A stretch of 64,000 bases of DNA, taken from contig SMSO01000032.1 in the NCBI GenBank assembly GCA_004764695.1, positions 4,248,483 to 4,312,482 of the forward strand, in the 5' to 3' direction. A program made the position numbers and the translations under genes. The notes beneath the pieces were generated by a model. It worked only from the letters and a program-made list of their open reading frames with translations. It made no database searches and was not told the DNA's origin. The number at the start of each line of letters is the position of its first letter. The stretch's first letter is position 1. Below are positions 1 to 64,000 of this stretch, one piece after another. This DNA comes from Schizochytrium sp. TIO01. Its lineage: Eukaryota > Protista > Bigyra: Labyrinthulomycetes.

Positions 1-538
1 ATGGTATAATTGCAATAGTTGTGGGTTAGCTTGAAACAGCGTGGTGCAAACATTTGCAAAGAAAAAGCCAACGCATTGATTGTTAAGAGAAGGATTGCAT
101 CAATAGAGACAAAAGCATGCCCTTCAAGAACTCAAATGCGAGTTCATATATAGGCTCTACTCAATGTCCTTTCCGTTTTCTTACAACCACCTTCTCTTGA
201 GATACCACGAGAGATATGCCATAGTAAAAAGTGGCGCTGCTCATCGACCAACAAGAAATGTGCACGATGATGCATTTTATTATAGATATCCCGGCACCTG
301 TGACGCGCGATACACAAAATTTACAATGTAGTGCAATCACGCACGTTAAAACAGCATGAGCAGAGGGTGTGCAAACGATATTCACAGGCACACCCTTCAT
401 CAAACAGATCAAGTATTATAGATCTGGTTGGATTTGATAAACTTGAGTGAGACTACGAAAGGTGCGCGAGAAGAAGGGAAAAAAGAAGGGGAAGAAATGA
501 AAGAACCCAGGTGGATAATAGAAGCGAATTCCTTCACT

Positions 539-3500
539 CTAGGCAACATCCACATACTGATCTTCATTCCGCAAGTGATCATTTATGCGCGGTTCGGGCG
601 GCCATGGTCCAGCGGCGGAAGGTTGCATGTGACCAGAGAGTAAAAGGGCAACATCGGACACAGCAGCTTTGCGAGCAGCTGGGTCGCTTGGCAATTTTTC
701 CAATCGGTCATAAACGGCTTGCTTGGTAAGATCAGGCAGCTTATTATGTTCCGAGTTTGTAAGAATAATGGTAAGAGTACGACCCGCATCAAAATTACTT
801 GCCTTGGTCTGCAGGACCACGCGAAGCAGATCAACGACCAGATTGGTCCGCACCATGTAACGTTGATCGGCCTGGCCAGCTAGAAAATGCAAAGCGGCGG
901 CCAGCAGGAATGGCTTGTACGCAGAAGCGAGAGAGACAAACCTCTCGTTTATGGACGAACTTGCGTTCTGCACCGCTTGAGTAATGAAGTTGCAGACTGC
1001 CTGAGCCTGGCGGATATTAAAACCTAGACCCTGCATACCTTGGTCGAGAACCTCTACGGCTGCGACAGTACACACTTCCCAGACGGTAACTTGTCTGCCC
1101 TGGCCTGCGCCTATAAGTGGCACGGTAGTATGCAACAGGATTTCAGGCCGGGTTTTGGCGATAAGTTCGCAAATGGCAAAGAAGTAGCGAGCGATTTCGC
1201 CATCTAAGAGCTCGTCCGAAACAGCAACATGAACAGGAGGCTCCAGGGCAGGATTTACCTTGTTCGAGGGTGTTGACGGTGCAGCCCGAATAAGGAGCTG
1301 GGTAAGTTCCCGCACCATGTAAGACATGGCACGTGTAAGTGTGATGGAATCTGGGCTGTCATCAGTATCGCTCCAGATTCTACCCGTCATGAGTTGCAAA
1401 GAAGAAAGAGGCTTTAAACATGATGGCTCAGAAGAGACTGCAAAACTAGCAACCATGTGTTCAATCATGTCCGGTACAAAGGGCGCTGCAGCAGCTCCGA
1501 AGCAGACAGCGAGTTCATCATAGAGACCTGTGAAGACAGTGATGAGACGAATGGCACTCTGACGACCATATGCTCCCGAAGAGGTATTATTAATTTGTTG
1601 TCCTAATGGGTGCGTGGATGTGAGAGGATTTGCAACCCGGTCACCTTTCTCCTGAGGCTGGGCCAAGTGGATGAGACGAGAACAAACCGCCGCAATATCT
1701 GGCCAAACAATCTGGAAAATAGGGATCATTGCACTAATAACAAGCTGACGACCTCGCTTGCCTGTCTCGCGAGTATCCAATGCACGAAGCACATGTCTAA
1801 AAGTTAGAAGAGCAGATGTGACAGCCCGGCTAAGTTCGTCAAGGTCTGCATCCTCGGGCGCAGACCTTGCTGCGCGGAGTACCTGAGCGCTAGACCCAAG
1901 CTGACGTTCAAGGCACCCACGGAGCATATTAATACGTGCTTCTGTGTCTTGAGAGTGGCGTAACAAATGCACATAACGAAACGCCAAATTTGTAATGCTC
2001 TCGCGCACCACAGCGCAAGTGAGGGGTGAGACTACAAAAGCGTGCTGAACTTCCTCTGCTTCATCAAAGTGTAACACAAGGCCTTCCACGCCAGTGAGGA
2101 CCTTGACCTGCTTCTCGTGACAAAACTTGCCATTCGCCGCGACGGGCGAAACCACAAACTGGCACGTTTGTAGTTCGGTGAGAACCCAGGGTTTGGTAGC
2201 AGCCTTCTTGCTCAGGTTGAGAAGAGCTTGAGCTGCCTCGAGACATGTATTTTCGGCAATCACCGAAACTGATGACAAGAGGAAGCCAATTGCCTGGCAC
2301 AGTGCCGAGCCCGGTCCCTGTCCGTTAATCGGACTGGGGGACCGTGTACGTGCAATTCTAGTCACTTCACCGAGCAGCTCACAAACGGCCTTACGTACAC
2401 TCGCATCGGAGGTTCTCCAGCTCCACTCCATGAGGTCTGTCAGAAGATCGATCCAAAGGGTTGCCAAAGATGCTGCCGCTGCTTTTCGTTGCGCAGTATG
2501 ATTCGTCGTAACCGAATAAGTGCGACCTCGCGAGTCCATCGTATACATTGATCCATTGACAGATTCTGCAAGGTCCTCCTCAAGGGGGCTCATCTGGCCC
2601 ATAGATCCACAGCTTTCTGAGCTCACAGTGCGAGTGGGCTTTCCACGTGCATTTGGTGATGATTGTCCAATGAGCGAGGACCCTTGCGGTCGGGAAAGGC
2701 TTCCCGTAAGGTCTCCCTGGTGGCGGAATGTAGCATCGGGCCCTGTGGTGTCCCAAGTTTTGCTCCTGTACGTGATTGGGGAGTTTTGTCCCACAGAGCT
2801 CGACCCTTCGTTGCCCTCGTTATAATTTTGAGTCTCGTCCTCATCGTCTAGACCTCCGCTTCCAGTGCCGTTTTCACCGTCGCTGGAAATATCATCTGCG
2901 TCTTCATCGTCATACTCCAGTGTATCTTCTGCTTCTGATACTGCGATGAGGCACTTTACAATTGCTTGCAAACGGAGCGAGTTGTCCATGCCCTCAGATC
3001 TGAGTTTCGAATGCAGTAACAGCAGAACGTGTCGCACAAACGTATCTCCTGCGTTTCGCGCGCGAAGTCCTTCTCCATTCATGGAGTTGTGAATTTGTTG
3101 CGCTGGATTTCCAGGTGATGCTCCCTGCATCTCCACTGGAACCTGTCGTTGCTCAAGTTCTGGCCAGCACATGCACAGGTTAATGAGCGTATCAAATATC
3201 CGGTGTCTCAACCGAAGACCTGCTGCAGATCCATCTTGAGCACGTAGACTGGCTGCTGTGCAGCTCACAAATCCTGTCACTAGCATTGAGAAGAGCTCCA
3301 GGCTACCTTCCCTTGTGAGGATTGCTGGCAGTTTAGATACAAGTGCTCCTCTAGGGTGTCTTCTCCGCCATTCAGACATGAAGCTGTAACATCCATGGAA
3401 TCCATCTCCTGCAACATCCCAGAAGTCGAGACAGGCCTCGAGGGTTGGAAGGTCAACTGGGTTCTCGACTCCATAGAGCAGGATATGAACTACGCGGATT

Positions 3501-5110
3501 CTAGAGGCTTCGCAGAAGAACAGAAGGCACCTCAGGTGTTGGGCACAAAGAGCAGCAGCTCCCATGCAGACACCACGCCACTTGAGTCGCATGGGGTCCA
3601 CTGCAAGGTCTTCATAACCTGCCTCGAGGTCATCACTGTCCGCGGGCGGTTGTGTACTTCGCCATTGCACAACGGTGTCGAAAGCATTAAGTAGTGCGTC
3701 AGCGAGCAGATCCACGCCCCATCTATAAATTTCAAGCTCATCTTCTTGAAGTGTGAGGATCGAAGGATACGATTGATCCGAGAGCGTGTCTACGAGAATT
3801 GTAATGCTGTGCTGAAAAAGAGCGCTGCTCGGTTCACAGCGGTTGATTAGGTGGGCAATCCATTCTGCGATCGCGTGTCCTGACGCGCCACGTGCCAGAA
3901 TTTGGCGCAGTCCAATACCCAAGTTTACAATTTGGTTTTCCTTGCGTGAGCTGCTTCCATTGCTGCTGTCGCTACTGTGATTCTGATTGCTGTTGCTACC
4001 GTTCCCGTTTCTATTTCTGTTGCTGTCGATAATGTTGCTGAGTCCGAGACCACTGAATTCGGTAGTGCTGGAAGAGTACGAGGGCACTTCAGAAATGATG
4101 ACGCTGGCTGTCCACGAGTTGAGACACTGAACGGCACTCTTGGCGACGTCCTCTTGAAGATTGTTTGCACTGTAGAGCACCATGGCTTTGTCAAGAAGGT
4201 CAAGTGTGAGCGACCTGAGATCGATCATGGCGGATCTTGTGGCCTGCTTCTCCTCCTCATTGAGAAACAGCCAGCAAAGTTCGAGCTCTTCAACAATGAG
4301 TCGAAGGAACTCGAAGCCGTCTCTGACGGGCGGCTTCATGAACTTTTCCACTGCGTTACGCAAGAGTTTCGGTCTTTGTAGAATGCTTCGCACACAGACT
4401 GACGCCAGGATGAGCCTGAATCTTGACTGGATTAGAGGGCTTGTGTCTCCACGCAGACCTCCTTCAATAAGATCGAACATAAGTTCGTACACCTTTTCTC
4501 TCTGGGACAAGTCTACGCGAGACCATTGTGACCTAACCTTACTCAGCAGTAGCTGTGATGCAAAGAATGCGACCTTGTCGTCATCGTCTGCGTACTTGGC
4601 AGGGCTCTGACCTCCCACCTTGAGACCCTCGCCCTGCCTCTGCCGGGTACAGGCAGGCCCACAGCTCTGTCTGTTTTCAACGCGGCTGCGATTTTCTGCG
4701 TTGCCGTTTTCGCTGGCAACATTGCCGTTGTGTCCATTTCTGCTGTTATTAACATTGGTACCGCCGTTGTTACTGTGAGTGTTGTTGTTATTACCGTCGC
4801 TGTTGACATTATCGGGATGATTCTTGCCGTCCCGGTCTGCGTCTTTACACTCGCAGCGGCATCTCTCTCCGCGAAGGCTTCCTGCAGCGGCAGAAGGACC
4901 AAGTCTTGCACCGGGCCCTGAGACGTCTCCTCCGGCCTCGCTGGCGCTAGCGCCGCCACCAAGGACCAGTCTAGACGCGAGCTCAAGGCCAACAAGAAGG
5001 CCTTCTTCCGCCTGCTCCAGCTCCAGGAGCCATGCGTTCGCAGCCTGCTGTTCGCGGGATCCCGGCGCCGCGTGGTAAAGCGCCCTCACGGCGCGTTCCA
5101 CGCCCTCCAT
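539..5110 (-). CDS. Importin-beta/karyopherin superfamily HEAT-repeat protein (importin-13/transportin-SR-like) with long low-complexity insertions
   Basis: 1523-aa uninterrupted ORF. N-terminus VERAVRALY..QQAANAWLLELE and VAFFASQLLLSKVRSQW resemble the importin N-terminal domain, and LEACLDFWD matches the FW motif of the IPO13/TNPO3 group. Leu-rich helical composition interrupted by Asn/Ser-rich and acidic inserts. Confidence 0.7.
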   Translation of the reverse strand: MEGVERAVRALYHAAPGSREQQAANAWLLELEQAEEGLLVGLELASRLVLGGGASASEAGGDVSGPGARLGPSAAAGSLRGERCRCECKDADRDGKNHPDNVNSDGNNNNTHSNNGGTNVNNSRNGHNGNVASENGNAENRSRVENRQSCGPACTRQRQGEGLKVGGQSPAKYADDDDKVAFFASQLLLSKVRSQWSRVDLSQREKVYELMFDLIEGGLRGDTSPLIQSRFRLILASVCVRSILQRPKLLRNAVEKFMKPPVRDGFEFLRLIVEELELCWLFLNEEEKQATRSAMIDLRSLTLDLLDKAMVLYSANNLQEDVAKSAVQCLNSWTASVIISEVPSYSSSTTEFSGLGLSNIIDSNRNRNGNGSNSNQNHSSDSSNGSSSRKENQIVNLGIGLRQILARGASGHAIAEWIAHLINRCEPSSALFQHSITILVDTLSDQSYPSILTLQEDELEIYRWGVDLLADALLNAFDTVVQWRSTQPPADSDDLEAGYEDLAVDPMRLKWRGVCMGAAALCAQHLRCLLFFCEASRIRVVHILLYGVENPVDLPTLEACLDFWDVAGDGFHGCYSFMSEWRRRHPRGALVSKLPAILTREGSLELFSMLVTGFVSCTAASLRAQDGSAAGLRLRHRIFDTLINLCMCWPELEQRQVPVEMQGASPGNPAQQIHNSMNGEGLRARNAGDTFVRHVLLLLHSKLRSEGMDNSLRLQAIVKCLIAVSEAEDTLEYDDEDADDISSDGENGTGSGGLDDEDETQNYNEGNEGSSSVGQNSPITYRSKTWDTTGPDATFRHQGDLTGSLSRPQGSSLIGQSSPNARGKPTRTVSSESCGSMGQMSPLEEDLAESVNGSMYTMDSRGRTYSVTTNHTAQRKAAAASLATLWIDLLTDLMEWSWRTSDASVRKAVCELLGEVTRIARTRSPSPINGQGPGSALCQAIGFLLSSVSVIAENTCLEAAQALLNLSKKAATKPWVLTELQTCQFVVSPVAANGKFCHEKQVKVLTGVEGLVLHFDEAEEVQHAFVVSPLTCAVVRESITNLAFRYVHLLRHSQDTEARINMLRGCLERQLGSSAQVLRAARSAPEDADLDELSRAVTSALLTFRHVLRALDTRETGKRGRQLVISAMIPIFQIVWPDIAAVCSRLIHLAQPQEKGDRVANPLTSTHPLGQQINNTSSGAYGRQSAIRLITVFTGLYDELAVCFGAAAAPFVPDMIEHMVASFAVSSEPSCLKPLSSLQLMTGRIWSDTDDSPDSITLTRAMSYMVRELTQLLIRAAPSTPSNKVNPALEPPVHVAVSDELLDGEIARYFFAICELIAKTRPEILLHTTVPLIGAGQGRQVTVWEVCTVAAVEVLDQGMQGLGFNIRQAQAVCNFITQAVQNASSSINERFVSLASAYKPFLLAAALHFLAGQADQRYMVRTNLVVDLLRVVLQTKASNFDAGRTLTIILTNSEHNKLPDLTKQAVYDRLEKLPSDPAARKAAVSDVALLLSGHMQPSAAGPWPPEPRINDHLRNEDQYVDVA

Positions 5111-5415
5111 GGCGCCCTCAGACCGGTCAATAGTCAGGCGCCGCTGTCAAGAGCTGAGCTGGCGTGATCTCACGCGATCTGAGCTAGCTAATCAGAGGAG
5201 ATGATCAGACCTCAGCAATCTGACCAAATCTACTCTGCTCTGCTGCCAATCCGCCGCGAGCCGCTGCTTTCAAGCCTGCAGGAGCGCGACTCGACTCGAC
5301 TCAACCCAGCTCCCCGCGCGCTCGCCCGGGAGGAGTGGAGAAGGAGTCGTTTCTTCGTCTGTTGTACAGGACGTCTCTTCTTATGTGCGATTGATCGAAC
5401 GAAAGAATGCATTTA

Positions 5416-5996
5416 TGAATGAATGAATGAATGAATGAATGAATCAATCAATCAATCAATCAATGAATGCATCAATAGATACATACATAGATTCGTAGAT
5501 AGATTAGATTAGATACCTTTTCCAACACAAACCAAACAAAGAAACAAAGAAACAAAGAAATTATCCTCTATCCGACAGTGCGTATCTATCCCATAGACCG
5601 TGATACTTCTTCAATTCCACCTGCAAGTAAGTCTTCTTCTTCTTCCTCGTTTTCTCCCGCTTTCCACCAGCTTCCTTGCACATGGGCAGTCAGTCAGTCA
5701 TTGCGCGTCCCTCTTGGTTCGAGCTGCTGTCGGGGTCCAAGTCTTCGCGTGCGGTGATGCCTTCGTCGTTGCTCTGTTCATGGATGCGCTTTCTTCTTCT
5801 TCTTCTTCTTCTTCTTCTTCTTTTAATTGTTTCTGTTCTCCTGATCTTTCTTCTCTTCTTCTTCTCTCCTTCTTTTAGGTATGTTTTCACTTACTTCAAA
5901 ACTTACTTACTTATACTTACTTACGACGATAAGTCTGTTCATGAAAGATTGAAAAGAAAAGCGTATTTTCTTCCTCTCTCTCTCTCTCTCTTTTTT

Positions 5997-6032
<36 letters not shown>

Positions 6033-6034
6033 TT
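5416..6034. repeat. Microsatellite cluster: (TGAA)n, (ATCA)n, (AAAGAAAC)n, (TTC)n, (TC)n, (TTTC)n
   Basis: Directly visible tandem runs upstream of the importin-like gene. Confidence 0.9.
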
Positions 6035-8984
6035 TGAGAGGACTTAACTGTGCAATTTTCAGAATGCTGGTCTGTCTGCACCCAGAGGCTGAAGAAGCGT
6101 CGCGGGCTAAACTAAACTTCTCCAGTGCCGCTGCTTCAAGCAAGCTAAGCTGTATACGCAGTGGACATTTGTCTAAGTTGGATTTATGTTTGTGTGTATG
6201 TTTGTGGGGATGTATTTGTACGCATCGAGGCATCGTGGCTCTCATATTCTGTGTTGTTTTGGCGTCTTTCAGATGAGAGTTGTCGCCTAGGAGGTCCTAC
6301 TGTTGCCGTTATGTGTCGAGAGTACTACTATACGTAAGAGTTGATAGGTGGGTACTAGCAGTGTGTATTCTTGCGGGAATCGTTGTTGTTATTATTTCTT
6401 TAAGCTTACAACAACAAAAATAATTTAAAATAAATAGAGAAGATTGAGTACAGTAGGTAATAAGTAAGTACCTGAGTAGGAACCTTGTGTTTAGAGAAAC
6501 AATTATTTATTTGCAAATCAAGGAATCATGAGCGGCGAAGAAGAATCGGATCAGTTCAACAGCGCATAGCGACTGGAGAGCCAAAGTTCTTTGCTCCGCT
6601 CGCAGAAACAATTTTTTTCAGTCGGTGTCAGCGATCTCCAGCTTTGAAGAACCTCATTGAGGTGCATTTCCGTCACCCTCAAATTAGCTTCTTCGACTCC
6701 AACAATTTTATACTACAAATTCTTATTTTTTTTCTTTCTTTCTTTTTAAGAACGAACATTATAAAGGCCTATAGTATACAGCTTTGATTAAAAACATAAA
6801 AGCAAAAAACCGAAATGAAAGATTTGTATTTATTCCACAACAATAAACAAATCTATATCCAACAAAAATAACCCAAGAACTAAACAAGCAAGCTCGTCAG
6901 TAGTTCGAGGCGGGAAGGCCCCTGCTCCCTCCAAAAGCAACCTCTAAGTCGAGGCATGCCGAAGACAACCGTCCAATAAATAGCTCTGAGGCATTCATAG
7001 CTCACCAGTATTTAGGAGGTACATGCAACTTTTTAAGATTTCATTTCCTACCATTTGTAAATTTGATCGCAGGGATTTGACATGTTCGCTACAAGTACAA
7101 TGATGTTATTTCGAGCCGGCCTCAGCCAGCGGCAGGGCAGTTGCAAACTGCGGCCATATCAAAGCCAACCACATGAGCTGTGAAAATTTTGCGACGTCAC
7201 CGAGCTTGCCAGTACATTTCGTGGGTCTCTTTGGTCTTCTCACATATGTTGGGCCTTCTGAATCCTCCTATCAAATAATTAATTAATCAATCAAGAAGTA
7301 TACACCATCGAATAAACTGTAGTAACAGAAGGGAGAAACAAAGTAGGAAAAGGGATGCAACGCAATGACCAACCAGAGCAGAAGATGATTGGCTAAAATC
7401 AAACCGACATCTCCCTCGACCACACCTCAATCCATGCCTCCGCTGATGATACGGCAGTCCCTAAAAGTACGTATTCTGTGAATGGTTAAACCTTCGGTAT
7501 TATTTACATTATCCTCACACTAACTACCCTACTTGATTTTCTCTTCTTATAGTAAAGCATTAATCTTTAATGAAATTAATTTGGAATTAAAAAAATTAAA
7601 ATCAAAATTAAATATGTAGGCTTCTATATAAGCAACCGCGTTTTTCTTTAGAACAGAGATAATTCAGATATTTCTCTTCAATTGTACCAACTTAAAACCT
7701 TTTACTAATAATATCCTTCCACTGTGGGCCAAGAAAGCACCGGCGGTGAGCCCTACCGCATGCTACGCGAAACTATAGCCCTCCTGGCCGCCGTGGTCCC
7801 AGTCGGATAGCCCACTTGTGGCCTTCTCCAAGTGAAGTATAGAGGCGTATAGCTGACTTACAGGACACAAGCGAAGTAGGGTATTTCGCTATAACGCACT
7901 TGCGGCAGCGGAAGAGCTTCAGGGAGCGCTGCCACGGCTTCTTGGCGTTCGCCTCTCATGAGGCACCGCCCCGAATGAAAGCTCCAGACAGAACCTACAG
8001 GAAACACTGCGGCGCCGGGGTAAGCGCCTGACCTTCGCGAAAGCGATGGCGATGTTCTGAATGGCGGCAGCCAGCTGCTCTGTACAGGTCAACGCGATGG
8101 CGAGTACGTACTTGCTCGTGCTGGTCTGGCGGTGATGTGCAAACCATCTGCATTTTCCACGGTACCCTCGAAACCAAACGCGAGCTTCCACGCGTTGATC
8201 GGCGTTGCTTACCTCTCCCTGACTCTGCGAAGAGAGTGTCTCTCCCTGCGCAGAGAGTTCTGGCAGCTGGCTTCGTTCCAGGGGGACCACGCTCTTGTTG
8301 GCTTTCGTAGTAGCTGTGGACCTGCAATGCGTGCAGCATCGGCCAATCGATTCATGTTGGACTCTTGCTGGAGGGACGTGGCCAAAACGAACTGCAAGGC
8401 TCTCTAGAGATTCGACAGCGGCGCTGTCCAGCATCCATTCAAAGCTACCACTGTGACGCCCTGAGCTCCTCCAGATCCCTGGAGCCACGGCCAAGCGTTG
8501 CCGACGAGGCTCAGGGTCGTCTACGAGTTGCAGAGCATCGCCATTGCTGATGACGGTCAGAGTGTGTGCCGAATAGTAACGATTGTGGCTCTCGACTTTG
8601 GGTTTCGCCGGAGTTCGTCGATTTCAATCACTCGCACGAGTCAGAGGCGCTGCGTGAAGGTCCTTGGACTTGGGTAGAAAGCTCAAGTCAAAACGATCAC
8701 TCTTGGATTTCAATCAGCTTCGTTATAAGCCTACGGCGAGAAACTGGCTCAAGGCGGCGCAGGGTTTTTATCGATCCCCTCGCGAAGGGAGCTCGCTCAT
8801 CTGGTAGACTTGGGTTTTGGATACTCTGGTGATGAAGCGACACCTGAGAGGGAAAAGGGGAAAGTGGAACCTTAAGACAAGCTTCTCCGGAGCGCCAACA
8901 AGCGCAAGCGAATTTGGGACTCACTCAGCGAGCAGATGAGAGGCAAACAATAATTATTGCAATTTGATACTTCAAACTTGATGG

Positions 8985-9039
8985 TTTTTTTTTTTTTTTT
9001 TTTTTTTTTTTAATGTTTTGATTTTTTTTTTTTTTTTTT
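8985..9039. repeat. Two long poly(T) tracts
   Basis: Runs of roughly 27 and 18 T separated by aatgttttga. Confidence 0.9.
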
Positions 9040-9299
9040 AAAGATCCTCGCCTCACTTTTTGTTTTAATTAAAAAGCTATTGTTGGTTTACTCATCCACT
9101 TTCCACTCTACGACCTGAGTTAAAATACAATGCCGGCATAGAGCAAAACCATTGGACTTTTTGGTCTGGGCACCATAGGCCGTATGGAGTAGATGTCTTT
9201 ACTGAAGACGTGTCTGAGGAGGTACGCTTCTTTCAAAAACCAATGCTACTGCCGTCAATTGCTACCAGATTCTCGAACGATTTGTAGTTCGCGCACTCC

Positions 9300-9660
9300 G
9301 GGTAAAAAGGAGCAAGCTTTAAAAAAATGCTTTTTTTTTGGCTCTGCTAGAAAACGTTTTAGATATGGAGTGGTGCCCGTAACTCATCGGCAGGTCTACC
9401 GTGTGTCACCCTCTAACTTTTGAAGAAGAAAAGGTATTGATCCCTCTCGGTGAGCCTACGAAGCATCGCCGTTTTGCAGAATGTGCAGGATGCTGCGTAT
9501 CAACGGTACAGTGGAAGTTGTACGAGAAGTTTTCCCAACCTTGCAAGAACGCAGCTTGCACAAACCCCAAACTGGATCCAGTTCTTCCCCAAGAGCGGTC
9601 CGTGGTGGGGTAATTAAGACGTATGCGCAAAACTACCAGACGTAAACAACTGTGTATTGA
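9300..9660 (+). pseudogene. Possible degraded pogo/Fot1-like (Tc1-mariner) transposase N-terminal fragment
   Basis: Fragments in successive frames (SARKRFRYGVVPVT; LTFEEEKVLI..RRFAECAG; SGPWWGN*DVCAKLP) loosely follow HTH-psq plus CENP-B HTH patterns. Frameshifted and stopped; no TIRs or DDE core seen. Confidence 0.25.
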
Positions 9661-10449
9661 CTGATGCCCGGAGTAATGATGTTGAACACTCTCAGTTGAT
9701 TCCTTTACTTCCCTCTCTATAATACATAGAATGGTTGAATCATACAACAATACGACATAGTGGAATTAATATTAAGTTTGAGCTGCCGAGGCATTTCTGA
9801 CTCGCTTAGATGTATCGATTTTCATTTCGAATACCCGCAAAACCAGTTCGGAGCATGCAACGGAAGTGAGTTCACGTTTTAGCGATGTGAGACTCCTACC
9901 GAAGATCCTTGCTGGCCTGACTCACAATTCAAGTCGAGGTTAAGAGCTGGGTTATTTCTTGTTTATACTAGCAACTTGCTAAGCTCGAATTTTCGACCAC
10001 GCTTCAAACAGTCAAATAGTAAAGGCTCCATGCAAAAAGACAATCACACTGTGTCTACCATATGACCATATCTAGACTCATAGTAGGATGCAGGCACTTC
10101 AAGCAAATGCTCCTTTTCCAAGACACACTCTGGTAGCCTTCGATCACAAAGGATATATAAATCTAAGCCCTGGCTCATGAGATCCTAAATATCTTTCTGA
10201 AAGTAGTTGCCTTCAATTCTAAGATTCCGCTCATGACTTCTGTAAATGAGAGTTATTCTAGAATCCGCACTGTAATACTTAAAGTAATACTGACATTAAT
10301 GCAAAAGCTAAAGTCTTCTCCTAAAATTCTTATGTAAAAGTATTCTAACCATGCAGAAGTAATACACAAACGGGTTTACAATTGAAGAATCCAGAATTGA
10401 ATTCAAATAAATAACAATAAACCCTTCTTAAATTAAAATACGAAGGAAG

Positions 10450-11613
10450 CTAAAAGTTACCAAAAAAATCACAAGTTTGTGTAGTATTTGGGTTGCATTT
10501 GTAAAAGTAACGTTTGAGTTTGGTGGAATACTTCAGCGCTGCAGGTCTTCCGCAATTACATTTAGGAGCGTTCTCTGCAACTTCTGGCCTTCGCATGCGG
10601 AACGTTAGGCTAACGCGAGCTAGCTGTGTTAATGGGTGCACCCCAATAGTATCATTTGCTTGCGTTGGAACACCATGCTTCCACTCCTCTTGGGCGCCAG
10701 GCCACATAATCACGGCATGATTGTGCGGAAGCTTCGCCGTGAAAATCTGTTTTGTGTCTGCATCAATCTTAAACCAACGAAACAGTCGTGTACTACCAAG
10801 CGAGAGAGCTGCAACGATAGCTCTTGGCCCCAACGCTGTCAAATAGTCACTATGAAAAGCTATTCCGTCTGTGCCATCGCGATAATAGTTACACAACACA
10901 AATGAGGGCTCCCATTTTTCTACATACATTTTATCACCATGCTGAATCTGCGTGAGCTTTCTTGCAAGGCGTTCTTCAAACCTCTTCCTAACCATTTCCT
11001 GCATAGCAATTTTGGAATCACGAAGTCTTTTCATGGACGTTTCAGGCGTCACATATGAAGGATCTGCATCTCGATTGGCATTTTCCTGCATGGACCCGGG
11101 CCGATCTTGCTCCCGTTCTGCGACTTGGTCCCCAAACCTATAGGTAGCACTGAGACGGTTCGTGCCGCCAGTGTTGTTGAATACGGTCCATACAGAGGGT
11201 TTCCAGGAGGCTTTGGCCTCGCGCATGAGCATTTTGGCGAGATCATCAGCAAGGTCAGGTTTCACAGCATTTGGGACAATCTCAAATGGACATCCCATGG
11301 ATTCTAAGTTTTGCAAAGTAACCGGATCTGATTTACGTGAGCCTGTATTCTTCACAGATACAAGCTCCTCAGCCCCTTCACGTCGAAATCGTCTCGCAAA
11401 ATCATTTTCTGCAGCACTCCGAGGTGTCGGTTCCGCGCCTTCGCCGCACCGAGACTCGAGATGAGCATCGATCTTTGTTATAGTCATGAGTAGGCCGCAA
11501 ACGGGACAAGGCACTCGAGAGGCCTCCCGACGTTTTTGATCTTCTAATGCGCTGCAGTTACCTCTATCATCTCGTCTGCGCTTTTTGCCACTCCAAAACT
11601 GCTCGAGGGACAT
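10450..11613 (-). CDS. AlkB-family (ALKBH2/3-like) 2OG-Fe(II) dioxygenase with N-terminal UBZ4-type zinc finger and C-terminal GRF-type zinc finger
   Basis: CPVC-x11-HLESRC (UBZ4-like); LCNYYRDGTDGIAFHSD (HxD), ALSLGSTRLF, WKHGVP (distal His), RVSLTFR (2OG Arg pair); PKCNCGRPA..RYFYKC..TCDFF (GRF finger). Confidence 0.9.
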   Translation of the reverse strand: MSLEQFWSGKKRRRDDRGNCSALEDQKRREASRVPCPVCGLLMTITKIDAHLESRCGEGAEPTPRSAAENDFARRFRREGAEELVSVKNTGSRKSDPVTLQNLESMGCPFEIVPNAVKPDLADDLAKMLMREAKASWKPSVWTVFNNTGGTNRLSATYRFGDQVAEREQDRPGSMQENANRDADPSYVTPETSMKRLRDSKIAMQEMVRKRFEERLARKLTQIQHGDKMYVEKWEPSFVLCNYYRDGTDGIAFHSDYLTALGPRAIVAALSLGSTRLFRWFKIDADTKQIFTAKLPHNHAVIMWPGAQEEWKHGVPTQANDTIGVHPLTQLARVSLTFRMRRPEVAENAPKCNCGRPAALKYSTKLKRYFYKCNPNTTQTCDFFGNF

Positions 11614-12295
11614 TGTTTGCTTCGTTGCGTGTGATAAGATTTAGAACGAGGGTAATCACGCTTCCGCCATCCAGAATCTTCAAAGCAGGCAAAACCAGGC
11701 CTATGCAAAAGCGCTTGAGGAAGATTTATTGCAATGGGGGCAGACGTCACGGTCGGTTTAGGAGCTCAAATGGAGCTTGCCCTTGTTGGTTTCGACGTTG
11801 CATTTCTGTCACAGTTCCTTTTGGGAGCCAATGCATTTTTTTTCTTACTCTCTTGTCTTTTGTGAACGAAAAGAACAGACTTTGAAACAAAGAGAACAGA
11901 AAAGAGAAAGAACTAAAAACTTCTTTTTTCTGGTATTTTACTATGTTCTGTCTATAAATAAGGTAGGGTCCGACGGCGAACCCTCACTTCAACGGATTCC
12001 TCGTTAGAGCTGGGAGCGCAGATGCACAAGGTGCTGTAGTGCAATCAATGCCTCTTTGCTCAATCCATCACGGTGAAGGTGGTAGTGATACATTAACTCT
12101 CTTTGATTGCTGGTTAGATAACGCAGTAGTGAGCTTGCCACTCTGGTTTTCCGTCAAGAAAAGTCTTGAAAATATAAACAGCAATCTTCATTCACACATT
12201 GTGGAGGTTAGCGACTGGTCACAGCCAAGGCTGCACAAGTATCACGCTTAGATCTTGCAAGTTTAATCAACAACGAAAACGAGGGCATTGGAGCA

Positions 12296-13279
12296 ATGAA
12301 GTCTTTCATGCAACGCCGTCACCAAGCCATCACATCGCAAAAGATGTCTAAGTACAAGACTGAAAAGTCTCGTGATGATACAGACAATTTTTCTTCCCTC
12401 TCTGAGCGTCTAGTATCTGATCTTCGAAACCAAATCAACGAGGTAAGCTCGTTGGATGTTTATAGCGAGTCTTGGATTGACCTAACCTTCATCATTGAGC
12501 GAATTGCCAACATTGTGCGTGCAGAAAGTGCCATTGAAGCAGACGAGGCTGAGCTTGAATCGAAGGAAGCCAAGGCATCAACTCTCTGGGAAAGTGATGA
12601 AGTCGCTCTGCGCATTCTTCTTGAGGATGGAAAAGCGAACGTGCTTCTTCGCATGCTGCAATCGTACAAAGAAGCCCAACATCTTGCGTTTCCAAACGCA
12701 GACCATCCGTTTAATGTAGAACCTAGGGTTCGTGACGCGGGAGTGCGATACGAAGCAGGGCTTTGTACAATTCTGCACCATGGGCTTATGCATTCTGAGA
12801 TTTCAGAGACGGTGGACCTTACCGTTCTTCTTGCTACGATTGAAGGTGCGTTTGCCTTTGCAGTTGCTCATCCTGAGGCATTCCAACATGATATCGAGAC
12901 CAGTCTGGAGGGAGCTGGTTTTGCATTGCTAGCGACTGTCATTAGTCACTTTGAGGAACAGGATGCGGAGGCACGCATCATTCCTATTGTACTTGAGCAT
13001 AATCTTTTGGCTCTGAGCATGCAACACCTTCTCGTCAATGTTGATCTCTTGTCTTCCAACGACCAAGACATGGCCCTTATTACTGTGTCTCACATTGTGA
13101 AGACAGAAGACTTTGGAATTCGAGAAGAAAAGTATCTTCCTTCTTCAGCTGATGAAGACAACTTGCTCAAGCTCAAGCCAATCGCCGAACAAAATATTAG
13201 TCGCACACCAGAGCTACGTCGTATTTTGCGCCCCTTGACTGATGAGTTATCCCGTAGGGTTCGAGCCTGTAAAAAGTGA
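12296..13279 (+). CDS. Hypothetical alpha-helical protein (start may be the ATG at 12344)
   Basis: 327-aa ORF with globular, helical composition; no family recognised. Confidence 0.75.
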   Translation: MKSFMQRRHQAITSQKMSKYKTEKSRDDTDNFSSLSERLVSDLRNQINEVSSLDVYSESWIDLTFIIERIANIVRAESAIEADEAELESKEAKASTLWESDEVALRILLEDGKANVLLRMLQSYKEAQHLAFPNADHPFNVEPRVRDAGVRYEAGLCTILHHGLMHSEISETVDLTVLLATIEGAFAFAVAHPEAFQHDIETSLEGAGFALLATVISHFEEQDAEARIIPIVLEHNLLALSMQHLLVNVDLLSSNDQDMALITVSHIVKTEDFGIREEKYLPSSADEDNLLKLKPIAEQNISRTPELRRILRPLTDELSRRVRACKK

Positions 13280-13656
13280 TAACTACAAACCTTCACTTCC
13301 TTCTCGTTTTCTTCTTCAAGGCCATATTCTGAATCTTCATCGATTGACTACCTTCAACGAACACCTCTCAGAGATCCACTTTGGTTGTTCCCGTGTGACA
13401 CGATAAAGCTCCCAGCCATCCCAATCCAGTTCTTATTTTTATAAATAAACAAAGTACATCCTTTCTGTTGTTTGGCCCTTCACCACGTATTTGCGAATGG
13501 GTGTTTGGCTTTGACTTTAAATTTAGCCCAAGCTGAATTAGATGAACTTTAAGAATAGCGTCTATCTGTTGAGTGAGTATTGTACTCTTGCAAGTGGTAG
13601 GTACCAACTATTGCTGCCACTCCAAGTCCCTGTTCTTGCTTTGAAAAATAAAAAAC

Positions 13657-13713
13657 AAGAAGAAGAAGAAGAAGAAGAAGAAGAAATAAAATAAAATAAT
13701 AAAATAATAATAA
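13657..13713. repeat. (GAA)n followed by (AATAA/AAT)n microsatellite
   Basis: Visible tandem runs. Confidence 0.85.
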
Positions 13714-14425
13714 TCATATGATAGTGATAATATATGGAATAGTCATTAACATTTAGGTCATATAAGTTCTAACGTTTTCATAGGAACTGATGACCTCAGG
13801 GGGTCTATTGGTTTAGTACTAGGAAGGAACTCTTTCCTTGTGGGCAGTTCAGGTGTACGCGAACTTTATCCCTCCTTACAATAATATAACTCCGCCAGAC
13901 CCTGCTGCAAGACGTCTCACATCCCTGACGAGAGGAGCTCGCTTTCTCAAAACCGGCTTAGATTTGCAACAAAATAAATTTGGTGCGCCAGACCAGTTTT
14001 CAGGATAAGAGAAGCTCTGCAAATAGCAGTTCTCAGTGGCACCAGCAACATCAATCAGGCTGCTCTTGCACAAGAGTTTCTCTGACGAAGCTTAGACAAA
14101 CTTACGGGCCTGCAACAAAGCAGACTTAGATATTTACGCAGGGGACGGTTGGAAGGTGAGATTTCACATCCGTCAAAAAAAGGTGGTTTGCCGTGCTTCG
14201 CGAAAACTTCGTCTTGTTCTGAACGGACACCCCCTACTTAATAAATAGATCAACAAAGGAAACGGAGGAGGCAATCCTGTTGCTTTCCCTGCTGCATTCA
14301 AACTATACTACAACCGACAGCATTGGATGGGCATCTGTTGAAGTATCGTGCTGATACCTTCGCTTTGGACAGCAGCTAAAATATTGACTACTTAATGGAA
14401 ATCTGGCAAGTCTAATCCAAAAGCA

Positions 14426-14944
14426 ATGAATGGCTTATTGGCATGTGTTGGCAAGCGCAGGACATGTTTCTTTAGCCTCACAGATGAAAGAGTCCAGCGA
14501 AAAGCAATCCAAGGCAATCCACAAGAACGCTCGAGTTTAACAGATATTGGTGCACCACGAGTAAGGCCCATGCAACCAGACTCAGTAATAAATCACTTTG
14601 TTACTTATGGACGCAAATGCAATTGTTGTGATAACCCTCTAGGGAAAGACACTGAGAATTTGAAGGTTGCAAAGATTGGGGGATCTTACTTTTGTTTTTG
14701 TTCGGATGATTGCTGGTATCAATGGCTTAATAAAGTTTCAACAACCCAAGAATCGAAGAGCACAAAGTCGATTCCCTCTACAGCGAACCAACTTCAACCT
14801 TCTCTCCTGCCTTGCAAAACCTTAGAGCTGAGCCCCCAAAGCACTGTTATGTCAAAAACAAGAACAAGAAGTAGCAGCGCCCCTCTGCATATTCGATTAT
14901 CTGCGCCAGGGAAAAGAATCACTCCTCGCGCTAATATTTTGTAA
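14426..14944 (+). CDS. Small protein with TRASH/FCS-type treble-clef zinc finger and Ser/Thr-rich tail
   Basis: ATG-initiated 172-aa ORF with CNCC-x22-FCSDDC. Confidence 0.6.
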   Translation: MNGLLACVGKRRTCFFSLTDERVQRKAIQGNPQERSSLTDIGAPRVRPMQPDSVINHFVTYGRKCNCCDNPLGKDTENLKVAKIGGSYFCFCSDDCWYQWLNKVSTTQESKSTKSIPSTANQLQPSLLPCKTLELSPQSTVMSKTRTRSSSAPLHIRLSAPGKRITPRANIL

Positions 14945-15704
14945 AGACAATATTATGCAGGCTTATGAAGAATGAGCGGTTTCCCTACAGTGCTTCGAGG
15001 GAAACGACAGTGTTTCAAGGGAAACAATTTTTTAAAAGCATCAAACCAAAAACAAGCATGGACACAGAGATGGGAGAAAATTGCATAAATCGTGGAGGTA
15101 TTTTGATACCAAATTGTTACTGATGACTCTATACTATAACAGAGAACGACATTTCATTCGCAAGACTATCAGAGTATCATAATGTTTAAAAGGAACTCAA
15201 GAAAAAATTTGGAAAAATTTAGAAATGAATACTGTTTATAGGCATCACGAGGTCAAAAGAGGTTCAAATCAAAACAAAGGCTGGTTCAAATATCAAACGA
15301 ACGGCACAGTTGGTACTACTGCTTTAAATTTGATCCCTCTGTTTGCTTTGTAGCAATAACCACGGGTGTCCAAATACACCAACTCCAAAATTAGAGAGGA
15401 GTAGGTAAATAGAGAATGGAAATGGGCAGAAATTTTCTATGTATGACTGCAGGCGCCTACAGACAAGGAGATAAGTCTTTCTATAATCATTTCAGGTGAA
15501 TTTGTCTAGAAGTGGCAGAAAATAAAATTCGGCACAACATCATAGCGACCTCTACTACAAAAAAGAAAGAAAACGCCAACCTCGGCTTCGGCGCAAACAA
15601 GACAGCGTGCGAGCCAAGGAGTCAACGAGCAAGCTTGAAGTGTTTTCAAAGCTCAATATATTTGAGATAAATGACAACATCCTCGATGACAGGCAAGGAG
15701 TACT

Positions 15705-16874
15705 TTAGTTAGCCTGAGCAGCAGACCCAGCGCCTTCAGGGCGAGCCATGTGGCACTTAAAGCAGCGATCACGGAAGGCAAAGACCTGAGCTCCACACGG
15801 GCAGTGCCAATCTCCAGGCCGAGACTGTCTCTGTTGCGGCGGCCCTGCTGCTCCAGGGTTAGAAGCACCATAAGGTCCTCCAGGTGGTTGCGGCATGTTC
15901 ATCGCCATCCCATGCGGTCTCATCGGGGGCATACCAGGATACCCCGGAACACCGCCTGCCATGGGGGGTTGCATTTGCATTCCTGGTGCTCCATACATCA
16001 TCGGGGGCGGTCCTCCTCCAGGAGCTCCATTGGACCTCGGCATCTTGCATCTCTGGCAGCTGTTTCTGGACGCAAAGTTGTGGTTCCTGCATTGCGGATT
16101 CTCACAAAGCCAGTCACCAGGCCTAAAGTTTGCTGGCATTCCTCCACCAGGCGCTCCAGGTGGCATCTGAGGCATTCCCATGCCATACTGACCTCCCATG
16201 GGTGGTTGCTGCATCATGTGCGGCGGGCGCGGTGTACGGCACTTAAAGCACTGCATTCGCGATGCAAAGTTCATGACGCCACATTCAGTGCAGTTCCAAT
16301 CTCCTGGCATAGCTCCATTTCCCGCTGCAGGGTGAGGAACTCCAAAATGTGGAGCTCCATACTGTTGTGGGGCTCCGTAGGGGTGGAACTGAGGCATGCC
16401 TCCCGCTCTCGGGAGCCTGCACCTGAAGCAAAAGTTGCGTGATGCAAAGTTGTGGTGTCCATTTGGGCAATCCCAATCTCCATCGCGGCGGTTCTGGTCA
16501 CGAGATCCAGCTGCGGAACCCCCTGCTCCAGGAGGCACGCCACCGGGACGCGGTGTGCGACACTTGAAGCAAGTGCCACGCGAACCGAAGCACAAGATAC
16601 CGCAGTTAGGACAGTCCCAGTCGCCTTCACGGCGACTACCACTGTTATTTCCATCACGGTTGCCGTCACGGTGGCGATCATTATCACGGTGGCGATCATT
16701 GTTGCCGTCACGGTGACGATTGTCGCGGCGATCGCGATGATCGCGATGGTTCTCGCGGCGGTCACTGTTGTAACGTGAGCGGTTCTCACGACCCCGAGAA
16801 CGAGATCTCGAACGCGATGCAGACCGCGAACGAGACCGGGAGCGACGGTAGCGACGGTCTCTGCGACCATCGCG

Positions 16875-16905
<31 letters not shown>

Positions 16906-17180
16906 GGGCTGCCTTTAGAACGACGAGGATCCTCGTCATGGCCAGAAGACTCCTGAGGCTTGCCAGGGGCCAACAGAGAGTCGGCGGCAGCGATAGCATT
17001 GTCCTCGGTATTTTCGGTTGCACATGCGTCGGATTCCTTGTTGTTGTTACTCAGCTGCTCATGCTCCTCAACCTGTTTATCCTCAGTCGCTGTGGCAGTG
17101 ATGGTATCGGCCGGGGTCTCCTCCTTGGCCGGTGACGCTGGCGGTGTGGCAGGCGCCGCTGATTCCTGGCCCTCACTCAT
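15705..17180 (-). CDS. RNA-binding protein with RS/RD-rich region and five RanBP2-type zinc fingers
   Basis: [21 protein letters not shown]-like repeats, five GDWxC..NFASR..CFKC units separated by Gly/Pro/Met-rich linkers. First ATG at 17180 (the track starts at TTG 17192). Finger 2 (CPNGHH) lacks its second Cys. Confidence 0.92.
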
Positions 17181-17781
17181 TGTCTCCTCCAACCTGGTCT
17201 TTCGCTCGATCCCCTCGGGCGTGGCGAAGGTTTAATAGAATTTCTATTTGGTCCGTCGCCACAAAGCTCCACACGTGACTCAACGCTCCACCTCAACACG
17301 ATCTCAACACGATCAATCGATGATCCACGAACCTAACCTGCATATCATAATAACAAACACAAACGCAAACACACAATATCATCAACATCAGCCATCCCTG
17401 CTCACCACTTCACCCTCTTGCTTACACATCATGGCAATTATACTCTTCGTGTGGCCACTTCGACGATGATTTCACAATGATCGTTCTGTCAATGCTCCAT
17501 GCGCTTATGTGACCCTTCGCAAAGAACTGGCTTCTCATTCATCCACTTGGCAAAATGTTTAAGCATATCTTGGCATATAGTTTCGCTTCGATTATGACTC
17601 CATGGGGTTGATATAGTTCTCGTCATGGCAACTCTAAGCACAAATTTAGCACCAAAAGATCATTAGGGACTTCGGTCCCAGATCTTCTATCTTGTACTGC
17701 AGGCCAAACAGGAGTACAAACTTCACACAAGGGATTGGTAACTTGGAAAGAAGAAGAGACCATCAACCTCTCTACAGGACT

Positions 17782-18114
17782 CTACAGAACATTAAAGACG
17801 AGAACAAAGCAACAGACAAGGATTGCCATTATAGTGGGTCCGATGCTAGTTGACACTGGAGAAGAAGTAGTCGAAAGTAGTTGAAGAAGACGCAAGACAT
17901 CACCCTCATATCCAAGCAGCCTATTCCTTAGTGCCCAAACTAGACAGTTTCCCAAACACGCCTGCTTTTGATTTATCGAGACCAAACCTCTTTCCTCCAA
18001 ATGATCCACGACGTCCTCCATTCGTATGTTCCCTCTCCGTCCACCATCCTTGGGCAGTTCAAGGCCAGCTACCTCGAACCCTTCGATAGTGAACGAGTGA
18101 CCTGAATTGTTCAT
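17782..18114 (-). CDS. Possible small protein with C-terminal transmembrane segment
   Basis: ATG at 18114, 110 codons, hydrophobic tail IMAILVCCFVLVFNVL; no homology recognised and 5-prime end unclear. Confidence 0.35.
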   Translation of the reverse strand: MNNSGHSFTIEGFEVAGLELPKDGGRRGNIRMEDVVDHLEERGLVSINQKQACLGNCLVWALRNRLLGYEGDVLRLLQLLSTTSSPVSTSIGPTIMAILVCCFVLVFNVL

Positions 18115-18660
18115 TCGTAGAGTCGTCGCCACAAACGACCAATAACCACCGTCATCTTCTCGCGCCGCTCAGGAGCCGCCGTCGCCAGGAACCAGACCAG
18201 GCCACACCAGGTCAGCGCCGTCAATGTCAATGTTGCCGCTTAGGCCCAACACCATCCGCCTTCGCTCGTTTGCTCACTCACCCTCCGAGGTTCCGAATTT
18301 GGTTTAGCGATCATGATTCAAGTCAAATCGTCGAAATGAAAAAGAAGAAGAAAGAAGGAGCCACGAAAGAATGATAATACACTATGGTTAACACTAGTTT
18401 GACTCCTATCGTAATAGAACAGATACAGAGGCAACGTAAGAGGGCGTTCTTATTATTGGTACTGTAGAACAGTACAGAGCGAGCACCACTGTACCGCTCG
18501 CCAAGAACCAGTCAACGAGAGCGAATGAAGTGGAGAAAGCGATGTAATGAGTGCGATGCGCAGCAAGAACTTGCAAGCTTAAGGAGCGGTTTCCAATTGG
18601 CGGATTGGTGGACAAGCAGTTCTGCAAGTGGCCTTGGACTGGTGTGGGTTGTGAGGGAAG

Positions 18661-19629
18661 ATGGCAAAGCGAGAGGGCTCCGAGTCGGCCTCGAAGAGGC
18701 GCAGAAGTGTGAGCCGCGATGCGTCTTCGGCTGTGAAGAAGGCCAAGAGCACTCGCACGCCTAAAAAGCAGCTCACGCGTGAGGAAAGCGACGATGAGGA
18801 TAACGAAGAGGTTCTTTTGCAGCAAAAGAACCTCAGCAACAAGAAGAATGATAAAGCTATCAACGTGAAAAAGGCCCAGGATGAGGATGATGCAGAAAGC
18901 AGTGATGCTGAAGATGATGGTGAGGACAAAAAGGCCCAGGGTCTCGAAAGTGACGAAGACGACGAAGAAGAGGATGATGATCAAGATGACGAAGAGGAAG
19001 ATGGAGATAGTGACAGTGATATCGAGGGCATGTTTAACTCTCGACTCCGTTACAGACTGCAACGTATGGCGCATGACAGCGTTGATCCTGATGCAGACCC
19101 CGAAGAAATCGACGAAGATGAGGATGAGGAAGATGGCGAAAGTGGCGATGAAGAAGAAGAGGAGCTTGACGAAGACTTTGATGCCGAGGCTGCAATGGAG
19201 GCTGTGGAGAGACTCAAGGGACCACTTGGGGATCTTGTACCTATCAAGGGCGACGTGAATGGCAAGTTTGGCTACCGGTGCCGTCACTGCCCTGGAAAGC
19301 TTCTCATCTCTGAAAATGATGTGGCTTTGCACATCACCTCAAAGCTTCATAAGAAGAAGGCTTTTAAAGGTCGCATCCAAAATCTTAACAAGGAGGACTA
19401 CCAAGCTTATCTTGAGAAAAAGCGTGCCAAGAGCAAGGAAAAGCAGGCACGCCGCAGCGAGCGCAACAAGGAGGTCTTGGAAAAGAAGAAGGAAAAGCTC
19501 AAGGCTGTCAAGGCTGAAAAGATGACCAAGGAACAGATTGAGGCCCGAAAGATTCGCTTTCAGCGCAAGAAGGCCCGTCGTCAGGCACGCAAAGAAGGCA
19601 AGTCTGTTTCTGATGACGAGGAGGCATGA
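18661..19629 (+). CDS. Acidic/basic nuclear (probably nucleolar) protein with one C2H2 (U1/matrin-like) zinc finger
   Basis: Basic N-terminus (KRRRS), long D/E tracts, CRHC-x13-HITSKLH, Lys/Arg-rich coiled-coil C-terminus. Confidence 0.85.
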   Translation: MAKREGSESASKRRRSVSRDASSAVKKAKSTRTPKKQLTREESDDEDNEEVLLQQKNLSNKKNDKAINVKKAQDEDDAESSDAEDDGEDKKAQGLESDEDDEEEDDDQDDEEEDGDSDSDIEGMFNSRLRYRLQRMAHDSVDPDADPEEIDEDEDEEDGESGDEEEEELDEDFDAEAAMEAVERLKGPLGDLVPIKGDVNGKFGYRCRHCPGKLLISENDVALHITSKLHKKKAFKGRIQNLNKEDYQAYLEKKRAKSKEKQARRSERNKEVLEKKKEKLKAVKAEKMTKEQIEARKIRFQRKKARRQARKEGKSVSDDEEA

Positions 19630-20334
19630 ATGGTTCACCTGATCTAAACACCCTATATTCTGCGCCTATCTTGCGCTCTTTTAACTATGCGCATGCCATG
19701 CTAGGGCATATTTTTTTAGTCGCCATAGCGCGGCTGATTGGATAAACTGTCAGCGGCGTGGGGTAGGCAACAAACTCTTCCTACCGCGACTTCACGAAGC
19801 AGACAGGAATATGCGAACTCAATACAATAGCTACGAACACTTTTCTCTTTTTTTCTTTTTTTTTCACAAGGGTATTGATAGATTTCGCAGGTCTCATCTT
19901 ACACTGGTCCTCTATCAACAATGACGGAAGCTCTTACCAAATAGGTGTGAGTTTTCTTCGTTACGTCCTATGTCTAATACAACTCATACGTAACAGCTTT
20001 AAATCAACTACTAACAAACTTCATTTTCACTTTAAAGAACCAATCTTGACCTTTACTAAACTTAGTTGCGTGACCCCCAAGCCTTTCATCATTTCAGTTC
20101 ATGAGTCATAGAACATGTCAGTGAGAGCATCATACAAATCGTTCACTCAAGTATTTCAATGCAAGGTAAATCAGCTCTCAAGTTACAAACCAGCAAGAGA
20201 CCGTACAAGGTTTAGAAGGGCTAATTAGAAATAATGACGACCAAAATAATCTAGTATGTCATAATCTCTTCGTCACATTTTGGCATATTTCTCGTTTATA
20301 TGTTTTCTGTATTTCACGTAGTCTCTAACAAAGT

Positions 20335-21221
20335 TTATTCCTGCATGTCAGCATCGTTGTCATTGTCTTCCGCTGCCGAAGGTTGGTGCTGCTGCTGCAC
20401 CAGGGTGTTTTGCACGGTATAAGAGTTTCTGACACGGTTAGATCGACGGGTAGGAATCGTGGTCCAGCCATCATCTTCTTCAGCAGCCTGCGCGGCACCC
20501 TCGCCTTGCTGTTGTTGCTGCTGCTGCTGTTCGTCAGATGCCTGAGCACCTGTGCCAGGTGCCGGAGCGGGAGCAGCAGGGGGAGCACTTTGCGGCAAGA
20601 CGGGGACGGTGAGAAGTGCGAGAGGCTGCTTCTCAGTGCCGGCGGCCTCAAAGGCGGGTTCTCCAAGAATATGGCGGAGTCCGGTGGTGGTACCGTTGCG
20701 GGATTCCTCAAAAATACGGCAAATGACTTGTGCCAATGAATTGCACATGTTGTTCTCAATCTCGGCATTGAAGCGATCCTCCATAGTGTCGACAAGGAAC
20801 TCCGTGAGGTCTTCAGGGTCCACGCCGCCGGTCTGGGCGCGTGCCGCAAAGTTGGCCAGTGCATCATCCACAATCTTGGTACGGGAGTACAGCGGGTCGC
20901 TGTCGCTCCATGCGCCTTCGACCGCCATTTTCATGACCTGTATATAGATGCATGCAATCAAAGATTCCAATATAGGCAAACTCTGGTCAGTTATCACTGT
21001 TCTAGCCTCAATGCTGAGCTCATTAAAAAAATGTCTTCCACGCCAAAAACGCTTGCTTCATAGCAGACATCGTAGGCATGGCAGATGAGGTGATTCGATT
21101 TACTTACGTCCCATTCCACAAGCAGCTTGTAAACAGCGGCCTCAAAGCAGAACCAGAGAGGGGACTGAGGGGTCACCCAGTCGCGCTCCTGCGCAATCTT
21201 TACGCGTGCAGGCCTGTCCAT
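20335..21221 (-). CDS. TSR2: Pre-rRNA-processing protein TSR2 (WGG domain), two exons: 21221-21108 and 20937-20335
   Basis: A GTAAGT...CAG intron (21107-20938, 170 nt, phase 0) joins FEAAVYKLLVEWD to VMKMAVEGAWSD. LTEFLVDTMEDRFNAEIENN and EEDDGWTTIPTRR are typical of Tsr2. The WGG motif reads WSD here. Confidence 0.85.
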
Positions 21222-22151
21222 GGTGAGTCTCGAACGCAGAACTCGTCACGAGAAAAAACAAAGAAAGACTTTGGTGGCCAGTGCACTCCTCTCATAGTTT
21301 CCTTATTTCCTGCTTTCTTCTTTCTTCTGAAGGTGACATGGTAGGTATAACAACAGTAGTAGCACTCTTATGAAACGCCCCATTTTTAATGCACGCTAGG
21401 ACTTTGTTAGCGATACCATAAAGTAGCACTACATTTCATTCAATTATCTAGCTGTGATGTCATTTGAATCGAGCAAGGAAATGAGCATTGTGGATATGCA
21501 TAGGTGTCCTAAATAGACCATGCAGCAGCTGTGCATCCGTTCAGAAAGAATAATGAAGCGTCAGACTTGTAATATTTGAAGAGTGAAGGGAGCTTACTTG
21601 AGTTTAGGAGATCCTACAAGAAATAAAATTCTGTAATTCTAGCACCTGGTGCAAACAGGATGTATTCATGTATACAAGGATTATGGTGAGAGAGGGTTTT
21701 GTTTGGGAGAAGATAATAGAAAGTTTAATTCCTTTACTTTAAAATTGGGGAAAGAGGTCGGCATATAGGCATTAAGCATGACAATAGAGCTTCGTCCATG
21801 AGGTGTTTTTTCATAGCCGCAAAAGAGTACAGAACAGCGTTGAAAAAGGCATTACAAAGGCTCCCCACACGAAAATTCACGCATAGGTGCGCTGGATCTA
21901 GAACGAGAGAAATCCAAAAGTGATATTATAATCCTACCTTTTGGTTTTACACAAAAGGAGAAGCAAAGAAGGGTGATCTGATTTACTCGAAACCAACAGT
22001 GTTGGGGGTCTCGAGGTAAGTTTGACAATAAGTCGGAGGATTTCTTACAAGGATAATCGCCACCGTCGTTGTCATCGTTGTAATGATCATCACAGTCATT
22101 GCAACTAACGACAAAATGATGTATATGTAATAATAAAGAGGTCCAAGACGT

Positions 22152-23712
22152 TTACTGTTGCTCCTTTTGTTGTTTGGAAAATGTCGTAGAAAGCGATCCA
22201 ATATCCATGAAGTGACCCATGCGGCGAGCCTTTGCCTGCACGTAATTCATACTGTAGTCAGAGTTTGGTACAACGACGCACTCCAGACGTTCTGAAATTT
22301 TGATACCAAGGTTCTCAAGGCACTCGATCTTGCGAGGGTTGTTTGTGAGCAAGCGGATGCTTTGGATACCAAGATCCTCCAGAATATCCCTAACAGAATC
22401 GTACTCACGGGCATCGTCAGGTAATCCGAGATGGCGGTTTCGCATCAACTGTATCAAGGCCTGCCTCTTGCATAGCGTAAGCTGCAATTTTGTTTGCTAA
22501 GCCAATACCACGGCCCTCTTGCGGTAAGTAGAGAACCATGCCACCCTTGGGTGCTGTTGCAGTCTTGTTGGCGAGTTCCGGGTGCGGGCACTGCTTCATG
22601 CCGTGGTCAGGCACAGCAGATTCGCCCTTAATAAAATTGAGAGCAAAATCTAGCTGTTGCTTGCAATCACATTTGAGACTTCCAAAGATTTCACTAGTCA
22701 AGCACTGATCATGGACACGCACGACAACATCACTCTGGCCCTCGACATGGCCATGGATAATTGCCAAAGGCTCAGCGCCAGTGTATTTGTTACGGTAGGC
22801 ACGCACACGGTAGCGTCCATTAGCCGTGGGGAGAGTTGTCTCTGCCACAAATGCATAGTTAGATGTGCGAGACTCATGTGCCGGATTGCTACTTCCATTG
22901 AATCGCTCGGCATAGTTTTGATGTTTATACAAGGGCACAGAGCCCTCAACGTTATCAGTGCTCTGTTCGGAGTCGGTCTCCTCGTGTGATCCTTGAGCAC
23001 GGCCGCCCGTGCTCACGCCGTTTTCAGAAGCGACTTTGCTGGTCTTGACGTCCGCCTCGTTCTCGTCACCGATAGCAGCAAAGTTACCATCCAATTGGCG
23101 CTTGTCAATGATGTAACGCGTGCCGTAGTCATTATGGAGCACTTTGACGCCCCGTGGAATAGAAGAGTAGACGGAAATCAGGGCCAGGGCATCATCCAGG
23201 CAAAGGCGCGGGTAGTCCTGCATGTGGGGGGGGATAGGGATTCCAATGACTTCTCCGTGGTACACGCGAAGGTTGTGGTTGGATTTATCAAATTCGGGAA
23301 TGATGGTGAGGATGTTCCAGAACGGCTGGCCGTTTTTGCGATAATTGAGGATCACGACACTGGTCTGGCTCGTGTCCTTCATGGCCATACGCAGCTCTTC
23401 AACGTCTTCCGGGTCTGTTTTCGCACCCTGCAGAAAGTTGCATTTGCGACCCACCATTTCGGCCTCTTCGTATCCTGTGAAGTCCAGGAAGTTTGGCGTT
23501 ACGCTGAGAACAATACCTTTGTCATCTGTGAGAATCTCATTGGAAGGCATGCTCCCTGCTGCGAAATTGCTCGCGCTCTCAGCGCGTCTGCGGATGTTTC
23601 CTTTAACGACATGCGTGCCTCGAAAGTCCATCGGAATTTCTTCCACTTCAGACGCTGAAGACGACCTCGACCGCGGTGGGGAGGCATCTGAAGAGCTCGC
23701 TGCGTCCACCAT
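22152..23712 (-). CDS. ribA: LOV-domain / GTP cyclohydrolase II (RibA) fusion protein, about 519 aa once one extra A at 22438-22440 is removed
   Basis: LOV (about 23541-23242): FLDFTGYEEAEMVGRKCNFLQG, NYRKNGQPFWN. GCHII (about 22857-22200): VRVHDQC..FGSLKCDC, QEGRGIGLANKIAAY, GLDTVDA/NRHLGLPDDAREY, IRLLTNNPRK, YVQAKARRMGH. The two track ORFs 22417-23724 and 22152-22487 join exactly at DTVDA|NRHLG. Confidence 0.92.
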
Positions 23713-25967
23713 GATGATAAGCAATCAGGTGATCCTTTGTAAAGTTACGTAAGGCTAGCAAGTTGATAGGTATGTGAGCGATGCTATACGATGCGATGCG
23801 AACGAACAACACCTCAGGGCGTCGATCCGATCGCAGCGGAACTTGGCGGATCGCTGAGCAAAGCAGGACCTGAAAAAAACCGCAGAAAACTTCCCTTGCG
23901 GGCAGTGCGTGCTGTGGGTCTTGCGTCCGCAATCCGTCCGGTCGCTGCGCCTCGAGGCGGACTGGACTGTGCGCCTCCAAGTTTCTGCGCGAGGGCTGTG
24001 CCTGCTCTGTTTCTGTTTTGGTGATAACATTAACAAAATCAAGAAAGAAAACAACATCACCTCGAGGCACCGTCACTGTAGTACATTCGTACATACGGCG
24101 CCGCCTAATAGTAGTAGACATTCCCATATTCCCATCGCTGCTTCAACTTTATCCCAGACAAAATAAACATGTCATAGCTAGCTTCAGCAAAACTACGTAG
24201 TACCTTGGTAGCGCCTGCTAGCGCCTCGCTACGCTGTGTGCTTTCTCCTCCCGCTCGACAATCAAACGCGGAGTCCTACTTTTTACTCTAGCTAGCAGCC
24301 CCTCGTTCAGGGCGATGTTCTCCCTTCGTCTCTGCTGACTCGGAAGTCATTTCCGTATTCCCGCGCAATTTCACCAACTTCGAGTAAACATTCCACTTCC
24401 CGCCGCCTTCAATTCCACTTGTGTCTCCAATTCCCACTTCGCCCTCAAGTGCCTTAAGCACTGCCCATGTCGCCCCCTTTTGTCCCACTTCTGCAGCGCT
24501 ATACTCTACTGTACTTCTCCCCCGCAAGTGCAATGTTCGCCACCACAACTCGCCTATTCTACCTATAACCTACTGCGAGAGCGCCACTGAGACACACCAT
24601 ATTTGTCCATCAGCTTTCGAGAACAAGGAACTTCACAGAGGGGCTATGGTTTAGGCTATGCTGGCGGTTATCAGTGCGCTGTGAGGCGGTAACTTTTTCT
24701 TTCGCTTTTCTTTCATGCTCCTGCCCAGACGCAGGGGCCCCTCTAGACACCTCTGATGCGTCGCGAGTCTCGTGCGCGGACATAAACATGTCACAAGCTT
24801 GCATAATCAACTTGTCAGAGCAGAGGCTCTTGCTAAACCATTTGGAGGCCATTCCTGAATCCCTTGAAGTGAATAAACTCAGGCCACCACATTGGTACCT
24901 CTGCATTCCCAATTTTCGCACAATCGTGCATGGCAGGTAGGTAGGTAGGTGCCTTAGGTAACCTAGGTACCCAAGAAGAAGAAGCCGTCGGAATCATATG
25001 GTAGGCATGAACTATTTATTGCGCAGTTGCGTCTACCTAAAAGAGTATGCTGCAGCACGTGAGTCCAAACAGATTCCCAGCCGGCTGGAAGCTAGTAGCA
25101 GGAGGAGGTGTCGATCTTCAAAGCTGAGGTGGTCGCAGACGTCTCTTTTGTGGACGTCTCTTTTCTACCTGGAGAAGGCAACTTGAATGTTCCTGAAGAC
25201 CTCGGCTTTTTGCCCGAGTCGGCACTGCTCTTCGACCAGCAGCAGAGCATCCGTAGGGGGCACTTAGCATAAACTTAGGAGTAAAAATCCAATGATTGCG
25301 CGAAATTGCGATTCATCATTCGAGTCGGAATTTTGCGAAAAGGTATCTCACATCGCCGTTCGAGCTGCGATCCTCGGCCGCCGAAGTCTGGGATCCCGAG
25401 GGACCGCCGTTGAAAAGCGGCGAGGGAAGAAAACACCAACTTGGAATGCCTGCGACCTGTTGCAACGGGAGATGCCCGGCTCGTCCCGAGATCCTCGTCC
25501 CGAGCCTTCGCTGATCTTCTCCAATTCTGCGACTGACTGAGAAAATGAGATAACGCCTATCTGTGGTAGACTTCGATGAACCTTCATTCGTCTACGTCTG
25601 CGAGGCTCGTTTCAATTTCGTGTTACCCGAATCATGTGTAATTGGGCACCGTGTACGTCACCAGCACCACCAGCAAGAGCAGTCGAGGTTTTAGGACCCA
25701 ACGCGATGTCTTGTCCTGTTCGAAATGTTTAGCCGATCATCGAGTGATTAAACTCGGGTTTCTCGACGCCGTCACTGAGGAGGCAGCAGGCTAAAGTGAA
25801 GGAGACAGCCCCAACGGCTCTGGCTGGCACGCTTGCGGCCTCCACGGTTCCAGCGTCAGAGTTTTCGAAGCTCGTTTGGGCATTTGGAGTTGAGTTTTGT
25901 ATTTGAGAGCGGATTGGGTTTTGCATTTTCGAAACTTCGAATTCAATTCGAAATTTGAATTTTAAAA

Positions 25968-26028
25968 TTTTGACTTTTGACTTTTGACCTTTGACTTTTG
26001 ACTTTTACTTTTCAACTTTTGACTTTTG
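25968..26028. repeat. (TTTTGAC)n heptamer tandem array upstream of VKOR
   Basis: About 8 slightly degenerate copies visible. Confidence 0.85.
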
Positions 26029-26187
26029 GCGTTTCGATGCTATGGAGGTTTGAGCTAGATCCTGTTGCCGCTGCGGAAACCGACGAGGACCCCTGTTGAC
26101 CAGACGCAGTATCCAGCGAACCCACTTGCGTCGTCTTTGGTGGAAAGGAACCCTAGTAGCGCGGCAGGCAGCTTCGAGACTTGGCAA

Positions 26188-26706
26188 ATGGGCGCCCTGA
26201 GCTGGATCCCGCTGAGGGTACGCCTGGTGCAGCTGGATGCACTGGTCGGTATCCTTGTGAGCTTGTATGCCTTGAACGTGGAGTTGAACCTTCAAGCGTC
26301 ACCTTTCTATGAACCTTCCTGCAATGCCTTTGGTGGATCCTGCACCAAGGTGCTCACCTCATCATACGCCCACATCCTCTCTCACTGGGGTCTTGTGCCG
26401 AAGGGACACCCTCTCGACCTAAGCCTCGCGACCGCCGGCATTTTGCTTTACGCGACCTACTTCCTCGCCATCAGTTTGCCACGTCCATTCCCCTTTCGAG
26501 AGGTGCTCTTTCTGTCGGCGGCCGTAGCAGGCGGCTGCTTCTCTGTGTACCTCCTGTATGTAATCAAGTTCGTGCTCCACGACTTTTGCATCGTCTGCAC
26601 CAGTTTTCACGTCTGCAACTTCACAATGCTCGCTCTCGCTATCGCAGAGTTCCGCAGCCCGAGCGTGCCATGGGCGCGCCGCTCTATGGCTGCCAAACGA
26701 GACTAA
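26188..26706 (+). CDS. Vitamin K epoxide reductase (VKORC1-like) membrane oxidoreductase
   Basis: Loop cysteines CNAFGGSCTKVLTSSYA, four hydrophobic segments, active-site CIVC. First ATG at 26188 (172 aa). Confidence 0.92.
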   Translation: MGALSWIPLRVRLVQLDALVGILVSLYALNVELNLQASPFYEPSCNAFGGSCTKVLTSSYAHILSHWGLVPKGHPLDLSLATAGILLYATYFLAISLPRPFPFREVLFLSAAVAGGCFSVYLLYVIKFVLHDFCIVCTSFHVCNFTMLALAIAEFRSPSVPWARRSMAAKRD

Positions 26707-27567
26707 AATCTTTGCTCAAATTAGTGTAGTAGATCCTGTGCAGCTGTTTGACTTCTGCGGCGAGATCCTTTGCAGCCTTTAAAGAGACGTTCGTCGTCTT
26801 TCCCAATGGTTTTCTTATGTTTCTTGCGCTTTAGTGAAGAGAAATATCTTGATTGAGTTTTTGAACACTGTTGCGGGTTGTTGGACTTTAAGAAATCATT
26901 CAGATGCTTTACGTCGTCCTATGAGTTACGTCGCCTTGTGTGAACGGAAGAATAGGCAATTTGGGAAAACTGCAATGTTTCCTTTTCGCCACGTAGGACA
27001 TATTAAAGGAATGGGTTGAGATTCCGGGATGGGTTGAGATTCCGAATAATATCAAGTGAGTCACGGAGCAGTCAAGATCTAAGTCAATGAGTATTGTCTA
27101 ATCATGGCTTGTTGAGGAGATGCATCATATTGTATCCAATTGACTTTTTAAAATTAATCGTTTCCCATGGAGCAGAAAGTCCCCTAAGTAGGATGAAGTT
27201 GCTTTGCATCATGGTGAAGAAAAAAATATTTTTGTATATTATACTGGACCTTACATGTGGAGTATTCTCACTTGCAGATTGCAACATAACCTTTACATGC
27301 CATATGCTTGGTGCACTCTCAGAGGAAAGAAGGCTACTCAAAATAGGCTAGCCTGTTAAATTCTTCTTTGTATCTTTGAGATGGCGTCTTCAGGATCTTT
27401 TGCAGGGAAAATCTTAAAAAAATAAATATTCACAAGCCCTTGAAGTACCGTAGCATGGTTGGAAAGCATTTGGCTAGAATAACTGCGAAATCCAGACGAG
27501 GGGCTAAAACACAGCTATTGACACTCTTCATCAGTTATAAAATAACAACCTATGAGTTAATATGATG

Positions 27568-28731
27568 TCAGTTGTCAGTAGAGACCGTCTTTGGTGGAGC
27601 AAGCGGTTCGTTAAAAACTGTTTCCTGAAACACACGTTTAAGAATATCCATGTTAATCGACTTAACAACATCCACGTTTGCTTGGCCCTTTGGCTCATCA
27701 GGCGGATCTACAAACTCGCGGAGGTCCACAACAGTCATACCGCGAGTATGTTTTCCCGAAAGCTCAACACTCACATGGTGTGCTTCCGTGATAAAACCCT
27801 CGGGAGCAATGAGGCCAGCGACAGTACCTGCATCTCCAAGCACAGCCGTGTCCTTCTTCCACTGGCGCATTTCCCTATACATAAGCCTCGCGGCAAGCTC
27901 GGGTCCCGAATGTACACAATCATCAGGACCAGGGTCGTGCATACCAAAGCTTTCAAGCTCTGCGGTATTGAACTCCAAATCCAAGAAGCAATCCCACGGA
28001 TACATTGTGATTGGTACACCACTCGACAGCACAATGGAGGCTGCCTCGGGATCATACGCTGCGTTAGCTTCAGACCAAGCTTTATAATTACCGCCACGCG
28101 AGACGGCTCCGCCCATCCAATAGATACGCTTGACGCCGTTCCTAAAAGCATCTTCATCAAGTCTCAACGCCAGGGCAAGGTTTGTTAGCGGTGCGAGCGC
28201 CACAATTGTGAGTGGGTTTCCAGCATCTGCTCGCTCCCTAAGCAAGTTCACGAGCAAGGTGACTGCATGATCTTTGGAGGCAACTCGCTCGGGGTTTCTA
28301 GGCACCTTGGGCAGAAGGTCGCCAAGACAGTCATGGCCGTGGATGAACGGAGCTGCATGGCCAGGCTCTAGCAAGGGTTTCGCGCAACCCTTGGCGACAG
28401 GAAGATCTAAGGGAGCTTCTGAGGCGTCAAGGACTCTCAAAGTAGCGTCCACTACTGTATCTATCTCGCCGTTTCCTGCAACACAAGTCACAGCCACAAC
28501 ATTAATCTGTGGCGAACGCACAGCAAGAATTAGCGCCAGTGCATCGTCGACGCCGGTGTCCACATCGAGAACCACATCTTCCGTCATTGTCAAAGCGTTC
28601 TCGCCGTTTAGGGTCACGCTTTTGCACGTAGAGTGCAGCAACGCACAGCTCAAGTTCTGCCGTTGCTTGGCTTTGTTCGTGTATTGGTAAGCAAGACAGC
28701 CACTCTCAAACTCCTTTCTTAAATCCTCCAT
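27568..28731 (-). CDS. Inosine-uridine-preferring nucleoside hydrolase family protein (true start may be the ATG at 28587)
   Basis: LDVDTGVDDALA (DxDxxxDD Ca-binding motif), VTCVAGN, IHGHDCLGD, LAPLTNLALA, SEANAAYDPEAA, TRGMTVVD. Confidence 0.92.
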   Translation of the reverse strand: MEDLRKEFESGCLAYQYTNKAKQRQNLSCALLHSTCKSVTLNGENALTMTEDVVLDVDTGVDDALALILAVRSPQINVVAVTCVAGNGEIDTVVDATLRVLDASEAPLDLPVAKGCAKPLLEPGHAAPFIHGHDCLGDLLPKVPRNPERVASKDHAVTLLVNLLRERADAGNPLTIVALAPLTNLALALRLDEDAFRNGVKRIYWMGGAVSRGGNYKAWSEANAAYDPEAASIVLSSGVPITMYPWDCFLDLEFNTAELESFGMHDPGPDDCVHSGPELAARLMYREMRQWKKDTAVLGDAGTVAGLIAPEGFITEAHHVSVELSGKHTRGMTVVDLREFVDPPDEPKGQANVDVVKSINMDILKRVFQETVFNEPLAPPKTVSTDN

Positions 28732-29170
28732 AAATCTAACCTACAAGCTCTCCAGTATTGCTTAAAGTATCGATAGTAGCACGAATATCTGGTATGTTGG
28801 AATACTTGAGTATGCTTCTGAAATGTGCGTGCAAACATGGTGGGATGTAATGGTCAAACTCAAGAATGGGGCCTCGGATATTGTTGTGCTGTTAATTGTA
28901 GTCTTGAAATGCAGTGCTATAGGCCTCATATAGGATAGAGAGTATTTTACACTTTCTATTTTGTTTATTATAGAATATACAGTTTGATCGCTATAGGCTA
29001 TATGAATAGTCTACTTAAGTGAATTTTGATCTACTGTAGCGAGTTTCATGTAGAGTTGTGTATACTAAGTAGCTGTGCAATTAATTCTAATTGTCTGTCT
29101 ATCCATTGCGCCAGATCGTCAACGAAAAGCGCGCGAGCCGAGGAGCAAATAGCTTCCCGCAAACGCCACA

Positions 29171-30911
29171 ATGGACGCCGACCTGCTGCTGGACCCTAAG
29201 ATCAGGAACTGGGTGCTTATCCCAATCCTGATCATCATGCTGCTCGTGCAGATGTCTCGATCCTGGGTACGTTCGCTGCACTAAATCTAAGCTGTGACCA
29301 TGACAAACAACCAAAACTATACGCTCTTGCGGCCCGGCGCCAACGCTGCTAGCATTCTCAAAGTCATTGCCGCTTACAAATGCAGGAAGTGGGGATTTCC
29401 CCTTATCTATGTTCCGTTCCAGCCTCAGTTGCCGAGTTGGGAGGGCGTTGCGTGGCGGAGAAGGTGGTGAGCTGGCGCATTCTCAAGCTCAAGAGAACAA
29501 GAAAAATAGAAAGGAAGAATGAATGTATAGGAGCCCGAACAGAACTGATTTATCTTTTCCTTTCAGACATTGGGAATAGGCCGTCGGAGATGAAACGTAA
29601 ATGCCTAAGTTTGGGAGTTTCGTTGCGGCTGGCAAATTTAGAACGAGTTGAAGACTGACGTATATTGTTAATGCTGTGTACTTTTGTTCTTGTTTATCTA
29701 TTCTGACATGGATAATTCTGGCTTGGCTGGGATAATTTTGGTCGGGTTACAGGCACAAGTGTTGCTGAAGGGATCGACTCCACCTGAGCCGGAACAGTTC
29801 AAGCAGATGCAGTTGCTGCAGCGTGCTTCTCGTTTCCGTGCGAATAACCGCCTTCTGAGTAGCAGATCCTTCTTTATGCGCCGCGAGTTTCTCACAGGTA
29901 TCAAGGGCAAGGGCCTGCGCCAGAAGTTTGAGGGTGGTGCCCCGAACCCGATGCAGAACCCTGACGGCATGATGAACATGATGAAGGGTAACATGTCTAT
30001 GATGATTCCTAATATTGTACGTTTGGGACTGTTAAGGGTGCTTCTAGTCAATTGCCAGTCAATTGCGCAACACACAGCAACACGCTGGAAATGGATGCCC
30101 AGTCCTAGGAAACATGAAGACCTCTACAGTCATTTACTGCGTTCGCAACTTATTGCTATTATCCTCGGAGTGCACCTTGACATTTGTAGTGTGACGTTTT
30201 GGACTAGAAGCGCGCTCAATACTTGTAACTGACAGAAGACTAACCTATGCGTCTATTGACATAATGCTTTCTATTTCACTCCTTCCATGCATGTTGGCTC
30301 CCTCTAACACGTGCTTTACTTGTGAACGTGTTTCCTTATTGACCTCTTACATCGGCTTCTGCGCAATTGGTATTTTTTCACCATGACAAATTAAAATTGG
30401 TTCGATGCCGTGACAATGATACTATGATGACGCTACCAATGCTGATTTACATCAACATATTGGATGCTACCCTGTTGGATGTAATGCCTCTCTTGTCTGA
30501 TCTGGCGCTTATTTCTGAAAATCACAGCTGATGATGACAGGTATCTCATTTTTCTTTCAAGGTTTTGTAATGGTGAAGGTTCCCTTCATGTTGACAGAGG
30601 GCTTTAAGCAGATGCTCCAGCGCGATATCAGTCTGCAAAGCCTTGATACTAGCTACGTGAGTTCTCTTTCATGGTACTTTCTTGCGCTGTTTGGGTTGCG
30701 TGGCTTCTTCTCGCTTGTGCTTGGCGACCATTCGGTCAATGATGATACTAAGATCATGCAGCAGCAAATGGGCATGGGCGGTGCAAACCCGATGCAATTT
30801 GATGCGAACAAAGCTTACAAGCAGTCCCGCGATGGCATTAAGCAGATCCAGCACAACTTCTTCCTTGGTGAGCTTGAAGAGGAGTTCGTGCTTTTGCCCG
30901 TCAAGGCATAA
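29171..30911 (+). CDS. EMC3: ER membrane protein complex subunit 3 (EMC3/TMEM111), three exons: 29171-29266, 29753-30016, 30528-30911
   Basis: LLLDPKIRNWVLIPI, NPMQNPDGMMNMMKGNM, FQGFVMVKVPFMLTEGFKQMLQR, LDTSYVSSLSWYFL. Two phase-0 GTACGT...CAG introns give a continuous frame. Confidence 0.93.
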
Positions 30912-33900
30912 ATCGCCCCCTTTCGAGAAAACAACGTGTGTTCTGTTCGCGCCGCTGCCTTTACACCCACTTCACACACGCGTATACAACACTGCAGACG
31001 CAACTGGAAGCAATTAATAAAAGCAAGAGCGCGAACTTTTTGTCAAAGGCAGAAGCGAATCGAGTGGAGCTCACCGTAAGCGGCCTCTCGATTGATGAGA
31101 AGTGAAAAGGTCATCATTTTCATTCTTCGTATAAATATGCGACTCAGCGCACATGGCGCGACGAGATACCTCTAGGAGTAGTCTAATACTGCATCAAATA
31201 ATAATAAAAGTATATAAAAAGTTGAATTAAACTCCCACCACTTGAACACGATAGAGTACTTGAGATTCGTTATGCAAAAACCTTGAAAGCGTCCCATGAT
31301 GTTTTGAAGTGTGCAGAATGAGCTTTATATATACTATTTAAAAAAGAATAGAACTTAATAATTTATATATATATATAAAGCGTCAAGCGGTGTCACACGG
31401 CTCGCTCTTAACCTTTTCAAATCAAATTATGTGGAAAGAAAAGAAATGTTTCTGTCTAACATGTTTGAAATTCGTTTCTATATGATTTAAATAATTAAAC
31501 AATTAGCAGCTGAGCGGAGGCGGATTGGATGACTCTGTTTTACTTTCACTCCTCATGACATTTACCGGTGGTGAAAATTATAGAGTGATAAAATTAGCAT
31601 TCAATAGAACTATTGAATGTAAAGATATCGAATCATATTCAGTTTATGATCTTATTTTATTACTTCTAATATCGCATTTGAGAAGTTTTAAAATCAGGGT
31701 TAAATCAATTCGGTAGCGCAGTGGCCGTCATGTTTTGCAATCGCATTTCGATGGAGGATATATTTTCGAGGTTTGCGTAGGTATACATACTTTTAATGCA
31801 ACAAAGAAGATAAGTTTTGATTACAAGAATGTTGATCGGTGCGAATTTTGGTGAAGAAAATAACTTCTAAGCAAAGTATAGGGTAAAATGTTAAAGTATG
31901 CTGAGTATATGTGGTAATAAAGAATAGTTTCTTTGGAAAAACCGAAGGCTTAGACTGAAAGTAATGCGTTGCGCAGTTGAAAAATGTGTGTAAATTTAAG
32001 TTTTCACTGGCGATGCTGGCTTGAAAATATTCGCTTAATAATTGTTAACAAGATTCTTTCTGAAATCATTGTTTGATCGACATAAAGTTTTACATGCAAC
32101 AGCAGGTTTGGACATATAGTCTCAACTTGCTGTTCAAGTTGGCAAAGGTGTAAGACTTAATAAACATAAAAGAATCACCTAGCATTGTTTATGAATGTGA
32201 CCTTCGGCATCGTCATCTTCTAAGAGTAATCAGCAAACATTTTGCAAGAATGTTTTTTAAAGGAGTGATGGCCAGGACTTCAAGATTGTTTTCTACCATC
32301 TACTTAGAAGTTTCTGTTCCAGAACTGAAGAAATTGTTGTGTTGTAAAACGATGGTAGTAATTCAATTTAGTGCAAGAGTACAACCTGCACATCTCTCTT
32401 GTCCAGTCGATTCTGGCCCCTCGCAAGGAGTTTGAAAACTGATTATGCGTTGAATTTGTTTAAATAGAAAGAAACATCTTGTTCATGAACATTTAAATAG
32501 GGAAATGAAGGCTTGATCAAGGATGCTCTGACATTGCAAAAAGGTTTTAGCTAACAAGTAGCTGGTCGTCTTGAGGCCAACCAGACTCAATGATCTACCG
32601 ACGTCACTCATATACAGTGTTTCAAAGTTATTCTCACTGCTATAAGTATAAGCACCATCTGACGTTCATCGCGTATATCTCAATCTGCGTATGGTAGGGC
32701 TTCAAGTTGTTTCTAAGATGCGAGAGAGAGGTCTTACAAATGGGTTGCTCAAAAGATTTTGCTGGTTCTTACGGATTTTTAATTTCGATGAAAGAAAAAG
32801 AAAGAACTTAGAAAAAAGATTTAAAAATTAGATAAAGTAAAAATAGTATAAAAATTGAACCACTGTATTTCACTTTTCTTTAATTAAAAAAAAAAATACA
32901 ATGGCCTAAAGTAAAGTAAAGTGTAAAATATTGACATTTTCCAAAATAATTAATCTCATACGACTTTAAAATATACACCTAAATATATAACGACAACTAA
33001 AAACAAACAATCTTTAAAACTCTTTTTTAAAAAATCCAATACTTTTCAAGTAGTAGATAGGAGTCTGTTAGCCAATTGTGGATGTATGTCGGACGATGTT
33101 GCAGAATCACTAAAAGGAATAAGAAAGGACTTTTGAATACAGGCTTCCATTCTTACGCTACTCAGCAAAATTGGTTGTCGCAAATGGGTTGTGCTGGTTG
33201 GATTTCATCTCAAGGACTAGCATAGAGTCATAGCCGTATGCTCCATTTGAAATCAGACTATTGTGAGTCTTTTCTCTATTAAAAACTGCGGGCCCTGATG
33301 CAAGTTCAATGCTTGTAGGTTGGAGGCCTCATAGTATGCCATTTCTATCGGTGCGAGCTTTTTTTTAAAAGTCCCCGCCGAAGATGTTTTATTAGTTCAG
33401 CAGACTGCCAACCCTGCCAGGAAATCATTGCAATCGCACCAATCCAAAACTGCTAATTTGGATAGGTATAAAGAGATTTCCAGCCTGGACCGAAATTTCG
33501 AGCTTATCAATCAAAAGAAAGCCCTTCCACTCGATCATCTGAAGGTGGGTACATACATCATCGGCCAACTTCTCTTAGTAGCCTGAAAACTTATGATATA
33601 AAGGTATACCTGACTCGAGCTACCAACCGAAAGTGTGAACAACCACATTTTCTTGAAAACCAGTGCCCTCAGGAAGGCTCTGTTTCCCTAATTCTCTCTT
33701 GATTGGCTGATTGGTGGATTGGTGGAGCAATTGATTGATCAATTGGTTGGTTGATGGGGGGATTGATGGATTGATAAAGCGAAGGATTGATGAATTAATG
33801 GATTCGTAGATTAGTTGATCTATTTCTTCTGATTGAAGCTCTTTTTTAAATGGGTAGTACCTAGAGCAGAAATACATGCAAATGTCATGGTGTTTTCTTC

Positions 33901-36900
33901 TAAGTTCCAACTCAGGCGCGCAGACTGACTTTCAGGACAACCAAAATTCGCTCGGCATGGTAAGTAGTAAGTAGTTGCGCTAACTCAAAGCAATGGTTGC
34001 TGCAACGCAAAATCCAGGCGGAGGCGCGGCGGGAACTCAACACAGGTAAGCTAATAAAGTCATATGTTCCAAGAGCCTCTTGCGCTGGGATTTGGCGAAA
34101 GCGTTTTTCGGCGTACGTGCCTACTGAGGCAGTTTCTCTCACATCTTGATCTTCAATTGTTTTTCAAGAACAAAGTTGATTGTCGATTCCCTCCAAACCA
34201 GGCTTGTCTCCATCAGCGAACATACCTCGAAGCAACCTCGTCAATTCTCTAGAGACTAAAAGCAATTAGATCAGCTTTTCAAGAGCATTACGAGCTAGCT
34301 TTTGGCACATTCACTTTCAAGAGAAATTGAAGTGTACTCGGTACCAGCTCTACGATGTTTAATGTCTTTTTCAAGTTCGCAGATAGAAACCTACTGCTAG
34401 AGCTACATGGGTGGCAACAGTCTCGCTGTTCTTGTATCGTTACGAACAGGAGAGATTGCGACTGAAAGGGAGCTAGCGGCCCCGATCGGTGCTCGCTTCG
34501 CCGCCCGCACCTCCCTCCTTTAGGACTTCTGACTAATCCATCAATGGTCGGCCTGCCGATCGGTGGAGGCTGGAAGTTTTCAAGACGCTTGATGTGCGAG
34601 TGCAGCTACAGATATAGTGCTCCAACTTGTAGAAATGGCAGCACGCTTGCGCAACGCATTCGCCAGCTGCCAAAAGCCGAAGGATGCACCACCTCCCTTT
34701 AAGTAAAAACAGCATGGTTTTCATGTAAAAAGGAAACATGTGTTTGTCTGATCTTAGAGGAAGAGGACAATCATGGCGATTCGCACACTGTCGATCAACT
34801 TAGCCATTGACCGGGCAGGCATGTTCCGAGCAAGAGCCTGCGAACGAACGAACTTCTTACGAAAACTACGTTTATCGAAAGGTTGATGCATAGGTACCTA
34901 CCACTAAAATATATCTGCAAAGAAAGGCTTTCCCACGATCTTTCGAAGATCCTTGCTTGTGGTTGTATTTTTCTTCTATTAGCTAAACGCCATCTGTTGC
35001 TAAACCAACCCTAGCGTATTCTTGGAGACACGACAAGAGTAAACAGTGCTTCATTCCCTTAATTCTCCATAACTGTGTTGCATTACAACAACTACTCTGT
35101 CATACTAGGCATTTCAAAGTGTTATTTGAGTACAGCTCGTGCTCAAAACATTGTTTCTTGTCAGAGGTAAGGTAAGGTTGATAAAGGGAAATGTGTATTA
35201 CTATCTATGATTAAAAACGAGAATCACTTCTTGGGTTGGTGGCAGGATAGCCAGAATAAAGAACTGTACCTCGATTATATGGTGGAGCAGATAAAGCAAC
35301 GACTTATTATGTATATCACTGAGTAGTCAGATACAAGCTGGATGTGTCTCCTCTCAGATGGTTCGTGTTGAATTTTTACGGCTTTTTCAAAACCAGAAGC
35401 AAGCGTGAGTCAGACGGGCCCGCCACTCCCGTGCCAAATCGTGATTCTTAAGTCTGAGGATTATGAGAAACATGACGGGAAACAGAACGTGTACGAAGGT
35501 TTCATTCTATCTCTAGATAGAGTTTCGATGAAATATACCGCACAAACTGCACTGCTCATGAGGCTTATCTTTTTGCCATAAGAATAGAATTTTTGAAGTT
35601 AAAAAAATAAAAAATAAAAAGCTTATTAATTTAAATGTTTTAAAGATATGAACCAGAAGTAGACTATATATTTACATATACAAATATTTATTAAAGGAAA
35701 TAAAAAACATACAGATCTGAAATAATAAGAAGTAAAAGTTTTCCCACGACGACCACACCGAAACCCTTTTTGATTAAAAAAAGTGATTAGTTTTTTAAAA
35801 TGTATATTTGAATAAAAAAAGAAAAGAAAAAGAAGATAGAACATAAAGAGAGATGGAATGGAATCATGAAGAAAATAAATTCTAACATCTGAGCGAGCGC
35901 GGAAGTCGCCGGCAGTTTCGAAGCTGTCGGACGCTGTAAAATGCGCTCGCTTGATTTGAACGATCCCAGTCTTCCTCAGCCCATGCATCTGCTGCCAAGC
36001 TCATTTACATTCCCCATTGATTCGCATGCCTCTCGCACTTTACTTTTGATCTGTGTTTTGACGGAGTTTTTTCAATTTCATCCTTCAATCTCTCTCTCTT
36101 TTCTGTGGCGCTTTGCTTCCTATAGGGACAGACTGTCTGTCTGTCTTATTCTTAAGTGCAAGACACCCATCGTACCCCCCGAGAAGTTGCGTTGCGCTGG
36201 TAGTAGTAAAGGAAAGAAGGAAGGCCTATGAAAGAACCAATGCTTTTTTGGGGTTGATAGATAACAAAAAGTCAAAAAGCGGGATGAACCTTGAGCTTGT
36301 GGTAAAAAGAGAGCAAGCGAAAGAGTGAAGGGGAAACGAGAGTGTTGATTGCGTTGCGCTGATTGCGTTGCGCAGTTTCTTACCTCAACGTCTGCTTCTC
36401 TGTGAATCGTGAAAACTTGGCTTCTAGCTGCAGCAGGTACCGCGGCCGCGAGAGAGGCTGAAGATGATGGATTACGTTCTTCATGGGCGGGAGAAAGCAA
36501 ACCACCTCGCCAACCATGATCCCTCACAGAGAGGTTCATGCAAATCCTTGAAGGTATTTACTACCTAATACCTTCTCATTTTTGCGCTAATTTTTCTCAC
36601 AAAATAAAAAAATGAGAACCTCTTATCAATCACGATAAGAACAGCGAATTTAGACTGTAACAGGTTGCTCGTGAAATGTGAAAAAGACTGCCAACAATGG
36701 AATCGGCGCTCAGCATGCTGCGTCGAGCAGAGCTTGAAGGGGACTATCTCTTGCACTTCTAACGACGAGTATTACTGGAGCTAGAATGTGGTCAGCTTAC
36801 TTCATACTATTGCGTTCCCACCATACAAATTAGTCTCTTCAACCTTTTGTCGCAAAAAACAAACTTTAAGTCTCGAAACCTACTATCTCTTTCGAGCAGG

Positions 36901-39618
36901 TGAATAAACCTAGCGAGCACACCCAGTTTGGATGGTTATGAGTAGCTTAAGCTATCAGGTAAGCGGGTAAGTTATATGATGAACCAAGCCACCGACTTTA
37001 AGAAGTATCTGAGTCTTGTTGCAAGCCCTTTCAATATTTCTGGATCTCATTTTCTACTTTTATGTACCTACCTGCTAGGGAAGCCTTTCGCTCTTGCATA
37101 CATACAGTGGAGTCCATCTTCGATAGTCTTAGCAAGGACGCAGCAAAGAAGCTCCCTAATAAAATTGTCGGCTTGACAATTGCAAAGTCCGCCGCATGCT
37201 TCGCTCAGAAATGGAGAAGCTCCATCCATTGGTTTATAGAATGTAACAGGTGTTCTCGTCCGCAAATTTCGCCTCGCGCGTGCTCCTCGTTCTCGACAAA
37301 GGAAGTGGTTTTCTTTTTTTGGTTGTCAAGGCCTGGTTAACTAGAGGAAATAATAGGCCTCGCATAAGACCCAATCTGAACAACTCGATTTGCGGCCCTT
37401 TCCAACAGCAGTGCTCTTCGTAAAGGAAAGGATGGTAATCGTCGGAGAGGGCATCGGCCAAGGAAGAGGCGGAACTTGAAGGGAACTTGAATCTGCGGTT
37501 TGTTTTTCGCATGGAGCTTTCTCATGACAGCATTAATATAGCATGCCACCTGTCTAACCCTTGCATCTTGAAATACTACGATACTAGTGAGTTTGTCTCT
37601 TTATAGATAGATAGGTATGTGATTATATTTTCAAGACTTGTAATCTCATTTACTCACTCATTCATTCAATTTTATGAATGTTTTATGAATGTGGTTTTAT
37701 TTTCCTTCTTGGAAACATCACTTTTCAAAAGTTTTTTTAATCACTCTTGTGTTGTTCTTATCGGAAGAGTATTACTAATTACTAATTGTTTAAAAAACGT
37801 TTTTAAAAAGTTTTACATCAAATCCTTCAGTAAAAAGAGAAAGTACTAATACACGTTTAGCGTGGCTCTGCAGGAGTGTTTGCCGGCTGCCATGAATTCT
37901 GACTGCGTTTAAAGAGTTTCTCCAGACGTTAAACATAAACGTGATTGGCCGTCAAACTGCTGCTTATTGCTACTTTTGAGCAGGAAACACAAACTTCATG
38001 TGTGAAAGCTACTTCGTTTATTAGTTTTCTTTAGTGAAAGAAAACACGAATAAACCCAAGTAAGATCGTAACTTCTCGTTTTAAAATTTTAGACTTGAAG
38101 ATCTATTTCATACGGATAGATAGAAGTATAGCATTTATAGCAGCGCATAATCAGAGAATGTATTGTAGCTTTACACGGGTAAAATATATATGTTTTTGAA
38201 CTTGGACTTCCGCAGAATGTGGTCCGCACGTGCAATTTCATAAAAGTTAACCACCACTATTTCTGAAAAACGGATGATTTGGTCCAGGCATTGGAATCAG
38301 GACTAAACCACAGTTTAATGGCGAGAGAGAGTTATTACATCCCATTAGCGTTTACTCCAAAAGTGAGGTCCATCGCCTGTAATTCAAATCGCTCTCATCT
38401 TAGACTTCTATAATTGGAACTCTTGGTCGTAGAAATGAATTGTTCTATAAAGATTTGATTAACTCAGGATGTTTGCTCATGATTGGCGCTGAGCATACAT
38501 GCAAGTAAGACCAGCGCTCAAGAGTATAAACATTTGCCCCCAAACAAAGATAGGTATTTCAATTTAGTATTTAATCTATGAGTCCGTGCGGAAATAGTCT
38601 ACGTAAATCAAAGTTTATTTCATAAAGGTATAGCGTGTGCTAGAGATGTAGAGCAAGAAATGCCGAGTTTAAAGAAACAAACGAACAGGTTGTCGACCAC
38701 AATATATGAATTTTAGCGTCCTGAACATAAAAGAAACATCTTCTAACTCTAAAAGTTCACGCTTACACGAAGCTTGATACCCTCGCGGAAAGAAACTATT
38801 AATATAAGCAGGTGTTGTAGCTAGTCAAAGCTGATAAGAATAAGCTTACCTGAAAACTTTGCTCGACTAAGGCATCGTGCGACAATGGTATTCTTCACCT
38901 TAATATTAGAAATGGTTCGCATAAGTTTCGAGCTGTAGAACAAAGTAAGAAATGTATAAACTGATTGTAATCACCAAAGCACAGAAACCATTTTTCAAAA
39001 TCTACATGTGATATGTTTTGCAATGTGAGAAAGCTGCAATGTGAGAAAGCTCTTGAGATCTCCAAGTTTAAAGAATCAAAATAGAAACTGAAAGCATGTT
39101 GTGAACGGAAAGCTTAATTAATCGTTGCTGTATACTGGGCTCACTCAAACCTAACAGCATCTGAGCAGTTTATTATTTTTATTGTTCGATGAGAAGAGCT
39201 GCAAGAGATTACGTTTTTCGAATAACTGTTCTTGTGTAAATTGTGTAGAGCTAAAACTATAAAACTGAAGAGAAGAATAACACGAGACACCTGTGTGACA
39301 ACTTTAAGCTAATATTTACATTCCATCAACGACTATTAAGCAAATTGATGCCTTGAAATCCATGTTTACATTTATCACATCTCTTTGCTGTGTTCTTCAT
39401 TTAAATCCATGCATTAATTGCACTAACTTTCTACTGTTTAAAACGAAAATGTTCGATATCAAGACTCAAACTCACCGCGCTCCCTTCGTGGTACAATATA
39501 AGTTTGGTTAAGCCTTCGGCTATACTCGTTGTTTTGTGGTGACATATGGCGTGCGCCGGCCACAAGGTGTGTTGCGTCATCTATTATATTTCACTTTCAC
39601 CTTTCTACACATAGGCTC

Positions 39619-39653
<35 letters not shown>
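39619..39653. repeat. (TTA)n microsatellite
   Basis: About 11-12 perfect copies. Confidence 0.9.
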
Positions 39654-39656
<3 letters not shown>

Positions 39657-42600
39657 TCATTTCAAATGAAAAAGAGAATGATTCCTTAATTATTTTAAAA
39701 CATGTTCTTTAAAAATTTAAATACATATAGGGAGAAAATGAGCTAAATTCTGTCTACGATATAAAATACCATTCTTCAGAAAACTTATAGTATTATGACT
39801 ACCATGTATCAATTAATTCAACTGAGCATGCCGAAGATCAATTTCCATTATTGATGCAACTACTTCGTTCCCAAGTTTAAAGATCCATGATCTGTTTACT
39901 TTTTATTTATAAGACTATCCTATATCCAGCTCCCTGATTTGAAGTATATGGCCATAGTATGAATAGCTGATGTATCAACGAGGTTACTCGAGTTCGTTTC
40001 ATCATTTGTATCTCAGGTGCAACACATAGAAATGCGATGCGTGAATGTCACAGAGAATTAGAGCAAATTTAATAAAATAGTGGCTTTTCAGACCGCGAAC
40101 AGTCCTAACCATAATATATTCTTCTCAACTATAATATTTTTTAAACTGTAATTAAAATTTTCAAGAAGCTCAGCTCTAATCTAATCTACCTATTTTTTTA
40201 AAATTAAAATATAAAAAATTAGGATGGCCTTTGTGACAGTCTGCCTGACCAATGAATATCGCATTAACTAAGTTTGAGTGGAATCATATGTAAGATTTAT
40301 TGCTTGCATAGCGCCAGAGAAATATTGTGTATCTTCGTTTGGATTTTTGCACCATCGCTTGCAAATTTTAATTAATAGATATATATTATATCTTTTTTAG
40401 TTGTGGTAGAAAATGTTGAAGAGATCGATATATGTTATCAATCTAACAAAAACATTCTCTCTATATTTAAATGAAAAAAATTGGAAAATGGTGAATTGCC
40501 TTGGACAACGCTGTTTTCGTCGAGAAGGAGTTGTCCAGGAAGAATACGCGCGCGCTTCTTCACACCACCAGTCATTCCTCAACTCCTAGGTGCAAGCAAT
40601 TAGCTGCTGTTTAACATATAATGATTTGATAATAGATACAAGTGAAACTAATATGGCTTAAAATACTTGTGTTTCGTCCAATAGTACGCGGTGGCGTAGT
40701 GCTATCTGCTCCCATCATTAATAGTGATGGAAAGAATGAAGTTAGTAAGTTACGTAGGTACATAGTAGAACGAAAACAACAATAAGAGAATTGAAGTAAA
40801 ACACAAGTTGCAATCAATTGTGGCATTCGTGCAAACGCTAAGACTCGCATAGTTTGGTGCATTTCCATATTGTACAACATAGGATAGGTCAACCAAATGG
40901 AATGGGAAACCCAAATTCATAATGTGAAGCTCCTCAGTAAGGAGTTTAGGAACTAGTTAGACCGAAGCTACAAACTAGCAAGCAAATCAAGTAGATCGCT
41001 TTTATTCCGGTTCTAGGGCATGATTCTTATCTTTACCACTCCAACTCAAATTGGGAATTCATAATTAGACATTCTAAATTGCCAACATGTTGCAGCGTAC
41101 AGAGTTTGAGAATATCATGAAGTGCCCTGATGTTTAAAAATTTATAAATTTTCAATTTGAACTTCTTTCCAGATTTTATCTAGTGGGTTGCGCAGGATTC
41201 GGCGGATAATGACTACCCAATTAATTGAGAAAAAGAAGCAGTAGTAGAAATGTCCGGCGTGCACTTCAGGGTAAGTTTTGATGCATCGATATCATGCCTC
41301 ATGCACTATATTTTTCTTGAAAACTTTGATGTGTGAGCTTTTGATGCAATGAGATATACTTCATACAAAATTGCAGTAGAGAGGAATTATAGACTACACA
41401 CGAAATTCGAGTAAATCGTAAATTGGATAAGTCGACGCACACCCGTTTATAAACAGGCCTTACTGTTCTTTTATTTAAATATATATTTTCAATAGAGAAT
41501 AACTAGTAAATCTACCAGAATGGTATTGCCTACTTATAGTTTTCTTGATCTAAATTCTGTTTTACATTTAGTTTCTACTTTTTCACATAGTTCGCTCAAT
41601 CTATACGTCACTTGAATTTCTTTCTATATTTGACCACGGCTATGTGTTTAGTGCTAGACTTTACTATCGACTTATCAAGACTATTTCCTATCGAAAACAG
41701 TTGCTGTGTACTGCAAAGTTGTGGAATGAAGGATCCTACGTGAATGTGATTTTATCTGTTGTGCGCTTTATACATATCTATTTTGTCCTAGGCATCCTGT
41801 TATAGTAGCTTAATACTAAATTTAAAGTACGGCTAAGCCTCCTATTGCGCCAAACAATTTCCAAGCTGTCATAACGAGGGTAACGAGAGTAACGATAGAA
41901 GTCTGAAGGAAAGTTCAGTGAATGCTTCTTCATAAGTCTTCATCATATCCCTTTATTATACTTTGAGCGGAATTTCTTATTTTACTTTCAGATAAGGAAA
42001 CTATAAGAAACTTAACTTCGCAATGTGCTGTTTTGTATTGTTGTAATATCTCGGTGCTTCTGATATTAGATTTGTTTAGAATTGTTTGAAGAAGCGTTCT
42101 TTGCGTATTTCATAAATTTGGTTGTGGTCTGAGCCAGCGCGGCTATGACGACAATGCGAGCATCCGCGAGCAGCAAAATAACTGGTTTCGGGCTGGCTGT
42201 TTAGGCAGGATGTTCGTCTACTCATAGCAAGTTCTAAAGCTCTCCACGCACTCTTGGATATTTGTCATTTCCATTTCCCTTCACATAGGGATAGGAATAA
42301 TACTTTCACTTTCTAAAGCTGTTTTTAGTTTTCCAAAAGCCATTTTTAATTTTAAAAGGAAACCATTTTAAAACCATCTGTGTTAAAATAAGTTTTTTCC
42401 TATTTCTTTTTCTTAAAGAACGTATCCCTTACATTTAAAAGAGACAATAAAGCTGAGTATAAATCATGGGCTGATTCATTCCTATATTCGGCAAATGCGC
42501 CGCATCATATGATTTATGAATCCTGTAAATTGATAGCCTCATCCTGAGTAACATGGGATGTCGCTTGGTATAGTTTTATAAAGTATTGTTAGAGCTGGGT

Positions 42601-44069
42601 GAGTGGAAACCCCTGTTTGGTTTTGGGCAGCCTGGCTGCTAGTCGCCCTGATCCTTTAAGAGTTTATTTTAGGTTTTCATGAACATAAATGTATTTTCTC
42701 AATCACTCGTTGATCATAGTACTCCAATAGTAAGTGGATCTTCGTTCTTTTCATCACATTTTTAAAATTCGTATTGGTGAACGGCAATCTTCCCATCAAG
42801 GCTCACAAAGAAAGCATCCATTCGTTTGTATGTTTCATTCATGTCAAATATCTCGATTACTTCAGCCACCCCGTGCAATCAGTACATACTCTCTATTGAA
42901 CCCTATGTTCGCTTCAACCACGCTCTGACATTAAAGAAGGGATTGATTTCCGTGTCTCCTTCAGATTCACAGAGGGTTATTATGATGTTGGTAAAGGTAA
43001 CTATAGTACCTCAGTAGTAATCTTTAAGCACTAGTACCTACCTCGTAGGTGCATGCATACCTAGCACAAATTTATGATACAAGGTCAAAATACTATGTAA
43101 AGGGTGCGGGCGACTCCGCTTCTCGAAATTCGAAACGCAGCGCGCCAGAATCAGCTGAGCTTGTTCTACTGGGCTACTCAAGTAAGATCCTACCCGGCTA
43201 GAAGAAAGAAAGATGACCAGATACTAGGCCTACCTTGCGAGTTTCTTCATGATTGCGCTCTTTGCCACCATATCAGGTACCTGATCCTGTCTATGTAAAG
43301 CGTGTCGAAGCTGTGCTCCTCTACACTGGTAATAAAAAACTATTGTTTAAATATTTATATAATTTAAAACTAAATATTTAAAACTAAAAGTTAAACTAAA
43401 ATAGTTTATTTAGCTAATCGAAGAGCATTTTGATTGAATTAAAAAAAAGTCTTTATTTGAAGGTGGTACAAAGTTCCTACTTTTTCCTTTCTCGTTACCG
43501 CAACGCAAGTTGAGTCATTTTGGGGTTGTCGGCACCATATCGCCGCAAGAATGCGAAACCAATAAGAACTAAATCAGTCAGTCTGGAGGCCAGTTGGATG
43601 GAAGGCAACTGAGCGAGGTGCCAAGGACGTTGACAAGAAGTATGCTGCTTAAACCAGTCTGACCCGTGTGTGCATGTGCGTGTGTGTCGCTCAAGATGCG
43701 CAGCCAGTCGAATCGCAAGTTTTCCTTCAATTTCATGGGCCGACAATCGATGTCCTGAAGCGATTAGTTTTCAGAAATAGAAATCACGACTCTCGATCGT
43801 AGGTACTACGCACGTACGCGCCGAGCTCGTACCTGCGCTTCGCACGTTGTTTTGTTCTAGCTAGCGAGGTAGTCTACATTCACAAGTTGAAGTTCTCCAC
43901 ATCCAGCAAGACCTAAGCAACTCAGCGATGCATACCTTGCTAGCCAGCCTTCCGCTCGTGTTTCTGGCGCCCTCAACTCCTCCAGGTACGCCTACGAGAG
44001 CTCGTTTGCTGTCGTGAACTTGGCGAGAACTTGCATTGCAAACGCCTCCGGTGCGCCGAAGCAGGCGAG

Positions 44070-44168
44070 AAACGAGCAAGTCAACGAGCCAACGAGTCAA
44101 CGAGCCAACGAGTCAACGAGCCAACGAAAGAGTCAACACGCGAGCAGGCACGCGAGCAAGCGAGCAAG
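44070..44168. repeat. Octamer tandem array (AACGAGYC)n grading into (CGCGAGCA)-type units
   Basis: aacgagccaacgagtcaacgagccaacgagtcaacgagcc visible. Confidence 0.85.
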
Positions 44169-46182
44169 AAGACGACGATGGCGAGCGAGAAGGCGATGGT
44201 TTAGGAGAAGAAGTAGAGCAGCATTGCCTGCCTGCCTGCTTTACTTCAGGGGGGTACGGAGTGATCGTAAGAAAGGCACTCGCGCACGCCGCGATCGTCT
44301 CGGCGTCCCCTGCAAAGGTCGCGGTCCCGCCTTAAATGTACGCCCATAGCCGCTGTGGTGCATAGTGACCACCCCCAAGATTAAGGCGCTTCCCCGGGTT
44401 GCGCGCGCAACACGCCAGTTACCTCTTCTTCTCTTTGTTTTTCTTTCTTTCGTTTCAAGTGGTCTGATTTTCTTTGTTTCTTTCTTTGCTTCTTTGTTTC
44501 TTTCTTCTTTCTGTGTGGTGGCTTTTACAGGTTTAGGCTTTCTTTCTTCTGTGTGTTGGCCTTCAGGAAAGGCGCTTTTGATGTTGCGAACCTTTGAATA
44601 AACTCGACGCCCGTGGGTCAACTTGCGAAGCGAGGGGAGCCAGCCTCGTTGCCTTTTATGCATCGTTTACATGTCTGTCGGCGACGAGGAGTTCGATATG
44701 GAGGAGGAGGAGGAGAAGAATGTTTTCGATGATTTGGCGGACTAGGAATTTCGATATAACTCGATGAGCTCAGGTTTCTTACTTCTAGCTACTCTAATGA
44801 TGGAGACAAATTGTGGTTGCGGAAACCAATTCCGGTAATTCGGTTCCCATTGTAAATAGAAGAAGGTATGTTCCCATTTGGAAGTCCCTTCCTCGGCAAG
44901 GTTGGGGAAAGCAATAAAGATGAATATATAGTTTCAATTTTTAACGTGTATTGTTTCCGGTTTGATTTTATAATTTATCTTCGTTTACTTTTAAAAATTC
45001 TTTTTTTAAACGTTTTTTTAATATTTTTTAATATAATTAAACAAAAAAGATGAATGAAAACCAAAATGAAGGTGGCGATTATTGTCGAGAGACAGCAACA
45101 ACGCAAAAGTTAGTAAGTGGCACTCACCAAATAAAAATAAAAGAGAATTAACATCCTTTTTATGATTTGCCTTAACAGGAGAGGATAGAAATGGAAACGA
45201 GAAGAGATTGTAACTAGCGTAGAAACAATCCTAGCTATTTGAGCAGAAGAAGGACTCACCGGCACGAATCTGAGCGGCAGGTTGCAAAGATGCGGTGCAA
45301 CATTCATGCCAAAGGCCTGGCGGCCTGATCTTCTAAAACTAATCCGCGAGTTTTACAAAGCAGCGATTGGTCCCCGAAATTGGAGCTATTTTTAATTTCA
45401 TTCTATTTATTTTATTATACTTTATTTTTAAAGTGACATAATTTTTAATTCAATGACAATGCTTTTGAAATGTTTCTTGTATCTGATGAACTTTTTATGA
45501 TAATGGCTAAGAAGTAAAAATAAATATATATGTTCAGTTTTAGTTTTCCCTCCGAAGTTAGATACCCTAATTTTTTCAAAATAAGATCCAAAGGAGATAG
45601 TGCCGCGCCAGGTGCTTTGATTTTGTTGGCGTAGGACAACGTCAGTTGGCTTCTTTTAGTGATTGGTATCTCCATCTGATTAGGATCTTTAGTTTAGATT
45701 CATTTACCTCTTTCATTTTTTCACTCTGGATCTCCAGCCTCAAATGGGCATCGCCAACAATCTGATCGAAGAAACTCTTCCTTCGTTGGATCGCCCAGTA
45801 CCTTTGTAACCAAAATGTTGTCCTTTTTCTTTTTCTTTCCTTATTTATCGCGACATAAATACATTTTCTTTTAAAGCCTGATTTTTAAAAGACTAATTAA
45901 AAAAAAAAAAAAAAAACATTAAAAAAACAACATAAAATAATGAGAATGATGGCTTCGTTCCCAAGACGAAATGCGCGTCTTCACAAACACCCACCCACCC
46001 ACCCACTCGCTCTTTCACTTCACTTACTCATTCCTTTCGGACGTGTGGATGCGGCAGGCCACATTCAACAACCTTCTCTCAAGGCTCTTTTCCGCCCTGC
46101 CTCTGCATTCCCATGCCGTATAAGTAGACCTCCTCATCGCGTCTCCATCAGTCCTCCTCCTTGGAGCCCTTCCCTGAAAAGC

Positions 46183-46185
46183 TTT

Positions 46186-46221
<36 letters not shown>

Positions 46222-47215
46222 TGTCTTCTCTTGATCTTTTCTTGACCTTCTTCTCTCTTCGATCGAGGCCTAGCCCTGCCTATCAGACCCCTAATCCCCT
46301 CTTGCGTTGCGGCAGACCCTCTCTAGCACTGCCGCAACCCAATCGCGACTCTCAGCAGACCCGCATCTCCTTCACCGCCATCTCAGCCGAAGCCGCCGCC
46401 GCCGCAGCAGCAAAAGCTCGAACGGAGCCAGCAGCAGCAGCAGCAGCCCACTCGGCTGGATTCGCACCAGCGAGGCAACTTGCTTGCTTGCCTGCCTGCC
46501 TGCCTGCCTGCCTGCCTGCTGCCGCAGCGAGAGCAGCAGCGAGACGGTTCCCGCGTTGACTTTGACTTTGACTTTGAATTTGAATTTGAATTTGAAAATC
46601 GAGGAAATTTGAATTCGCTGGAATTGGACGGATTGGCTTAGATCGTGTTGGGCTTCGACTGATAGTAGATTGGTCCGGGCAGGCCTGGCTTGGCTTGGCT
46701 TGGCTCGACGTATAAGAGCTCCGCGTCGTCCTTGATTCGCCTGGATTGCGAGTGGGAGGACGAGAGCTCCGCTTATTTATTGTTTGCGCTGTTGTGGTGC
46801 TGGTGCTGCTAAGGAAGAGATATATAGATAGATAGATAGATAGTTACCAAGCAATTGATAAATTAGACGGAAGTCAGACAGTTAGTTCGTCAGTCAGTCA
46901 GTCAGTCAGTCAGTCAGTCAGTCAGACAGACAGACAGATAGATAGATCGGCAGGTAGTTGCTGTGAGGAAAGCTGAGGTCAAACCCACGCGGAGCAGGTG
47001 CATCGAGAGAGGAGTAGTCGCGAAGGAGCAGCGTCGAGTCGAGACACATTCATCTCTCCTCTCCTTTCCTATTCCGCTTCCTCCCGTTGGATTGTTTTTG
47101 TTTGTTTCCTGCGGCTGTTCTCTTCTTCGCGTGCGACACTGCGTCTTGTAATTGGGTGGCCCCACGCTCGTTTTCTCTTTCTCTGTGTTTGTTTGTTTGT
47201 TTTTTTGTTTGTCTG
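46183..47215. repeat. Microsatellite-dense upstream region: (TTTC)n, (GCA)n, (GCCT)n, (TTTGAC/TTTGAA)n, (GGCTT)n, (GATA)n, (CAGT)n, (TTTG)n
   Basis: Directly visible; lies immediately 5-prime of the 47.5-51.2 kb gene, probably promoter or 5-prime UTR. Confidence 0.85.
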
Positions 47216-47543
47216 TATGATACTCTTTATCTTTGACAATCAATAGCATTAGATAAATACGTACCTGTTTGTACAATTCAGAAAGAGAGGGAAAAAGCGG
47301 AGGCACAAAGAATTAGTTGTTAGACGATTGAATAGGGGATTCGAGGAGGCGAGAGAAACGAGGTCAGAGGACCCAACAAACAAGCATAACGCAGGCGTCG
47401 TTTCCGAGGCAAAGTCGGTCCGCGAAGCGCGAGGCGTCGTTGCGGCGGGCTTGGTAGCTCGCTGCAGGCCCTGAGCAGAGAAACTGGCGCCGCGAGGCTC
47501 CGTTCGTGCGGGCGGGCGCGGCCTCGAGGCAGAGCCGCGGCCC

Positions 47544-50500
47544 TTGGCGCCCTTCGCCTTCGCTGCCTCGACATTGACATCGTCGTCGTCGCCGTTGGAG
47601 ACAGCAAAATTGACAGCAAGAGCGCCAGAATTGGACGCGAACCCCTTTGCTCCGGCAGAGGCTCGGGAAAAAGATAGCGATTTCGAAGGCGAATTTGAAG
47701 ACAGATTTGAGGCGATTCACAGAGGCCAGAGGCTGGGACAGCTCCCACAAATCTCTTCCCCCTCGTCAGCGTCATTGTCATCGGCATCTACGCAACCTCA
47801 CTCCAGATCATCATCTCCATCTATCTCTTCGGGACTTCCTCATTCATATTCACACTTGCAATCGCATCTTTCACAAAACCTCTGCGACTTGCAGCCTCAA
47901 TACTCACAACCTCAGTTCTCCTCGAGTGTAGCCTTCTCAGGAGGCAACAACGCAACAGGACCTCGCGGAAGAGGTATCACAGCCAGCCGTCAGAGTGCTT
48001 TAGAAAACCGTCACTTTAGACAAGACGGCTCTGGCTTTGGTCTTGGCTTTGGCCTCGGTTTCGGATCTAGCGGATCTTACCTTGGTGCTCAGGCAGCTCT
48101 CCCATACTCCAAGGATAACGGCTTTGAGGAGGCCAACCCTGCGCAGGACGAGCTCGCAGGTCGCCTTGGAAGGTCCTGGCGAGAGTTTGGTCTTAGTGAC
48201 AAATCCAAAAGGCACTTGCTTCAAATGACGAACGGGTCAACGCATGGTATGCTTCACAGCCAAAGGCAGCACAACCACAACAACAACAACAACGATGGTA
48301 CTGGCAACCCACAGCACCAGCGAAGAGACCATATGATGACTGAAGGCCATCATATTCGGCAACAACAACATGGCGTAAACTCGGGCTCCATCGGGCAGAG
48401 ACAACAACCACCACCTCCGCCACCACCGACGATGGCACACCCTTCGAGCTTGGAAGCCAGTCACATGACCACAATGTTAGGTCGTGACAACTACACAGGA
48501 CACCTCGATCCATCCCACAGTGCAAGCAGTAACAGCAGCAGCAGCAGTAGCAATGTCATGGTTCCTTCGCCACCGGTCACATCTGGTGTTCCAGGGTCTG
48601 CTTCTTCAACAACCTCCACATCTTCAGGAGGAAAGCGAAAAAGCAACAACAGTGCGGCTCTAGCAACTCTCAGCTCTTTAGCGAGCATTGCAGGTGATAA
48701 TGATGAATCCTCACCGACAGGGCGAAAAAAGCCTCGTCGCCAGGCTCAAACAGAGAGCAAAGGTATGTCCCTAGATCAGCACATCGTTTTCTATGATTTA
48801 ATTGCTAAAGAGCTGACCATGAACCGCCGGGCAGAGCGTGACTGGGGAAAACTTTATCACGAAGGTGGCCAGAACTTTCGCAGCTGGTGGTTTGAAGCAT
48901 TCCCTAGTGTGAGTCTCTATAAGCAAAAGGGCAAGCTGCTGTTTGGTGAGCGTCGAGGTCGTGTCCAGCTTGGGTTCTGGAAATCACTTGTTAAGCGAAA
49001 GGATATGGCACGACCTTCCGAAAGTCTTGTTGATATTGTCGCTAGCGAACTTGAGAAAAAAGCTAATGCCTTTCCAGTACCAAATGATGATAGCTCTGTC
49101 CCTCCTCACATGGCACGTTCAGAGCCTGGGATCAACCCGTGGTCTTTCAATGTTGAAGCAGCCTTCCTTACTGACCGTCTTATCCGTGGTGAGAAGGGAC
49201 CTGGATCTATTCTTGATTGGCCAGAGACACCGCGAAGGGCAGTGCTTAGCAAAATCCTCAAGCTCCACCGCAGCTACGGGGATGGCTTCGAAGGTGTCTC
49301 AAAACATTTCAACCACCTTATTGTTCAAGCTGAAGTAGAACTTGCCGTTCTCAGTATTTGCGATTGCAGGTCTTGTAAAGCATGGGAGGTTGGCGCAGCT
49401 CGTGGCCGCGCACCGGAGCTGAGACTTTTGTGGAGCCGTCGTCGTGCGGCTCTAGTTCGCTCTGTTCTTGAACTTCATAAACGCTTCCCTGATGATGAAG
49501 TCAAAGTAGCAATTCTTGCACGGCAACAGCATATTGAGTTTGAGCCTTGGCGTGACGATACTATTATTGCTCTCCTTAAGGCCTCACACAGTCACACGAC
49601 CTGCAATGTATGCTTAGCGTCAAGTGCCGCTGGCATTGCGCCGCTTCTTACATCTGTAGCTGGAACCAACATGCTTGGGCATGACATACATGCTTCTGAG
49701 CACCTAATGTCATCTTCACATGGCGAAGTGTCTCGTTTGGGTGAGGATAACCATTCTACGAATCAGTTGCAGCAGCATATGCCCATGGAAACCTCACTCC
49801 ACGCGCCAATGAGAGCCACTCCACACAACAATCACCAGCGTCATACTATGGGAGATCAGCAACAACACCAGCAATACTATCACCACCATCAGCAACACCA
49901 TTTAATGAACCAGACACACATGCACGCTGAAAACAACTCACCAAGCTACCACTCGCGGGAGCTCCAAGACACATATATTTCTCTTGTCACCCAAAATGGA
50001 GAGAACAACATCCAGATCCTTGTTTCTCAGGATCCGGCTTCTGGCGGCACTAGTGCTCTTCGTCTTCGCTACGGGTCTCGAGTAGCATTTCGATACAATC
50101 AAAAACTTGTAGAACAACAGTGGTCTGGATCTTCTATTGTGGCCAATTTTGACCCACAAGTAACTTTTCCTGAACCTGATCGAATTCTCGTGAGTATTGA
50201 TGGTGTTCCCAAAATGCACATTGTCTTTGACGGGGTGAAAACTCCCCAACTTGGAGCCAACAACGAGCACGTATCCTTTGTAGGCCTCTTTGGATACCCG
50301 CACGGTATGATGCGTGAGTTGCGCGCTGTCCTATATTCTACGATGGACGCTCAACAGGTACTCGGGGCCCAAATGGCTGAAGGACGTGCTCTTTTAGCCC
50401 GCTCTATTCCTTTGCACTTAGACCAGGGAACGCATGTACATTTGCGTTGGATATCAGTCCTTGAAGAGCAGCAGCTCGTTCCCGTGAACAGAGATGCTGC

Positions 50501-51176
50501 CCTCGTGGCAGGATCTCCAGATGCCTCTGTAGCATTATTCCCATTTTCTACACCAAATATGCCGTTGCATGGACCCAATCGTATTACCCTGCAAGTGTAC
50601 CACGGGCGCGGGCAGGACTCAGACACGTTGGAAATTGTGATCGACCCAACTATGGGCAAGCCCTTTGGATTTATCAATACAAGAATGACTCTTTTGCCTC
50701 CTCGCAACCCCCACATTGTCATTGGATGTCTCCCGGAGCACGATGTCTGGGCAAAGAGCGTCGAGTACAACCTGCGAATGGCATATGGTTATGATGTGAG
50801 CTCCCGTGGTGCAAGTCGTAATCGCCTTCTTGGTGTCTCGGAAGATATCCATAACGCTTGCATTTTTATCTGCTTAGCACCTGTTGTTGGCACTGCATCA
50901 CAGCTCTTTGGATTTCATGAGCATGAGATGAGATACATTTGCAACGCATTTGAGCAAAATTCGGCTTTGGTTATTATGCTTCATAGTCACCTTGACCTTG
51001 AGCGGGAGCTTTCCAGTCCAGAATTTAGCTTCCCTTCTCTACGCCGTGCTCCGGCATTTGCATGCCATATCGATACCATTAACAATGCCGTGTCTGAAGC
51101 TCATGCCTACATTCAACGCAGTCTTCTTAACGCACACGAGCACGGCCCGCGTCTCGAATTCTCCTCTGAAAACTAA
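47544..51176 (+). CDS. Large multidomain protein: His/Gln/Ser-rich disordered regions, unassigned globular domains and a divergent C-terminal TIR-like domain; start uncertain (first in-frame ATG at 48225)
   Basis: Frame open from 47475 to 51176. The C-terminal 140 aa show the TIR beta/alpha pattern. RKKPRR is NLS-like; CDCRSC and HTTCNVC are possible metal ligands. Confidence 0.8.
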   Translation: MAPFAFAASTLTSSSSPLETAKLTARAPELDANPFAPAEAREKDSDFEGEFEDRFEAIHRGQRLGQLPQISSPSSASLSSASTQPHSRSSSPSISSGLPHSYSHLQSHLSQNLCDLQPQYSQPQFSSSVAFSGGNNATGPRGRGITASRQSALENRHFRQDGSGFGLGFGLGFGSSGSYLGAQAALPYSKDNGFEEANPAQDELAGRLGRSWREFGLSDKSKRHLLQMTNGSTHGMLHSQRQHNHNNNNNDGTGNPQHQRRDHMMTEGHHIRQQQHGVNSGSIGQRQQPPPPPPPTMAHPSSLEASHMTTMLGRDNYTGHLDPSHSASSNSSSSSSNVMVPSPPVTSGVPGSASSTTSTSSGGKRKSNNSAALATLSSLASIAGDNDESSPTGRKKPRRQAQTESKGMSLDQHIVFYDLIAKELTMNRRAERDWGKLYHEGGQNFRSWWFEAFPSVSLYKQKGKLLFGERRGRVQLGFWKSLVKRKDMARPSESLVDIVASELEKKANAFPVPNDDSSVPPHMARSEPGINPWSFNVEAAFLTDRLIRGEKGPGSILDWPETPRRAVLSKILKLHRSYGDGFEGVSKHFNHLIVQAEVELAVLSICDCRSCKAWEVGAARGRAPELRLLWSRRRAALVRSVLELHKRFPDDEVKVAILARQQHIEFEPWRDDTIIALLKASHSHTTCNVCLASSAAGIAPLLTSVAGTNMLGHDIHASEHLMSSSHGEVSRLGEDNHSTNQLQQHMPMETSLHAPMRATPHNNHQRHTMGDQQQHQQYYHHHQQHHLMNQTHMHAENNSPSYHSRELQDTYISLVTQNGENNIQILVSQDPASGGTSALRLRYGSRVAFRYNQKLVEQQWSGSSIVANFDPQVTFPEPDRILVSIDGVPKMHIVFDGVKTPQLGANNEHVSFVGLFGYPHGMMRELRAVLYSTMDAQQVLGAQMAEGRALLARSIPLHLDQGTHVHLRWISVLEEQQLVPVNRDAALVAGSPDASVALFPFSTPNMPLHGPNRITLQVYHGRGQDSDTLEIVIDPTMGKPFGFINTRMTLLPPRNPHIVIGCLPEHDVWAKSVEYNLRMAYGYDVSSRGASRNRLLGVSEDIHNACIFICLAPVVGTASQLFGFHEHEMRYICNAFEQNSALVIMLHSHLDLERELSSPEFSFPSLRRAPAFACHIDTINNAVSEAHAYIQRSLLNAHEHGPRLEFSSEN

Positions 51177-53024
51177 ATGGCCACTGATGATGGTTCATTT
51201 TTTTTGTGCTTGGATATCCTCGTTTTAGCACAGCGATATACATTGGTATTTTATACGTGGGCTCCCCACCCTTTTTTTAATTTAGCCTCGAGTGGCTCTT
51301 CATTTGACAAGACAACAACATCAGCTAGTCTACTTCTCTTCCCTTTATTATTATTATTATGTGTCGAAGCCAGCAAAGCACACATGGCACACCGCAACAA
51401 ACATCAACACGAAACTCCTACGTCCACTTTTACGACACATCATAACAATGCGTCGGACGTAATCTGAGAGCTGGACCTCCTTTTCAACAAGTTTATTTAC
51501 TTATCTTCAACCAAAATCCTCAAATAGAAACCCAAAAAACACTCCACGCCCAAATGATGCTAGCTGACTAGCCTTTTGCTAGTTAACTTTTTCTTTTAAA
51601 ATCACGTGCGAGACCCCTGCGAAATTTATTTCTGCGTAGAAAGTAGAGGGAGACGGCAATGGGGTTGCCACACCTATTTTCGCGCATTTTTACGCTCACC
51701 CTTATTGCTTTCCTCCTTCAAGAGAACCTGAACTAAGGCGTGGGCATGCATTTGATAACAACAATTGCTAGCTTTATAACTCTTTTATTTTTTCCTTACT
51801 TCGAAGTCGCCTGATTCTTTTTGCAATTATTTTGTTATCATGGTATCGGTTTTTAATTTTTTTTCGATTTTCATTATTGGGAAATTATTCATCAGAGCCA
51901 TGAGTGATTGCTTCAAAGAAACAGCTTATTTTTTTCAAGCTCACATGAATGATGGCATCTATTGTTCCACACATTTCTTCAATCCCCTGTAAACCAATAA
52001 TAAAATTTGCTATTCCTTGAACAGTTCATGTGCGCAACTAGAAAGTATATGTATATATACATTAAACTTAGGGTGCTTGTAAGTTCCCTGGATTCATGTT
52101 TTGAACAAAATGATAATCTCTTAGTGAGGTTTTCCCCTCTCGGTATGCATTATATTCGCCCCAACACGAGCCGCTCTTTCCTCCATACAAAACCAACCAT
52201 AGTACGGTATTTACCACCTCAACTACTAGAAAAGCTATAGATGAGCGCTAGTATGATCGCTTAGGAGAAACTAACCTCATCGATAAGTCAAGAATATAAT
52301 TTCAATTATTCACTTGTATTGCCTAAAGTCTATTTTAACGAAGCGTACTATACTATCATGTATAGTTGACAGTCATCATAGTGTTACATATTCTATAGGT
52401 CTACCCATATAAGTAATATTAAACCTTCGAAGAGAGAAGATCACTTAAAGAACAGGAATGGGCGAAGGGAGAGACCAAAGCGAGCGAGGCTTGTCTCAGC
52501 TTTCAGGCAGGCGTCGCCAAATCCGATTGTGCGGCCTGTGCCGGTAGCCCTCGTTTGCGTGGCCTGTGGCAGTGACTCAGGGAAGTTCTGAAGCACCCCG
52601 CGTGTGACGCAAGTACGCCCTGCGCAGATACGTGGGAGATCAGTAGCACCAGCCCTTCATCGGCGCTCTCTTGAGCGATTTTGACAGATTGGACAGAGTC
52701 TCAGCAAGACCAAGCGAGCTTGAGCTCATCAAACGTCGTTCCTCGCGTCTTATTGAAGACCTGAGCAGTTGTGCTAGGGTCAGTTCGTGTTCACGCGTGT
52801 CTAAGCTAGCTGGCGTCAGCTGCAGACTTGAACCTTGAATCCCGGACCTGAAACATATCACCCTTTCTCGAGTGTTCAACTGTTCCTGTTGGCGCTACGG
52901 ATTTTTTGATTTTTTAGAACCAATCTTTCTATTCCTAGAGGAATTCTTGAGGAGGCGATCTCTCATTCGTAAAATCTTTCCTAAAAGAACTGGCAGTAGC
53001 TTAAAATCAAACTAGAAAGTGAAC

Positions 53025-53375
53025 ATGTCGGCAGATCAGAAGCTTTCAGTACCTATTAGACTTCTCCTTGAGGGAATTGGCCACACAGTCACGGTGGAAA
53101 TGAAGAACGGAGAGTCATACCGTGGGCAACTTATGGAGGCAGAAACGACAATGAACATCCAGCTCACTGGAGCAATGCACACAGCTCGCAATGGCCAGAA
53201 AAGGAAACTGGAGCACGCTTACTTGCGAGGAACAAACGTGAAATACATCGTGCTGCCCTCATTTCTCCAGGAGGCACCTATCTTCAAATCCGTAAACACT
53301 ATGAAAGCAAAACATGACCGCGAACAGGCAGTCAAGGATAAGCGGAAGCAACAGTCCCGCCCCAAACGCAACTAA
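53025..53375 (+). CDS. Sm-fold protein, SmD3-like (divergent, no RG tail)
   Basis: VPIRLLLEGIGHTVTVEMKNGESYRGQLMEAE..MN (Sm1), LEHAYLRG..YIVLP..LQEAPIF (Sm2 and SmD3-type extension). ATG at 53025. Confidence 0.85.
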   Translation: MSADQKLSVPIRLLLEGIGHTVTVEMKNGESYRGQLMEAETTMNIQLTGAMHTARNGQKRKLEHAYLRGTNVKYIVLPSFLQEAPIFKSVNTMKAKHDREQAVKDKRKQQSRPKRN

Positions 53376-55391
53376 TATACAGCTTAGCTTTTAAACGACC
53401 ACAAAACGTCTATTTGTATTTGTTTTCTTACTTCTGGCATGCCCTATTTTCTTATATTGTTTTTTGTTTCCTGAGATGATGATACTTGGTGTTTTCCCTT
53501 TTACGTTCGAACACTGAGTATTGCATGGTCTATCTGTTGAAAATTATATGTTGCTTTCCCCTTTATTTCTGCTGTTCTTGTGTTCGCGCCCAGAAAGCCT
53601 GCAACTTCATTTTCAAGTATCCTTACTCGAAAACTTGTTTCTGCATTATTCTTGTTATACTGGAGAAAGTTAGTTATAGTGCACAACCTCTGCAGGAATA
53701 TATCACATATCCTATTAAACTGTGTCATAACATTTGAGTTGGTATTTCTCGCTTTTCCTTATCGAGAAATAGCACTTGACTCGTGTATATTCTGGAATGT
53801 TCAATACACTAATTACTTTCTGAACCTGAAAACATCAGATTAAACCGTCATGAACCTCAGCTTTGACCCTGTTATTAATGCATACTCAGCCAATCTACTC
53901 TAAAGTGCATACCGCAGTGGAATTAGCTAATGAGGTTTGTCAGAAAAAATAATAATAGAAAACACTACTATCTTCGTGCATTGTACCTCTCAATTTGTTA
54001 TACAACCTAACCAGACGCCGAGCATTTGGCTTGCTGTTTATTTGAGTATCAATACCTCGTTAGCCAATCCCCCTTATTTACACTACCTATGGTCAAATAT
54101 TTGCTTCAAGCAAAGATGTCATCATTTCTTCACACATATAAGGCAAAAAGCTCTGCTACACTTTTATCGTGCAGAGCTCAACGAACAGAAGATCTTCGGT
54201 TTTTACAGTAAATTCTATGCTCTCAACAAGGTGCAGACAGACAGCATAGGTACTTCAAGTTGCTGTCTTGGCAACTGGTGATGTATACATGCACGTCCGC
54301 CCGTTTTGGGGAATAAATATTTTCTTGCAAAACCTCACCTAACTCCGGTCGAGTAGCTTTATTACCTTTAACTGTCCGACCGATACCCCATCAGGGGTTT
54401 TGATAGCCCCATTATCTCGCGACCTGGTGCAGTGTGGATTATGAGCTCTTCACACTGGGGGTTAAAATAGCTGTTTTGGGGACGAGGGCTGAAGGCGCCT
54501 CCTTCCTACTTGCAACGGGTGCCTGTCTCTGTTACCGTTACCGTTACGGTGCATAGTATACGAACTATAGGCGATGTCCACGGAAATTCTATCAGAGCAG
54601 TTATCCTAAAGTTAAACAAACCTTTATTTTAATTTTAAAATGGCGTTTATTATTATTGTATAGGCTATAATATATATGTTTTAATACAACAATTTAGAAA
54701 CATCATTTTCTCCATTTATTTGGTAATTGCGTATCCTTCCTTTTCTTAATCACTAGCTAGAGACACGCGGGACCGGAAAGAATGAACTGGTCCTGTCAAG
54801 TTGAGACCCTTGTGCCTCTTTTGATACTATGAATACATTCCTCAATCGTACTCGCCGGTATTGCCAATTCAATCAACAAGCAACTCGAAGTCCCAGTTCC
54901 AAGCGCAAACATCGGAAAGGTCGATTTGAAGTGTGCAGGAGACTGTGATCTGTCCTCAGGCTTTCTACTAAATTCAAGTTCTACTTACAAGGTTTTTCAG
55001 GAGTTACATACAGGAGGTGCTATTGCTGTATGGGGCTCCAAGAGGGAAAACACCCTCATTTTTTTTAATTTTGAGATTCATTTTTTGAAATAAACGCTGC
55101 CATGGTCTGGAGAAGAGGCATAATTAGCGATATAAGTGGGCCTTTCTTCTTCGAAGTACACCATAATTATTATGAAGAATATGAAAACTTCTATCTAAAT
55201 AGAGACATGTTGTGCACTACAGCCACTCCAGCACCTATTGACACATTCCAGCACATGCCAGCCCAATACCGTAAACAAATGAAATATCCTAACTCCTGAT
55301 TGTTACGAATGCAAGTATGATCTTATGTAGACTGTAGTTTTCTCAATGTATTAAAGGCTCTTGCATTTTTCTACTGCAGCGGTAATGCCTC

Positions 55392-55729
55392 TAATGAAAC
55401 GTGGTTATGATTACTTAGAGGTATTTGGGGAAATGTCTTAGGTGGTAGTAATTAGTTATTACTATGGCTAGGATTGTCTTGTAGAATGTGCTTGATAAAT
55501 TCAAGTGCTTCTGGTCGCTTTGGTATTTCGGGTCTGCCTGCAGGTTTTGCTTTTGCAGACTCCTCTTGATGCTTGCTTGATTCCCTTCATTCCCTGGTTG
55601 ATTCCAGCGCAGTGTTGTACATCACCCATCATGCCATCGTGACACTTTTGTCCTGCTCTCGTCAGATAGGGGCTCCTCTTAATCTTGCGAAGTCATGTCG
55701 CAGAGATGTGTCTGAATTCCTTCTCAGTA
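55392..55729 (-). repeat. 3-prime LTR (338 bp)
   Basis: Matches 60653-60989 apart from one A indel and one T/G substitution by my reading. Confidence 0.96.
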
Positions 55730-58700
55730 CTCCCCCCAAGTCCGCCGGTTGAGCTTTCATGAGTGTGTCGCTATGTCTCCAATGTGGCTCAATAGGTAAG
55801 GACTTTGTCAAACAGTCTGAAGGGTTAAGTTGGCCGGGAATGTGATATACTTTGATCTTGCCTTCTTCTTGTAGTACTGATAAACTGAGATATTTGAGAG
55901 CCAAGTGTTTATTACGGTCGTTCCAGTGACCTCTGTTTAATACATCAACGAGTGACTGAGAGTCCGTGTAAATATGTATGACTCCTGTATTCACACCGAG
56001 TTCGTGTAAGAAATTTTTGACTCCTATTGCAGCTCGTGTGGCTTCATGAATACTCATCATTTCGGCTTCCAGGGTACTTAAGGCAATCATTGATTGGCGG
56101 GTGGATTTCCACAGTACTGTACTGTCGTTAATTCTAATCACATAACCAGAAACAGATTTAAGGTGAGGATCTTCAACTGCAGCATAACTCGCGTCTGCGA
56201 ATACGTTAATTTGTAAGTCTTGTTCGGAAGTATGTCCTCGTAATGTTAATCCATACTCCTGGGTTCCTTTAATGTAACGCATTATTCGTTTTAGGGCATG
56301 CATGTGAATGTCACCATTCTTATGTCCGTGTCTGCTGACTTGATGAAGTGCGAATGCTAAGTCGATCCTAGTCTGTCCTAAGTAAAGTAATTTTCCGAGA
56401 ATCGATCTGTAGTCCCTGTGTTGTTCCTCTATTGGATGGTCCGGTAAACTACACCCCTTTTCTAATGGTGTTTTAGTAAAGTTTGCGTTGGACATTCCAC
56501 TAGTCTCGAGTATCTTTGCAGCGAATTTTTCTTGCGAGATTGTGCACACTTTGTCTTGTCTGTTGTACTTGAATTTGAGTCCCAGGTAATACACTTCTTC
56601 TGGATTGTGTTGTACTTTTACCTCGTACTTGTTCATAAGTGCTTGAACAGTGTTGCGAACCGCATTTGTCGTTCCAAATATGAAAAGATCATCAACATGA
56701 GTAATGATAATGGAATTTTCGTTCATGTAGCAACTGGGATCAAATTTGCTTTTCCTGAGTCCACTGTCACAGAGTGTCTTTGACAAATGCTGGGACCAAC
56801 GTCTTGGGCTTGTTCGGAGGCCATAAAGTGAGCGAGCTAACTTATAAACATGTCCATCCGGGACTGTTACACCTTCAGGTGGTTCTACAAAGATATTCTC
56901 GTTGTCGTGGTCGATTTCAGCTTGAAGAAAGGCTGCGGACACGTCTAGTACTGCTGTTGCCCAATTTCGAGTTAGAGCAACTACAAGAGCAGTTCGAAGT
57001 GTTAGGCGATCTGAAGTTGGTGCATAGACGTCGACTTTCGATTCGAGTGGTTCGTCAAAGCCTTGCACAACTAGTCGTGCTTTTGCGATGTCTTCGATTT
57101 CTTTGTAGGTAAATACCCATCTGGCTCCCATGGTACCTGTGGTGGCAGTAGATCTTGGGACAAGTAAGAAAGTGCCGCTTCGTTCAAGGTTTGACCATTC
57201 TTTCCGAATAGCTTCTATCCAAGGTTCTTGATCTTCAGGCTTCATCCTTGTAAATTCTTTGTATGTCTTTGGAACTGTGATATTTGGAGTCAGTCGCATA
57301 ATGGAATTATGTGCTGTTTGCATGACATTGCTGTTGTTGGTTTTCTGCTTTACGGAATTTGTTAGATTCTCCCCCTGACGTGAAGCATGAAAGGCTCCGT
57401 CAGAACGTGGACGTTTGGTTCCGTGTTGAGTATGTGTCATGGAAACACGCTCCCCCATTCCTGAGAAGTCAGGTTGGGACTGCTCCCCCATTCCGGTTAC
57501 GGGTATATTTAGTGCACTGTATGTGTGTCTATTTGCTGCACCAAATGCAGTTTCAGCGTCAATGTTAATTCGTGTAACTGGAATTCGTGTACGATTGCTA
57601 CGTCTGATACCCGTGGTGATGATAGGTTCCTGTGAGGGTTTATAATCATCATCGTTATCATCAGCATCGTTTTCATCTCCTGCATTATGGGAGGGTGCTC
57701 TGAGTAGTGTATTTTGATCATTTGTACTTCTATGTGGTTCATAGGCATCTGCTTCGACTCTAGCAAAGTCAGGGTTCTCATAATCATCTGATACAAAGTC
57801 AGGGTTCTCATAATCATCTGATCCGGGGTTAGCGAAGTCAGGTTTCTCAGAATCGTCTGCTCCGGGGTTAGCGAAGTCAGGTTTCTCATTCATTAACATG
57901 ACCGCACTCGTCGCCCGTCTGGATAAAAGAGGGGAACTCAAAATCGGTTCATTTAGAGTGGGTGATAAAATATTAAGTGGAGACTGTGAGGTCATTCCAT
58001 CTTTGTCGGGCGGTAAAGCCTGAGCAGTGTGTTCAAGCGGTGAAGCTGTCACAGTACTGTTAGAGGATGTGTTTATAGTCGGGCGGTTAGTCCCCAAGGG
58101 TGTTACAGATGAAGGAGTAAGGTTAGTAGAGTTTGATACGTCAACCCAGTTATTGGTATCGGATGTATCATGTGGAGTGCGCGATAATGCAGGTGAGGTT
58201 AGTGGTCCAGAATTCAATGGATCTTCAAAGCAGTTGAGTACGCGATTCGTAATGAAGTCGTCATAGAAAACGACATCTCGGCTAACAACAAAACGTTTCG
58301 TATCTCGAGTTAGGATGAGATGTGTATCATAATTGTACTCCCGTGCAGGGCCTAGGTACAGGCCGCGTAGACCTCTAGGTGTAAGTTTGTTTGGAGGACT
58401 CTGATTCTTGAAGACCACGTCACTCCCAAAGATATGTAAATGATCAAGGGATGGCGGTTTGCCATAGTGACGTTCGTATGGTGAGATTCGATGGCGTTGA
58501 GTGCATAAACGATTCCGGAGATAGGCTGCGTGCTGATACGCGAGCCACCAGAATTTATCTGGAAGTTGTGCCGTACGGAGTAAGACTCGAGTAAGTCGTA
58601 GGAAAGTGCCATTTATTGATTCCGCTGGGTGTAGAGCGTGAGCTCCACTGGGACTAATGCTAAGTGTCCAATCCCATTCGTCACAGAGACGTCGGAATTC

Positions 58701-60620
58701 TCCATGAAGGAAATATTTGGCTCCGTCTACGTACAGGCGAGCTGGACGTTTCTCATAGCCATGCCAGTCGGCACGCCATCGTTTGAGAGCAATTGAAACT
58801 TCGCTCGGAGTAGTCATTCCGTATGGTTGAGCAATGTCTGAGGCTAAGTCTCGTGCTATCAGAACATATCGAATGTTCTTGGGTAAGCCATCGACAGGCA
58901 TTGGTCCTACTACATCAAGTGTCGCGGCTTGTTGTGGTTTGTAGGAACGTTCTTCATGTGGTCCCTGTGGGACAGGTCGCGTCTTGATGTTGCATTGAGG
59001 ACATCGAAATTTGATTTTGGAGACCGGGACGCCTAATGTATGTGACATCCGGATGGGATTAGGATGGCCCAGACGTAGATGCAATGTTAGCCAGTCCTTG
59101 TTATTGACTTGGGTAGTGGTTACTGCCAGAGCTTGTTGTTTGGTACTGAATGTTAGTGTTGGAGATCCATGATATGAACCCAACTGTATTTGTTCTGTAC
59201 TAGGGGTATCCATAATAAGTTGTCGTAAATGGATATCATAGCCTTGTACAAGAAGGTCACTTGTAGAGATGAGAGTAGATTTCATTGCTGGACAGTAGTC
59301 TGCCATGAGGCGTATCTGTGTAACTTTCCCGTCAGTGGTTGGAACCTCAAAGAGTGCAACTCCACCTTGAGTAACGGTAAGGTGTGTGCCGCCTGCCACT
59401 TCTATGCGTCTCTTATCAGGGAGATTGTAGAATTCTATGAATACATCTCGATTGGCGGTAATCGTTCTTGTGCATCCCGTATCTAAGATAGCCATGTTGG
59501 AGGGTATCGAAGGTCCCACATGGAATCCGTAACCATCGACATAAGTATCAAAGCTGTTGTTGTTCGTGGTCGAGTTGGTTGAGTTTGTAGGGATATGAAT
59601 GTTCTGCATGGTTACAGCTGGATCTGCACCTCGGTTGTTTGGCGGGGACGAAGGTCGTCGAGCCTTATGTGGGTGTTGTCGCTGCGGTTGATTCGCACGT
59701 GAGTGTGTATACTGCTGGCGCGGATGTGCACTTGGATAGGTTCTGCATTCGTCACCATAGTGCCCCTTTTTGCCACACCTTTTGCAGACAATGGTGCTCC
59801 GGTACGAACGTTTCCGATTGTACCGACCTTTGTTCTGTTGGTCAGGTGGACCTTGCGCCATCATAGCTGATTGTTGGACTGGTTCTCGAGCTGTTTTCGA
59901 GTATAGATGGTCATTTTCGTGAGGGTTTACATTGCCAAGTTCCTCTGCATCCATGTGGAGACTCTTTCTATTACCCGCCAGGATTGTCCTGAGTTCGGAA
60001 CTAGATGCGAATGACCCTATGCTGCTTAGTGTCGTAAGTAGCATTAATGAAGCAATTTCTTTTGCCACATTGTTTGGGTCCACATAAGTGAGTAGTTCTT
60101 CCACTATCGATTCTGCCTTAGCATAAAGGACTTTGAACTCTGATTTTCCTCGTCGTTGTCTCGCGATGAGTTCTTTTCTTGAGTTTAAGGCTGAGAATGC
60201 TTTTATCAAAGCTATGGCTCCTCCATTGTTTTTCGATAAGAAATGCGCTTCCAGGTTCTCCCATGCCTTGAGGCCTGACATGGTTTCTGTATTGTTCTTG
60301 TTCATGACGAAAAGTAAGTCTCCTTGTGAGCTTACTATTCCTACTAGAAAGGCATATAGTTTTGTATCCATAGCTAGTTTAGTCATTGGATCAGTACACG
60401 CTCGTATACTTGCTGGATTTAGGTTCCTTATATTCATATTAGTAAGTAATTCAATACGAGTTGTTCTCCACGTATCTATCCCACCAATCTTTATTTGGGG
60501 TAGACTCCATCTCGAGTGGTCGAAGATGGCATCACCTACGATCCTCCTATTTTCTCGGTTGGCACTGGCCGTCGCGTCTGTATGAGACGAGGAGGTTGCG
60601 TTTTCTTCGTGTTGAGACAT
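55662..60620 (-). CDS. Copia Gag-Pol polyprotein (1652 aa, uninterrupted)
   Basis: Zinc knuckle CKRCGKKGHYGDEC; protease ILDTGCT; integrase HLRLGH..CPQC, LDVVGP, VDGAKYF, AESINGT; RT KARLVVQGF, LYGLRTSPRRW, HVDDL; RNase H FADASYA, EAE, DSQS, NPSDCLTK. The stop codon lies 68 nt inside the 3-prime LTR. Confidence 0.97.
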   Translation of the reverse strand: MSQHEENATSSSHTDATASANRENRRIVGDAIFDHSRWSLPQIKIGGIDTWRTTRIELLTNMNIRNLNPASIRACTDPMTKLAMDTKLYAFLVGIVSSQGDLLFVMNKNNTETMSGLKAWENLEAHFLSKNNGGAIALIKAFSALNSRKELIARQRRGKSEFKVLYAKAESIVEELLTYVDPNNVAKEIASLMLLTTLSSIGSFASSSELRTILAGNRKSLHMDAEELGNVNPHENDHLYSKTAREPVQQSAMMAQGPPDQQNKGRYNRKRSYRSTIVCKRCGKKGHYGDECRTYPSAHPRQQYTHSRANQPQRQHPHKARRPSSPPNNRGADPAVTMQNIHIPTNSTNSTTNNNSFDTYVDGYGFHVGPSIPSNMAILDTGCTRTITANRDVFIEFYNLPDKRRIEVAGGTHLTVTQGGVALFEVPTTDGKVTQIRLMADYCPAMKSTLISTSDLLVQGYDIHLRQLIMDTPSTEQIQLGSYHGSPTLTFSTKQQALAVTTTQVNNKDWLTLHLRLGHPNPIRMSHTLGVPVSKIKFRCPQCNIKTRPVPQGPHEERSYKPQQAATLDVVGPMPVDGLPKNIRYVLIARDLASDIAQPYGMTTPSEVSIALKRWRADWHGYEKRPARLYVDGAKYFLHGEFRRLCDEWDWTLSISPSGAHALHPAESINGTFLRLTRVLLRTAQLPDKFWWLAYQHAAYLRNRLCTQRHRISPYERHYGKPPSLDHLHIFGSDVVFKNQSPPNKLTPRGLRGLYLGPAREYNYDTHLILTRDTKRFVVSRDVVFYDDFITNRVLNCFEDPLNSGPLTSPALSRTPHDTSDTNNWVDVSNSTNLTPSSVTPLGTNRPTINTSSNSTVTASPLEHTAQALPPDKDGMTSQSPLNILSPTLNEPILSSPLLSRRATSAVMLMNEKPDFANPGADDSEKPDFANPGSDDYENPDFVSDDYENPDFARVEADAYEPHRSTNDQNTLLRAPSHNAGDENDADDNDDDYKPSQEPIITTGIRRSNRTRIPVTRINIDAETAFGAANRHTYSALNIPVTGMGEQSQPDFSGMGERVSMTHTQHGTKRPRSDGAFHASRQGENLTNSVKQKTNNSNVMQTAHNSIMRLTPNITVPKTYKEFTRMKPEDQEPWIEAIRKEWSNLERSGTFLLVPRSTATTGTMGARWVFTYKEIEDIAKARLVVQGFDEPLESKVDVYAPTSDRLTLRTALVVALTRNWATAVLDVSAAFLQAEIDHDNENIFVEPPEGVTVPDGHVYKLARSLYGLRTSPRRWSQHLSKTLCDSGLRKSKFDPSCYMNENSIIITHVDDLFIFGTTNAVRNTVQALMNKYEVKVQHNPEEVYYLGLKFKYNRQDKVCTISQEKFAAKILETSGMSNANFTKTPLEKGCSLPDHPIEEQHRDYRSILGKLLYLGQTRIDLAFALHQVSRHGHKNGDIHMHALKRIMRYIKGTQEYGLTLRGHTSEQDLQINVFADASYAAVEDPHLKSVSGYVIRINDSTVLWKSTRQSMIALSTLEAEMMSIHEATRAAIGVKNFLHELGVNTGVIHIYTDSQSLVDVLNRGHWNDRNKHLALKYLSLSVLQEEGKIKVYHIPGQLNPSDCLTKSLPIEPHWRHSDTLMKAQPADLGGVLRRNSDTSLRHDFARLRGAPI
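55730..55737 (-). other. Polypurine tract GGGGGGAG
   Basis: Immediately precedes the 3-prime LTR on the element strand. Confidence 0.85.
57763..57888 (-). repeat. In-frame minisatellite (39- and 30-bp units) in the integrase-RT spacer encoding four E[KN]PDF repeats
   Basis: EKPDFANPGADDS EKPDFANPGSDDY ENPDFVSDDY ENPDFA. Confidence 0.9.
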
Positions 60621-60639
60621 TTTTCCAAATGAGTTATCT

Positions 60640-60652
60640 TGGGCCCATAACC
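60640..60652 (-). other. Primer-binding site GGTTATGGGCCCA, complementary to the anticodon arm of initiator tRNA-Met (half-tRNA priming)
   Basis: Abuts the 5-prime LTR with no spacer; same PBS type as Drosophila copia and yeast Ty5. Confidence 0.9.
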
Positions 60653-60989
60653 TAATGAAACGTGGTTATGATTACTTAGAGGTATTTGGGGAATGTCTTA
60701 GGTGGTAGTAATTAGTTATTACTATGGCTAGGATTGTCTTGTAGAATGTGCTTGATAAATTCAAGTGCTTCTGGTCGCTTTGGTATTTCGGGTCTGCCTG
60801 CAGGTTTTGCTTTTGCAGACTCCTCTTGATGCTTGCTTGAGTCCCTTCATTCCCTGGTTGATTCCAGCGCAGTGTTGTACATCACCCATCATGCCATCGT
60901 GACACTTTTGTCCTGCTCTCGTCAGATAGGGGCTCCTCTTAATCTTGCGAAGTCATGTCGCAGAGATGTGTCTGAATTCCTTCTCAGTA
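60653..60989 (-). repeat. 5-prime LTR (337 bp)
   Basis: Direct repeat of 55392-55729; reads TACTG...CATTA on the element strand. Confidence 0.96.
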
Positions 60990-61238
60990 GCCTCCCTGAG
61001 CGAAAAAACCGAAAGGTACTGCACCCCTGTAAAGAAGCGAAATAACACCTCTTTTCCACCTTTCTGTCGTGTAGTTTTGGTACTAGAAGTATCTCATCCA
61101 TATTCATTTATTTCTAAATAGCTTGCTTCCTCCTCTTTTGGGAAGCAAATCAGGAACATTTAAGTCGGCAGACCAGAAAGCAATCCAGCGAAGACATTAC
61201 GGAAACGAACCAAGTTACCGACCCTCTGCTCTACCAAA

Positions 61239-61833
61239 ATGCAGCTTGTTCATTCAGTTGTATTGTTGGCTCTTGTTGGCGTGGCCACAGCTAACTCAAC
61301 GTCTAATCCCGTGAGTCTTATAGCCCAATATGTACAGAACCTCCAACCTGAGCTCTTTTCTGCTGGAACTCATCGTGCTCTGCAGGAACTGAGCGACTAC
61401 TCTGAATTCATAACATCATGTCTTTCGGCTTACCCCGGCATGCTTGCATGGTATAACTGCGAAACTCCATATATGTCTTCGGAATCTACTGAAGATGACC
61501 AGCTTTAGCGGTGTTGATGAGTGCGCTTACTTGAGCTCAATATTTTCAATGTTTTCCTCAAGCAGTAGCAGCAGCACCAGCAGCACTACCGAGGATACAG
61601 AATACACTGCTTGTGACACTGATAGCTCCGGAATGTCAGAGGACAGTCTTGGTAACATTACCGATACGAGTTCGACAATTGTAGCCCAATCAATCACAGA
61701 ATTTAACACTATTGCTGATCGCTGTGATGACATTGCTCCGGGTGTAGTTTCACGCCCCAGTTCGGCACCATTTAACGTCCCACCCTTTATGCTTCTAGCC
61801 ATGAGCTTGATTCTTTGCGTTCTCTATCAATAG
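61239..61833 (+). CDS. Secreted, probably GPI-anchored Ser/Thr/Cys-containing surface protein; frame break near 61500
   Basis: Signal peptide MQLVHSVVLLALVGVATA in ORF 61239-61508, and Ser/Thr stalk plus hydrophobic tail FMLLAMSLILCVLYQ in the overlapping frame. Removing one C at 61499-61500 joins them. Confidence 0.7.
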
Positions 61834-64000
61834 ATATTCAATCAGTCTATTCTTTCTTCTCTTTTTTTTTGCGCTCAAAATGCTTTAGTATATGTCTCGA
61901 AAGGACCATATACACCAGAGATCATTTGCAATTGTCTAATAGCCGCGTCGGAGTGTAGTAAAAATTTGATACTGCTTGATATTTTTCTCAGTCGACTAGA
62001 AGTTTGAAGGTGACTTCTTCAATAAATGCGAGACCACTCTTCTAAAGGTAATTCATCGAGAAATATGACGAATATTTAGTCTCATCAAGATTTTTTTGCG
62101 AATGTAAACTTTGAGCAAGAGGTAATGGTTTTAATTACGAGGAATATCTCTACACACAAATGCATCTATAGAACTTTGCGGTGTGGTAGGTCCATGTGCA
62201 TGTACCAGCTGAATTACTATGGGTTCTTAGCCAACGTGGGATTTTCGGATTTTGTTTTGATTTTGGAATCATAATCCTAGACATTAAATCCCTTGGAGGA
62301 AACAGTACATCGAGAGAGGGAACTGCGTTAAAGCTCATGAAGTTGATCTAGCTGCATCGAGTCCAAGAGACAAAGCTCAAGATTGATTTGTTTGGCTTAT
62401 GATTTGCATCGTAGGGCAGTTTAGGATGCACCCCATACATACCGAGCGGGGGATGGAACATAAAGGATTCTCGAAGAATACAATTTAAACTATTGACTCA
62501 CCCAGTAGACGGTATATATTTGAATACACCCGATCGACTGACTTTGCGTGGCCGCTCGCAGAGGGAATGCATCTGTCTCGAGACTAGAAGGTACAAATTC
62601 AAGTCACACCAATCACCTCTCTACGAAGGGAGGCAGATTTCTTAACGTGCAGTTCCGAGCGAAACAGGAAACTTACCTCACTTGGTAGAGGCGGCCCGTT
62701 CAATAAGTACCTCCATGGCCATGAATCTTAGCTAGACCAAATCCACTCAGGGCTTGTCTGCCAGATTCACGATGGAAATGTCGTGAGCTCATATTGTTTT
62801 AGGAAATGTACCAAAAGTGCGAAATTTCAAGCAGATAATATGGGCAGAGTTTGTGCGCTGACAAGGTGTAGATAATCCAGCATAAACACTAGCCAGTTTG
62901 AATGAGTTCGGAACTGCTGGATAGGAGTCCTTTACCGGGGTGCACTTCACTCACTGTTCTATCTTTGACTCAAGCCGAGACATTGTTATGAGATCTTTCG
63001 AAACCAGTGCACAAGCGTGAACACTTTCTACCAAATATAAATAAAATGTCCTTCGCTACGATGGTAGCAACACGATTTTCATGTATCATTATTGCAAATT
63101 TATTTGTTTCATTTGATGGACACCGTAGCGCTGGATAACCATGAAAATGCCCTGCACTAAGCTTGGTCAGCTAGCCTCAAATATTGGCACGGCTAACAAA
63201 GTCTGGGCAGATATTTTAGATTGGGATAGAATCATTATTTTCTTAGCTCCGCACTTGCTAACAAAAGTTCCTGACATTTGATACATAAAAGCACTTCACT
63301 ACGCCAGTACCTAAGGTGCCTCTACCTCTGCTAACTCTTCTGAATGGATATTACTTCAGTTGTTCTTACTAAGAAGAGTCACAGCGAAGAAAATGAGTTA
63401 GGTTTAAAATATTCAGTGGTTTTTATTGCCCACCCGGAATCACATTGAACAACCCGTAGATGCCCTGGAAACGTCCTTGAACAGGTAGCCCCTGCACAAA
63501 CTAAAAAGCACTTGCTATGTTCTTGGAAACCAATCAGGCGTGCATATGTTCTCCATGGGATTTGATTAGGGTAATTCGCCTCACTCACCTTCTTTCCCAA
63601 TAAGCTATGTTATCGTTTTAAAGATCACCTTTTTTTATTTTTTCCTTCCCTTTATAAATAACATATGCGGGAATAGATGACCCTTATTTTAATATGATTC
63701 TGTCCTTTAGATGAAAGTGCTATCACACGCTGTGGCAGTTGTGTATGCGAGCGTGGGTGTCTTTCGCACGAAAGTGCTATCTGAGGTTAGACTAGAGTAG
63801 TATATTCTAACTTAAAATTTTGGACAGTTGAGTCGGAAGGCCTTCGAAGGAACTTCTGAGGGACACTGGAAAACTAACCACAACTAAGGTGTGTATCATC
63901 CAAATACAGTTTCGAGGTGTAGTAAGTGATAGCGCCGAGTACTACACAGGTAGGGTAGTGTTTTGCAAGAACAAAATTACGGTTCGCTTAGGAAACAAGT

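Follow-up and report, generated by a model that had tools for sequence, protein, structure and literature searches.

Gene and transcript

The gene considered here lies on the minus strand of the window, a 64,000-nucleotide stretch of Schizochytrium sp. TIO01 DNA (C31:4248483-4312482) that was analysed together with the 64 Mb, 37-contig genome from which it comes. It encodes a protein of 519 amino acids with a LOV domain in its N-terminal part and a GTP cyclohydrolase II (GCHII) domain in its C-terminal part. The features are given below by their position in the window; equivalent residues are cited in AsLOV2 and E. coli RibA numbering, here and throughout.

21756..23999, minus: extent of the mRNA, from transcript-like contigs, with a 5' UTR of ~287 nt, the CDS and a 3' UTR of ~400 nt
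22152..23712, minus: CDS of the LOV-GTP cyclohydrolase II protein (519 aa), from the ATG at 23712 to the stop at 22154-22152, with one spurious extra base inside
23560..23601, minus: N-terminal flanking helix, A'alpha-like (aa 38-51), a helix in the AF2 model with the basic motif KGxIR(R/K)RAxSASNF
23236..23541, minus: LOV core (aa 58-159), from Pfam, matches to solved LOV domains, AF2 and Foldseek
23437..23442, minus: Cys91 (23442-23440) and Asn92 of the motif GRKCNFLQG, by alignment; Asn92 is at the position of the FMN-phosphate Arg
23248..23250, minus: Val155 in strand I-beta, aligned with the Gln of Y(V/I)G(I/V)Q in canonical family members (AsLOV2 Q513)
23161..23211, minus: post-LOV helix PRLCLDDALALISVYSS (aa 168-184), conserved, a J-alpha-like candidate signal relay
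22930..23160, minus: variable disordered linker (aa 185-261), pLDDT <50, with A228S, E230G and two synonymous SNPs
22897..22929, minus: linker motif LYKHQNYAERF (aa 262-272) directly upstream of GCHII, with the clade-specific HxNY and the AF2 helix 267-272
22155..22857, minus: GCHII domain (aa 286-519), from Pfam, NCBIfam, Foldseek and alignment to 2bz0
22663..22704, minus: Zn cysteines C337, C348 and C350 (HDQC...KCDC), by alignment
22543..22623, minus: loop insertion of ~24-27 aa relative to E. coli RibA (aa 364-390), an alignment gap, with C375Y at 22589
22438..22440, minus: assembly artefact, an AAA run for a true AA; four of four runs lack one letter, at 22438 or 22441
22407..22409, minus: codon of the predicted catalytic Arg435, equivalent to E. 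coli R128 (DAREY), by alignment

As assembled, the open reading frame from the ATG at 23712 stops after 431 codons, and a second frame resumes at ~22442 and ends at the stop 22154-22152; the frame breaks at the AAA run 22438-22440. Contigs from four public runs (four studies, the sample of one run being a possible source of the assembly) were aligned to 21700-24300, and in all four the run is one base shorter. Transcript protein P0001 (MMETSP0958), which is presumably from Aurantiochytrium limacinum ATCC MYA-1381, has 519 residues, is marked 'type:complete' and continues from the first piece into the second uninterrupted; it is identical to the first piece except for C375Y. The TAXON_ID in its record, 87120, belongs to a fungus and is probably a slip for 87102, that of A. 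limacinum. The orthologues, too, lack any interruption of the frame. Because the base is missing in every run and the MMETSP transcript is intact, the frameshift is an assembly error, and a pseudogene is rejected. An extra single-base difference between the public-run contigs and the assembly, at 24035, suggests that the assembly contains further homopolymer errors.

One contig of 2243 nt from the transcript-like run X14 spans both domains (21756-23999). In a second transcript-like run, X2, the contig ends lie at 23993 and 21706, and DNA contigs extend beyond both ends. The contigs of the four runs have no joints across the gene, which is thus intronless, and the 287-nt 5' UTR contains no ATG. 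An Rfam scan of the window found no RNA element, hence no FMN riboswitch. In run X2 the contig of the GCHII half has ~5x the depth of the contig of the LOV half; depth measured on contigs is unreliable, and either 3' bias or a shorter transcript may lie behind the imbalance. The X2 contigs break at 22945-23061, where four SNPs form an allelic bubble. The gene is intact, intronless and transcribed, and one mRNA yields one 519-aa protein. An earlier sequence-only reading of the window, which had placed both domains on one polypeptide, is borne out on this point by the jointless 2243-nt contig and the MMETSP frame marked complete.

Domains and linker

The N-terminal domain is a LOV photosensor by fold and sequence similarity, with putative flavin binding and a putative photocycle. 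The Pfam match to PAS_9 covers aa 61-148 (E 3e-14), the NCBIfam models for LOV histidine kinases and YtvA match the N-terminal part, solved LOV domains match at E 1e-19, and Foldseek against LOV structures gives TM 0.85-0.92. The PAS_9 match and the position of Cys91 agree with the sequence-only reading, which had proposed a LOV domain with its photoactive Cys encoded at 23442-23440; the HMM scan it had suggested finds both PAS_9 and GTP_cyclohydro2 in Pfam. C91, F93, L94, Q95, N123 and N133 are invariant in LOV-GCHII proteins of distant eukaryotes (47/47). These residues include the flavin contacts Q95 (of FLQ), N123 and N133, equivalent to AsLOV2 Q454, N482 and N492.

The pocket departs from the canonical GRNCRFLQG...GxQ at three sites: K90 for Asn, N92 for Arg and V155 for Gln. 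The phosphate Arg pair (AsLOV2 R451 and R467) is incomplete, with R108 present and Asn at position 92. Among the 47 LOV-GCHII proteins, position 92 is Arg in five and replaced in 42, and the second phosphate Arg, R108, is kept in 37; the I-beta Gln site (V155) has Gln in 12 and Ile, Val or Leu in 34. All three departures, and with them the absence of Arg at 92 and of Gln at 155, are common to the whole labyrinthulomycete-type clade. Seven of nine LOV signature residues are present by the filter of PMC9098866, in which at least eight of nine are required; in the same work Gln-less LOV receptors still signal, with ~350 natural cases that mostly have Leu or Ile at that site.

Since Asn92 replaces the phosphate-binding Arg, flavin affinity may be low, and with both the phosphate Arg and the signalling Gln absent the chromophore may be riboflavin or a weakly bound flavin. 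The chromophore, or the affinity for it, may therefore differ from that of a standard FMN-LOV domain. By the titles of PDB 7qf2, 7qf3 and 7qf4, a LOV-derived protein can hold riboflavin, and a phosphate-Arg mutant was also made; no paper was found in the literature for these miniSOG riboflavin and R57Q structures.

The C-terminal domain is a GCHII of the RibA type with its residues complete, and it is predicted to convert GTP to DARPP. In the assembled sequence the Pfam match to GTP_cyclohydro2 is split into two parts that meet at profile position 113, and NCBIfam RibA models match the C-terminal part; the intact P0001 matches PF00925 (GTP_cyclohydro2) with 185 bits, from position 4 to 164 of the 165 in the profile, and exceeds the NF001591 (RibA) cut-off of 148 bits with 206. 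TIGR00505 reaches 197.5 against a cut-off of 205.85, short by 8 bits, which is attributed to the loop insertion; low pLDDT marks aa 369-379 inside this loop in the AF2 model. HMMER against 2bz0 pairs C337, C348, C350, Y412 and R435 with E. coli C54, C65, C67, Y105 and R128, and the Zn triad, Tyr and Arg are invariant in the family alignment. Foldseek gives TM 0.90 against E. coli RibA (2bz0). The three Zn cysteines and the catalytic Tyr and Arg, noted as retained in the sequence-only reading, thus align with E. coli RibA, and every other sequence feature named in that reading is present where it was placed.

The AF2 model, for which the alignment of 47 sequences was used, averages a pLDDT of 75. 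In its N-terminal half it contains a helix at 38-51, the LOV core at 58-159 (pLDDT >90), a helix at 172-184 and disorder at 193-268; in its C-terminal half it contains a short helix at 267-272 and the GCHII domain at 286-518. The pTM is 0.51, that is, LOV and GCHII are not confidently packed against each other. Both the helix and the disordered linker that had been predicted to follow the LOV domain are found in the model, and the helix is conserved in the clade.

Three conserved segments flank the LOV core or lie between the domains. The basic motif of the N-terminal helix, KGxIR(R/K)RAxSASNF, is common to P0001, P0002 and P0003. Directly 3' of the LOV core, P(R/K)LC(L/V)DDALAL(I/M) is conserved in the labyrinthulomycete-type clade and predicted to be helical; DHBPS-LOV-GCHII proteins carry a variant form of it. 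About 20 aa upstream of GCHII stands (L/F)(Y/Q)(K/R)HxNY, which is confined to the labyrinthulomycete-type clade and absent from plain GCHIIs. In a whole-library search with the LOV part, the post-LOV helix was covered by LOV-GCHII members and one 1006-aa protein only. The library ranking for the LOV-part query is dominated by multi-LOV proteins.

Genome context and distribution

Within the genome, PF00925 matches this gene and one 461-aa ORF on contig C6 only. The latter belongs to NF005536/PRK07198 (667 bits), a family that is presumably URC1-like. A search for URC4 (DUF1688) gave no match in this genome, but none in the control genomes either, so that it carries no weight for or against this label. 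The PRK07198-type GCHII paralogue on C6 could be an alternative source of activity; apart from this ORF, a search for a second plain RibA found none in the genome. DHBP synthase (C35, without LOV), lumazine synthase (C24) and riboflavin synthase (C32) are each encoded by one gene. The LOV-GCHII protein has no PF00926 (DHBP synthase) domain and so is not a bifunctional RibBA; the absence of RibB from the protein, pointed out in the sequence-only reading, is matched by the separate gene on C35. With a sole RibA-type gene and the rest of the pathway elsewhere, all de novo flavin synthesis should start here.

PAS_9 has eight matches in the genome, and the C-x-FLQ and NY...FWN motifs occur in the LOV-GCHII protein only; with its LOV domain as a genome query, the protein matches itself alone. 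The genome also contains two genes of the photolyase/cryptochrome family. The gene thus appears to be both the sole RibA-type GCHII gene and the sole LOV gene of the genome.

The closest named relatives among the matches listed are from Hondaea fermentalgiana (70% identity), Mucochytrium quahogii and Aplanochytrium, all labyrinthulomycetes. This placement as a thraustochytrid, 70% identical to Hondaea fermentalgiana in this protein, accords with the earlier surmise of a non-photosynthetic organism. Most of the first 78 proteins among the matches listed have both LOV and GCHII. A search for the architecture had been proposed, and among the matches listed it is frequent in labyrinthulomycetes, glaucophytes (Cyanophora, Cyanoptyche, Glaucocystis and Gloeochaete) and chlorarachniophytes (Amorphochlora, Lotharella and Gymnochlora); the matches listed also include many LOV-GCHII proteins from metagenomes and at least eight DHBPS-LOV-GCHII proteins.

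In the LOV tree, the labyrinthulomycete-type LOVs group with the DHBPS-bearing ones (SH-aLRT 99), and this group joins the LOV-GCHII group that is associated with chlorarachniophytes in the GCHII tree (SH-aLRT 91); glaucophyte LOVs are placed elsewhere. The AU test rejects a tree in which all fused LOV domains are kept together (p 0.0008, from 109 columns and a quick tree search), and with it their common origin; at least two fusions or a domain replacement are suggested. The failure of the glaucophyte LOVs to group with the others suggests that the pairing arose more than once and is thus useful. The backbone of the GCHII-domain tree is too weak for counting fusion events. Rows that appear 'plain' within its fused clades are mostly short fragments; the complete 417-aa cluster mate of one of these, the 272-aa Aplanochytrium fragment P0061, has a LOV domain.

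UniProt gives glaucophyte members the name 'Putative LOV domain-containing protein / GTP cyclohydrolase II', and, to judge from such names, the pairing is presumably listed in the Glantz et al. 2016 LOV survey. These names are in keeping with the sequence-only reading, in which the pairing was given as listed in a LOV survey for a few algae; the Thraustochytrida form is named in PMC13737086 (October 2026), the one published text found on this architecture, which describes DHBPS-LOV-GCHII in Thraustochytrida and speculates about light-regulated riboflavin synthesis with feedback. The novelty claimed for the fusion was overstated, as public data hold dozens of LOV-GCHII members and the idea is already in PMC13737086. 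Both the architecture and the proposal of light regulation are already known, and the pairing is catalogued and uncharacterised; no biochemical or genetic work on LOV-GCHII was found in the literature. What is new here is the status of the gene as sole RibA and sole LOV, the clade without Arg and Gln, the two clade-specific linker motifs and the apparently separate origin of the glaucophyte LOVs.

Possible function and relation to known systems

The most likely function, judged from the domains and their conserved residues and held at somewhat better than an even chance, is blue-light-gated GCHII activity, which light may switch on or off. The LOV domain would bind flavin, and blue light would lead to a Cys91-flavin C4a adduct. 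The two flanking helices (aa 38-51, aa 168-184) would relay the change, perhaps with the HxNY motif of the linker, to the dimeric GCHII domain, whose activity or assembly would be altered. In this way flavin synthesis would be matched to light, which destroys flavins and turns free flavins phototoxic; riboflavin or a weakly bound flavin in the pocket would add sensitivity to flavin supply.

The Cys that is invariant in 47 of 47 proteins favours light sensing over pure flavin occupancy, since selection for flavin binding by itself should not preserve it. The strain or allele differences in the CDS also count in favour of light-gated GCHII: there are seven, four synonymous and three non-synonymous, and the latter (A228S and E230G in the disordered linker, C375Y in the loop insertion) are confined to these two segments. 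The best candidates for a relay from sensor to enzyme are probably the P(R/K)LC(L/V)DDALAL(I/M) helix and the HxNY motif. Well-coupled LOV enzymes have rigid helical linkers; the one here, of ~80-100 aa, is long, variable and disordered, and may couple the two domains only weakly or indirectly. In addition, a heterotrophic stramenopile aureochrome LOV that was expressed failed to bind FMN (PMC13737086), which means that resemblance to LOV sequences is not proof.

The foremost rival of light gating, or a complement to it, is a light-independent sensor of the end product, in which the LOV domain, occupied by riboflavin or empty, would read the free flavin pool and exert allosteric feedback on GCHII, holo-LOV having another inhibiting or stabilising effect on the enzyme than apo-LOV; taken as the whole explanation it is unlikely. 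Replacement of the FMN-phosphate Arg next to the Cys in 42 of the 47 proteins is consistent with it, as is the LOV-derived protein that holds riboflavin, with its phosphate-Arg mutant (7qf2, 7qf3, 7qf4, by title), and feedback is likewise proposed in PMC13737086. A pure ligand sensor, however, has no need of the adduct Cys that all 47 retain; moreover, R108 is kept in 37, and glaucophytes with the same fusion keep GRNCRFLQG with its Arg. A modest chance, well short of even, is given to a reading with two inputs, in which the labyrinthulomycete LOV, remodelled by loss of the phosphate Arg and the Gln and with its clade-specific helix and HxNY motif, would hold riboflavin loosely and integrate end-product occupancy with blue light through the Cys adduct. 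If this is true, the sole entry to flavin synthesis, in the sole LOV photoreceptor of a heterotroph, has a self-referential loop, in which the chromophore is the pathway's own product.

It is also conceivable, if rather improbable, that the enzyme is a scaffold only: GCHII would be constitutive, and the LOV domain, itself active in light, would signal by light-dependent oligomerisation, localisation or binding of other partners. The long disordered linker and the pTM of 0.51, with no confident inter-domain packing, suit this reading, and the protein has the sole LOV-signature domain of the genome, so that any LOV-based light signalling must come from it. The conserved linker motifs adjoining GCHII argue against a mere scaffold, and so does the occurrence of LOV with GCHII in very distant lineages, probably by more than one fusion, a pattern suggesting that LOV is functionally tied to GCHII specifically. 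A broken gene or two separate products is very improbable: the stop after aa 431 in the window and the unequal X2 depths, which would speak for it, are outweighed by the absence of the extra base from four of four runs (the possible source sample included), the complete 519-aa transcript frame, the single contig over both domains and the uninterrupted orthologues.

If LOV gates GCHII, a photoreceptor would act directly on a vitamin-biosynthetic enzyme, and not on signalling, in a non-photosynthetic organism; this would explain how flavin loss and flavin phototoxicity are balanced under light. In optogenetics, such a naturally light-switched RibA could serve as a compact control on flavin supply. 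Work on the light response of A. limacinum has considered cryptochromes only (PMC12913893). A. limacinum is genetically modifiable, as the crtIBY knockout demonstrates (PMC10016063), and together with a sole RibA-type gene and a sole LOV domain this makes a clean genetic test possible.

The closest parallels are Cyanophora paradoxa A0A126X3A2, the Hondaea fermentalgiana 'RibBA' and the protein of Thraustochytrida (PMC13737086), in all of which LOV precedes GCHII. As in the Schizochytrium protein, the Cys, FLQ, Asn pair and Zn triad are invariant in the catalogued LOV-GCHII and DHBPS-LOV-GCHII proteins; unlike the DHBPS-LOV-GCHII form, the Schizochytrium protein lacks the DHBP synthase domain, which is encoded by a separate gene. 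Glaucophyte members have the canonical GRNCRFLQG with Arg but Leu or Ser for Gln, whereas the Schizochytrium LOV is of the GRKCNFLQG / GEV type, without the canonical Arg and Gln. The Gln-less LOV receptors of PMC9098866 likewise have hydrophobic Val, Ile or Leu for Gln and keep the Cys; the Schizochytrium LOV has the N-to-K and R-to-N changes in addition, and at seven of nine residues it would be left out by the eight-of-nine filter.

The RibBA proteins of plants and bacteria (M. tuberculosis RibA2, PDB 4i14) have a homologous GCHII domain (E 1e-41) that also has an N-terminal partner. This partner is DHBPS in RibBA and LOV in Schizochytrium, and NCBIfam RibBA models give 210 bits against a cut-off of 569. 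Phototropin kinases, LOV histidine kinases and LOV diguanylate cyclases are similarly built from an N-terminal LOV domain with flanking helices and an adduct Cys, followed by a catalytic effector. They differ in the link, which is a continuous coiled coil in characterised LOV enzymes and a disordered segment of ~80-100 aa in Schizochytrium, and in the effector: phototropins, LOV kinases and cyclases are signalling enzymes, whereas the effector of the Schizochytrium protein is an enzyme that takes part in making the cofactor of the sensor itself.

Helix preceding the LOV core, and candidate light sensors other than LOV-GCHII

The helix that precedes the LOV core of LOV-GCHII carries a conserved basic motif, KGxIR(R/K)RAxSASNF, which is also found in Hondaea and in the family protein P0003.

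23560-23601 of the window, minus strand: basic motif in the helix preceding the LOV core (residues 38-51)

The motif is similar to a basophilic kinase site and may provide a second regulatory input. Other candidate blue-light sensors of the host heterotroph are two genes of the photolyase/cryptochrome family (PF03441), one on each of two contigs of the host assembly (G000).

G000:C30:8509130-8509738: photolyase/cryptochrome-family gene
G000:C31:2174699-2175304: photolyase/cryptochrome-family gene

Sequence variation and record quality

Compared with independent read assemblies, the window contains single-base indels at 24035 and at 22438-22440. The host genome assembly thus seems to contain homopolymer-length errors, and therefore no apparent frameshift elsewhere in it should be taken as the mark of a pseudogene until reads have been consulted. 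Two alternative 117-nt contigs from the public transcript-like run X2 cover 22945-23061 and differ at four sites (22975, 22999, 23024, and 23031); these look like two alleles within the disordered linker of LOV-GCHII. In the cluster record of P0001, the transcript-derived LOV-GCHII protein, the MMETSP0958 header shows TAXON_ID 87120, a number that NCBI taxonomy assigns to the fungus Rhizopogon burlinghamii; the ID of Aurantiochytrium limacinum is 87102, and the source metadata probably contain a transposed digit. Elsewhere in the window there are three very long ORFs.

539-5110, minus strand: very long ORF, 1523 aa
47544-51176, plus strand: very long ORF, 1210 aa
55662-60620, minus strand: very long ORF, 1652 aa

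Second GCHII-family gene

The host genome has a second GCHII-family gene, at locus L002 on contig C6.

L002 (G000:C6:1545603-1549037), ORF 1357-2742, minus strand: GCHII-family gene, 461 aa

Its product matches NF005536/PRK07198 over the full length (667 bits) and has its own Zn motif, HDECNGSDVFGSDICTC; we take the gene to be probably URC1-like and not RibA. A search of the host genome for DUF1688 (URC4) gave no match, as did the same search of the control genomes.

Proteins with LOV between DHBPS and GCHII

Eight family proteins (P0028, P0030, P0033-P0035, P0039, P0041, and P0042) have the domain order DHBP synthase, LOV, GCHII. The GCHII tree places seven of the eight in one clade with good support (SH-aLRT 97) and P0041 apart from them on a long branch; in the LOV tree, all seven that were taken in form a single clade (SH-aLRT 90). 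In this arrangement a RibBA-like enzyme has the LOV domain inserted in the middle, with one half on either side.
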